Positions 1 through 42,181 of a DNA stretch of 42,181 nt are shown in pieces (position 1 is the first letter of the stretch; every line of letters starts with the position of its first letter). The notes beneath the pieces were generated by a model. It was not told the origin of the DNA and did no database searches. It saw nothing but the letters and a program-made list of their open reading frames with translations. Both the position numbers and the translations under genes were made by a program. This DNA is from a virus (taxonomy: Duplodnaviria; Caudoviricetes), in the IMG/VR virus record IMGVR_UViG_3300020043_002662, positions 1-42,181 of that record. One strand, written 5' to 3'.

Positions 1-245
1 ACAAAGGCGGCAATGTATCTCTGGAGTAGGAATGCAAAGAGGTTGAAATAAACATCATGGATAGAGACGGCAAGGCTGTAGCGGTTAATCTTGACTATGA
101 CGAAGTGCAGCGGTTAGCACTTACAATCGAGACATTACTACTAGCTATGAGGAACGCATAGGCTCAACTATAAGCCATTATCTCTAGTGGCTTATATGAT
201 GCGCCTAGCATCAACCAACCAACTAACCAACTAATAGGTGATGAT

Positions 246-788
246 ATGGATACTAAAAAATTAGAAGCACAGATTGATGCAGTAGTCAACGGTCGCAAAC
301 AATCGGCCAAGGCTGTGCAGGAAGTTTTAATTGATTTATTATTGCACACCTACAGGCACGGGAACTACCCTATCGTTAACCGACTGTTGACCGGTGTCAA
401 AAACACTAAGGACTATAAACCAGTTGCCAACTGGGTTGAAGCATTCATTCATCTTGAGATTGAGGATGGCGTAGCTACTGGCTGGAAAGGAGCGGAAGCA
501 ATAAAGGAAACTTATGCCACAGCCCGAACAACGGATTGGCAAACATTCAAACCTAAAAAAGAAGATAAACCGTTGGATGCTGGTAAGAGTCTAGCCAGCC
601 TGACTAAACGCATCACTGACGCGCTAAAAACTGGCGAAGAATTGCCAATCCCATATAAAGAGCTGGAAGCATTGTTAGAATGCTATGGCTTCACGGTTAA
701 GCTGCAAGCAGCCGAGGATTTACTAGCTGAAATTGTCGAGCAAGATAAAATGGAAGCTGCAGTCATGGGGGAATTGGAGGCAGCTTGA
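246..788 (+). CDS. early phage protein of unknown function
   Basis: 180-aa ORF with an AGGTGA RBS upstream, followed by an intrinsic terminator. Confidence 0.8.
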   Translation: MDTKKLEAQIDAVVNGRKQSAKAVQEVLIDLLLHTYRHGNYPIVNRLLTGVKNTKDYKPVANWVEAFIHLEIEDGVATGWKGAEAIKETYATARTTDWQTFKPKKEDKPLDAGKSLASLTKRITDALKTGEELPIPYKELEALLECYGFTVKLQAAEDLLAEIVEQDKMEAAVMGELEAA

Positions 789-806
789 CATGGGTTGGTA
801 GGTGTG

Positions 807-836
807 GGCTAGTCGGGAAACTGACTAGCCTTTTTT
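807..836 (+). terminator. Rho-independent terminator
   Basis: Stem GGCTAGTCGG, GAAA loop, stem CTGACTAGCC, then TTTTTT. Confidence 0.9.
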
Positions 837-846
837 GTGGGCTGTA

Positions 847-895
847 AAAACCTAGAACCTAAAACCTAAAACCTAAAACCTAAAACCTAAAATCT
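847..895 (+). repeat. heptamer tandem repeat (AAAACCT)x7
   Basis: aaaacct agaacct aaaacct aaaacct aaaacct aaaacct aaaatct. Confidence 0.9.
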
Positions 896-904
896 TTTTT
901 TTAG

Positions 905-945
905 CAATGCGATACGAGAGCTAGGAATAAGTGCTAGAAAATTTT
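905..945 (+). promoter_or_regulatory. candidate phage promoter/regulatory motif, copy 1
   Basis: 28/37 ungapped identity with the intergenic sequence at 6775-6811; both copies precede a GAGG RBS. Confidence 0.5.
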
Positions 946-957
946 AAGAGGTGTGCC

Positions 958-1077
958 ATGTTTACAATTTGTGAATGTTGTGGTTCTGCAAATAATCTGC
1001 TAGTCATTGACGGTGAATGCTTGTGCCTTGATTGCCTAGAAAACGGTGAGTCTGTAACTTGTAACGACGAGGAGTAA
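958..1077 (+). CDS. small Cys-rich (zinc-finger-like) protein, 39 aa
   Basis: Hand-translated MFTICECCGSANNLLVIDGECLCLDCLENGESVTCNDEE; GAGG RBS; two CxxC motifs; below the ORF-track cutoff. Confidence 0.7.
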   Translation: MFTICECCGSANNLLVIDGECLCLDCLENGESVTCNDEE

Positions 1078-1080
1078 GCT

Positions 1081-1281
1081 ATGAAAACTACTGACATGAT
1101 TCTAAGTGACTTAACCAACGACATGGTGGAAGACTTAATCTGGCGTTATGAGTTACAGATTAGACAAGCTACTAGACGAATGGAAGAAGCACAGACGATT
1201 GTAGAGAGCAAGCAAGCCCTACGCTTTGGCTTACAAGCTAAAACTAAGTTACTAACTCTTAGACGAGTGAGAGCTGCTTAA
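1081..1281 (+). CDS. hypothetical protein
   Basis: 66-aa ORF with GAGGAG RBS, directly after the previous small ORF. Confidence 0.75.
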   Translation: MKTTDMILSDLTNDMVEDLIWRYELQIRQATRRMEEAQTIVESKQALRFGLQAKTKLLTLRRVRAA

Positions 1282-1609
1282 CTAGCTTATAGTTAGTTAT
1301 AAGCTAGCTTACATAATGGCTTATTGAAAGGAAGTGTAGTAGTTTTTCAATAAGCACTAGCCTGTGACTAGCTTAATACTTATTAAGTATGCTAATATAC
1401 TTGTTTAGAGCATACTTTTCCTTTCTTTTCTTCTTCCTTTCGTAAACTTTTGTAACTAGCAGTGGTGTGAACCATAGGCTGGCTTGTCTGTGCCTGTGGA
1501 ATGTGCATAGAAGCTCCTGTAAGGTTCTGTAAGAGCTTTTGTGTAGCTAGGCTAGGCGAAGGTATATGGGTGGGCTTAGAAACGCTTAGAGAGCGTTGTA
1601 GGAGGTTTT

Positions 1610-1810
1610 ATGAGTGAGTTGCAATGGTTGGCTAGTGCCTACCACATAATCTTATTATCTGCTATGCTAGGAGCTATACTAGCTTATGAGAAGTCGGCTA
1701 GTTGGCCTTTCAACTTAGCTTTAGTGCCTGTTGGTGGATTGATTGGGACTATTGCTGGTGGGCTGATTGCTGCCTGTATGTTATCTATTAGAGTTTTATT
1801 TGGGTGGTGA
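1610..1810 (+). CDS. small membrane protein
   Basis: AGGAGG RBS; two hydrophobic segments. Confidence 0.7.
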   Translation: MSELQWLASAYHIILLSAMLGAILAYEKSASWPFNLALVPVGGLIGTIAGGLIAACMLSIRVLFGW

Positions 1811-1815
1811 TTGCT

Positions 1816-1962
1816 ATGGAAGATATGGAGATTATTAGTGTTAAGTGGGCGAAAGATGGTGGTGGAACTGTTCACGCTTTTCTACTTTGTAGCAATGGGA
1901 AGTGGTATTTAACTAAAGAATTAGAGATAGTTGGAGGTTGCCGTGTACGAGAAAGAACTTAG
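1816..1962 (+). CDS. small hypothetical protein, 48 aa
   Basis: Hand-translated MEDMEIISVKWAKDGGGTVHAFLLCSNGKWYLTKELEIVGGCRVRERT; fills the gap between neighbouring genes; GGTG RBS. Confidence 0.55.
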   Translation: MEDMEIISVKWAKDGGGTVHAFLLCSNGKWYLTKELEIVGGCRVRERT

Positions 1963-2752
1963 TGAGGTTCATGAACTCAGCCGTTTTGTATCACACAACC
2001 AAACCTGCTATATTGTGTATAACAATGACAGGAAGGTGTACTCACATTACTTTGTGTGTTATGGGAAGCTAAAATCGGTATACGAGATTAACACGCACAT
2101 TGCCTTGAGTCTACAGAGAACTGGGTGGGATGGTACATACCAAAACTGGGAAGATTGGGTTAGAATGGTACTAACTAAGACTCACTTCCGTGACATACTG
2201 TTAACAACAGATGTTGAGAAGGTCATAAGAGATAAAGCATTAGTTGTCAAAACTAATGTTCCTAGCTGTGAATTGCTGTACAACCTAATCTTGCTAAGAG
2301 CTTACATTGAAAGACCATACTCATGCCAAGTAATTCTTGACCTTATTGAGCATGGTGTTGAACCAATGGTAGCCATTGCTTGTGGAAGTTTTTACAGGTA
2401 TAGTGGGGATAAGCTTTGTCTCGATAAGCTTTTCCATGACCAGCAGATTGTCCATAGTGACGTAACTGTAGGTTGGGTGAAGAACTTATTGAGTAACGAG
2501 CATGTAAAGTGTACTAAATACTCTGACACAGGCTCTTACTCGATAGTGATGGGTTATTGGGACTACAACAGAAGGAAAGCAGGTTTAAAAACTACCCTGC
2601 TAACGGTACTACAGAGTGTCGAAAGTGGCCGTGTGGGTGGTTGGTATGAAAGTCCTTTCCCTGCGGTACGGAATGTTGTGCCGATTTTGTATGATTTTAA
2701 TTCGGTGGTAGCTAAAGTTAAGGAGGTAGAAAGTGTTTGTAATCCTGCATAG
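1943..2752 (+). CDS. hypothetical protein at the head of the peptide-ligase cluster
   Basis: Long ORF; GTG start at 1943 chosen from the GGAGG RBS at 1933. Confidence 0.75.
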   Translation: MYEKELSEVHELSRFVSHNQTCYIVYNNDRKVYSHYFVCYGKLKSVYEINTHIALSLQRTGWDGTYQNWEDWVRMVLTKTHFRDILLTTDVEKVIRDKALVVKTNVPSCELLYNLILLRAYIERPYSCQVILDLIEHGVEPMVAIACGSFYRYSGDKLCLDKLFHDQQIVHSDVTVGWVKNLLSNEHVKCTKYSDTGSYSIVMGYWDYNRRKAGLKTTLLTVLQSVESGRVGGWYESPFPAVRNVVPILYDFNSVVAKVKEVESVCNPA

Positions 2753-3431
2753 TGTTACGGGTAAGAGTGCTAAGGCATTGTCTGAGTCGATGAATAAAGC
2801 AGGTTTACCCTGCAAGGTTCAAAGACCATACAAAGATGGTTATATTGGTGAGGATGGTGTTAAGTATATTAACCTTGGGTGTAGTAAGTTTATGCAATCA
2901 GGTGAATATGTATTGAACACACCACAAAGTGTATTGAATTGCGTGGATAAGCGAACAACATTCAAGTTGTTATCTGACATACCAACACCTAGATGGTGTG
3001 ATAAGTGGGAAGATATTGGCGAGGATTGGGCTGGTGTAGTGGCTAGAGACATTGTTGGGGGTAATAATGGCGATGGACTTGAATACTACGACACCAAGGA
3101 GCAGGCGCCAAAAGGTCTTGAGTTGTACACAGAGACGCGCTACTGGAGTAGTGAGTTTCGTGTGATTGTATCCTTAGGTGGAGTGTTTGTCTACAAGAAG
3201 CTTCGTGACAAGGGTGGTGCTTGGGTATTTAACAAGCAAGTTAACAAAGAGTATGGTAAGATTGTAAAAACTTGCGTTGAAGCTGCTAGTAGGTTGGGTG
3301 TTGAGCATGCTGGGTTTGATGTACTAGCTCACAACCGCAACAAGTTCGTTGTTTTGGAAGCTAATAGCGGGTCTATACTACCAGAAGAAGTTATTAAACA
3401 CATGGTTAGGAAGTTTAGGGGGTTGTTCTAA
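2733..3431 (+). CDS. ATP-grasp (RimK-like) ligase
   Basis: N..DKRTTF..L..IPTP, EFRV and AGFDVL...VLEANS motifs. Confidence 0.8.
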   Translation: MFVILHSVTGKSAKALSESMNKAGLPCKVQRPYKDGYIGEDGVKYINLGCSKFMQSGEYVLNTPQSVLNCVDKRTTFKLLSDIPTPRWCDKWEDIGEDWAGVVARDIVGGNNGDGLEYYDTKEQAPKGLELYTETRYWSSEFRVIVSLGGVFVYKKLRDKGGAWVFNKQVNKEYGKIVKTCVEAASRLGVEHAGFDVLAHNRNKFVVLEANSGSILPEEVIKHMVRKFRGLF

Positions 3432-4645
3432 TGTGTGGTATTGTTGGTGTAATTGGTGATGTTGGTGCAGCGGAGGCTAAGGTTTTTGAAACTTTGCTTA
3501 AGCTTGACGCCATTAGAGGGTTTGACAGTACAGGTGTTGTTTGCATAGATGGTGAAGGTAACACTGCCATACATAAAATAATGGGAGTACCACATGAGTG
3601 GTTGCGCAGTGAAGATTGGAGTAGCTTCAAGAAACCTAAGATGCGACTGTTGCTAGGTCATAATCGGTACGCGACTCAGGGGGTGGTCGACCTTAAGAAT
3701 GCCCACCCATTTGTACACAACAAGATTGTTGGTGTGCATAACGGCACACTTATCAACCGAAAACAGTTGCTAGATAGTGGGAAATTTGAGGTAGATAGTG
3801 ATAATATCTATCACCACATTAGTAAGAAAGGTTTGAAAGATTTTGTAGATAATAGTTCAAACGGTAGTTATTGCCTAGCTTGGGTTGATGGTCACACGAA
3901 GACCTTCAACATGCTAAGAAACTACCAAAGACCAATGTATATGGCTAGAGGTCTTGGTAAGTCTTGTACATTCTTTGCCTCTGAAGAATGGATGCTTGAG
4001 GTTGCCTTCGCTAAGAATTCGTACATTGGCGATGCACCTGCTGAGTTAGAAACTAATAAGTTATACCAAATCAAACTCGATGGAGTGGGTTTGGTCAATG
4101 GTGATTCACATGGACAAGAGTTTAAGTACACTTACAATTACACAAAACCACGAGCTGTAACTTTTAACACAACAACTGTTGTAGGGAAGCTTAGAAGTTT
4201 TTTCTACGCTGGCGAGGTGAAGAGTCAGCGTGGTGATTTTCTCTTCACCAATGGTAGTTGTAATGGTGCAACTGTTCGCGTAGTTTTTAAGGGCGAACAT
4301 TCATTAAAGCGTAAGCTACTGAGTAGCAGCGCTACAACCGAATTTACTGGGTCTGTACTCCACATGATGAGGGTGAATGGTGTTAGTGTACCAGTTATTG
4401 ATGGAGAAAGTATTGAAGCTAAACCGAAAGTTAGTGTGACTAAAATGGTTAGTGGTTTCCTAATGACAGAGCTGGAGTTCAACAGAGCTATCAGTGGTGG
4501 TTGTGCTTGGTGTACAGGCTATTGTGACTTTAACAAGCACAGCCACTTAGTTTTGTTTGACCAAGACAGGAAAGACTTCTTGTGTCATACCTGTAATACA
4601 AAAGAAAACCGTAAATTTTTTATTGCTAATGAGGAATGGGTATGA
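3431..4645 (+). CDS. class II (Ntn) glutamine amidotransferase with C-terminal Cys cluster
   Basis: N-terminal MCGIVG, RGFDSTG, GHNRYAT, NAHPF, HNGTL and DSD motifs; C-terminal CxxC...CxxC. Confidence 0.9.
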   Translation: MCGIVGVIGDVGAAEAKVFETLLKLDAIRGFDSTGVVCIDGEGNTAIHKIMGVPHEWLRSEDWSSFKKPKMRLLLGHNRYATQGVVDLKNAHPFVHNKIVGVHNGTLINRKQLLDSGKFEVDSDNIYHHISKKGLKDFVDNSSNGSYCLAWVDGHTKTFNMLRNYQRPMYMARGLGKSCTFFASEEWMLEVAFAKNSYIGDAPAELETNKLYQIKLDGVGLVNGDSHGQEFKYTYNYTKPRAVTFNTTTVVGKLRSFFYAGEVKSQRGDFLFTNGSCNGATVRVVFKGEHSLKRKLLSSSATTEFTGSVLHMMRVNGVSVPVIDGESIEAKPKVSVTKMVSGFLMTELEFNRAISGGCAWCTGYCDFNKHSHLVLFDQDRKDFLCHTCNTKENRKFFIANEEWV

Positions 4646-5472
4646 AAACTAAACTGAAACTTGGTTGTGACCCTGAAGTTTTCCTTCGTAAGAAGGGTCG
4701 TAAGACTTTCACCAGCGCTGTGGGGTTTAGTACAGGGACTAAGGAAGCACCTCAAAAACTTAAAAAAGGTGGTTTACAAGTAGATGGAATGGCTTTGGAA
4801 TTTAATATAAAGCCAGCGACGACTAAAGACGCTTGGGTTGGTAATATAAAATCTGTAATGGATGAGATGAAAGAGTGGACAGGTTCTTACGATGTGGTAG
4901 CAACACCAACTGCACACTTCACCAAGAAGCACATGGAGGCACAACCAGAGTGTGCAACTGAGCTTGGGTGTAACCCAGACTTTAATGCTTGGCGTGATTC
5001 AAGGGCGAACCCAACCCCTAATGCAACTAATGTGAACTTCCGTACTGGTGCAGGTCATATACACTTTGGTTGGTGTGAGGGTGTAGACCCACACCATCCA
5101 TTACACTTAGCCACTTGCGAACTCTTAGTTAAGAGTTTAGATGTAACACTAGGCTTTCTATGTACTAAGTTTGACAACGATGTTTTGCGCTCAAGTTTAT
5201 ATGGGAAGCCAGGAGCCTACCGACCAAAGTCCTACGGTTGTGAGTATAGAGTGCCAAGTAATGCTTGGCTTCGTGACGAGGCAACTATAGCTTGGGTGTA
5301 TGATGTATGCAAAAGAGTGTTTCAGTTACTTTGTAGAGGTTATAGACTCAGTGGCAGCTTCAATGAATACGATGTTAATTATGTGTTTTCAAACAGAAAC
5401 ATATATAGTGATAGACACAGAAGGATGGAGTCTATTGTAAGAAAGTACAGCATACCACAACCACCATTGTAG
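4636..5472 (+). CDS. phage COOH-NH2 ligase type 2
   Basis: LGCDPEVF, DGMALEFN, GCNPDFNAW, RTGAGHIH and GAYRPKSYGCEYR motifs. Confidence 0.9.
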   Translation: MGMKTKLKLGCDPEVFLRKKGRKTFTSAVGFSTGTKEAPQKLKKGGLQVDGMALEFNIKPATTKDAWVGNIKSVMDEMKEWTGSYDVVATPTAHFTKKHMEAQPECATELGCNPDFNAWRDSRANPTPNATNVNFRTGAGHIHFGWCEGVDPHHPLHLATCELLVKSLDVTLGFLCTKFDNDVLRSSLYGKPGAYRPKSYGCEYRVPSNAWLRDEATIAWVYDVCKRVFQLLCRGYRLSGSFNEYDVNYVFSNRNIYSDRHRRMESIVRKYSIPQPPL

Positions 5473-5480
5473 AGGTCTTT

Positions 5481-5999
5481 ATGTATGATTGTTCGGATTA
5501 TGCATACAGGGATTTGTGCAACTCATTCATGTGGGTTAACAACTCTGTGTTGTTTATATGCGAAGTTAGTGAGGGATTCATGGCGACTGGTGTTAACAAG
5601 GATGGGGAGTTTGTTGATTTTAATGTTAACAATGTTTTACTAAGGACACCCACTGTTGGTTATACCATAGGTCGTTATGGGTATTATGAGTATTTAGTAA
5701 GGTTGAATAGAGTGCGTGGATGTTATAAGCGTGGTGTTTGCGCACACAACACTCCTGGACTACATGAATCAAACCGAGCATTGGTGTGTGAATCCTTAGA
5801 AAATACACCTATAACTAAGGACTACTTGGTTGAAGCACTACAAACTAGGGATTGTGTGGTTGGTGGTGTGTTCTTAGTTAAGATGGATGGCACAGTACAC
5901 TACAAAGGGTGCGCTGTTGGTGTGTTTATAGAAGGTTCTTTCAAAATGAAGCGTGGTAAGAAATATCTGAAAGATTTAATTGAGGGTTTGCTGCTATGA
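5481..5999 (+). CDS. hypothetical protein
   Basis: 172-aa ORF with GAGG RBS, coupled to the next gene. Confidence 0.75.
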   Translation: MYDCSDYAYRDLCNSFMWVNNSVLFICEVSEGFMATGVNKDGEFVDFNVNNVLLRTPTVGYTIGRYGYYEYLVRLNRVRGCYKRGVCAHNTPGLHESNRALVCESLENTPITKDYLVEALQTRDCVVGGVFLVKMDGTVHYKGCAVGVFIEGSFKMKRGKKYLKDLIEGLLL

Positions 6000-6772
6000 G
6001 TGGTTTAGTTTGTATAAAAACAACTTGTAAAAAACAAACATTTGGTGTTGAGGTGGAGGTGGAGGGTCATAACATAGACAGTGTATATTGCTCTTTCTGG
6101 GATAAGGTTGTTGACCACTCACTAAGGGGTGAAAGTTGTGAGTTTGTACTCAAAGAAGCTAGTAGTATGTCCTACGCTAGTCGGGCTATACAGGCATTGA
6201 AAGAGCAATTAGTTAATGGCACTGCCTTACCATCCATAAGAACATCAGTCCACATTCATTTGAATGTCCAGCACATGACTTACTTGCAGATTATGAACAT
6301 CATTACAGTGTACTTTGCACTTGAAAATGTGTTTATGAGCTGGTGTGGTGTAAAGAGGGAGGGTAATCCGTTTTGCCTACGCAACCAAGATTCCGAGGAG
6401 CAGTTACTAACACTTATCAGTAGTGCTAAGTCTCGTAACTTTAATAGATTGGAAAATGGCTTTAATCGTTATGCAAGTTTGAATTTGCAAGCCATCTTCT
6501 CTAAAGGTTCCTTAGAGTTTAGGGGTATGCCATTACCTACAGATTTAGATGACATACTAATTGGTATGGATGTCGTTCGTCGTATCAAAAAGTTTGCTAG
6601 GAAGTTTAAGAACCCAAAGGAGGTTGCTAAACAGTTAGCTAAAGGTCATGTACAATTCGCTAAGGATGCGTTTGGTGTGCATTACGACACATTTGATAAC
6701 GGTCAGGTTGAACAGAATATGGCTACATGTAGTGTGTTTGTTAACGACTTAGCTTATTGTAGGGTATGGTAG
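5996..6772 (+). CDS. putative amidoligase (Amidoligase_2-like)
   Basis: FGVEVEVE, DxSLR..CEF, RTSVHIHLN, RYASLN and GSLEFR motifs. Confidence 0.85.
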   Translation: MSGLVCIKTTCKKQTFGVEVEVEGHNIDSVYCSFWDKVVDHSLRGESCEFVLKEASSMSYASRAIQALKEQLVNGTALPSIRTSVHIHLNVQHMTYLQIMNIITVYFALENVFMSWCGVKREGNPFCLRNQDSEEQLLTLISSAKSRNFNRLENGFNRYASLNLQAIFSKGSLEFRGMPLPTDLDDILIGMDVVRRIKKFARKFKNPKEVAKQLAKGHVQFAKDAFGVHYDTFDNGQVEQNMATCSVFVNDLAYCRVW

Positions 6773-6774
6773 CC

Positions 6775-6816
6775 CAATGTGATGCTAGAGCCGGTAATTT
6801 TTGCTAGAAAAATTTT
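6775..6816 (+). promoter_or_regulatory. candidate phage promoter/regulatory motif, copy 2
   Basis: Degenerate repeat of 905-945 (CAATGyGATrCkAGAGC...AAT...TGCTAGAAAA-TTTT) in an intergenic gap. Confidence 0.5.
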
Positions 6817-6839
6817 CAACCAATTAGAGGTTTTGTTAT

Positions 6840-7184
6840 ATGAATAGTTGTTTCTTCTATGGTACTTTGAAGCGTGGTCACTATAATAATGAGCGTTTTT
6901 CAGGCAAGCTTAAGTTTGTTTGTACTGGCTTTGTGCATGGCCACACCCTAGTTAGTCAGAATGCTTGCTACCCACATGCCATTGAGTTGCCAGGCGGGGT
7001 TGTTACAGGTGAAGTATTTGACCTAGATGATGCCACCCTAGCTAGTATTAACTCAATGGAGTTTGGTGCTGGTTACAAGATTAAGAGTGTCTGTGTAAGA
7101 ACTGAGCATGGCTTTATTGAGTGCTTAATGTACTACTCAGACGACCAAGAGTTGAAAAACTTACCAACATATAGTACGTTTTGA
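6840..7184 (+). CDS. gamma-glutamylcyclotransferase (AIG2/GGCT-like)
   Basis: FFYGTLKRG N-terminal motif, V.GEVF and a catalytic-type Glu in SMEFG. Confidence 0.85.
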   Translation: MNSCFFYGTLKRGHYNNERFSGKLKFVCTGFVHGHTLVSQNACYPHAIELPGGVVTGEVFDLDDATLASINSMEFGAGYKIKSVCVRTEHGFIECLMYYSDDQELKNLPTYSTF

Positions 7185-7185
7185 G

Positions 7186-7629
7186 GTGATTATGTTGAAA
7201 GTTAAAAAATTAGTTGACAAAGCTGTTGTTCCAGAGTATGCTACTCCAGGTGCAGCAGGTATGGACTTAGTTGCTACCAGTGTTGATTATAAAGTTAGTG
7301 GTACTTACGATGTGATACAGTATGTAGAGTATGGAACAGGACTAGCTTTTGAAATACCAGAAGGTTATGTTGGGTTACTGTTTCCACGGTCAAGTGTAAG
7401 CAACACTGATTTAATGCTAGCTAATAGTGTTGGTGTTATAGACTCTGACTATCGTGGGGAGGTGAAGCTTCGCTTTCGTGAGGTTGGTGTTTTAGGTTCA
7501 ATTTATAAGGTTGGTGACCGTGTAGGTCAAATTGTGTTTGTACCATCCATAAACTTACCTGTAACTGTTGTGGGTACACTGAGTGACAGCGCTCGTGGTG
7601 AAGGTGGGTTTGGTAGCACAGGGGCTTGA
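7186..7629 (+). CDS. dut: trimeric dUTPase
   Basis: AGMDL, PRSS, GVIDSDYRGE and RGEGGFGSTG motifs. Confidence 0.97.
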   Translation: MIMLKVKKLVDKAVVPEYATPGAAGMDLVATSVDYKVSGTYDVIQYVEYGTGLAFEIPEGYVGLLFPRSSVSNTDLMLANSVGVIDSDYRGEVKLRFREVGVLGSIYKVGDRVGQIVFVPSINLPVTVVGTLSDSARGEGGFGSTGA

Positions 7630-8474
7630 CGATGCAAACATACTTAGATTTGCTACAAGATGTAATGGATAATGGTGAGTATTTACAGAACAGGACTGGT
7701 GTTGCCGCTAAGTCAGTGTTTGGCAGACAACTTCGGTTTGACTTGTCGGAAGGCTTTCCTGCTGTAACGACTAAGAAGCTTGCTTTTCATGCTGTTAAAA
7801 GTGAGTTGCTGTGGATGCTGAGTGGTTCTTCTTGTGTAGATGATTTACGAGCTATACAATATGGCGAAGATAATCGCTATAACCCTGACAAACGAACTGT
7901 GTGGGACGATAACTACGAAGTGCAAGGTAGGGCATTAGGTTATACTGACGGGCAGCTAGGGCCTGTATACGGCGCACAATGGCGTGGTAGAGCAAACCAC
8001 TTCACTGACCAGATTAGTGCAGCTATTGAACAAATCAAGTCTGGGTCAAACTCTCGTAGAATTATAGTGAGTAGTTGGGATGTTGCTAGTATTGACAGAA
8101 TGGCACTGCCACCATGCCACTTAATGTTCCAATTTAAAGTGGTAAGGAATAAGCTATGTTGCCTAGTATATTTACGCTCCAATGATTTGTTCTTAGGTGC
8201 GCCTTTTAACATTGCGTCATACGCACTACTCACTCACATGGTTGCTCAAGTGTGTGAGTTAGAGGTTGGTGAGCTTATTTACACAATAGGGGATGCCCAC
8301 ATTTATGAAAACCATTTTGAAGTGGTTGAGAGGCAACTTAGTCGCACTCCACTAAACAAGCCTAAGTTAATGTTAAATGGTGTGGTTGATTGTATTGATG
8401 ATTTCGTGGTGGAAGATATTAATTTAGTCCACTATGATTCTTATGGTGTGTTAAGTGCTAGTATGGTGGTGTAG
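7626..8474 (+). CDS. thyA: thymidylate synthase
   Basis: RTG, FPAVTTKK, LGPVYGAQWR, MALPPCH, RSNDLFLGAPFNIASY and GDAHIYENH motifs. Confidence 0.97.
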   Translation: MTMQTYLDLLQDVMDNGEYLQNRTGVAAKSVFGRQLRFDLSEGFPAVTTKKLAFHAVKSELLWMLSGSSCVDDLRAIQYGEDNRYNPDKRTVWDDNYEVQGRALGYTDGQLGPVYGAQWRGRANHFTDQISAAIEQIKSGSNSRRIIVSSWDVASIDRMALPPCHLMFQFKVVRNKLCCLVYLRSNDLFLGAPFNIASYALLTHMVAQVCELEVGELIYTIGDAHIYENHFEVVERQLSRTPLNKPKLMLNGVVDCIDDFVVEDINLVHYDSYGVLSASMVV

Positions 8475-8548
8475 CTGAGGGGCGAGAGATGAGCGAAGCG
8501 AAGAACGAGTCCAGTGGCGAAACCACGACCTCTAACAAATTGTTATGT
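8473..8548 (-). repeat. truncated attC (distal; R' lost at the thyA stop)
   Basis: Minus strand ACATAAC-aattt-GTTAGAGG...CCTCAGC, then thyA sequence where GTTRRRY is expected. Confidence 0.7.
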
Positions 8549-8794
8549 TGCCCATTTTGCGGGCATAAGCCAGACATGAGTGATGGCGATACGTTGTACC
8601 CTGCTGGGATTTACTGGGTAAAAGACGACTCTATTGGCCGAGCGTATATTGGAAGACAGCATGATCGTTTTGCAGAAAACCCAACAGAGTGTTGGAAAAT
8701 GAATTGTGTTGAGATTGCTGGTGGATGTGGGGCGAGCATAATCGGTGACAGCAAAGAAGATGCTGTTGCTAGGTGGCAACGCAGGGCAACCTAA
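8489..8794 (+). CDS. cassette gene: Lar-like (restriction alleviation family) zinc-finger protein
   Basis: CPFCG...C..GGCGA...SKEDAVARWQRR pattern typical of the Lar family; its stop TAA is the TTA of the core site. Confidence 0.7.
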   Translation: MSEAKNESSGETTTSNKLLCCPFCGHKPDMSDGDTLYPAGIYWVKDDSIGRAYIGRQHDRFAENPTECWKMNCVEIAGGCGASIIGDSKEDAVARWQRRAT

Positions 8795-8878
8795 CGCCTG
8801 AGTTAAGCCGCGCTGCCACGCGGAAACTGAAATACAGAACCGCTACGTGGCAGCGGCGGCTCGAACGATTTATTAGGG
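8789..8878 (-). repeat. attC site (90 bp)
   Basis: Minus strand CCCTAAT-aaatc-GTTCGAGC...GCTTAAC-tcaggc-GTTAGGT; stem GCTGCCACG/CGTGGCAGC; R'' has AAT instead of AAC. Confidence 0.85.
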
Positions 8879-8902
8879 CGCAAACGCCCGGAGGAGAAAA
8901 CT

Positions 8903-9184
8903 ATGAAAGACGCGATTCGCTACACGATCACCATTGAAGCAACGGTGCAGCGAGAGGAAGCCGCAGGGAGAGAATGGAAGCCAGTAAGCAACGAACCCGG
9001 CGCAAAGATGGATTACACCCCGCAGATCACTAAGGTGATTGAGCGAGAGATTGAAGTCTATAAGCAGGAGGTGGACACCCTTGATATGAACGCAGTTATT
9101 GGTGTGATCAATGGACTACCGACGACCAACGGGGTGGCTTGCCCTGAGTGCGGGCACTGCTTTGAGGTGTGCTGCCAATACTGA
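8903..9184 (+). CDS. cassette gene: hypothetical protein with C-terminal CPECG motif
   Basis: GGAGGAG RBS; 93-aa ORF bounded by attC sites. Confidence 0.8.
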   Translation: MKDAIRYTITIEATVQREEAAGREWKPVSNEPGAKMDYTPQITKVIEREIEVYKQEVDTLDMNAVIGVINGLPTTNGVACPECGHCFEVCCQY

Positions 9185-9185
9185 C

Positions 9186-9270
9186 TGCTAACGATTGAGT
9201 TAAGCGGCCCGCGCTTTGCGTTGGCCAGATGCGCGGACTTGCAAGGGTCCGCTTGAATGATGTGTTAGGC
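9186..9270 (-). repeat. attC site (85 bp)
   Basis: Minus strand GCCTAAC-acatc-ATTCAAGC...GCTTAAC-tcaatc-GTTAGCA. Confidence 0.92.
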
Positions 9271-9292
9271 CTTGGTGGCAGGAGAGGAAACC

Positions 9293-9496
9293 GTGAAAGA
9301 AAAACGAACTCGTGTGAGTACGTCCATGGTGCGCTTGATTTGCGAAAAGTGTGAAGGCGGAGAGATGAAGCCAACGGGAATTTGCCTGACATCGAATCCA
9401 CCTCAATACCCGCATAGATGCGACAAGTGCGGTCACGAAGAGACGGTGCGCGGAGGCAGGACTTACCCTCGCATCAAGCACGAAGAAGAGGCCTAA
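9293..9496 (+). CDS. cassette gene: zinc-ribbon protein
   Basis: GTG start after GGAGAGG; CEKC...NPPQYPHRCDKCG; stop TAA inside the core site. Confidence 0.8.
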   Translation: MKEKRTRVSTSMVRLICEKCEGGEMKPTGICLTSNPPQYPHRCDKCGHEETVRGGRTYPRIKHEEEA

Positions 9497-9548
9497 CACC
9501 GGAATTGACGGGCGCGTAGCGGCGGTCAGGTTGATTGAATTGTTATGC
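9491..9548 (-). repeat. attC site (58 bp)
   Basis: Minus strand GCATAAC-aattc-AATCAACC...CGTCAAT-tccggt-GTTAGGC. Confidence 0.85.
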
Positions 9549-9571
9549 GGCATTTTTCCTACGGAGGACTT

Positions 9572-9757
9572 ATGACAGAAGAAGAATGGCAGGACGAGGT
9601 AAGAAGGCGCGATGAAATTATTGATGCCAACAAAGGCATTGAACTTGATTTTCTTTATGCCGATGCCAAGTTGCAGGCGATTAAGTGCATTATCGAAAGT
9701 TCTGCAAGCGAAAGAGAAAAACTGAAAATGGCTAGAGCGTTGATTATTTACGCATGA
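9572..9757 (+). CDS. cassette gene: hypothetical protein
   Basis: ATG at 9572 after GGAGG; bounded by attC sites. Confidence 0.75.
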   Translation: MTEEEWQDEVRRRDEIIDANKGIELDFLYADAKLQAIKCIIESSASEREKLKMARALIIYA

Positions 9758-9758
9758 C

Positions 9759-9815
9759 GCATAACCTTGCCATAAGCGGCGAGTGAAACGAGTCCGATTC
9801 ATGGCGTTGTTATAC
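9759..9815 (-). repeat. attC site (57 bp)
   Basis: Minus strand GTATAAC-aacgc-CATGAATC...GCTTATG-gcaag-GTTATGC. Confidence 0.88.
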
Positions 9816-9829
9816 GCCGAGGAGATATT

Positions 9830-10051
9830 ATGAATATAAGGCAATTATTGAAAAAGTTGAAAACCGCATCTGGAGATGAAGCTATTGATGCAGTGGAAGT
9901 TTTGCAATCGGGCAGAATTGAAAAGGACGATTTTGAAGCGTGGTGGTATGGATGTGGGAGCGGTCTTGCTCCGATGGATGGAGAAGATAGAGAGACACAT
10001 TGCCACAGAGTTTGTGCAGAGTTCTACGTGCATATGACTAAAGGCGTATAA
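9830..10051 (+). CDS. cassette gene: hypothetical protein
   Basis: GAGGAG RBS; stop TAA inside the core site. Confidence 0.8.
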   Translation: MNIRQLLKKLKTASGDEAIDAVEVLQSGRIEKDDFEAWWYGCGSGLAPMDGEDRETHCHRVCAEFYVHMTKGV

Positions 10052-10135
10052 CGCCCGAGCTAACGGGCAGCCGCCAGAAGTGACAGAGCAAATGAACCAT
10101 GCTGAACGGCTGTCCCGTTGAGCGAATTGTTAGGT
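10046..10135 (-). repeat. attC site (90 bp)
   Basis: Minus strand ACCTAAC-aattc-GCTCAACG-ggAcagccg...cggctgcc-CGTTAGC-tcgggc-GTTATAC, with the canonical unpaired C and A in the L'' arm. Confidence 0.93.
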
Positions 10136-10149
10136 TTTGGAGGAAAAGC

Positions 10150-10422
10150 ATGGGAACAGCAACAGGCAACACGATACGACAATTGCGAAGCACCGGACGC
10201 GGCAGCGACCACTACGGAGGGTGCGACCAATGCGGTAAGCACATGAGCGAATGCTTTGTGAGCCAAGTGAAGCGGGAGTATCGCCGCGACGACGGAACAC
10301 TGTATTACGGCTCTGTAGGTGGTGGGGCATACGGACACAGGGAGTGCCTTGAGAAATACTTTGGGCCTCATGTTGAGAAACCTAACATGATTTATACGTC
10401 AAATGTTTTGACTGGGGTTTAA
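10150..10422 (+). CDS. cassette gene: CxxC-containing hypothetical protein
   Basis: ATG at 10150 after GGAGG; CDQCG...HxxC; reads through the attI-like site to a TAA 2 nt before the primase ATG. Confidence 0.8.
   Translation: MGTATGNTIRQLRSTGRGSDHYGGCDQCGKHMSECFVSQVKREYRRDDGTLYYGSVGGGAYGHRECLEKYFGPHVEKPNMIYTSNVLTGV
10380..10398 (-). other. attI-like recombination site
   Basis: Minus strand CGTATAA-atcat-GTTAGGT (degenerate L box, 5-bp spacer, R core) with no attC hairpin, at the head of the array. Confidence 0.6.
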
Positions 10423-10424
10423 AT

Positions 10425-12089
10425 ATGGGTAAGTGTGTATTAAAGATTAGTCACGATGATTGTGGGTCTAGCGATGGCTTACAAGTGTTTGCACAAGATG
10501 ACGGCTCGCTAGATGGCTTCTGTTACGCTTGCAGTACGTTTGTATCCAACCCCCTTGGTGATGGTAAAAGGTTGTCTGATATACCACCTGAGCAACGTCT
10601 GTGTAAGTCTGACGAAGAGGTTCGAGAGGAGTTAGATGACATAGCTTCCTGTACAACTGTTGACTTACCTACGCGAAGGTTAAGAGCTAATGTACTTGAA
10701 CAGTTTGGTGTTAAGGTTGGTGTGTCTAGTAGAGATGGTAAGACTCCAACTGTAGTGTTCTTCCCTTACTATAAGGACGGAGTGCTTACAGGTTATAAAG
10801 CTCGTTCACTAGAGGCTAAAAGGTTTTGGGCTGTTGGTAGTATTAAAGATGCTGACTTGTTTGGTTGGGAACAAGCTAAACAGTCAGGAGCTTCGCGCCT
10901 AATCATTACTGAGGGCGAGTTTGATGCTTGTGCCTTAACCAAAGTGTTTGAGTTGTACGAAGAGGAGAAGTATAAACATACAATACCTGCTGTAGTAAGC
11001 TTACCATCAGGTGTGAGTAGTGTTGAGAAGGTGTTAGGTAAGCACTTGCAAGATATTAACAGGTTGTTTAGAGATGTTAGCTTCTCTTTTGACGATGATG
11101 AGTCAGGCCGTGAGGCTCTTGTAAAGGCTTGTGCCTTGCTACCACTAGCCACAACTATTAATCTCCCACTTAAAGATGCTAACGAGTGTTTGATTAAAGG
11201 TAAAGGTAAAGAGGCTTATCAAGCAGCTAAGTGGAAAGCTGTTGTACCTAAGAACTCCCGCCTAATATCACTAGACTCTGTTTGGGAGTCAGCTAAAGAG
11301 CCAGCTAAATTTGGTGTTAGTTGGCCTTGGAAGCACATTACAGAGGTTACGAGAGGCATTAGGACTGGTGAGACAATTTACATAGGTGCTGCTCAGAAGA
11401 TGGGTAAGTCTGAGGTTGTTAACTCGCTAGCTGACCACTTGGTTCGTGAACATAACTGGAAGATTCTGTTAGCTAAACCAGAGGAGTCTAACGCTAAGAC
11501 AGCTAAGCTACTTGCAGGCAAGGCTGTACAAGCTAGGTTCCACGACCCACGAGTTGAGTTTGACCTAGAGAAGTTTGAAAAAGCTGGTGAGATGTTGCTT
11601 GGTGATAAGATTTATATGCTTAACTTATATCAGCATTTAGGTTGGTCATCACTGAAGACAGATATTATAGTAGCTTCTCAGTTAGGTGTTAAGGCTGTGT
11701 TCATTGACCCAATCACTAACCTAACGAATGGTATGAACTCTGCCGAAGCTAACACTAAATTGCAAGAGATCGCACAAGACTTAGCAGCTATGGCTAAAGA
11801 CCTAGACATTGTAATCTTCATCTTCTGTCACCTTCGTAACCCTGAGAGTGGGTTAGACCACACAAGAGGTGGTAAGGTTTTAACCTCTCAGTTTGCTGGT
11901 AGTAGGGCTATGGGTAGGTCTTGTAATTATATGTTTGGTATTGAAGGTAACAAAGACCCAGAGCTTCCAGAAGACCAACGTAACATCCGACACTTAGTTC
12001 TACTGGATGATCGTGAGTATGGTGAGTCTGGTAGTTTTAGTTTATATTGGGATAAGGATACAACAATGTTTAATGAGGTTGTGGTATGA
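10425..12089 (+). CDS. T7 gp4-like DNA primase-helicase
   Basis: N-terminal HxxC..CxxC zinc-binding domain, TOPRIM (TEGEFDA, FDDD), Walker A variant GAAQKMGKS, FIDPIT and HLR motifs. Confidence 0.95.
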   Translation: MGKCVLKISHDDCGSSDGLQVFAQDDGSLDGFCYACSTFVSNPLGDGKRLSDIPPEQRLCKSDEEVREELDDIASCTTVDLPTRRLRANVLEQFGVKVGVSSRDGKTPTVVFFPYYKDGVLTGYKARSLEAKRFWAVGSIKDADLFGWEQAKQSGASRLIITEGEFDACALTKVFELYEEEKYKHTIPAVVSLPSGVSSVEKVLGKHLQDINRLFRDVSFSFDDDESGREALVKACALLPLATTINLPLKDANECLIKGKGKEAYQAAKWKAVVPKNSRLISLDSVWESAKEPAKFGVSWPWKHITEVTRGIRTGETIYIGAAQKMGKSEVVNSLADHLVREHNWKILLAKPEESNAKTAKLLAGKAVQARFHDPRVEFDLEKFEKAGEMLLGDKIYMLNLYQHLGWSSLKTDIIVASQLGVKAVFIDPITNLTNGMNSAEANTKLQEIAQDLAAMAKDLDIVIFIFCHLRNPESGLDHTRGGKVLTSQFAGSRAMGRSCNYMFGIEGNKDPELPEDQRNIRHLVLLDDREYGESGSFSLYWDKDTTMFNEVVV

Positions 12090-12577
12090 CACGAGATGAG
12101 TTGATTAGTGAGCATTACCAAATGCACTATGGCAGTTTGATTAAGTTCTTCTCTTACAGGCATTACGGTAATGAGCAGGATGCTGAGGATATTGTACAAG
12201 AAGCTTACGCTCGTGCCTTAAAGTATTTTGATTCTTACGATGCAGAAAGAACGAAGTTCACCACTTGGTTTGGTAAGATTATTGTCAACTGTGAGCGTGA
12301 CTTATTGAGAGCTAGGTTGCGTAATGGTTCAACTGAAGAGTTCGACGAAGAGTTGTATGACCCAGTGTTTGAAGACCACGCATTGCGACAGGATTTTATG
12401 AATATTCGTGGTCATATTGACAGATGCAAACAAGGGGTCAGAGAAGTCTTAACTCTATACTACATTTATCAATATAGCCTAAGCGATATTGCCTCTTTAC
12501 TTCCCATGTTTAAGTATAAGCAGATTGATAATATGGTTAAGGACTTTCGTAATAGAGTGATTAAGAAACTTAGTTGA
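12086..12577 (+). CDS. ECF-type RNA polymerase sigma factor
   Basis: DAEDIVQEAY..A, FTTW..KI..N..RD region 2 signature and a region 4 HTH (YSLSDIA). Confidence 0.92.
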   Translation: MTRDELISEHYQMHYGSLIKFFSYRHYGNEQDAEDIVQEAYARALKYFDSYDAERTKFTTWFGKIIVNCERDLLRARLRNGSTEEFDEELYDPVFEDHALRQDFMNIRGHIDRCKQGVREVLTLYYIYQYSLSDIASLLPMFKYKQIDNMVKDFRNRVIKKLS

Positions 12578-12584
12578 GGTTGGT

Positions 12585-12830
12585 ATGCGTAAACCATATA
12601 AAAACGGGTCAAGCCATATTGTACTTATTGTTGACTGTGGTATATTAGGGGATCAAGAATTAACAGTTTACTATGACTGGGAGACAGGTTCTCCTGGCGG
12701 TTTTGATGAACCACCTACACACCCAGACCTAAGTGTTACGTCAGTAACTATCTACGGCTCCGAGGTTAACTTGTGCGACAGTGCTTTAGACGAGATTACA
12801 GATTATGTTAAAGAGGAGGTTAACTTTTGA
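12585..12830 (+). CDS. hypothetical protein
   Basis: 81-aa ORF with GAGG RBS. Confidence 0.75.
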   Translation: MRKPYKNGSSHIVLIVDCGILGDQELTVYYDWETGSPGGFDEPPTHPDLSVTSVTIYGSEVNLCDSALDEITDYVKEEVNF

Positions 12831-12953
12831 AGGTGTTAATTGGTTGTGAGTGTGCTAGGGAGCTGAATAGTGGTATGGGATTGTAAGCATTCTCCGTATG
12901 TTCGACATCGCTTGATACAGTAACCAGCACTCAGTTTTTGGTTAGAGGTTATT

Positions 12954-14804
12954 ATGAAGATTAGTGTGTTTGACTTAGAGTGTGACGGGTTTAACCCAAC
13001 TAAAATACATGTGCTAAGTCACTATACTGATGGTGTTATGGAAAGCACAGATGACTATAATAAAATGCGTTCTTGGATGAATGAGACGCAGGTAATGGTC
13101 GCACATAATTGTGTAAGGTTTGACCTACCTGTCCTGAGACGCTTATTGGGTGTTGATACAAAATGCAAAGTTGTTGACACACTTGCCTTGTCGTGGTACT
13201 TATTCCCTCAACGAGTAAAGCATGGTCTTGAAAGTTGGGGCGAAGATTTTGGTATTAAGAAACCTATTGTAGAGGATTGGGCTACACTATCTTACGAAGA
13301 GTATAAGCATCGTTGTGAAGAAGATGTTAAGATTAACGTAAGGTTGTGGAAGAGGTGTTGGGAGTTTTTGATTAGGTTGTATGGTACTGAGGAAGAAGCT
13401 TGGAAGCTTGTAGACTACTTGATGTTTAAGATGGAGTGTGCAGCTAAGCAAGAGTCTGTCAAATGGAAGCTTGATGTAAGCAGAGCTACAAACTTGTTAC
13501 AAACACTAGAGCTTGTCAAAGAGGAGCGCATAGCTGGTCTAACTGCGGTTATGCCAAAAGTACCTGTGTACAAGGTTGTTAATAAGCCCAAGAAGTTGTA
13601 TAAGGTTAATGGTAAACTAACCACCACTGGAGAGAGTTGGTTCAACCTGTTAGAAGATTTAGGGTTAAGTAAGTTACACGAAGAGTCTATACAGTTGGTC
13701 GCTAAGTATGATGAACCAAACCCAAACTCTACAAAGCAAGTTAAGGATTGGCTATATAACCTAGGATGGGTCCCTGAAACATTCACATACAACCGTGACA
13801 AGCTCACTGGTGAGGTGTCAACAATACCACAGGTTAACGTGAAGGGTTCTGGTGTTTGTGATAGCGTTAAAAAGTTGTACGATAAAGAGCCTAACCTAGA
13901 GTTATTAGATGGGTTAGCTATTGTCTCACACAGGATTGGTGTTGTTAGAGGTTTCTTGTCTAATGTAGATGAGGGAGGTTATTTACAAGCTAGTGTTGAG
14001 GGGTTGACGAATACACTGAGGTTTAAGCACTCTGTAATTGTTAACTTGCCAGGTGTTGACAAGCCTTATGGCGAAGACATTCGTGGTTGCCTCATTACAC
14101 CAGAGGGTTACGAGTTAGTTGGTTCTGATATGTCCTCACTAGAAGATAGGACTAAGCAACATTATATGTGGGACTATGACCCAGAGTATGTAAGGGAGAT
14201 GATGACTCCTGACTTTGACCCACACATTGACTTGGCGTTGTTTGCTAATGCATTAACAAAAGAGCAAGCTGATGATTTTAAATCTGGTAATCACACTAAG
14301 GAGGTTAAGTCTGTTCGACATGTATACAAGCAAGTGAACTATGCCTGCGTGTACGGGGCTGGAGGGGCCACTGTAGGCAGGGCCGCTGGCGTAGGTAAGG
14401 ATGCTGGAGAACGTCTCGTAGAGGCTTACTGGAAGCGTAATTGGTCGGTTAAATCTGTAGCTGAGGCTCAACGAGTTAAGACAGTGTTTGGGCAGATGTG
14501 GTTGTACAACCCAGTGTCTAAGTTCTGGTATAGCTTACGAGCTGAGAAGGATAGGTTTTCAACACTTAATCAAGGTACGGGTGTCTATTGCTTTGACACA
14601 TGGTTGAAGCATGTTTATAATGGTGGTATGCCTATTTGTGGGCAGTTCCATGACGAGTTTATTGGTATTATCAAGCTCGGCCTTCGTGAGAGGGCCGTTA
14701 ATCACATTAACGAAGCCATGAGGTTAACTAATGAAGAGTTGAAGTTAAACAGAGAGTTAGGTTGTTCTATACAGTTTGGTTGCAATTATTCGGAGATACA
14801 TTAA
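12954..14804 (+). CDS. family A DNA polymerase (T7 gp5-like, with 3'-5' exonuclease)
   Basis: FDLECD, AHN..RFD exonuclease motifs; motif A DMSSLEDR, motif B R...KQVNYACVYG, motif C FHDE. Confidence 0.96.
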   Translation: MKISVFDLECDGFNPTKIHVLSHYTDGVMESTDDYNKMRSWMNETQVMVAHNCVRFDLPVLRRLLGVDTKCKVVDTLALSWYLFPQRVKHGLESWGEDFGIKKPIVEDWATLSYEEYKHRCEEDVKINVRLWKRCWEFLIRLYGTEEEAWKLVDYLMFKMECAAKQESVKWKLDVSRATNLLQTLELVKEERIAGLTAVMPKVPVYKVVNKPKKLYKVNGKLTTTGESWFNLLEDLGLSKLHEESIQLVAKYDEPNPNSTKQVKDWLYNLGWVPETFTYNRDKLTGEVSTIPQVNVKGSGVCDSVKKLYDKEPNLELLDGLAIVSHRIGVVRGFLSNVDEGGYLQASVEGLTNTLRFKHSVIVNLPGVDKPYGEDIRGCLITPEGYELVGSDMSSLEDRTKQHYMWDYDPEYVREMMTPDFDPHIDLALFANALTKEQADDFKSGNHTKEVKSVRHVYKQVNYACVYGAGGATVGRAAGVGKDAGERLVEAYWKRNWSVKSVAEAQRVKTVFGQMWLYNPVSKFWYSLRAEKDRFSTLNQGTGVYCFDTWLKHVYNGGMPICGQFHDEFIGIIKLGLRERAVNHINEAMRLTNEELKLNRELGCSIQFGCNYSEIH

Positions 14805-14805
14805 T

Positions 14806-15489
14806 ATGTCACTCAATATTAAAGAAATGAAAAGTAGTGGTGGAAGTTCTAATCGTGCTGAGCCACTAGAGCCTGGTTCATATCCAGCTCGTGTTGTACA
14901 AATCATTGACCTTGGTGTGCAAGCAAGTCCACCAAACAGTGCCTACCCTAAACCACCACAACACATGATTAGTGTAACCTATGAGTTGTGTGATGAGTTC
15001 TTGAAGGATGAAGCTGGCGAGGATTTGAAAGATAAACCTCGTTGGGTTAGTGAAGACTTTAACCTAATGCCTCTTGACAAGGACTTGGCTACCTCCACTA
15101 AGCGTTATAAAGCACTAGACCCTAATGACACTTGTGACGGAGACATCACTCGGTTAATTGGTTGCTGTGGTATGGTTAGTATTGTGCAACGCAAGTCTCG
15201 TGACGGTTTGAAAGTGTATAACAATGTAGCTGGTGTTGCACCAGTACGAGCTAAGGCCGCAGCAACAATGCCTGAGTTGGTTAATGGCGGTAAGGTGTTT
15301 GTTTTGTCTGAGCCAGACTTGGATGTGTTTAACTCTCTACCAGACTTCTTGAAAGAGAAGATTAAAGGTAATTTGAAGTATCAGGGCAGTCCATTGCAGC
15401 GTTTGTTAGAAGGTGGGCAAGCTCCTATTAAAGAGTCAGCAACCAATGTTGTTGCTGAAACACAAGACGATGATGATAGTTGGGGTTAA
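14806..15489 (+). CDS. putative ssDNA-binding protein
   Basis: PGSYPARVVQIIDLG N-terminus; acidic tail ending in an aromatic residue (DDDDSWG); located after the polymerase. Confidence 0.6.
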   Translation: MSLNIKEMKSSGGSSNRAEPLEPGSYPARVVQIIDLGVQASPPNSAYPKPPQHMISVTYELCDEFLKDEAGEDLKDKPRWVSEDFNLMPLDKDLATSTKRYKALDPNDTCDGDITRLIGCCGMVSIVQRKSRDGLKVYNNVAGVAPVRAKAAATMPELVNGGKVFVLSEPDLDVFNSLPDFLKEKIKGNLKYQGSPLQRLLEGGQAPIKESATNVVAETQDDDDSWG

Positions 15490-15492
15490 TAG

Positions 15493-15795
15493 ATGAGTAA
15501 ATTAGTAGAGGTTGGTCAGTTTTACAAAGTTGCTAAGGATGACTTCAAGGAGGAGTTTGGCATTGGTAAGGGTGTTGTAGTGCTTGCTGTTGGTGAGGGT
15601 CTCTTCCCCATTAGTGAGACAGACCCATACCTGCGACGAGTGTACTTTGCCATTACACCTTTCGACAATGGCACTTTAGACCTTAACGAGAAGCCCATTG
15701 TAGTAGCTGCTGAAAGTTTAGAGTTCTTGTCTGACAAAGAGCAAGAAGACTTACAAGCTATGCTTAAGGTGTTCGAGGATAGCTTACCTCAATGA
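15493..15795 (+). CDS. hypothetical protein
   Basis: 100-aa ORF tightly packed in the operon. Confidence 0.75.
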   Translation: MSKLVEVGQFYKVAKDDFKEEFGIGKGVVVLAVGEGLFPISETDPYLRRVYFAITPFDNGTLDLNEKPIVVAAESLEFLSDKEQEDLQAMLKVFEDSLPQ

Positions 15796-16661
15796 AATGC
15801 TTAATCGACGCTGACATACTGGCTTACGAGGTTAGCAGCTCTGGGACTTATAAAGACCAAGACACAGGGGAGACTGTTGTTAAAGACTTTGAGCGAGTTG
15901 CAGAGTTGTTCGATCAACGTATTAAAGAGATTGAAGGGGAGTGTTGGGCTACTGAGCCTAGCACCCTCTACTTAACAGGAGATAATACGCTTGGTAAATC
16001 AATTAATCGGAGGTTAAAGTACAGTGGTGAGGAGGAGGTCGTGTTTAAGAAGAACTTCCGTGAATCTGTGGCGTGGTCGAAACCGTATAAGGGTCAACGC
16101 AAGGAGGAGAAACCTTTCCACTTCCACAACTTACGAGAGTACATGCTTGACAATTACCACGTCCTCATATCCAACGGAGTTGAAGCTGACGACCTAATTG
16201 CTGCGGAGTTAGTTAAAGCTGGTGATAAGCTTGATGTGATTTGTTGCTCTCGTGATAAAGACTTGCGTACTATTGGTGGTATGCACTTCGGCTGGCCTTG
16301 TGGCCTACAACCGCAGTTTGGGCCTGAGCGCATTACAGAGTTTGGTTATTTGGAGTTAGACTTAGAGGGTAAGAAGTTGAAAGGTGGTGGTCAAGCTTTC
16401 TTGTATGCACAAATGTTAACTGGTGATAGGGTGGATAACATCCCTGGGCTAAAGAACTATGGCAAGAAGAAGGCTTACAACGCACTTAAAAACTGTGTGT
16501 CCTTAGAAGACTTGGAAGTCTCAGTGAAGAATCTGTACATCGAAGCTTATGGCGATAAGTATAAGTTCTACTATGATGAACAGTTGACATTACTAAGTTT
16601 ATTAAAAGAGTTACCAGAGGGTAGTTATTATGAAGTTCAACCCGACTTTATACAAAGCTAA
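15792..16661 (+). CDS. 5'-3' exonuclease (T7 gp6/FEN-like)
   Basis: LIDAD, YKGQR, EADD, RDKDL and GDRVDNIPG motifs. Confidence 0.93.
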   Translation: MKCLIDADILAYEVSSSGTYKDQDTGETVVKDFERVAELFDQRIKEIEGECWATEPSTLYLTGDNTLGKSINRRLKYSGEEEVVFKKNFRESVAWSKPYKGQRKEEKPFHFHNLREYMLDNYHVLISNGVEADDLIAAELVKAGDKLDVICCSRDKDLRTIGGMHFGWPCGLQPQFGPERITEFGYLELDLEGKKLKGGGQAFLYAQMLTGDRVDNIPGLKNYGKKKAYNALKNCVSLEDLEVSVKNLYIEAYGDKYKFYYDEQLTLLSLLKELPEGSYYEVQPDFIQS

Positions 16662-16860
16662 TTGTTGTGGAGATATTTTCTACAGCCGTTACCCAGGTGA
16701 GTTTAGGCATTGTGATTGTAAGCAATCTGCTGTTGACGAGACGGAGTTTTATGCTAGGTTATTTGGAAGTTTAACCCCTGTTGGACGATTATATGAGGTG
16801 AGTGACGATGAGAGGAGAGTTAGTAAAGAACGATGGGACATGGACACAGGCGAAGTTTAA
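16630..16860 (+). CDS. small Cys-rich protein
   Basis: GAGG RBS; CC...FxxCxC...AVD pattern; overlaps both neighbours. Confidence 0.6.
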   Translation: MKFNPTLYKANCCGDIFYSRYPGEFRHCDCKQSAVDETEFYARLFGSLTPVGRLYEVSDDERRVSKERWDMDTGEV

Positions 16861-17224
16861 CAGTTTTATTAAGAACAACCTTCGTGCAGCAACTAGGAAG
16901 TGGGGGCCAATACAAAACTGTGTGAAAAGGGCTAGACGTAGTAGAGGTTTATATGAATGCGCCTCTTGTAACAATCTTGTACCAGCATCAATACTTTGTC
17001 AGGAGACACGTAAACGTAAGAAGAATATTATTGCTGACCACATTGACCCTATAGTAGACCCTGCTGTTGGTTTTACAACTTGGGATTCTGTGATTGAACG
17101 GATGTTCTGTGACTCTAGTAACTTGCAAGCATTGTGTGGTAAGTGCCACAAAGAGAAGTCACAGGAAGAAATTAACACTGCAAAAGAACGTAGACTTAAT
17201 CAAAAACTAGGAGCTTTAGAATGA
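16802..17224 (+). CDS. HNH endonuclease
   Basis: CASC, DHIDP, NLQALCxxCHxxK motifs. Confidence 0.88.
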   Translation: MTMRGELVKNDGTWTQAKFNSFIKNNLRAATRKWGPIQNCVKRARRSRGLYECASCNNLVPASILCQETRKRKKNIIADHIDPIVDPAVGFTTWDSVIERMFCDSSNLQALCGKCHKEKSQEEINTAKERRLNQKLGALE

Positions 17225-17457
17225 TGGCATTGACAACTTTTAATGATGTAGAAGATCGTACACTACGTGCTTGGAATCGCTTTATGGTCTTCTTTAATAC
17301 AATTAACAACGTGAATAACGATGCTGCTAAGAATTACCTCAAGCAGTTTTCTAATGAAGATAAGCTTGACCTTCAGCAAGTTTTGAAAGCTATGAAGCAA
17401 CATGGTTTTGAAGGTTTGAAGGCAATGATTAGTCGAGGTGCTTATGAAGTTAAGTGA
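17221..17457 (+). CDS. hypothetical protein
   Basis: AGGAG RBS; ATGA-coupled to the upstream gene. Confidence 0.75.
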   Translation: MMALTTFNDVEDRTLRAWNRFMVFFNTINNVNNDAAKNYLKQFSNEDKLDLQQVLKAMKQHGFEGLKAMISRGAYEVK

Positions 17458-17857
17458 AGCTGACCGTTTTAACGAAGGTAAGCCACAGTTGTCTTACATC
17501 CTTGGTGGCTCTAGCGCTCTAGCTGGCATGGCTAGGGTGTTGGAGTTTGGTGGCAATAAGTATGGACGTAATAATTGGAAGAAGGGTTTGACATATAACA
17601 CTTGTGTAGATAGTTTGTTGCGTCATTTAACAGCTTTCCAGAATGGTGAGGATTTTGACGCTGAGAGTGGGTTACCGCATGTAGACCACATCCAATGCAA
17701 TGCCCTGTTCTTATCTGAGATGTTTCATACAAGACCTGACATGGATGACAGAGAGCAATTTGCTTGCGATGATTGTGATTGTGAACCAGAGGATTTTCCA
17801 GTGGTACCTTTACAACTCTGGTTTACGTTTGAAGATGAGGAGGGTGTTGATGATTGA
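17438..17857 (+). CDS. DUF5664 / dATP-dGTP diphosphohydrolase-like protein
   Basis: GK..L, VLEFG..KYG.NNW.KG, SLLRHL, D.ESGLPH.DH..CN..FL motifs. Confidence 0.85.
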   Translation: MLMKLSEADRFNEGKPQLSYILGGSSALAGMARVLEFGGNKYGRNNWKKGLTYNTCVDSLLRHLTAFQNGEDFDAESGLPHVDHIQCNALFLSEMFHTRPDMDDREQFACDDCDCEPEDFPVVPLQLWFTFEDEEGVDD

Positions 17858-18635
17858 CCAACCCAAGGTTCTTTTCCTAGATATTGAGACAGCCCCCAAA
17901 GTTGCTTATGTTTGGGAGTTCTTTAAGCAGAATGTTTCACCCTCACAGGTGGTCAGTCATGGCCACCTCCTTTGTGCAGCGTGGAAGTGGTTGGGTGATG
18001 AGGAAGTTAGCTTTGAACGAACAAGTCTTTTTAACATAGAAGATGACCGCAAGTTAGTCTTATGTCTACGAAACTTACTTGATGAGTGTCACTTAGTTGT
18101 AGCACACAATGCACGTAAGTTTGATCTTCCAATGATTAATGCACGTTGTTTGGTATATGGTATTGCCCCACCATCTCCGTATAAAGTTGTAGATACACTA
18201 GCTGTTGCCAAGAAAAACTTTCGCTTCCCTTCAAATAAGCTTGAGTATTTAGCAACTGTGTTAGGGTGTGGTGAAAAGTTGTTGCACAATAACTATCCAG
18301 GCTTCTCCTTGTGGAAGGAGTGTATGGATGGTAACTTGTTTGCATGGAATGATATGCGCAGGTATAACATGAACGATGTTACTGTGCTTGAAGCTTTATA
18401 TAACAAAATGCGTGGTTGGGTTGACGTACACCCAAACATTCCAGCAACTACTGGTGATAAGGGGTTGGCTTGTCCTAAGTGTGGTAGTCACCACATACAG
18501 AAGCGAGGGTTTACTACGACATTACTTGGCTCGTACCAACGATATGTTTGTAACGATTGTCGTGGTTGGAGTCGCAGTCGTAAGAAAGAGCCAGCCAGCA
18601 CGAGTGTTTTATTAACTAATGAGAAGAGTGGTTAA
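17850..18635 (+). CDS. RNase H-like/DnaQ 3'-5' exonuclease with C-terminal zinc ribbon
   Basis: FLDIET, AHN..KFD, VDTL, YN..DV motifs; CPKCGS...CxxC; ATG at 17850 after GAGGAGG. Confidence 0.88.
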   Translation: MIDQPKVLFLDIETAPKVAYVWEFFKQNVSPSQVVSHGHLLCAAWKWLGDEEVSFERTSLFNIEDDRKLVLCLRNLLDECHLVVAHNARKFDLPMINARCLVYGIAPPSPYKVVDTLAVAKKNFRFPSNKLEYLATVLGCGEKLLHNNYPGFSLWKECMDGNLFAWNDMRRYNMNDVTVLEALYNKMRGWVDVHPNIPATTGDKGLACPKCGSHHIQKRGFTTTLLGSYQRYVCNDCRGWSRSRKKEPASTSVLLTNEKSG

Positions 18636-18640
18636 GTTCT

Positions 18641-20320
18641 ATGCAGTTTAGAAATAACTTAGGTGAGACAATCTTTAAGCAGAAGTATGCTAACTTTACT
18701 GACCAAACTTGGTCTGATAAAGCTAGACAACTGTCTGAAATTACACGAGTAGCAGAGGACTTCAAGCTTGAGGGGGATGTCCTCTCTGCTATTAATGATA
18801 TGAAGTTTATTCCAGGTGGGAGGTATTTATATTATGCGGGCCGAGGAGCTAAGTTTTATAATAATTGTTTTATATTTAAGAGTCAAGAAGATAGTCGGGA
18901 GAGTTGGGCAGAGCTTATGTCTGATATTACCTCTTGCCTTATGGCTGGTGGTGGGATTGGGAATGATTATTCTATTTTCCGTCCTCATGGCTCCATACTT
19001 GGTCGAACTGGTGGCGAAGCATCTGGCCCAATACCGTTAATGGAGATGGTTAACGAAGCTGGTCGTAATGTTATGCAAGGTGGCTCACGCCGCAGTGCCA
19101 TGTACGCTAGTTTAAATTGGAGTCATGGTGACATTGAGCGCTTCTTACACATTAAAGATTGGGAAGATCAGTTTATTACTGGCGCATTTGATAAGGATGG
19201 CAACCCACTTACAGTTAAGGCTGCTAAAGAAGCTGACTTCAACTATCGCGCTCCGCTAGATATGACAAACATCTCTGTTAACTATGACGATAATTGGTTA
19301 GAGTATACTTGGGGTGTTAGGGAGAAGGTTAAGTGTGGTGTGGGTAAACCTAAGCTTCACCCAACATTCTTGCACAATGTTAGGCAAGCTATGAAGAATG
19401 GTGAACCTGGTTTTAGTTTCAATTTCAATGAGCAAGAGTGTGAAACTGGTCGTAATGCTTGTACAGAGGTTACAAGCAGTGACGATGGTGACGTGTGTAA
19501 CCTTGGCTCGGTTAATATGAGTCGCATTGACACTATTGAAGAGTTTGCAAAGGTTGTCGCTTTAGGTACTAAGTTCTTGTTGTGTGGTACTATCGAGGGT
19601 GAGCTACCTACAGAGAAGATTCACGCAATACGTACAAAAAATCGTCGCTTAGGTTTAGGCTTGATGGGTGTACACGAATGGTTGTTGCAACGTGGTTATC
19701 GCTACGAAGTTGTACCAGAGTTGCATGAATGGCTTGCTGTATATCGTGATGTATCAAATAAAGTTGCAAGAGAGTTTGCAGACAAGCTAGGGGTTAGTCG
19801 TCCAATAGCTGTACGAAGTATTGCACCAACAGGTACTATCGGCATTTTGGCTGGAACAACGACTGGCATCGAGCCTGTGTTTGCTGTTGCATATAAACGC
19901 CGTTACTTACAAGGCGGTTCAACATGGCTCTATCAGCTCTGTATCGACTCTACAGCGAAGGCAGTGATTGAGGCGACTGGTTGTGACCCTGACAAAATAG
20001 AGACGGCCTACGACCTTTCTAAAGACCCTGAGAGACGTATCAAGTTTCAAGCTGATGTTCAGGACTATGTGGATATGGCTATAAGTTCTACGTTAAACTT
20101 ACCACCTTGGGGTTCAGAGGTGAACTGTGAAGAGCGTGTAGTTGACTTCGCTAACATTGTAGCTAAGTATGCACATAAGCTTCGTGGCTTAACCTTCTAC
20201 CCAGATGGTAGTCGTGGAGGTCAACCAATAACTTCTATACCTTATAATGAAGCTGTTGGTATGGAAGGTGTGGTATTCGAGGAGAACGATGGTTGTAAGG
20301 GTGGTGTGTGTGGGTTGTAG
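18641..20320 (+). CDS. nrdJ: ribonucleotide reductase, probably class II (B12-dependent)
   Basis: NNC, GGGIG, RRSA, NACTE, CNLGS, RRLGLG, APTGT and ISSTLN motifs with C-terminal CxGGxC; no beta subunit gene in the window. Confidence 0.85.
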   Translation: MQFRNNLGETIFKQKYANFTDQTWSDKARQLSEITRVAEDFKLEGDVLSAINDMKFIPGGRYLYYAGRGAKFYNNCFIFKSQEDSRESWAELMSDITSCLMAGGGIGNDYSIFRPHGSILGRTGGEASGPIPLMEMVNEAGRNVMQGGSRRSAMYASLNWSHGDIERFLHIKDWEDQFITGAFDKDGNPLTVKAAKEADFNYRAPLDMTNISVNYDDNWLEYTWGVREKVKCGVGKPKLHPTFLHNVRQAMKNGEPGFSFNFNEQECETGRNACTEVTSSDDGDVCNLGSVNMSRIDTIEEFAKVVALGTKFLLCGTIEGELPTEKIHAIRTKNRRLGLGLMGVHEWLLQRGYRYEVVPELHEWLAVYRDVSNKVAREFADKLGVSRPIAVRSIAPTGTIGILAGTTTGIEPVFAVAYKRRYLQGGSTWLYQLCIDSTAKAVIEATGCDPDKIETAYDLSKDPERRIKFQADVQDYVDMAISSTLNLPPWGSEVNCEERVVDFANIVAKYAHKLRGLTFYPDGSRGGQPITSIPYNEAVGMEGVVFEENDGCKGGVCGL

Positions 20321-20421
20321 GGGTGTAGTAACTTACTTATCCTGCCTTGTGCTTTTAGCAGTATCACCTGCTGTTGTCTTGCCTTGTCTACTTATATCAA
20401 CTTTATATATAGTGTTTAAAT

Positions 20422-20463
20422 AAAAAAAGCCCCTACAACTGGCAACTGTAGGGGCTTAATTTA
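20422..20463. terminator. bidirectional Rho-independent terminator between the two genome arms
   Basis: A-tract, stem AAGCCCCTACA / TGTAGGGGCTT, T-rich tail; lies between convergent genes. Confidence 0.9.
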
Positions 20464-20471
20464 TTTATAGC

Positions 20472-22748
20472 TTATTGTAAATCTTTCATACGACCTTTTT
20501 TATAAGGCCTAACCTCCATAGAGCCAGTCCTATTAAAGTTGTCAACAAGGTCTTGTTGGTAACGAGTGGCATCCTCCTCAATCATTTCTTGAGAAGCTCC
20601 CTTCCTCTTCATAATAGCAGCTCGCTCTTCAAGCTCACTCTCTAAGTCCGGTCTAAGTAGCTTCAAATCCTCTACACTAATTTGACTTAGTTGCTCCTCT
20701 TGTGAAGGTGTAACATCCTCCACCTTAGATTGGTTAGCTTCCTCATTAAGCAACTCTACATCTAAGTTGTCTTTAGCTTGACCTTTTCGCTGTTCAGACT
20801 CAAAGTTGTTAACTCTTTTAATCCACTCTGGTGAAGCGTTGTTATTCTTATCAAACAAGGCCACTGCTTGCTCTGGGTTTTTAGAAGTAGCAGCAAACTG
20901 TCTTCGCTCTCTGACGTAAGTTGTTAGAGGGTCTGTTCCACGGTAGTCAATGTGTGGATTATGGTTTGCATTACTTGCACCATATAGCTGCTCTTGGAAG
21001 GCAGCAGTTGTTCCAGCGAAGTCATTACTATTGTTTAATGTGGCTTGCGCTCTGATAAGTTGTGTAAGCTTAGCAGCTTTATCACGGTTGAGGTCAGTGA
21101 GGTACTTGTTAACCTCTTCATAACGCTCAGGTGACAAGCTTGACTTAGGTGTAAACTTAACACCACCATCTTGCCATAAGAAGTTAATCTGCTCAGCCAG
21201 TGGCTTACCACCTAAATCCTTTGTTAAGGTCTCCCTCAACCCATTGAAGATTGGGGTTGAGTAAGATTTACGTATGACGTAGTTGGCACGCTGTCTTGAC
21301 TCTTCAGAGAATTTAGGTTGATTCTTAACCATCCAATTACCAACATCCTCTCTCGAAAAGAATTTGAGTGATTCTTGAATTGCTACTGGGTCTGTTGGAG
21401 TTCCATCTTCAGGTGGCTTAAGGCCTGTAAGAATTGTACCTAGTGTCTGGTATATATCCCTATTGGCTTGCTCTGAACTTTGTGGGTCATAAGCTTGGGC
21501 ATCCTTAATCATTTTCAATGTGTTTGAATAGATTGGTGAAGCATTCTTACGAGCATCTATGGTAAACAAGCTCTTCATATTCTTGGTGCCATCTTGATTA
21601 AAAGAGTTGTCACCAGTGAGTAGGTTTAGTGTACTTTCAAATGAGGCAGCGCGTGTGGCAGCATTATCGCCCAACATCTTACGTGCAACAGCTAGGTTAA
21701 TTAACTCCTCACCTTCTGGCCCTCTATAAATATTGTAAGTCTTACGTGCATTAGCTTCATTTACAGCATTCTCCATGTAAGATATACCATCTTTGTTTAA
21801 GATGGAGGCTCTAGCTGCGTCAATAGATGATGTGAGGCGTGCTAGTTGTGTTGTCCTGTCATCAGCAGGTAATAGCGCCACTCCACCTAAGCCATTCAAC
21901 GTATCATGGTACCTGTTAGTGACATCCACTTTCATTCTCTCTAACTGGGGCAGTAAGTCCATTAGATACTGTTCTTTATTAGTGGCGTTTTTAGCGCCAG
22001 CTATTAGGCCTTCAACTTGTCTATCTACGGATGGAGCTAAATCAAGAACAAGTGCGTTTGAAGAGTATTTCATTTCATACTGCTGAACCTGTTGGGCACG
22101 TTGCAATTTCTTGACGTTCACATCAGCTTCAAAGTCCTCAAACTCCATCTGACTTTTAGCCGCACTGATTTGAGAGTTAGTGTACGCCAGCTTATCAGAA
22201 GCAGTTTTAAGTATCTGTGCATTGCCATTTATAGACCTGACTTGTTGTACAGCAATATCAATTACATTAGGGTCTTGCTCATCCTGGCTTAGTAAATTGG
22301 AGCCAAGAGCTGCTTGATAATCTTTATTATACTGATCACGCGCAGCTTTAACACCTTCATCCTCATCACCAAAGCCATAGGTGTTGTTCACGCCAGTAAC
22401 AAGTTTATCAAAATCCTCAGCCATACTAGGGTTCTCAGCAATGTATCGGTTGATTACATCATGCTGCGATAGGCGAAGCTGCCTCTTATCAATACCTCCC
22501 TTCATACGAGAGGACTTCTCAAGCTTTATTAAGTCTTGCCTAGCTCTGAATAAATTAGTATTCTTAATGTCATCCTGATCACTCGTAGCCATCTTCTCTA
22601 CAACTTTAGCTACAAGCGGTTCAGCATATTGCAAACCAGCTATGGCGGTTGATTTAGAGTTGTTATCTACACCCTCAAAAGAGGTGGCCGCAGATTCCTG
22701 CAAGCCAATCTCTTGATTATCAAAAATATCTCTACGCTGTTCAGCCAT
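20472..22748 (-). CDS. putative internal virion/ejection protein
   Basis: 758-aa, apparently helical, Cys-free ORF; last gene of the structural arm. Confidence 0.65.
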   Translation of the reverse strand: MAEQRRDIFDNQEIGLQESAATSFEGVDNNSKSTAIAGLQYAEPLVAKVVEKMATSDQDDIKNTNLFRARQDLIKLEKSSRMKGGIDKRQLRLSQHDVINRYIAENPSMAEDFDKLVTGVNNTYGFGDEDEGVKAARDQYNKDYQAALGSNLLSQDEQDPNVIDIAVQQVRSINGNAQILKTASDKLAYTNSQISAAKSQMEFEDFEADVNVKKLQRAQQVQQYEMKYSSNALVLDLAPSVDRQVEGLIAGAKNATNKEQYLMDLLPQLERMKVDVTNRYHDTLNGLGGVALLPADDRTTQLARLTSSIDAARASILNKDGISYMENAVNEANARKTYNIYRGPEGEELINLAVARKMLGDNAATRAASFESTLNLLTGDNSFNQDGTKNMKSLFTIDARKNASPIYSNTLKMIKDAQAYDPQSSEQANRDIYQTLGTILTGLKPPEDGTPTDPVAIQESLKFFSREDVGNWMVKNQPKFSEESRQRANYVIRKSYSTPIFNGLRETLTKDLGGKPLAEQINFLWQDGGVKFTPKSSLSPERYEEVNKYLTDLNRDKAAKLTQLIRAQATLNNSNDFAGTTAAFQEQLYGASNANHNPHIDYRGTDPLTTYVRERRQFAATSKNPEQAVALFDKNNNASPEWIKRVNNFESEQRKGQAKDNLDVELLNEEANQSKVEDVTPSQEEQLSQISVEDLKLLRPDLESELEERAAIMKRKGASQEMIEEDATRYQQDLVDNFNRTGSMEVRPYKKGRMKDLQ

Positions 22749-22762
22749 TTACAAAGCCCCAA

Positions 22763-25700
22763 TTACTGTTCATCTTGTTGTTTACCTTCATTGTATTGTT
22801 TCCAACGCTCAAGAGCTTTAATAACATTGTCATAATCTCTTGGTCGTTGCTCTTCTGGAAGTAAGTGCATACGAGAAATAACCTCGTCAATACCAACAGT
22901 GTTTATCTTTCCATACAAATCTACTAAAGGTGAGAGTTTGTTTTGAGAAGCAGCCCTGTCTGACAACTTATTCCACTCCTCAAGAAACTCTGGCGTACCC
23001 CCAAAGACTGAATAACCAATAGCAAACCCTTGTTTAATAGATTCTGAATCACCAGCATTCTGTCCGTGTAAAGCTAGCTGACGTAGAAAGTTATCATGCA
23101 AATGCTTAATATCCTTCTTATAGCTAGAATCTCCGTAGTCAAGCGTATTTAATGCAGCTAACTTAACTTCATCCATCGAACGAATGCCAAGCACTTGTCC
23201 AACAACGGAGTACCAATCAGCAACGTAATCCTTAGTAGCACCTTTAGCTGACATACTCTGCCCTACTTTATACATGTAAGCAGCTTTGTAAGCATTAGAG
23301 AAGCCAGAGGACATTAAGTTACCAAAGGCTAAACCAACAGTCTTCAGTGAAGCTGGTTGTAACTCCTCAGAAGGTACAATCCACTGCTTAACTTCTCTTA
23401 AGAAAGTAATAGCTTTTGGGTTACCACCAAAGAACAGACTACCAGATGGACTCTCTGCCATCATAGTCAAGAAGTCATCCTTAACTAGAGAGGTTACAAA
23501 CTCACCTAATGAGTTGTTAAATGGTGAAATGCTACCACTAATATCTAAACGAGTGTTAGTATCAAAGGCTGAGTGTATAGCACTGTTAATGGCATACGAC
23601 ATAAAACCCTCAGTCACCAAATTACGCAACTCTTCATCTTCTGGTAAGTATGGTTCAACGCCACTCTCATACATTGATTGAGCTGGAAAACCAAACAAAG
23701 CTGCGTTAACCAATGCCAGCCTAGCTTTTTGACCCTTAGTTAAGTGTTGATTAAACGTCATGTTAGAGAGCATCTTATGCCCAATCTGTAAGAACTGAGC
23801 TGGAAGTGAGAATATATTCTGGTTGTATGGTAAGTCACCAGCAGCATTCATATTACCTGTCAAGTTACGAGCATTACCAGAAATCTCAGACAACACCCTT
23901 GCATCACTAAGGCTTTTACCCTCACGCTTCGCTAAATCAGCAAATGCTAAGTAGTGCGTTAACATATTAAAGCGTTCGCCAGCATCCATACCTACTACAC
24001 GAGCATAGTGAGGTATTGCAGAGACAGTCTTCTTAACTGCACCTAAAGCTCTGAACTCCTCAGCATCGTACATAACACCACGTACAAGGTTGTTCTTGTC
24101 AACCGCTGCTAATAAACCAGATTGCTCTAAACCTTTAAACACCTCGTCAAACTCTTCCTGCGTCCAGCCACTAGCTTTTAGCTCTGCCTTAGTAGGGGCA
24201 CCACCAGCAAACTTCCTCATCATTGTGAGAATTTGTGGAGCTGATTTAGCTACAGTCCATTGAGGGTTGGCTATAGCAGCTAGTTGTATAGTTTGGACAG
24301 ACTGTACCAAAACTTGACGTAATGGGTTCATAAACAACATTGTGGTTGCTGTTAGCGTTCTTAAAGCCGCTAACGGCCCCCTCATGTCACCAATGCCACG
24401 GAACACCTTCTCACCAAAAGAGGTTGTCGGTGCAATTACATCAGCTATAACATTCATCAAACCTTTGAAGCCAGCGTCTAAGTGGTTAATGTAACCATCC
24501 TCGATTGAACGGATGTAATTAAAAGCTGATCTAGCAGCAGCCACCTCTTTAACATTAGTCAACTCTGGTGTACGCTGTCTAATATCAGAACCCTTGCTTG
24601 GGTACATAGGTTGGTGAGTGATTGGGTGTTTCTCTAAGAAATCCCCATAGTTTCGGATAAACCTTTCTTTAGAAGTTTCAATCCAATCCTTTGCATTTAC
24701 ATGCTGAGAGATTGATCGTATACTTGTCAGCATAGATTGCATTGGGTTAGTCGTACTTGCCATTTCAAACTGAAGGTCACCCCCTAGCGTCTCAAGAGGT
24801 TTCTCTCCACGCATACGTTGAGTTGAACGACCAGTAGCCATATCAAGCTCTGCTAAAGCCCTCTCATGTCCAGGAGTGCCTTTTAAATCCCTACCAACAA
24901 CATACTCTTCACCTGAAAACTTCTTGTTAAACTGCTCCCTTAGTGCATTGGCACTCTTCATAGAATCAGCAGTACCAACAGCTCTCCAATGTACATGCTC
25001 ACCTTTGTCATTCTTAACAGACTGCCTAATGATGTACTCATCATTATATCTCCGGCTATAGTAACCCTCTAAGTAGTTCAATACTTTGTCATCATCACGT
25101 AGACGACGAATGAATGGGTTCCCAGGTGTGTTGTCAACGAGGATGTGTGTTACAAACTTCCCATTTTCAAGGGCTGTTGGCACATCAAGTTCAGCAACTT
25201 CACCACCTTCTTTAAACAACTTCTCCACATCAGCACGAGTCTTGTCAACTATTTGACCTAACTTGTGGTCATAAAGTTTAATAGTGCCATTACCAAGTTC
25301 TTTAGTTACTTGACCAAGCTTCATTGATCTAACTAGCTTAGACTCGTCAGTGCCAGGTACAACCCACATTTGTAAACCACGACCCCTAGCATTTTGTATC
25401 CTAGAGGTATTCTCTAGCACATACAAACGATCTTGTACAATACGGAAATCAGTGATCGTACTTAGCATAGCTTCTGACCAACCTTCTGTACGAAGCTTAG
25501 CTGCATTAAACTTAGTTTGATTTAAGTTGGCTTGTACAATGTAGTCTGCAACCGTTTGCTTACTAGCTCCATCAAGCTTCTTAAACTTCTTGTTAAAAGA
25601 GTCGGCTGCTTTCACCAGAATCTTTGTAAATTGTGACGATCTATCCTCAGCATTTGACACAGCTAAGTGCATGAAGCGGTCTTTAAACATACTAGCAACG

Positions 25701-27817
25701 CTAGATATGTGTTGTTGCAGAGAGCCAAAGTTAAAGTCAGAGGACATTAAGTTGCCATTATACCTAGCAAACATACGGTCAACGAAGTTGTTACGAACGT
25801 CAATCTTAGCTACTTCATCTGCATCTGACAACATAGCTTTAGAGCTGTGCTTGAGGGCAATCATGTACTCAGCAGGCTGCCCATTACCACCACGCCTAAC
25901 AAACTCTAAATCAACTAAGCCTTCTAAATCTTCTTGTTCAATAACATCCTTACCAACAGCTTGTCGTTGCTTGTTAACCTCTTTAAGTTTGTCGATTACA
26001 ACCTTGTTAACACCTTGAGGCGAGCCGACCTCAGCTTTAGGTAATTTCTTACCACCAACTTTAGGTTCTAATGCTAGGTTAATCAAACTTTCAACATCTG
26101 TGTCTACAGTTTTCCAAGTTGTGCCTGTACGTTTAAGTACAACCATACTGTCTTTGGGCACACCGTGGTGTCTAAAAGCCCACTCAGCGTAATCTAAGAG
26201 TTTTGACACGTTAGTCTGTGCTACCTCACCACCTAAGCTATAAGCGGCTGTCACGGTGTTTATATCGCCATCTGAGGCTATCCTTACACCAGAGCTAAGT
26301 TCAACTGAGCCACCCTCAACATTGTCAATGGTTGTCATCTCATTGCGAACTGTAAACCCTGTGCTTGGGTTTGTGAAAGAATCAGCAAGTTTGTTCCTAA
26401 TGCTAATCATCTCAGACTCATCTAAGCGGTCAACACCAGCTTTAAGTAAATCACGTAAAGGGTCTTCACTGTGCAAAGCTACTTTGTTAGCTATTGAACC
26501 ATCTGCTGCTCGAATCTGAGGGGCAAACCCATCAATAGCTACATCAGCTTTATTAGCTGTACCAAACAAAGCTATAGTGGCTTGTTCATCCCCTTGTAAA
26601 GCAACTTGGTACAAACCTCTAGCTTTCTTAGGGTCGTAATCAGCAACAACCTTACCAGCAGAGTTAGCTCCAACTGAGTTTAATGTAGCGTTTTGCTTGG
26701 CACGTATTGCACGAATGTTAGCAGCTCGCTCTCTGACTTTAGCAAAGTGTTCAGGTGAGTCACCCTTCAAGAAAACTCTGTGTAGTGTCTTACCAGTTGC
26801 GCCAGCTTCAAACTTCAAAGAAGCTTTTAGAGCTTTAATAGGTGTTTTTAATCCCTTAATAACACCACCTGCACCAAGAAAATCTGCAACAACTGCTATG
26901 TTATCTACATACTTATCAAGTGTTGTATAATCACCATTGTCAACACCAATAAGCTCTTTCAAACGGTTGTAAGCAGAGAAGTCATCTTTGAGGATGATGT
27001 CAGTGTTACTTCTAAAATTACTGATTAACTCACCAGCCACACGTTCAGCTTCTTGTGGATTCCTTTTATACATCTCATCTAAAGCTTTTACAAGCTCCAT
27101 CTTTACTGAGCCAGTCATTAAATAGGACTTAAGCGTTTTACCACCATCTTGCCCACTAGACTCAAGCAGTGTTGACGTGTGTCTACGAATTTGTTCACTT
27201 TCAATGAACGGTAAGAATGAGACAGCAACACCTTTGAAGAAAGCTGAAGATTCTCCAGACATAGTTTCTGCTGCCATACGGTTAGCAGAGCTTTGTACAC
27301 GCTCACGTGCTAATTGCTCTTCAACAATGTTGTCCCAGTTAGGGTTCCATGTACCAGAGGTTGAATTGCTAGCAACTTGCATTGCAAAGTTTTGGTCAGC
27401 AGTTGTCTGGTCAATCTGTTTAAAAGTCTCCCTGAACGCCTCTGGAGCGTTTAGGAAGTTACCAAAACTACCATCAGCTAGCATACTTACACCAGCTAGT
27501 TTGGCAATCTCTTGTGAGCGCTGCCTCTGCCTACTTCTAATCTCATTTAAAGTGCCTGAGATTCCTGTGTCAGACAACTCTTGGTTGATAGCTCTAAACT
27601 TATTAAGCATATTTTCTGGAGAGTCTACATCACTAAGAGCAGCTTTGGCTGCAATGGCACTATCTGTAGCAACTGTTGTAGCTCGTTCACGACGAATGGT
27701 GTCATAATCGTTAGATGATAAAAGGTCTAAGGCAAGTGATGTATCTTGCTCTAAACTAGACTCAGCATCCAAGATTGACAGGTCAAGAGACTCTTGTGTT
27801 GTAGCTTCTTCTTCCAT
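22763..27817 (-). CDS. large internal virion/ejection protein
   Basis: 1684-aa Cys-free ORF in the T7 gp15/gp16 syntenic position. Confidence 0.7.
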   Translation of the reverse strand: MEEEATTQESLDLSILDAESSLEQDTSLALDLLSSNDYDTIRRERATTVATDSAIAAKAALSDVDSPENMLNKFRAINQELSDTGISGTLNEIRSRQRQRSQEIAKLAGVSMLADGSFGNFLNAPEAFRETFKQIDQTTADQNFAMQVASNSTSGTWNPNWDNIVEEQLARERVQSSANRMAAETMSGESSAFFKGVAVSFLPFIESEQIRRHTSTLLESSGQDGGKTLKSYLMTGSVKMELVKALDEMYKRNPQEAERVAGELISNFRSNTDIILKDDFSAYNRLKELIGVDNGDYTTLDKYVDNIAVVADFLGAGGVIKGLKTPIKALKASLKFEAGATGKTLHRVFLKGDSPEHFAKVRERAANIRAIRAKQNATLNSVGANSAGKVVADYDPKKARGLYQVALQGDEQATIALFGTANKADVAIDGFAPQIRAADGSIANKVALHSEDPLRDLLKAGVDRLDESEMISIRNKLADSFTNPSTGFTVRNEMTTIDNVEGGSVELSSGVRIASDGDINTVTAAYSLGGEVAQTNVSKLLDYAEWAFRHHGVPKDSMVVLKRTGTTWKTVDTDVESLINLALEPKVGGKKLPKAEVGSPQGVNKVVIDKLKEVNKQRQAVGKDVIEQEDLEGLVDLEFVRRGGNGQPAEYMIALKHSSKAMLSDADEVAKIDVRNNFVDRMFARYNGNLMSSDFNFGSLQQHISSVASMFKDRFMHLAVSNAEDRSSQFTKILVKAADSFNKKFKKLDGASKQTVADYIVQANLNQTKFNAAKLRTEGWSEAMLSTITDFRIVQDRLYVLENTSRIQNARGRGLQMWVVPGTDESKLVRSMKLGQVTKELGNGTIKLYDHKLGQIVDKTRADVEKLFKEGGEVAELDVPTALENGKFVTHILVDNTPGNPFIRRLRDDDKVLNYLEGYYSRRYNDEYIIRQSVKNDKGEHVHWRAVGTADSMKSANALREQFNKKFSGEEYVVGRDLKGTPGHERALAELDMATGRSTQRMRGEKPLETLGGDLQFEMASTTNPMQSMLTSIRSISQHVNAKDWIETSKERFIRNYGDFLEKHPITHQPMYPSKGSDIRQRTPELTNVKEVAAARSAFNYIRSIEDGYINHLDAGFKGLMNVIADVIAPTTSFGEKVFRGIGDMRGPLAALRTLTATTMLFMNPLRQVLVQSVQTIQLAAIANPQWTVAKSAPQILTMMRKFAGGAPTKAELKASGWTQEEFDEVFKGLEQSGLLAAVDKNNLVRGVMYDAEEFRALGAVKKTVSAIPHYARVVGMDAGERFNMLTHYLAFADLAKREGKSLSDARVLSEISGNARNLTGNMNAAGDLPYNQNIFSLPAQFLQIGHKMLSNMTFNQHLTKGQKARLALVNAALFGFPAQSMYESGVEPYLPEDEELRNLVTEGFMSYAINSAIHSAFDTNTRLDISGSISPFNNSLGEFVTSLVKDDFLTMMAESPSGSLFFGGNPKAITFLREVKQWIVPSEELQPASLKTVGLAFGNLMSSGFSNAYKAAYMYKVGQSMSAKGATKDYVADWYSVVGQVLGIRSMDEVKLAALNTLDYGDSSYKKDIKHLHDNFLRQLALHGQNAGDSESIKQGFAIGYSVFGGTPEFLEEWNKLSDRAASQNKLSPLVDLYGKINTVGIDEVISRMHLLPEEQRPRDYDNVIKALERWKQYNEGKQQDEQ

Positions 27818-27830
27818 ACATTACCTATTA

Positions 27831-28334
27831 TTAAAGCTTCTGTTCACTTTCATTAAGCTTGACTTTTGGGGTGCCATCTGGGTTAGTAGTTGCTTTAGTG
27901 TAAGCACTAGCTCCAACATCAATTAAGCCAGTTAAAGTTTTACCCATTGTCAAAGACTTCTGAGCATTATCTAAGTTACCTTGAATCTTATTGTTCAAAG
28001 CTGTAACTTGATCTGCGGTCTGTGCGCCAAAGCTAATGTTTGACAAACTAGCTCCAACCTTACCAGAGAGGTTTGAGATAGCGTTAGCCGCCCCAGAGCT
28101 ACCTGCTGCACCAGAGTTAGCAGCATTCTGTAAGATTTGTGCCCGCCTAATACGCTCTTCTCTAATTGCAGCTCTACGCTGTATAGCATCTTGTGCTGAT
28201 TGTTGATTACGTTGAATTGCTTGTGCATCTTTAGCATCCCTAGCAGCAGCCTTCTGCTTGTTAGAAGCATCAATGCTAGTGGCAGCACCTACGGCTGTTG
28301 AGACAGCAGCTATCCAAAACGCCTCAGTTCCCAT
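27831..28334 (-). CDS. small ejection protein (gp14-like position)
   Basis: Hydrophobic Ala-rich N-terminus, coiled-coil segment, GAAGSSG motif. Confidence 0.65.
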   Translation of the reverse strand: MGTEAFWIAAVSTAVGAATSIDASNKQKAAARDAKDAQAIQRNQQSAQDAIQRRAAIREERIRRAQILQNAANSGAAGSSGAANAISNLSGKVGASLSNISFGAQTADQVTALNNKIQGNLDNAQKSLTMGKTLTGLIDVGASAYTKATTNPDGTPKVKLNESEQKL

Positions 28335-28635
28335 ATAAAAACTCCTGAATATCCCATGATAAAAGCGGACGACCTTGAAAAGATTCGTGTTGTGTCAAAC
28401 CACGTTTGAAGAAACGTCTACCAAACGCAGGGTTCGGTGTCAATGCAAATAATGTGACTACACCCATGGCATCTAAGAAATGACAAGTTTCTTTAAAAAC
28501 CTCTTGCATTAGTTCCAATCTACTTGGTGTTAATTTTTCATATACATCTATGTGTATAAAGAGTAAGCCATCTTCAACAGTCACCACGGTTTTAAACGAG
28601 TCGCATTCATAAAGCTCATGTTCCATGTTAAACAC
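28324..28635 (-). CDS. hypothetical protein (possibly GNAT-like, gp13 position)
   Basis: Located between the nozzle and ejection genes; weak FF..GL GNAT-like end. Confidence 0.5.
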   Translation of the reverse strand: MFNMEHELYECDSFKTVVTVEDGLLFIHIDVYEKLTPSRLELMQEVFKETCHFLDAMGVVTLFALTPNPAFGRRFFKRGLTQHESFQGRPLLSWDIQEFLYGN

Positions 28636-29308
28636 CTGCCCGCATATTTAAAGCCATACTCCAACCAATAATATTCATGTGTTTTCCAGGCTCACTCGTA
28701 AATTGTAATGACAACACTCTGCCAGAACCCCTTAGTTTGTTGCGTGTCTCCACTGTGTAAAAGCCGTTATCAAAATTGTCAGATACACTCTCTGGTGCCC
28801 AGAACCTACTAAATCTATAAGCTTGGAACGGTGTTCCCCACTTACCAGAATTAACATGGTTAGACCACCCCCACTGTGATTGTACAAAACACGAAGATTG
28901 GTTTTTAGCAGTAAAATCTACATCATCATCTATGAAGCCATCTTCTGTTTTATAGAAGTGCATCATCAAAAATGGAACCTCTTTGTTACGAATAAAATCT
29001 CCACCACCAACCCAACCTGTCAACAGAATAGATTCAGCATCAACTGGGGTTTCACCAGTGCTTGCCCAATCATAGTGATCTGGGTCTTGGTAGTGTGAAA
29101 ATGTAAACCAAGCATCTCCACTCTCGTTGGACACTATAGTTAAATACTTAGTCTCAGTTACAAGCGCTGTCTTCGTGTAGACAGATGTCTCAACCACCTC
29201 TTCACCAACAAGCACTAAGTCAAAGCCAGCAAAGACTGAATCAGTATCTTTAAATGATGTAAAGGCTGGCGTCAATAAGCTAGCAACTGGTAATGGTTGT
29301 ATAAGCAT
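28628..29308 (-). CDS. tail nozzle/tubular protein B, C-terminal part
   Basis: C-terminal RNKLRGSGRVLSLQFTSEPGK..IIGW signature of podovirus nozzle proteins. Confidence 0.7.
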   Translation of the reverse strand: MLIQPLPVASLLTPAFTSFKDTDSVFAGFDLVLVGEEVVETSVYTKTALVTETKYLTIVSNESGDAWFTFSHYQDPDHYDWASTGETPVDAESILLTGWVGGGDFIRNKEVPFLMMHFYKTEDGFIDDDVDFTAKNQSSCFVQSQWGWSNHVNSGKWGTPFQAYRFSRFWAPESVSDNFDNGFYTVETRNKLRGSGRVLSLQFTSEPGKHMNIIGWSMALNMRAGV

Positions 29309-30972
29309 TAACCGCCACCCACTTCATAAGTAACTCTGTTAATGATATTGTGCGTGAAAGCACCAAAGTCTAGGTTATAAACAAGTTCGGTAGCTATTGA
29401 CTCAGAAGCAAACTTAGTGTTATACAACCACTTAATCTTACGTTCATACCTATCTAACACGCCATAGCACAACTTTTTAGAGTCTTTATCAATCTTATCG
29501 TAAAATGTTTGGATTACACCCCTAGTAATATTTGTCACCTCTAGGTCACCGAACTGGTTTGTAGAGCATTTATAAATACCATCATTAGACCAGAAGAAGA
29601 AACCATCCCCAGTGGAGACAATACTGCTTGGTGAGTCACACCCATTCTGTGATAGCTTTGAGGTGGTAAATGAAGTGGCCTTAAACTGCCCCTTATCCTC
29701 ACCACTTATTAACCAAATACCATTACGGGCAATAACGACAAGTCCAGAGGCCATTGGAACCATGCCAAATATGTCATAAGCCCCATCAACTTTAATAAAC
29801 CCGCCATCAGTTGCTAGTAAGTCGCCATAGTTTTTAGAAGTTGGGTCACCAATCTGGTAACAAGCCTTTAAGTCTTCTTGTGTTTGTACAAGCTGTGAAA
29901 ATAATACATAAGAACCCATGCGTGGTGAATGGGAATCTCCATCAATAACCTCGCTGGAGAATCCAGCATAGAACATGCGACCTGCAAATTGAGCTAAACA
30001 AGTTGCTCCATTTGGCGTAGAGTCTTGTGGCAACTTTTTAGGTTTATACTTTGCAACAAGGACACCACTTTCATAGATAGTGTTAATACCCTCCATGCGG
30101 GATTTTCCCCTATCTAACGCATCAATTATAAAATAACCTACTGGGGCTGGTATTGTACCGGCAGCATTTGCCTGTAATTCCTGTACATGAAATCTGTTAG
30201 TTAAAGGGTCTACTTCACTAGCGCTGTCTGGATAAAGAGCATCAAGCACTGAGTCTGCATTAGAGGGGAACTTCGTAACTGGAAATTCACGCCAAGTTTT
30301 TAGTGGGTCTTCAATAATACCATAAATCCCACTATACTGAAACTTACTCCCAGACATTCTTGGTTTAGCAAAAGTTTGGTTACGAAGGTTATAAGCGTGT
30401 GCATCAGTAAGCGTTAGTGGTCTAGTTTGTATATTTAAACCTTCATATAAATTCTTGCCTTGATAAATATCTTCTACACTAAAAGTATCTCTTACAAGCA
30501 ACCTAAAACTCTTGTTTGTAAAACTACCAGAGTTTTTGTCAAACTCTATTGATAGTAAATCTTTACCACCAAAAGCAACAACCAATATACCGTCTACGCT
30601 AGACATAGACACTTGTCTTGGATTGATACCAAGGTCGCAGGTATAAATGTAACCACTAGCAGACAGGTTTTCGTCGTTGGTTGGGAAGATAAATAACATA
30701 CGACCTATTGTAACTACAACAAATGTTAAGTCAGGTACACCACTTACACCCTCCCATCTAAAAGTTTTATATACAGTGTCGCTTGTAACTTCCACCCCAG
30801 AGTTAATGAATTGATAGCCATATTCAAAGTCAAAACCCAATCGCCTACTCCTAGTACCGTCTTGGTTTATAAGCATGTTCTGCTCATACAAAGAGGCATT
30901 ATCAGGGAATGACATGGGGTTAGAGTCTGTTACAAGCCCGCCTACAAAATTAGTTATCTCCGCTGTGTTCAT
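29308..30972 (-). CDS. tail nozzle/tubular protein B, N-terminal part
   Basis: NFVGGLVT...N..I..DG..SRRLG, FAGRMFYAG and DGGFI beta-propeller-type motifs; ATG at 30972 has an RBS. Confidence 0.75.
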   Translation of the reverse strand: MNTAEITNFVGGLVTDSNPMSFPDNASLYEQNMLINQDGTRSRRLGFDFEYGYQFINSGVEVTSDTVYKTFRWEGVSGVPDLTFVVVTIGRMLFIFPTNDENLSASGYIYTCDLGINPRQVSMSSVDGILVVAFGGKDLLSIEFDKNSGSFTNKSFRLLVRDTFSVEDIYQGKNLYEGLNIQTRPLTLTDAHAYNLRNQTFAKPRMSGSKFQYSGIYGIIEDPLKTWREFPVTKFPSNADSVLDALYPDSASEVDPLTNRFHVQELQANAAGTIPAPVGYFIIDALDRGKSRMEGINTIYESGVLVAKYKPKKLPQDSTPNGATCLAQFAGRMFYAGFSSEVIDGDSHSPRMGSYVLFSQLVQTQEDLKACYQIGDPTSKNYGDLLATDGGFIKVDGAYDIFGMVPMASGLVVIARNGIWLISGEDKGQFKATSFTTSKLSQNGCDSPSSIVSTGDGFFFWSNDGIYKCSTNQFGDLEVTNITRGVIQTFYDKIDKDSKKLCYGVLDRYERKIKWLYNTKFASESIATELVYNLDFGAFTHNIINRVTYEVGGG

Positions 30973-31156
30973 TCTTATCCACCTTATTAGCAGACTTCTT
31001 AATAGAAGAGATAATGTCAATCTGCTTCATGGCTTCTTTTTGAGTTGTAAATAAACCACGAAGCTCAATAGCTGTTGGGCCAGTCTCATTAATTTTCTTA
31101 ATCTCATAAAGAGTGTAGTTCTTTACAATTTGAATGTTATAACCTTTGTATTCCAT
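30950..31156 (-). CDS. small hypothetical protein of the structural module
   Basis: 68-aa ORF, TAATG-coupled to the upstream gene. Confidence 0.7.
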   Translation of the reverse strand: MEYKGYNIQIVKNYTLYEIKKINETGPTAIELRGLFTTQKEAMKQIDIISSIKKSANKVDKNEHSGDN

Positions 31157-31947
31157 TATTGATAGTCTCTATTAAATGTAGGGTCAACATTAGTTCGACC
31201 ACGATTACGCCCGTAGTTTGGGTATTGCACACCACCACCAGCTCGCCTAACTTTACGAGATAACCAAGCCTGCTGTCTCTTAGACTCCATAACACTAAGC
31301 TGGTCAGCTCGTTGTGCTACACGAATAAAGCTTGTAGCCTTAGCTGCCTCAAGTAAAGCTGAGAAAGCTGTAATAGGTATGTCTGGAGATGAATCATCAC
31401 TATGAACCCACACTGGCATTACATACGCAAGTGTTTGTACTTTATCTTCTTTTAATGTGTCATCAACAACAGAGTCATAAGAGTCAAACACCATATTAAC
31501 ATCGTCAAATGATGTAAAGTAAGTTGGTGCTATATCATTACGAATGAATAACTCAGAACCAGACATGTCTGTAACTGCAATGATGTTTGGTTGGGACGTA
31601 TTACGACCATAGGTGTAACGTAAGAAATCCTCTGGCTGCAAGAACTTTACATCTTGGTAGTCTTTTCTTGTTGAGCTAAGCTTAGAGCAATCATATTTAA
31701 CGCTTATTAACTCCTTAACCTCGTCCTGAAGACTCATATGAGTTGGTCTGCTTAAGTCTCCAGGAGCATTAAGCTTAACCATCTTACGTTGGTGAGGCCA
31801 GTTACGGTTAGTCATCATTGCTAAGTAAGTGGTCTTTACAATCTCAGCAACTTGAGAGGACTCGAAAGTGTCATTAATCGAGTTAACCTCATCACCACCC
31901 ATATCTGATAATATATCTTGTACAATATCTAGTAGTGTCATCCTCAT
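31156..31947 (-). CDS. tail adaptor/tubular protein A
   Basis: TLLDIVQDILS.M..DEVNSI.DT.ES N-terminus and P.Y.TSFDD motif; syntenic position. Confidence 0.75.
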   Translation of the reverse strand: MRMTLLDIVQDILSDMGGDEVNSINDTFESSQVAEIVKTTYLAMMTNRNWPHQRKMVKLNAPGDLSRPTHMSLQDEVKELISVKYDCSKLSSTRKDYQDVKFLQPEDFLRYTYGRNTSQPNIIAVTDMSGSELFIRNDIAPTYFTSFDDVNMVFDSYDSVVDDTLKEDKVQTLAYVMPVWVHSDDSSPDIPITAFSALLEAAKATSFIRVAQRADQLSVMESKRQQAWLSRKVRRAGGGVQYPNYGRNRGRTNVDPTFNRDYQ

Positions 31948-31949
31948 AA

Positions 31950-32588
31950 TCAGTCACCAGTAAATGACAAGATTCTTAAGGAGGCTGATGGTACATCAGT
32001 GGGCCAACCACTTACCACTGGCATAGTCCCTGCTATTAAACCAACACCACTACTATTACTTTTAACTAAGTTTACAGTGTAGACATCATTTGCTGCTACG
32101 TTTATTGTGGTAGTTATCGTAACTGGCCTAGAGCTACTGGTAGTCTCAGTACCGCTAATACGCAACCTCTTAAGTTGTCCAACTATTTGGGCACCATTTA
32201 ATTTCTCAATTATGTACAGGAAAGCCGCGGTGCTTCCGCCATACCTACCGCAATTTAAAATCACCTCGATTATATAAGTACCTGGACTTAAGAAGGTTAT
32301 ATCTCCAGTCGCACTTAAGTCAACTAAATCTGTTGTAGAAGCAGCACCAAAAGTTACTGTATAATCTGTGTCCGCTGCTGTAGGTGTTTGGTTAACTAAT
32401 GAAACAGCCTCAATAGCAACGCCTGTACCTACTGTCAAAGAAGGAGCGCCGTCTAAATCTGCATAAGTAATTTTACGAAAGGTTGTACTACCAGACCCAG
32501 TTGCAAATAAAGCAGCTTGTGGGTCTGTGGCACCAGCAGCTCCTTTTACTTCATGTAGTTCACTATCTACAATATCTTTATGTTGCAT
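31950..32588 (-). CDS. virion fibre/decoration-like protein
   Basis: ELHEVKG N-terminus; beta-rich, Thr/Ala-rich C-terminal domain. Confidence 0.55.
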   Translation of the reverse strand: MQHKDIVDSELHEVKGAAGATDPQAALFATGSGSTTFRKITYADLDGAPSLTVGTGVAIEAVSLVNQTPTAADTDYTVTFGAASTTDLVDLSATGDITFLSPGTYIIEVILNCGRYGGSTAAFLYIIEKLNGAQIVGQLKRLRISGTETTSSSRPVTITTTINVAANDVYTVNLVKSNSSGVGLIAGTMPVVSGWPTDVPSASLRILSFTGD

Positions 32589-32598
32589 ACAAACCTCT

Positions 32599-32636
32599 AA
32601 AAAAAAGGTCGATTACCCACGATAGATAACCGACCT
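32599..32636 (-). terminator. terminator after the capsid genes
   Basis: Minus strand AGGTCGGTTAT...GTAATCGACCT followed by a T run. Confidence 0.8.
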
Positions 32637-32665
32637 AAAGTACGGCATTGCACCGCTTGTTTTAG

Positions 32666-33016
32666 TTATTGTTTGTAATATACAATAACTTTACCAACAC
32701 CTGTGCCTGTTACAGCAATGACACCAGTGTTAGCGTTAGGGATGTTGACTTCTGAACCCTCGGCAGCGGCTACTACATCTACACCACCAATGGTGAGTGC
32801 AGTGACAGTACCGCTTGACAGAAACTTGTCAACCCTAGACACATAAGCTCCGCCATCAGTGACAGGGAACTTACTGCCAAGTGAGTCGGTCAATGGCAGG
32901 TCAATTTCAATGGACTTGACATAACTATCGCCAGGATGGTCACCAATGTAACCACCAGCTTTGCGAGCGCCGTATTGGTTTTTTACACCCAAGCCAGTAT
33001 TAGCTTCATAACCCAT
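32666..33016 (-). CDS. putative capsid-associated protein
   Basis: Follows the MCP, AGGAG RBS, precedes a terminator. Confidence 0.6.
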   Translation of the reverse strand: MGYEANTGLGVKNQYGARKAGGYIGDHPGDSYVKSIEIDLPLTDSLGSKFPVTDGGAYVSRVDKFLSSGTVTALTIGGVDVVAAAEGSEVNIPNANTGVIAVTGTGVGKVIVYYKQ

Positions 33017-33028
33017 AAATAACTCCTA

Positions 33029-33997
33029 TTAATAAGCTGTAGAAGAGGTGATGAGAGCAGCCAAGGTATCAACACGTTGAATACCAAAGCCGTAACGACA
33101 ACGAACTACATGCTCGTCACGAGCCAAGTCTTTGTTACGCTCACCTTCTGATTTAGGCATACGCCGCCATGCACCCATAATAGGCTTGCAGTTGTCATCA
33201 GATACACACATGAACAAGTTGGCTACATCACCAATCTGGCCGGTTGAAACAGTGTTACCAGTTACGGCAGATACACCAGCGAGTGTGGCAGTTAATTTAG
33301 GCAGTCGGTTACTTACAACAATGTCCCAACCATACAACTTATGGATGAAACGCATACCACGAGCCATACCATTAGTTACAATGTCAACTGCGTAAGGTGT
33401 TACGTCAGAAGTAACTGTTACCAAACCATTAAAAGTTGCTTCTACAACTGGGTCACAGAAGAACACACGACCTTCAGCAGGTGCAGTAGCTTTATCGAAA
33501 GCAAGGCGCATACCAATCATGTGTGCCAAAGTGAATTTAAATGGTGTTGGTACAACAACCAAGTGGTTAAAGCCATTAACAGAGTTAGCACCAGGGTTAG
33601 CTACATAGTAGTCCAGAGCAGTCTGGAAGAAGCTAGTTTCAAAAGTCTCTTGGATTGCACGAGTGCTTTCAGCAGCACGAGCAGCCAACAGTGCATCAAC
33701 TTGGTTACCATCTTCACGCAAGTCATCAGTAACATACCAAGCGTCACCTTTATATTCAGTGATGCGGAAAGTTACTTGACCTGTTTCAATAGGTGAGTAG
33801 ACCAAAGGTACGTTTTCTTGGGCTTCTTGGATAGCCACAGTACCAACGGTTTTAATGTTCAACTGATCGCCATTAGCGAAGTCAGAGACATTACGATAGA
33901 ACTGTTCACCGAGCAAACCATCATGCAGGTTTGTCAGGATGAAGTCAGAGATAACTTCAGACTCGATGAAAGCACGAGTATTAGTTGTTAGTTGCAT
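33029..33997 (-). CDS. major capsid protein
   Basis: 322 aa after the scaffold gene; HK97-like pattern (I.TVG, G....LYGWD..VSN.LP, RYG.G..R). Confidence 0.88.
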   Translation of the reverse strand: MQLTTNTRAFIESEVISDFILTNLHDGLLGEQFYRNVSDFANGDQLNIKTVGTVAIQEAQENVPLVYSPIETGQVTFRITEYKGDAWYVTDDLREDGNQVDALLAARAAESTRAIQETFETSFFQTALDYYVANPGANSVNGFNHLVVVPTPFKFTLAHMIGMRLAFDKATAPAEGRVFFCDPVVEATFNGLVTVTSDVTPYAVDIVTNGMARGMRFIHKLYGWDIVVSNRLPKLTATLAGVSAVTGNTVSTGQIGDVANLFMCVSDDNCKPIMGAWRRMPKSEGERNKDLARDEHVVRCRYGFGIQRVDTLAALITSSTAY

Positions 33998-34009
33998 AAC
34001 ATATTCCTA

Positions 34010-34753
34010 TTATTGGATGTTGTATCTTTCATGTACAACCTTGCTGATGTCCTTAAAGTGTTGTGTAACATCTTTAGAGGATGCACCAACCAACACTGAC
34101 TTAGCTGGCTTTTGAATCTCAGTAGGTTTAGGTTCTGTGAAAGTTGTTGTCACAGAGGATTTAGATACATTGATATTGTTTGTGGCTTGACCTCCAAACA
34201 AGGTCAAGACTAATTGTGGTGATTTAGATGAGAGTTCCTTGAGTAGTTCAGGTGTAGTTCCTAACTCTGCTGCTTTTGCTTTCACTACATCAGCCGTTTT
34301 ATCTCCAAACCGACTAATCAAACTCTCTTGTACAAGGTTCACATTGGCATTAGAAGTCTTTTGTGTCTCAATGTCTTTCAATGATTGCTGTACAATTTCA
34401 ATCACATTAGCCTTATCCAAGCTTTCAGAAGTAGGTTGTTGCCCACCTTGAACCACCTGTTGATGACTCGTGATTTTGTTTACAATATCATCAATCTTAG
34501 ATGAACGCTCTAACTCACTACGAAGGTTAGCAATCTCACTAGCTTGTTCTTCCAAGCGTGTGTTTAGATTGGGGATGTGTTCTTGTGAGTGCCTAAGGGC
34601 TTTAAGAGCTTCACTAATATTATGATATTTACGTTCACCTTGGTCGTTTTTAATTTCGTCTAGTAGGTGACTAAACTCATCAACCGAAGTGTTTGCAGTT
34701 GTAGTAGTTGCTGGTACAGCTACTTGTTCGCTGCTAAAGATATTATCAGTCAT
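34010..34753 (-). CDS. scaffolding protein
   Basis: Coiled-coil, low-complexity ORF between portal and MCP. Confidence 0.75.
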   Translation of the reverse strand: MTDNIFSSEQVAVPATTTTANTSVDEFSHLLDEIKNDQGERKYHNISEALKALRHSQEHIPNLNTRLEEQASEIANLRSELERSSKIDDIVNKITSHQQVVQGGQQPTSESLDKANVIEIVQQSLKDIETQKTSNANVNLVQESLISRFGDKTADVVKAKAAELGTTPELLKELSSKSPQLVLTLFGGQATNNINVSKSSVTTTFTEPKPTEIQKPAKSVLVGASSKDVTQHFKDISKVVHERYNIQ

Positions 34754-34818
34754 AGTTTACCTATTGGTATAAGTTACTGTTTACTTACTGAATACTTCGT
34801 ATTATACTAAGTATTATA

Positions 34819-35076
34819 TTATTTTTCCTTATCATTGTCAGTTATAAGATTTATAACTTCCTGTAAGGCCCTTTCGTAACCACGAACATCGGCTTGAAGA
34901 TAAGCCCAGTTAGGGTTGTCATAACCAATCTTAGAACGACTTATTGTGCAAGCTTCGTCCAATTTGTCTTGCAGCATCTTGGCAAGGCGTTTACGCATAA
35001 TGTTAGAGCCAACATAGTTGGCCCGTACATCGGAAGCTTGTTGTGTCTCTAAGCTTTGAACCCAAGATTTCTTCAT
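34819..35076 (-). CDS. hypothetical protein after the portal
   Basis: 85 aa, ATGA-coupled to the portal; Y..PNWAY.QA..GY motif. Confidence 0.75.
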   Translation of the reverse strand: MKKSWVQSLETQQASDVRANYVGSNIMRKRLAKMLQDKLDEACTISRSKIGYDNPNWAYLQADVRGYERALQEVINLITDNDKEK

Positions 35077-36869
35077 GCAACACCTTGCTCAGTTTGTGGT
35101 TGACCTTGAGGTAGTAGTGAACTACCAAGTACAGGCGCACGTTGTTCAATCTCAGCTTCTTCTTGTAGACGCTCTTGTACACGTGCAAGCTCAGCTTGTT
35201 CATACAACTGGGCATAAGGTTTAAACACGTTGTAGGACTTCATGTTAGACAGAGACTCAACCATCTTAGCCGCAGACTCACCTTGTATGTGTGGCATGAT
35301 AATCTGGTTCAGAGGACTGTTTAACAAACCTAGTAGTGTTTGCACATCCTTAGCTTGTTGTGCGTAGTGCCTAGCCCCTACTGGTCGCAAAAGTCCAGAG
35401 GCAGTTAGGTCATCCTTAGTAATCTCCTCAAACAACTCTACACCTAACGAGTGGTCAATAACCTTAACAACATCAACTCTGTCCATGTTTCGTATAGAAG
35501 TCTCTAACATGGCATTAAGTTGCATCTCCATAAACTCAATTTCAAAGTGTATAGCTTTGTCAGTGAACATACGACTAGACGCATTATCTAGTGTAGAGAC
35601 TTCTAGTGCGGTTTTCTCACCAGGGGAGCGTATACCCATAGCCTCTCTAGGGGCACCGGCATACAACTCCATCTTGGCCTCAATCATGCCAATCTCATTG
35701 TTGGCTGTGATTAACCCAGACAAGTCCCTAGAGAGTGGCCTAACATCACCATTCTCATCCACACTAATCTCAACACCAGGCCCCCACTCAAACTCTTCAA
35801 CCTCACCAACTACAACCAGTGGTGGGTGAACTACTAAGTCCATAGCATCAGCTTTCAAGTTCTCTAGGTGGTCAATCCTGTATTGCATACCAACCAAATT
35901 GTCAAGAGGCCCCATTGCCCACAGGTTATCTTGACGATAGCGCCAACCAACATGGAAGATTGGTGCTGTATTAAACCAAGATGGTATTGGCTCTTTACGA
36001 ACAACAGTGTTTCTATCAGCAATTGTAATTACATAATTGTTTAACAACTCACCTGTTTGTGGGTTGTAGAAATCTCCAAAGAACTCTAAAACCTCTACAA
36101 CCTCACCTGTGAAGTAATCAAACATGTTACCAAAACCATCAGCCTGGTAACCTATAGCTTTACTAAAATCTTCAGACTTCATACCGTATACACAAGCGCT
36201 ATTCTTCATTCGCTTGTCTAAGAATTTTTTCCAACTAAACTGGTCAGAAACAACTTCACTAAGCTTCTTAATCTCGCCAATAGTTTTTAGTGAGCGTATA
36301 ATCTTTGGCGTACTTGCGAAGTCTTCAGCCATTGGATTAAACACAATGTCAAGAGGACTAATACGCACAGCTCGTGGCCCAATATAGATTGGAGTTTGCC
36401 TACCATCTGCTTCGGTCTTATACTCCGCTACAAACTCAACAGTACCAAAAGCATTGCCGAAATCAATATAGTCATAGACACTGCGAGAGATAGCTGTACG
36501 ATAGTGGTTTGATCGGCACTTATTTGCCATGTATTTTTCGATGACTTCAGCTTTTTCTCTTGCACTACTTTCATCAGTGTAACCCTCCCAACTTAACCAG
36601 TTATCATCTGGGAACAAAGTGTTCATATAATTAGAGTGCAAGTTATCTCTAATTTGACATAACTTAGGTGTGGTTGTGGTGTTCTTCCAAGGTAGTGAGT
36701 TGTTAGAGGTTGTGGTTGTGTCAGTAGCAAAGATATAGTTGCGAATCTCTTCCCACTCTCGTAGCTTAGGCTGCCTTTGTTGATTATACTTATCCCACAA
36801 GAATGACACCCACTTAGCATCATCCTCCTGTAAAAAACTATCTGGTATATCTACAACTTTCGTTGCCAT
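35073..36869 (-). CDS. portal protein
   Basis: 598 aa after TerL; DYIDFGN, RISPLDIVF, MGPLDNL.G.Q and G.R.PGEKTA motifs. Confidence 0.9.
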   Translation of the reverse strand: MATKVVDIPDSFLQEDDAKWVSFLWDKYNQQRQPKLREWEEIRNYIFATDTTTTSNNSLPWKNTTTTPKLCQIRDNLHSNYMNTLFPDDNWLSWEGYTDESSAREKAEVIEKYMANKCRSNHYRTAISRSVYDYIDFGNAFGTVEFVAEYKTEADGRQTPIYIGPRAVRISPLDIVFNPMAEDFASTPKIIRSLKTIGEIKKLSEVVSDQFSWKKFLDKRMKNSACVYGMKSEDFSKAIGYQADGFGNMFDYFTGEVVEVLEFFGDFYNPQTGELLNNYVITIADRNTVVRKEPIPSWFNTAPIFHVGWRYRQDNLWAMGPLDNLVGMQYRIDHLENLKADAMDLVVHPPLVVVGEVEEFEWGPGVEISVDENGDVRPLSRDLSGLITANNEIGMIEAKMELYAGAPREAMGIRSPGEKTALEVSTLDNASSRMFTDKAIHFEIEFMEMQLNAMLETSIRNMDRVDVVKVIDHSLGVELFEEITKDDLTASGLLRPVGARHYAQQAKDVQTLLGLLNSPLNQIIMPHIQGESAAKMVESLSNMKSYNVFKPYAQLYEQAELARVQERLQEEAEIEQRAPVLGSSLLPQGQPQTEQGVA

Positions 36870-36877
36870 ACATTCTC

Positions 36878-38491
36878 CTAGCGAACACCACCAAACCTAT
36901 TTCTAGTTGTAGTGCCTGGTTTAATTGATAATAAGTCTTTGACAGCCCCACCAACACCCTTACTTGGTGGTGTTGCTATTGCTATAGCTGAGGCTAGTGC
37001 ATCTTTAAGGTCATCATGTTGTGGCCTAGCAAGTACAAGCTCTTCTTCAAGTGCTGAAGTCCACCCACCTTCACAATGATAAATCTCCATATTGTCATAA
37101 CGGTGTTCAAGGGTTGCAGCAATACGCTCTTCTTTAGAACCTTCTTTGCGTGAGGGTCTATAATCTTCAATCTTAATTGTCATCCCGTCTTTGTTAATAA
37201 AATCCCTAATACCATTGACGATAATTTGTTGAGCAACTGTAACCTCAGCCCTTAACTTACTGAACCGCCATTTAGCATGTAACTGCTTAATGTGCTGGAA
37301 ATACTCAGAAGTTCTGTCTGACTTAAACCTGTCAATGTCGAGTACATAAATATTGCTATCGCAATCAATACCAACAACAACTATAGCTGTGTAGTCAGAA
37401 CCCTTCTTAAGTGAAAAGGCAAAGTCAATAGAAGCGTATATGTTTAGCTTTCTACCTTTGTACCACCACCTACCACTCTCTTTGTTTAACAAACGCGGGT
37501 TAAAATATTGAAACTTATCCCGACTAATCCTGTCACTCTGCGGGTCATTTGGGTTGTTATAATACTGAGCGTAGAATTGCACCTTATCTGCATACTCAGC
37601 TCTAATCCTAGCTAGTATCTGTTGGTTATAGCCAAATGCCTTACCGTCTTCTCTGACAGTTCTTGGCCAAATGTATATACCATCAGTTTCGACTTCCCTC
37701 TCAAAAATCTCCCAAACTTGTTGCTCATCCACTTTAAACCCATCGTCATCATACACTTCATAGACCTGCTCCTTCCAAGTGCTATAAACATCTCGTGGGT
37801 GATAGCGAGTACCACAAGCTAATGTAAACCCACCTGCATTGCGGATTGATGTGAACTGTGAGGATTTACGAGAGACACTCTCACGACCATCCTCTGTGTA
37901 AGCATTCTCAGGCACTACTAAGTCATCTGAGACAATAACATCAGCGTGCCAACCAGTTGTGTTTGTAGTTAAACCTGCTGTGTTTATTGTGCAGTCACGA
38001 ATCCCCTCTGACTTACGACGAACGTGATCAATACTAAGTGAAGTAGCTGACCACTTCTCTCTCTTACCTTCCTGTGGGTGTACATACTCAGGGAAGTATC
38101 TGCGGTATGTCGAACTGCCTAGCATGTTTTTTATTGCATACAGTTGTGTTTCAGCTAAACTAGCTGTAGCAGATACATACAATATTGTAACCTCTGGGTG
38201 ACGTGTAATAATCCATGCACACCAAGTAGCAACTATGTGACTCTTCAAATGACCACGAGGAAGCATTAACAACTTGTTAGCTGTTAAGGACTTCTCGTAA
38301 CCAAAGAGTGTGTAGTCTTGCAACCAGTTAAACACTTCCATGTGTACACGTCCGTAAACGTAACTTGGGTTAACGAGTCGAGCAAAGAAGGCTAGGTCTG
38401 ACAAAGCTCGTTCACGTAACTCGGAAGCCTGTGCTGGCATCTTTTTTAACTTGTTAGAGGCTTCATATAACCAATCTTCTTCTTGAGACAT
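36878..38491 (-). CDS. terL: terminase large subunit
   Basis: PRGHLKS Walker A, TG.H.D...DD Walker B, GTRYH..D.Y, DFA...DYTA and HDDLKDA nuclease motifs. Confidence 0.95.
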   Translation of the reverse strand: MSQEEDWLYEASNKLKKMPAQASELRERALSDLAFFARLVNPSYVYGRVHMEVFNWLQDYTLFGYEKSLTANKLLMLPRGHLKSHIVATWCAWIITRHPEVTILYVSATASLAETQLYAIKNMLGSSTYRRYFPEYVHPQEGKREKWSATSLSIDHVRRKSEGIRDCTINTAGLTTNTTGWHADVIVSDDLVVPENAYTEDGRESVSRKSSQFTSIRNAGGFTLACGTRYHPRDVYSTWKEQVYEVYDDDGFKVDEQQVWEIFEREVETDGIYIWPRTVREDGKAFGYNQQILARIRAEYADKVQFYAQYYNNPNDPQSDRISRDKFQYFNPRLLNKESGRWWYKGRKLNIYASIDFAFSLKKGSDYTAIVVVGIDCDSNIYVLDIDRFKSDRTSEYFQHIKQLHAKWRFSKLRAEVTVAQQIIVNGIRDFINKDGMTIKIEDYRPSRKEGSKEERIAATLEHRYDNMEIYHCEGGWTSALEEELVLARPQHDDLKDALASAIAIATPPSKGVGGAVKDLLSIKPGTTTRNRFGGVR

Positions 38492-38493
38492 AC

Positions 38494-38760
38494 TTAGATA
38501 CCAGCAGCCTTAGTTCGTCGTTTCAAACCAGTGATAAACTCACGCAGTTTCAAGTCTCGTTTACCAAGTATGCTAGTATCACCCTCACCTTGGTTTGGTT
38601 TTGCATACTGCTCAGTTTCAGAGACATCTGCTTGTGTAGGTTTATCAGGTTTACTTGCTGACGTATTTTTACCTTTTTGTTTTGGTTTACCAGTCTTAAT
38701 GTCAGTGTTAGTAATATCAAAACTTTGTTTCTTATTCTTTTTATCGTCTTTACCAGCCAT
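38494..38760 (-). CDS. basic low-complexity hypothetical protein
   Basis: GAGGAG RBS; Lys-rich 88-aa ORF. Confidence 0.7.
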   Translation of the reverse strand: MAGKDDKKNKKQSFDITNTDIKTGKPKQKGKNTSASKPDKPTQADVSETEQYAKPNQGEGDTSILGKRDLKLREFITGLKRRTKAAGI

Positions 38761-38797
38761 TGTTAGGCTCCTCTATTAAGTTCTAATTAAGTTTGAG

Positions 38798-39250
38798 TTA
38801 CAGTTTATAAGTTTTTAAATCTAATCCATTAGACTTGAGTGTCCACTTCAAAGAGTCTAGGTAGTTTCTATCAGTCAGTGTATGTTCCCAACTTGACTTA
38901 CCAAACATTCTTACAGCAGTGGCTACAAGGTTAGCACGAACTGAAAAACCACTAGACTGTATGAAATCTTGTAGAGAGTCGTCAGCTGTTTGTCTATCCA
39001 TTACATGACTAGTGTAGGCCCAGTCATGCAATAAAAAGCCATCAATAATATCTGGGTCAAACGGTGTAAATGTTGCTTGCCAAAAAAGTTTTGGTATTGA
39101 ACCCCCGTTAAACCAGAAACCTTTTGGCACAACGTAGTCAACACCATCGTTAGCTGTTACATGCCAATCTTGTAGTAGTGCATACCCCTTATCCTTTGGA
39201 TAGTATCTGCAACGCTCTGGTACTAAATTAGGACGACTTGTTACTAGCAT
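38798..39250 (-). CDS. DUF1353-family protein
   Basis: VPKGF..NGGSIP..FW...HDWAY...AD motif. Confidence 0.8.
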   Translation of the reverse strand: MLVTSRPNLVPERCRYYPKDKGYALLQDWHVTANDGVDYVVPKGFWFNGGSIPKLFWQATFTPFDPDIIDGFLLHDWAYTSHVMDRQTADDSLQDFIQSSGFSVRANLVATAVRMFGKSSWEHTLTDRNYLDSLKWTLKSNGLDLKTYKL

Positions 39251-39377
39251 CCCTATCACTCTCTAGCTTTTCCAAAAACTCTTTTGCAGCAATTAGTTTT
39301 GCTGCTGTCTTGGTATTCGTAGATACTGTTGCTGATACAAAGACAAGTTTCTTTAGCCAATCAATTATCTTTTTCAC
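39228..39377 (-). CDS. small protein in the lysis cassette, 49 aa
   Basis: Hand-translated MKKIIDWLKKLVFVSATVSTNTKTAAKLIAAKEFLEKLESDRDASNKSS; GTG start after GAGG. Confidence 0.55.
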   Translation of the reverse strand: MKKIIDWLKKLVFVSATVSTNTKTAAKLIAAKEFLEKLESDRDASNKSS

Positions 39378-39378
39378 A

Positions 39379-39888
39379 TCAAACCTCATTAGTAGAAATC
39401 ACACCTGTTGGTGATAGAAAGATACGGCGAACATTCTTAGGCTTGCCGATTGCGTACAGGTTACGAGAGGCAAGCAACCTACCTTTCTTAATACGTGTTA
39501 CACAAACCTTATCCCCTTGGTTGCCACCTAAGACATGGTAACACTCTAAGTCTTCACCAACATACAAACCTACATGCCCACCTGAACCACGCTCAAACAC
39601 TAATACACAACCAAGTTCAGGCTCGCAAGGACTCCCCCACTTCGCCCAATCACGCGCCCAAAGCGGCGATTTAGGGAGTGATTTGCCAGCTCGTTTGGCG
39701 ATCACCGCCATAAACAAACCGCACCAAGGAATCTCATCTTGTGTGTACTGTTTCAGGCCCACCTCTTTTGCCCACGAAAGTATCTCAGGGTTGTTGCCTG
39801 AACCGGCTTTCTCTGTCACACCGTATAGTTTCAATGCTTCTAGCAACATCCGTGGAGCAGATTCTTTTTTTAACCAGTTGTATGTCAC
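39379..39888 (-). CDS. endolysin, TIGR02594/CHAP-NlpC-like cysteine peptidase
   Basis: G..E..G...NP.I, DEIPWCG, AR.W..WG, GHVG and LGGNQ motifs. Confidence 0.88.
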   Translation of the reverse strand: MTYNWLKKESAPRMLLEALKLYGVTEKAGSGNNPEILSWAKEVGLKQYTQDEIPWCGLFMAVIAKRAGKSLPKSPLWARDWAKWGSPCEPELGCVLVFERGSGGHVGLYVGEDLECYHVLGGNQGDKVCVTRIKKGRLLASRNLYAIGKPKNVRRIFLSPTGVISTNEV

Positions 39889-40208
39889 AACACACCCGTT
39901 TTATTTTTGATAACTTTTTCCAGCACTTTTTCAAAAAAGAAAAGTGATCGTGTACCCATGTGTCCAGAAACAGCAACAAGAGCTGCGGTTAATATCTGCG
40001 GAAATGCTGATAGTTCACAGAGGTAAAAAGTAACAATTCCCACGAATGCAGATATAACTACCTCACCAATTAACTCAACGATGTTATGTGCCTTCGCCTC
40101 GCCGCGCTTTAATCGCTGAATAAAATTAACAACCCCTCCCCATACCGCGAGAAAAAGCACCCACGCATAAGTAACCACAGAATACCCAAGCGGGTCCTTA
40201 TCGATCAT
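39885..40208 (-). CDS. holin (LydA-like, 3 TM)
   Basis: KDP, WGGVV, SAF.G and SGHMG motifs; ATG at 40208 after GGAGGAG; directly upstream of the endolysin. Confidence 0.88.
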   Translation of the reverse strand: MIDKDPLGYSVVTYAWVLFLAVWGGVVNFIQRLKRGEAKAHNIVELIGEVVISAFVGIVTFYLCELSAFPQILTAALVAVSGHMGTRSLFFFEKVLEKVIKNKTGVL

Positions 40209-40233
40209 TTTCACTTCTCCTCCGTTTGCGCGA

Positions 40234-40485
40234 TTAACTTGCAGACGACGCTGGAACAACCTGCAAATAAAGCGGGTACGCAGGCTCCTCAGCATTCACC
40301 GCTGAAACTGTATCCCAGATCAAACCAGTCGGGTAGTTTTCTCCAGCGCCAATAAGCTTTATTAACTGCCTACCCGCGCCGCAGGGCGCATCGACTAATT
40401 CAAAATCCACACCGTTATGAATTGACAAACCAGAATAGTGTACACCGTTGAAAAGAAAAGGTACTGTGATATTGATTGCGTTCAT
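40234..40485 (-). CDS. hypothetical protein after the tail fibre
   Basis: GAGG RBS; 83-aa ORF. Confidence 0.65.
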   Translation of the reverse strand: MNAINITVPFLFNGVHYSGLSIHNGVDFELVDAPCGAGRQLIKLIGAGENYPTGLIWDTVSAVNAEEPAYPLYLQVVPASSAS

Positions 40486-40517
40486 GTTGTTTTTACCTCT
40501 GTTAAAAATTAAGTTGT

Positions 40518-41840
40518 CTACACTGTAGTTCCGATCAGCTTAAACTCATCTAAATTAGTCCTTTTTATTTTCACAAAATCACCCTGCGCTAAAATCAAAC
40601 TTCCACCCTTTGGTGGGATGATCGTCACACCACTGCCAGCAACAATAGTCAAACCGCCTGCGCCACGCGCTTCAATTTGATACTCAGCATTGGCCGGTAT
40701 TGCGGCCGTCGCGTTCGGCTGCACGGTTAAAGTTACGGCAGAAGCGTTGGAAAAATAATTGTAGGTTCCGTTGATTAAATCCGCGAGGTTGTATGTCGTT
40801 GAATTTTGTTCAAATACACGCGAGTTTGCAGCACCGTCAAGGAGCGGTCCCAAAATAAAACCAGCGGCTTCTGACATAAACGAAGGTTGAGCCCCATAAG
40901 CGGCTTTATTAAACTTTACCCCGCCTATGGTAATGTCAAAACCACTAAATAATGTTGAAACGTATTTAACCCCTTGTGTTAACGTGTTGATAACAGGAGT
41001 TACCACGCAATCAGCCGTACCGCCCACGAACGTCCACAAAGCCGCCGCGCTTTCTTCAGCGGTCATGGTGTAAGTAGAACCTGACCCCGTGTTGATAATT
41101 GCAATGCTGCGAGCTGCTAGTGTCTGTCCTTGCAGTTTCCAGACCACATCCTGCATCGAGTCGCCAGCAACAACCATAGTGTTCGTAGGTGTCCCAACTT
41201 GGGCTTCTGTCAACAACTCTTGTAAAGAAGTCTCTAAACTGCTTTGTACAACAGACCCCTCATACGGTTGGGAGAACACATACGATGTGTAAACCTCACC
41301 AGTTGATAAATCTTTAAACAAAGGTGTGGTACCTGGCTTAATAACCAAGGGTGTCCCTGTAACACCAACAAACTCTAAGTCATAAGGTCCATCATTGTGT
41401 ACATAAAACCTTACAGGCATTTCTGGTGCATTAGGGATGGTTACTAATGTACTACCAGACGAGTGAGGGTTTAAGAAGGATATTGACGTGTGAAGAGCTT
41501 CCGCCACAGTTAGGTTATATGTCAACTCCCCTAACAAGTCAATGACGAGTTGGTCAGTTGATAGAACCTCTAGCAGATTAAGTCTATCACCAAGACCTTC
41601 ATCTACGCCGGTGAACTCTCTCAAATATTGCACATTTACTGCTGATTGTGAATTATTTGGGTCAGTTGTCAAATTAAAGATGGAGTTACCATCCATGTCA
41701 ATGTCTTGATTCATGGTGTTACCACCACCTGCTGTATGCAAAACATCGTTATTAATATTATCTTCTAGTATGGTAAAGTTATCATTAACCTTATGTACAT
41801 TATACCCAGATTGTATGTCATTCAATGTTATAGCAGTCAA
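40518..41840 (-). CDS. tail fibre/spike protein
   Basis: N-terminus L.DI.SGY....NDNF...N.M..D.DM.GN.I.NL typical of podovirus fibres; mosaic beta-rich C-terminus. Confidence 0.75.
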   Translation of the reverse strand: MTAITLNDIQSGYNVHKVNDNFTILEDNINNDVLHTAGGGNTMNQDIDMDGNSIFNLTTDPNNSQSAVNVQYLREFTGVDEGLGDRLNLLEVLSTDQLVIDLLGELTYNLTVAEALHTSISFLNPHSSGSTLVTIPNAPEMPVRFYVHNDGPYDLEFVGVTGTPLVIKPGTTPLFKDLSTGEVYTSYVFSQPYEGSVVQSSLETSLQELLTEAQVGTPTNTMVVAGDSMQDVVWKLQGQTLAARSIAIINTGSGSTYTMTAEESAAALWTFVGGTADCVVTPVINTLTQGVKYVSTLFSGFDITIGGVKFNKAAYGAQPSFMSEAAGFILGPLLDGAANSRVFEQNSTTYNLADLINGTYNYFSNASAVTLTVQPNATAAIPANAEYQIEARGAGGLTIVAGSGVTIIPPKGGSLILAQGDFVKIKRTNLDEFKLIGTTV

Positions 41841-41841
41841 C

Positions 41842-42180
41842 TCACTTCACCTCTCTAAAATTACTTAAACGAACAACATCAGAAGTAAACTCTTCCTCAG
41901 CAATGAAGCCAGCCTTGCTAACTCTTTCTTTCTCAAGCTTAGAAGGTCGTCCAGCTCCACGCTTGTTCCAACCCCTATCAGCCAACCACTTAGCTGCTGA
42001 GTAGTTGCCAGTCTCAGACTCAACTAGCAACATCATTTCTTGGTGCGCCCTAGCTGCAAGCTTCAAATCAAGCTCTTCTCTCCACTCGTCAATGTGAACC
42101 TTTAACACTTTATTGTTACACATACGAGTCCATTGCTTCCAACCCAACAAGTATTCATTGACAAAGTTATACTCCGTTGG
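41842..42180 (-). CDS. putative terminase small subunit (5' end truncated by the window)
   Basis: Frame stays open to the window edge (PTEYNFVNEYLLGWKQW...WREEL...AAKWLA..GRPSK); heads the late arm. Confidence 0.6.
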   Translation of the reverse strand, partial: PTEYNFVNEYLLGWKQWTRMCNNKVLKVHIDEWREELDLKLAARAHQEMMLLVESETGNYSAAKWLADRGWNKRGAGRPSKLEKERVSKAGFIAEEEFTSDVVRLSNFREVK

Positions 42181-42181
42181 G

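Follow-up and report, generated by a model that had tools for sequence, protein, structure and literature searches.

Backwards attC cassettes and a variably occupied, attI-like dock ahead of the primase-helicase gene of a tailed phage

Clusters of attC sites without an integrase gene (CALINs) are already known from virulent phages, where off-target capture has been proposed as their origin, and phage attC sites are substrates of IntI1 (Qi et al. 2023, PMC9892861). The locus described here lies in the window, a stretch of 42,181 nucleotides of tailed-phage DNA (IMG/VR record IMGVR_UViG_3300020043_002662). With more than the minimum of two clustered attC sites and no nearby intI, it qualifies as a CALIN, and it shares with the published examples the small ORFs, the missing integrase, the virulent type of the phage and the build of the sites. 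It differs from them in that two to four sites per phage were counted there, and the available portions of that study report neither a dock nor strain-level turnover in virulent phages. The published TJE1 array has the canonical orientation, whereas the MW202573 cluster contains four minus-strand sites among plus-strand genes; an inverted build thus seems to be present in those data, yet is not described there. The attC sites of a third phage of that study, PH101, are absent from the 45 of its 132 kb that were examined. The preliminary description of the window could not say whether such arrays were new: the integrase-less clusters are not, and our literature search found no publication on the reversed polarity, on the dock or on turnover at strain level.

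Anatomy and polarity of the array

The array occupies the interval between thyA (7632..8474, plus strand; Pfam PF00303, E 9e-91) and the primase-helicase gene (10425..12089, plus strand; Pfam DnaB_C and Toprim). The best cultured match of the latter, at 60% identity and for this single gene, is the Zobellviridae Vibrio phage 1.235.O, and the window phage is probably a Zobellviridae-like podophage of sewage sludge. The preliminary description of six small genes, five complete attC sites and a truncated one is accurate in content and position: the array is real, six plus-strand ORFs lie between the flanking genes, and neither IntI nor any other tyrosine recombinase was found in the window. To that account are added the minus-strand polarity of the attC sites, the dock at 10380-10410 as a seventh element, the start of ORF1 within the stub and the passage of ORF6 through the dock. 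A GGAG/GAGG ribosome-binding motif is present for ORFs 2-6.

From left to right, with all genes on the plus strand and all attC sites on the minus strand, the stop codon of thyA merges with the attC stub of what is probably the oldest cassette (8474..8548), which keeps R'', L'', the variable terminal structure and L' and has lost R' and the spacer. The cassette 1 gene (8489..8794, 101 aa, Lar-like) starts inside this, its own, attC. Cassette 2 consists of an attC (8789..8878; grammar score 27, fold z -4.15) and a 93-aa gene assigned to no family (8903..9184), and cassette 3 of an attC (9186..9270; score 33) and a 67-aa gene with two CxxC motifs (9293..9496). In cassette 4, an attC at 9491..9548 is followed by a 61-aa gene without assigned family (9572..9757), and in cassette 5 an attC at 9759..9815 (score 29) precedes a 73-aa gene (9830..10051) without Pfam, PHROG or PADLOC match. 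The attC of cassette 6 (10046..10135; score 35, fold z -3.60) is followed by a 90-aa gene (10150..10422) that continues across the dock and ends 2 nt short of the primase ATG.

The complete sites have the boxes R''-L''...L'-R' with AAC/GTT and paired arms, the exception being TAAT instead of TAAC in R'' of 8789-8878. Under an oriented attC grammar they score 27-35 on the minus strand versus at most 24 on the plus strand, and a plus-strand reading of the sites was rejected on these scores. Of 200 Markov-1 randomisations of the region, none had a match of 27 or more, and those of 42 kb had 0.2 matches on average, although this null is optimistic because the grammar was tuned after the sites had been seen. 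An independent profile built from eight sites of other phages recovers four of the five, all on the minus strand (E 1.7e-6 for 9491..9548, 0.006 for 9759..9815 and at most 0.38), and nothing further in the window. Plasmid pR148 carries a class 1 integron attC with 82% identity to the site at 9491-9548. BLASTN of the array yields a single attC and nothing else against plasmids and no match against cultured phages, and Rfam gives no match on the array. Minimum-energy folding is significant in only two of the five sites, those with the z values given above. On the minus (top) strand, sites 2 (9186..9270), 3 and 5 have extrahelical C and A at aadA7-type positions, and one of the pair differs in sites 1 and 4. 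Table S3 of Qi et al. (2023, PMC9892861) gives an aadA7 bottom strand that resembles the plus strand of the window.

The cassettes are set backwards, the attC sites being read from the minus strand and the genes from the plus strand. The typical co-orientation of gene and attC is reversed at all five sites, opposite to TJE1 and to pR148, in which, relative to attC, the cassette genes take the other strand from those of the window. Minus-strand ORFs were considered as cassette genes and rejected, as purifying selection falls on the plus frames: 30 of the 45 differences between cassette 6 and its 85% identical counterpart in phage L030, and likewise 22 of 30 differences, are at codon position 3. 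The core ends of the cassettes match at 5, 4, 6, 6, 6 and 6 of six bases (33/36), compared to 22/30 inside single attC sites, the trace that insertion at G|TT leaves.

Occupancy of the dock

The contents of the locus vary between phages that are otherwise nearly the same. In G001, which is 96-98% identical to the window phage in four blocks (~35 kb), positions 8496-10382 are wholly replaced, and the distinct cassette set of this near-identical phage (L001) ends at the crossover base of the dock (10386/10385, minus strand G|TT). In eight of eight public runs, from eight studies, the contig match to the primase begins at 10383 (six runs) or 10380 (two runs). The six upstream ends displayed are all unlike one another, the window and L001. 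At least eight distinct occupants are found at one dock, in phages ~99% identical in the primase; array stretches without coverage in the runs were not counted as absent. The switch in identity lies within 3 nt of G|TT in all nine dock comparisons (L001 and the eight runs), with no homology upstream. In addition, three cassettes of L001 have core-end matches of 10-12 nt, and the last cassette of L001 shares 86% identity over 310 bp with its counterpart, also the last cassette, in L033, an unrelated phage encoding DnaB. The unit common to both extends from the upstream hairpin through TAA, while the respective docks differ; cassettes are thus mobile as G|TT-bounded units. The earlier proposal of a plug-in platform for accessory genes is supported by this complete difference in gene content between near-identical phages, and the variable thyA–primase interval contradicts identical content in all relatives.

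The left border behaves differently. The fusion of thyA to the stub is common to L001 and run X7, and run X2 spans it with zero differences; in L001 and X7 the stub is kept and then followed by different DNA, so that cassette 4 is the first gene after thyA in X7 (joint 8492 -> 9531). Cassette 2, the one with four of six matching core-end bases, is likely two cassettes fused, and runs X2 and X8 depart from the window within it, at 9133. Both the left border and cassette 2 resemble products of repeat deletion or recombination and not of IntI action.

The dock appears to be a fixed insertion point and a putative attI-like site. Its spacing recurs in the docks of phages L028 and L033, where it is followed by RTCA, and in attI-like sites beside phage integrase genes, which read TAAC-5 nt-TT as the dock does; attI1 has one more base before TTA. 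The second box of the dock is unlike that of the IntI-linked sites, being TTA versus TTC and shorter. The dock motif on its own is weak and not diagnostic: its 16-mer has 15 matches in viral contigs, with only the L001 contig seeming relevant, and a degenerate pattern has 57 viral matches, one of which (the L033 contig) has an upstream attC cluster. An IHF site considered in the dock was dropped as it is not conserved in L028 or L033. No promoter-like site was seen at the dock, a promoter scan gave no excess over shuffled sequences, and no Pc promoter reads from the attI side, the genes pointing at the dock.

Cassette genes and their distribution among phages

The preliminary description had regarded attC cassettes as normally bacterial; the cassettes are inverted compared to bacterial ones, and the cargo appears to be small phage-type genes common to unrelated phages, which two exact-pattern scans did not find in bacterial genomes. 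Complete 87-nt copies of the stub attC are found in the unrelated phages L032 (95% identity), L033 and L034 (86%) and L148 (81%), and in the same four phages the N-terminal leader of the cassette 1 protein heads different genes. L028, the relative with 60% primase identity, carries inverted cassettes of its own together with a dock that resembles that of the window. No array was found in 12 more distant relatives (L002-L012 and L029; primase 51-59%), of which three have less than 3 kb of upstream DNA and all lack thyA in the fetched stretch.

Functional hints, even so weak, come from ORF1 and ORF3 only. The cassette 1 protein matches PHROG 599 (E 4e-5), and its Atlas clusters carry Lar_restr_allev on 15-43% of members; the cassette 3 protein matches PHROG 9369 (E 4e-9) and is 40% identical to a gene product annotated as Lar family in phage SSBI34. 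Atlas look-ups of the homologues of ORF4 (nine) and ORF6 (19) name no family, and PADLOC recognises none of the six cassette genes. A role of the cargo in host takeover or counter-defence is predicted.

Supply of the integrase and relation to known systems

Taken together, the reading to which we assign a probability of roughly 75% is that a fixed attI-like dock precedes the primase gene and that the differing cassettes of near-identical phages are inserted there by an integron integrase acting in trans. The plus strand is the bottom, recombining strand of attC, so that every gene faces the dock; on this strand each cassette consists of an attC hairpin and then its gene, with TAA at the end. 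Transcription would come from the operon of the phage itself, and the newest cassette, presumably cassette 6, would stand last, abutting the primase, the reverse of the order in bacterial integrons. Insertions would displace older cassettes towards thyA, and excision or repeat-to-repeat deletion would then remove them; the oldest hairpin, having lost R', would be stuck in place.

The source of the integrase would most likely be a co-infecting or resident phage with a complete, equally backwards integron. Such phages appear to exist: among 80 IntI-bearing viral contigs, 26 have at least two attC sites, of which 21 are called inverted, two canonical and three ties by a ribosome-site rule that is crude and ambiguous on canonical controls (TJE1 'C?', L154 '???C???'). 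A complete tailed phage, G015, has both an integrase and cassettes in inverted orientation, and L148 encodes IntI (TIGR02249, 466 bits) and carries the attC family of the window's stub. Terminase_6N was found in none of five IntI contigs, and phage identity is therefore confirmed for G015 only. No whole cassette gene of the window was found in any of the 80 contigs, the similarity being limited to attC.

The enzyme could instead be a chromosomal IntI of the host, the dock being a secondary (attG-type) hotspot and not an evolved attI. Host proteins are always met by a lytic phage, the dock motif is short, and IntI1-3 use short GWT sites, hotspots included, in the available portion of a preprint (bioRxiv 10.1101/2022.09.11.507474). 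This is nevertheless unlikely, since the spacing and RTCA shared with L028 and L033 suggest a conserved site, and attI is reported to co-evolve with its own integrase (PMC8946536, as far as its accessible text goes). Furthermore, two exact-pattern scans of bacterial genomes (GTDB) for the phage attC families, an insensitive kind of search, gave no match and five matches outside an attC context, respectively.

Array exchange in which IntI no longer plays a part, co-infecting phages instead recombining homologously or by slippage at attC repeats and flanks, would account for the stub-to-cassette joints of L001 and X7 and for the fused cassette 2. It is improbable as a general explanation, as the switch at G|TT in 9/9 comparisons has no upstream homology to recombine and core ends are matched cassette by cassette.

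An integrase of the phage's own in the missing ~14% of the genome seems more doubtful still. The preliminary description called for a search of the whole genome for intI; none was found in the window phage genome (G000, 86% complete) or in G001 (78% complete), and IntI is carried by many phages, so the gaps leave some room. In the IntI-bearing phages inspected, however, the integrase directly follows attI, a place taken by the primase here, and five relatives that are 97-100% complete encode no tyrosine recombinase, although these also lack arrays. The absence from G000, at its 86% completeness, G001 and the five relatives is consistent with action in trans. A bacterial cassette array captured once and decayed since then, or a chimeric assembly, might be suspected from base composition (GC 0.51 in the array versus 0.42 in the remaining genome; third-codon T3 0.24 versus 0.39) but is scarcely credible, being contradicted by G001/L001 and the runs with their at least eight occupants at a single base, by phage-like and inverted genes, and by the intact thyA-stub junction in X2.

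Beyond the locus, the chances seem about even that phages run an integron economy of their own, in which temperate phages supply IntI and even virulent ones retain a minimal dock within an essential operon, through which they draw on a common pool of backwards cassettes adapted to phages and serving counter-defence or host takeover. If so, bacterial integrons with their stocks of anti-phage genes would have a mirror image on the phage side, and cassette turnover would outpace the divergence of phage genomes. Phage attC clusters would change from captured debris into working gene-loading sites with population-level evidence, offering a site-specific route to rapid accessory-gene mosaicism in lytic phages. 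The cassettes would amount to a library, pre-selected and ready to screen, of small phage genes, and the borrowing of an integrase by a virulent phage within a single infection cycle would become a testable question.

Compared to integrons, whose attC anatomy is given in the accessible part of Nivina et al. (2016, PMC5027507), the array has the same R''/L''/L'/R' order, two extrahelical bases, G|TT, matched core ends and cassettes stacked at an attI-like site, but it has no intI in the window and no recognised Pc, and one gene starts within a hairpin. Genes that face the dock would be silenced in bacterial integrons, whereas here they are in line with the phage operon. Insertion at GTT outside a complete integron is shared with attG sites, in what is accessible of the preprint (bioRxiv 10.1101/2022.09.11.507474); unlike these, the dock is one site, reused by every strain seen and conserved in other phages. 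Complete phage-borne integrons that hold their cassettes in inverted orientation (L148, G015 and 19 further IntI contigs) resemble the locus in polarity, attI spacing and overlapping attC families, the difference being that intI directly follows attI there and the primase gene follows the dock here.

Polarity of the sites and of their genes

Between thyA (assigned by Pfam) and the primase-helicase lie six short genes on the plus strand (ORF1 to ORF6) and six palindromic elements; both sets, as listed in the preliminary description, were confirmed. The array has a GC content of 0.51 compared to 0.42 in the rest of the genome, from which its third-codon usage also differs. An oriented attC grammar, which scores boxes, spacers and two extrahelical bases and was tuned on these very sites, gave the five complete sites 27-35 on the minus strand and at most 24 on the plus strand; 200 Markov copies of the region yielded no match at such a score with this tuned grammar. 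Three checks are independent of the tuning on window sites. A profile built from eight attC sites of other phages recovers four of the five, all on the minus strand, with no further match in the window and none in 12 array-less relatives. The site at 9491-9548 aligns at 82% with the attC of a class 1 cassette of pR148, the genes of which lie on the opposite strand. Under the same grammar, the published sites of the phage array TJE1 fall on the same strand as the TJE1 genes. Judged from these comparisons, the five complete palindromes are minus-strand attC sites.

Differences between the plus-strand frames and their homologues are concentrated at codon position 3, which argues that these frames are real genes. 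With the attC sites on the minus strand and real genes on the plus strand, the cassettes are therefore backwards. Each hairpin stands ahead of its gene, and ORF1 starts inside its hairpin. By the attC anatomy of Nivina 2016 (PMC5027507), the coding strand would here be the strand recombined by IntI. Transcription of the array is assumed from gene order; a promoter scan returned a single sigma-70-like site (7214-7242), no more than chance expects.

A Vibrio phage of the Zobellviridae has a primase with 60% identity to the one in the window. The label 'lytic' would follow from family likeness and from no integrase having been found, and two relatives are classed as proviruses by IMG/VR. Elsewhere in the genome, AAAACCT-like units form a short tandem run in the early non-coding region (849-893), and a phiEco32-like cluster (2733-7184) comprises ATP-grasp-like, glutamine amidotransferase, COOH-NH2 ligase, amidoligase and gamma-glutamyl cyclotransferase genes.

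Insertion footprints and turnover before the primase

Within each cassette the two core ends agree (33 of 36 bases overall) more closely than the two ends within each attC site (22 of 30), which fits the G|TT insertion of circular cassettes, of which matched core ends are the trace. Cassette 6 has a matched core end at 10380-10386 without a hairpin beyond it, and this position is the dock (10380-10410, minus strand), the motif of which is not diagnostic by itself. Deletion between repeats appears to have shaped the left border of the array and cassette 2. ORF6 (10150-10422) lacks a stop codon where the crossover lies (10385/10386); its frame continues across the dock and closes 2 nt short of the primase start codon (10425), and an A>G change at 10422 occurs in four of eight sequencing runs. 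Such read-through could couple a docked gene to primase translation.

Gene content of the thyA-primase interval proved variable among relatives, as had been anticipated. The near-identical phage G001 matches the window at 96-98% identity in four blocks (~35 kb), carries other inverted cassettes in place of 8496-10382, and regains identity at 10383. It also has ~135 additional bases at window 12850-12854, between a sigma-factor-like region and DNA polymerase. Runs holding the primase carry wastewater, sludge, riverine and soil metagenome labels, and eight of the 20, one per study, were compared. In all eight the primase contig matches the window from 10383 (six runs) or 10380 (two runs) onward, the DNA ahead of that point being foreign, and the upstream ends all differ among the six listed (runs other than X2 and X7). 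In X7 the thyA end is joined to cassette 4, and in X8 cassettes 1-2 stand behind a copy of another site. The more distant relative L028 (60% primase identity) carries inverted cassettes of its own, with a comparable dock ~1 kb before its primase; 12 other relatives showed no array within the stretches examined. On the pattern of these junctions, the dock behaves as a reused insertion point, and turnover of the array is backed by unusually direct population evidence.

Cassette sharing and cargo

In the unrelated phages L032, L033 and L034 the truncated stub (8474-8548) has a complete attC counterpart, followed there by a gene other than ORF1, the same one in L033 and L034. From its hairpin through TAA, the last cassette of G001 (L001) shares 86% identity with that of L033, which sits at a different dock, and a Lar-like cassette of L001 shares 81% with one of L034. 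Another phage has a homologue of ORF6 at 85% identity, there lacking a full hairpin. These matches point to a cassette pool that is common to different phages. One cassette recurs at 98% identity over 269 bp at different loci of two phage contigs (L033 2317-2544 and L034 4001-4228). Weak hints to cargo are a Lar-like match for ORF1 and for three out of a further 19 proteins from cassettes or arrays; PADLOC found no match among the cassette genes.

Past the shared stub, L001 3472-3995 holds a short cassette whose ends match over 10 bp, a dock-like TAACATGA element and a cysteine-rich repeat gene similar to one found in Vibrio phage 1.238; a second dock is one possible reading of this stretch, an attI-type cassette another. 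Near the pattern match in L045, L070 and L075 lie short inverted repeats of the form GTATAAC...GTTATACGTCAA; they lack an attC hairpin and resemble cassette ends and the second box of the dock.

Probable integrase source and relation to known integrons

As first described, no tyrosine recombinase was found in the window, which spans a whole linear virus contig estimated to be 86% complete, nor in G001, four other cassette-sharing contigs and five complete relatives. Scanning IMG/VR with an IntI profile gave 312 confirmed stretches, and among the best 80 of these (redundant contigs included) 54 lacked an attC cluster by the attC grammar, 21 were inverted, two canonical and three tied, polarity being called by a crude ribosome-site rule and, for L148 alone, also by eye. 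In L148 an attI-like site directly precedes the gene of a true IntI, and the attC family of the stub recurs there with a gene that likewise starts inside the hairpin. A complete tailed phage, G015, also carries IntI and inverted cassettes. The attI-like sites beside these IntI genes have the spacing of the dock and are one base off attI1. None of the best 80 of the 312 stretches yielded a cassette gene of the window, and two exact-pattern scans of GTDB found no host copy. On this evidence we infer that an integrase acting in trans would more likely be supplied by a phage than by the host.

In line with its early genes, the bioreactor phage Virus Rctr41k (KX853513; 4680-5700 and 8415-9650) encodes a true integron integrase (TIGR02249, 383 bits). 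Behind the integrase gene lie an attI-like site and attC-like hairpins. This phage was not found in the lists consulted from Qi et al. 2023.

That study (PMC9892861) reports 17 CALINs among 10,705 phage genomes and found IntI1 to be active on five attC sites of virulent phages. In MW202573 (2069-3738), which is among its CALINs, four minus-strand attC sites lie between plus-strand genes and the cluster appears inverted, the ribosome-site rule being ambiguous on it; polarity may show in the study's Dryad annotation file or figures. Among titles and abstract openings of largely open-access literature, no paper was found on phage cassettes set backwards, on a dock in a phage or on turnover between strains. 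By definition the array is a CALIN and not a complete integron; array and dock together would work like attI plus a cassette array.
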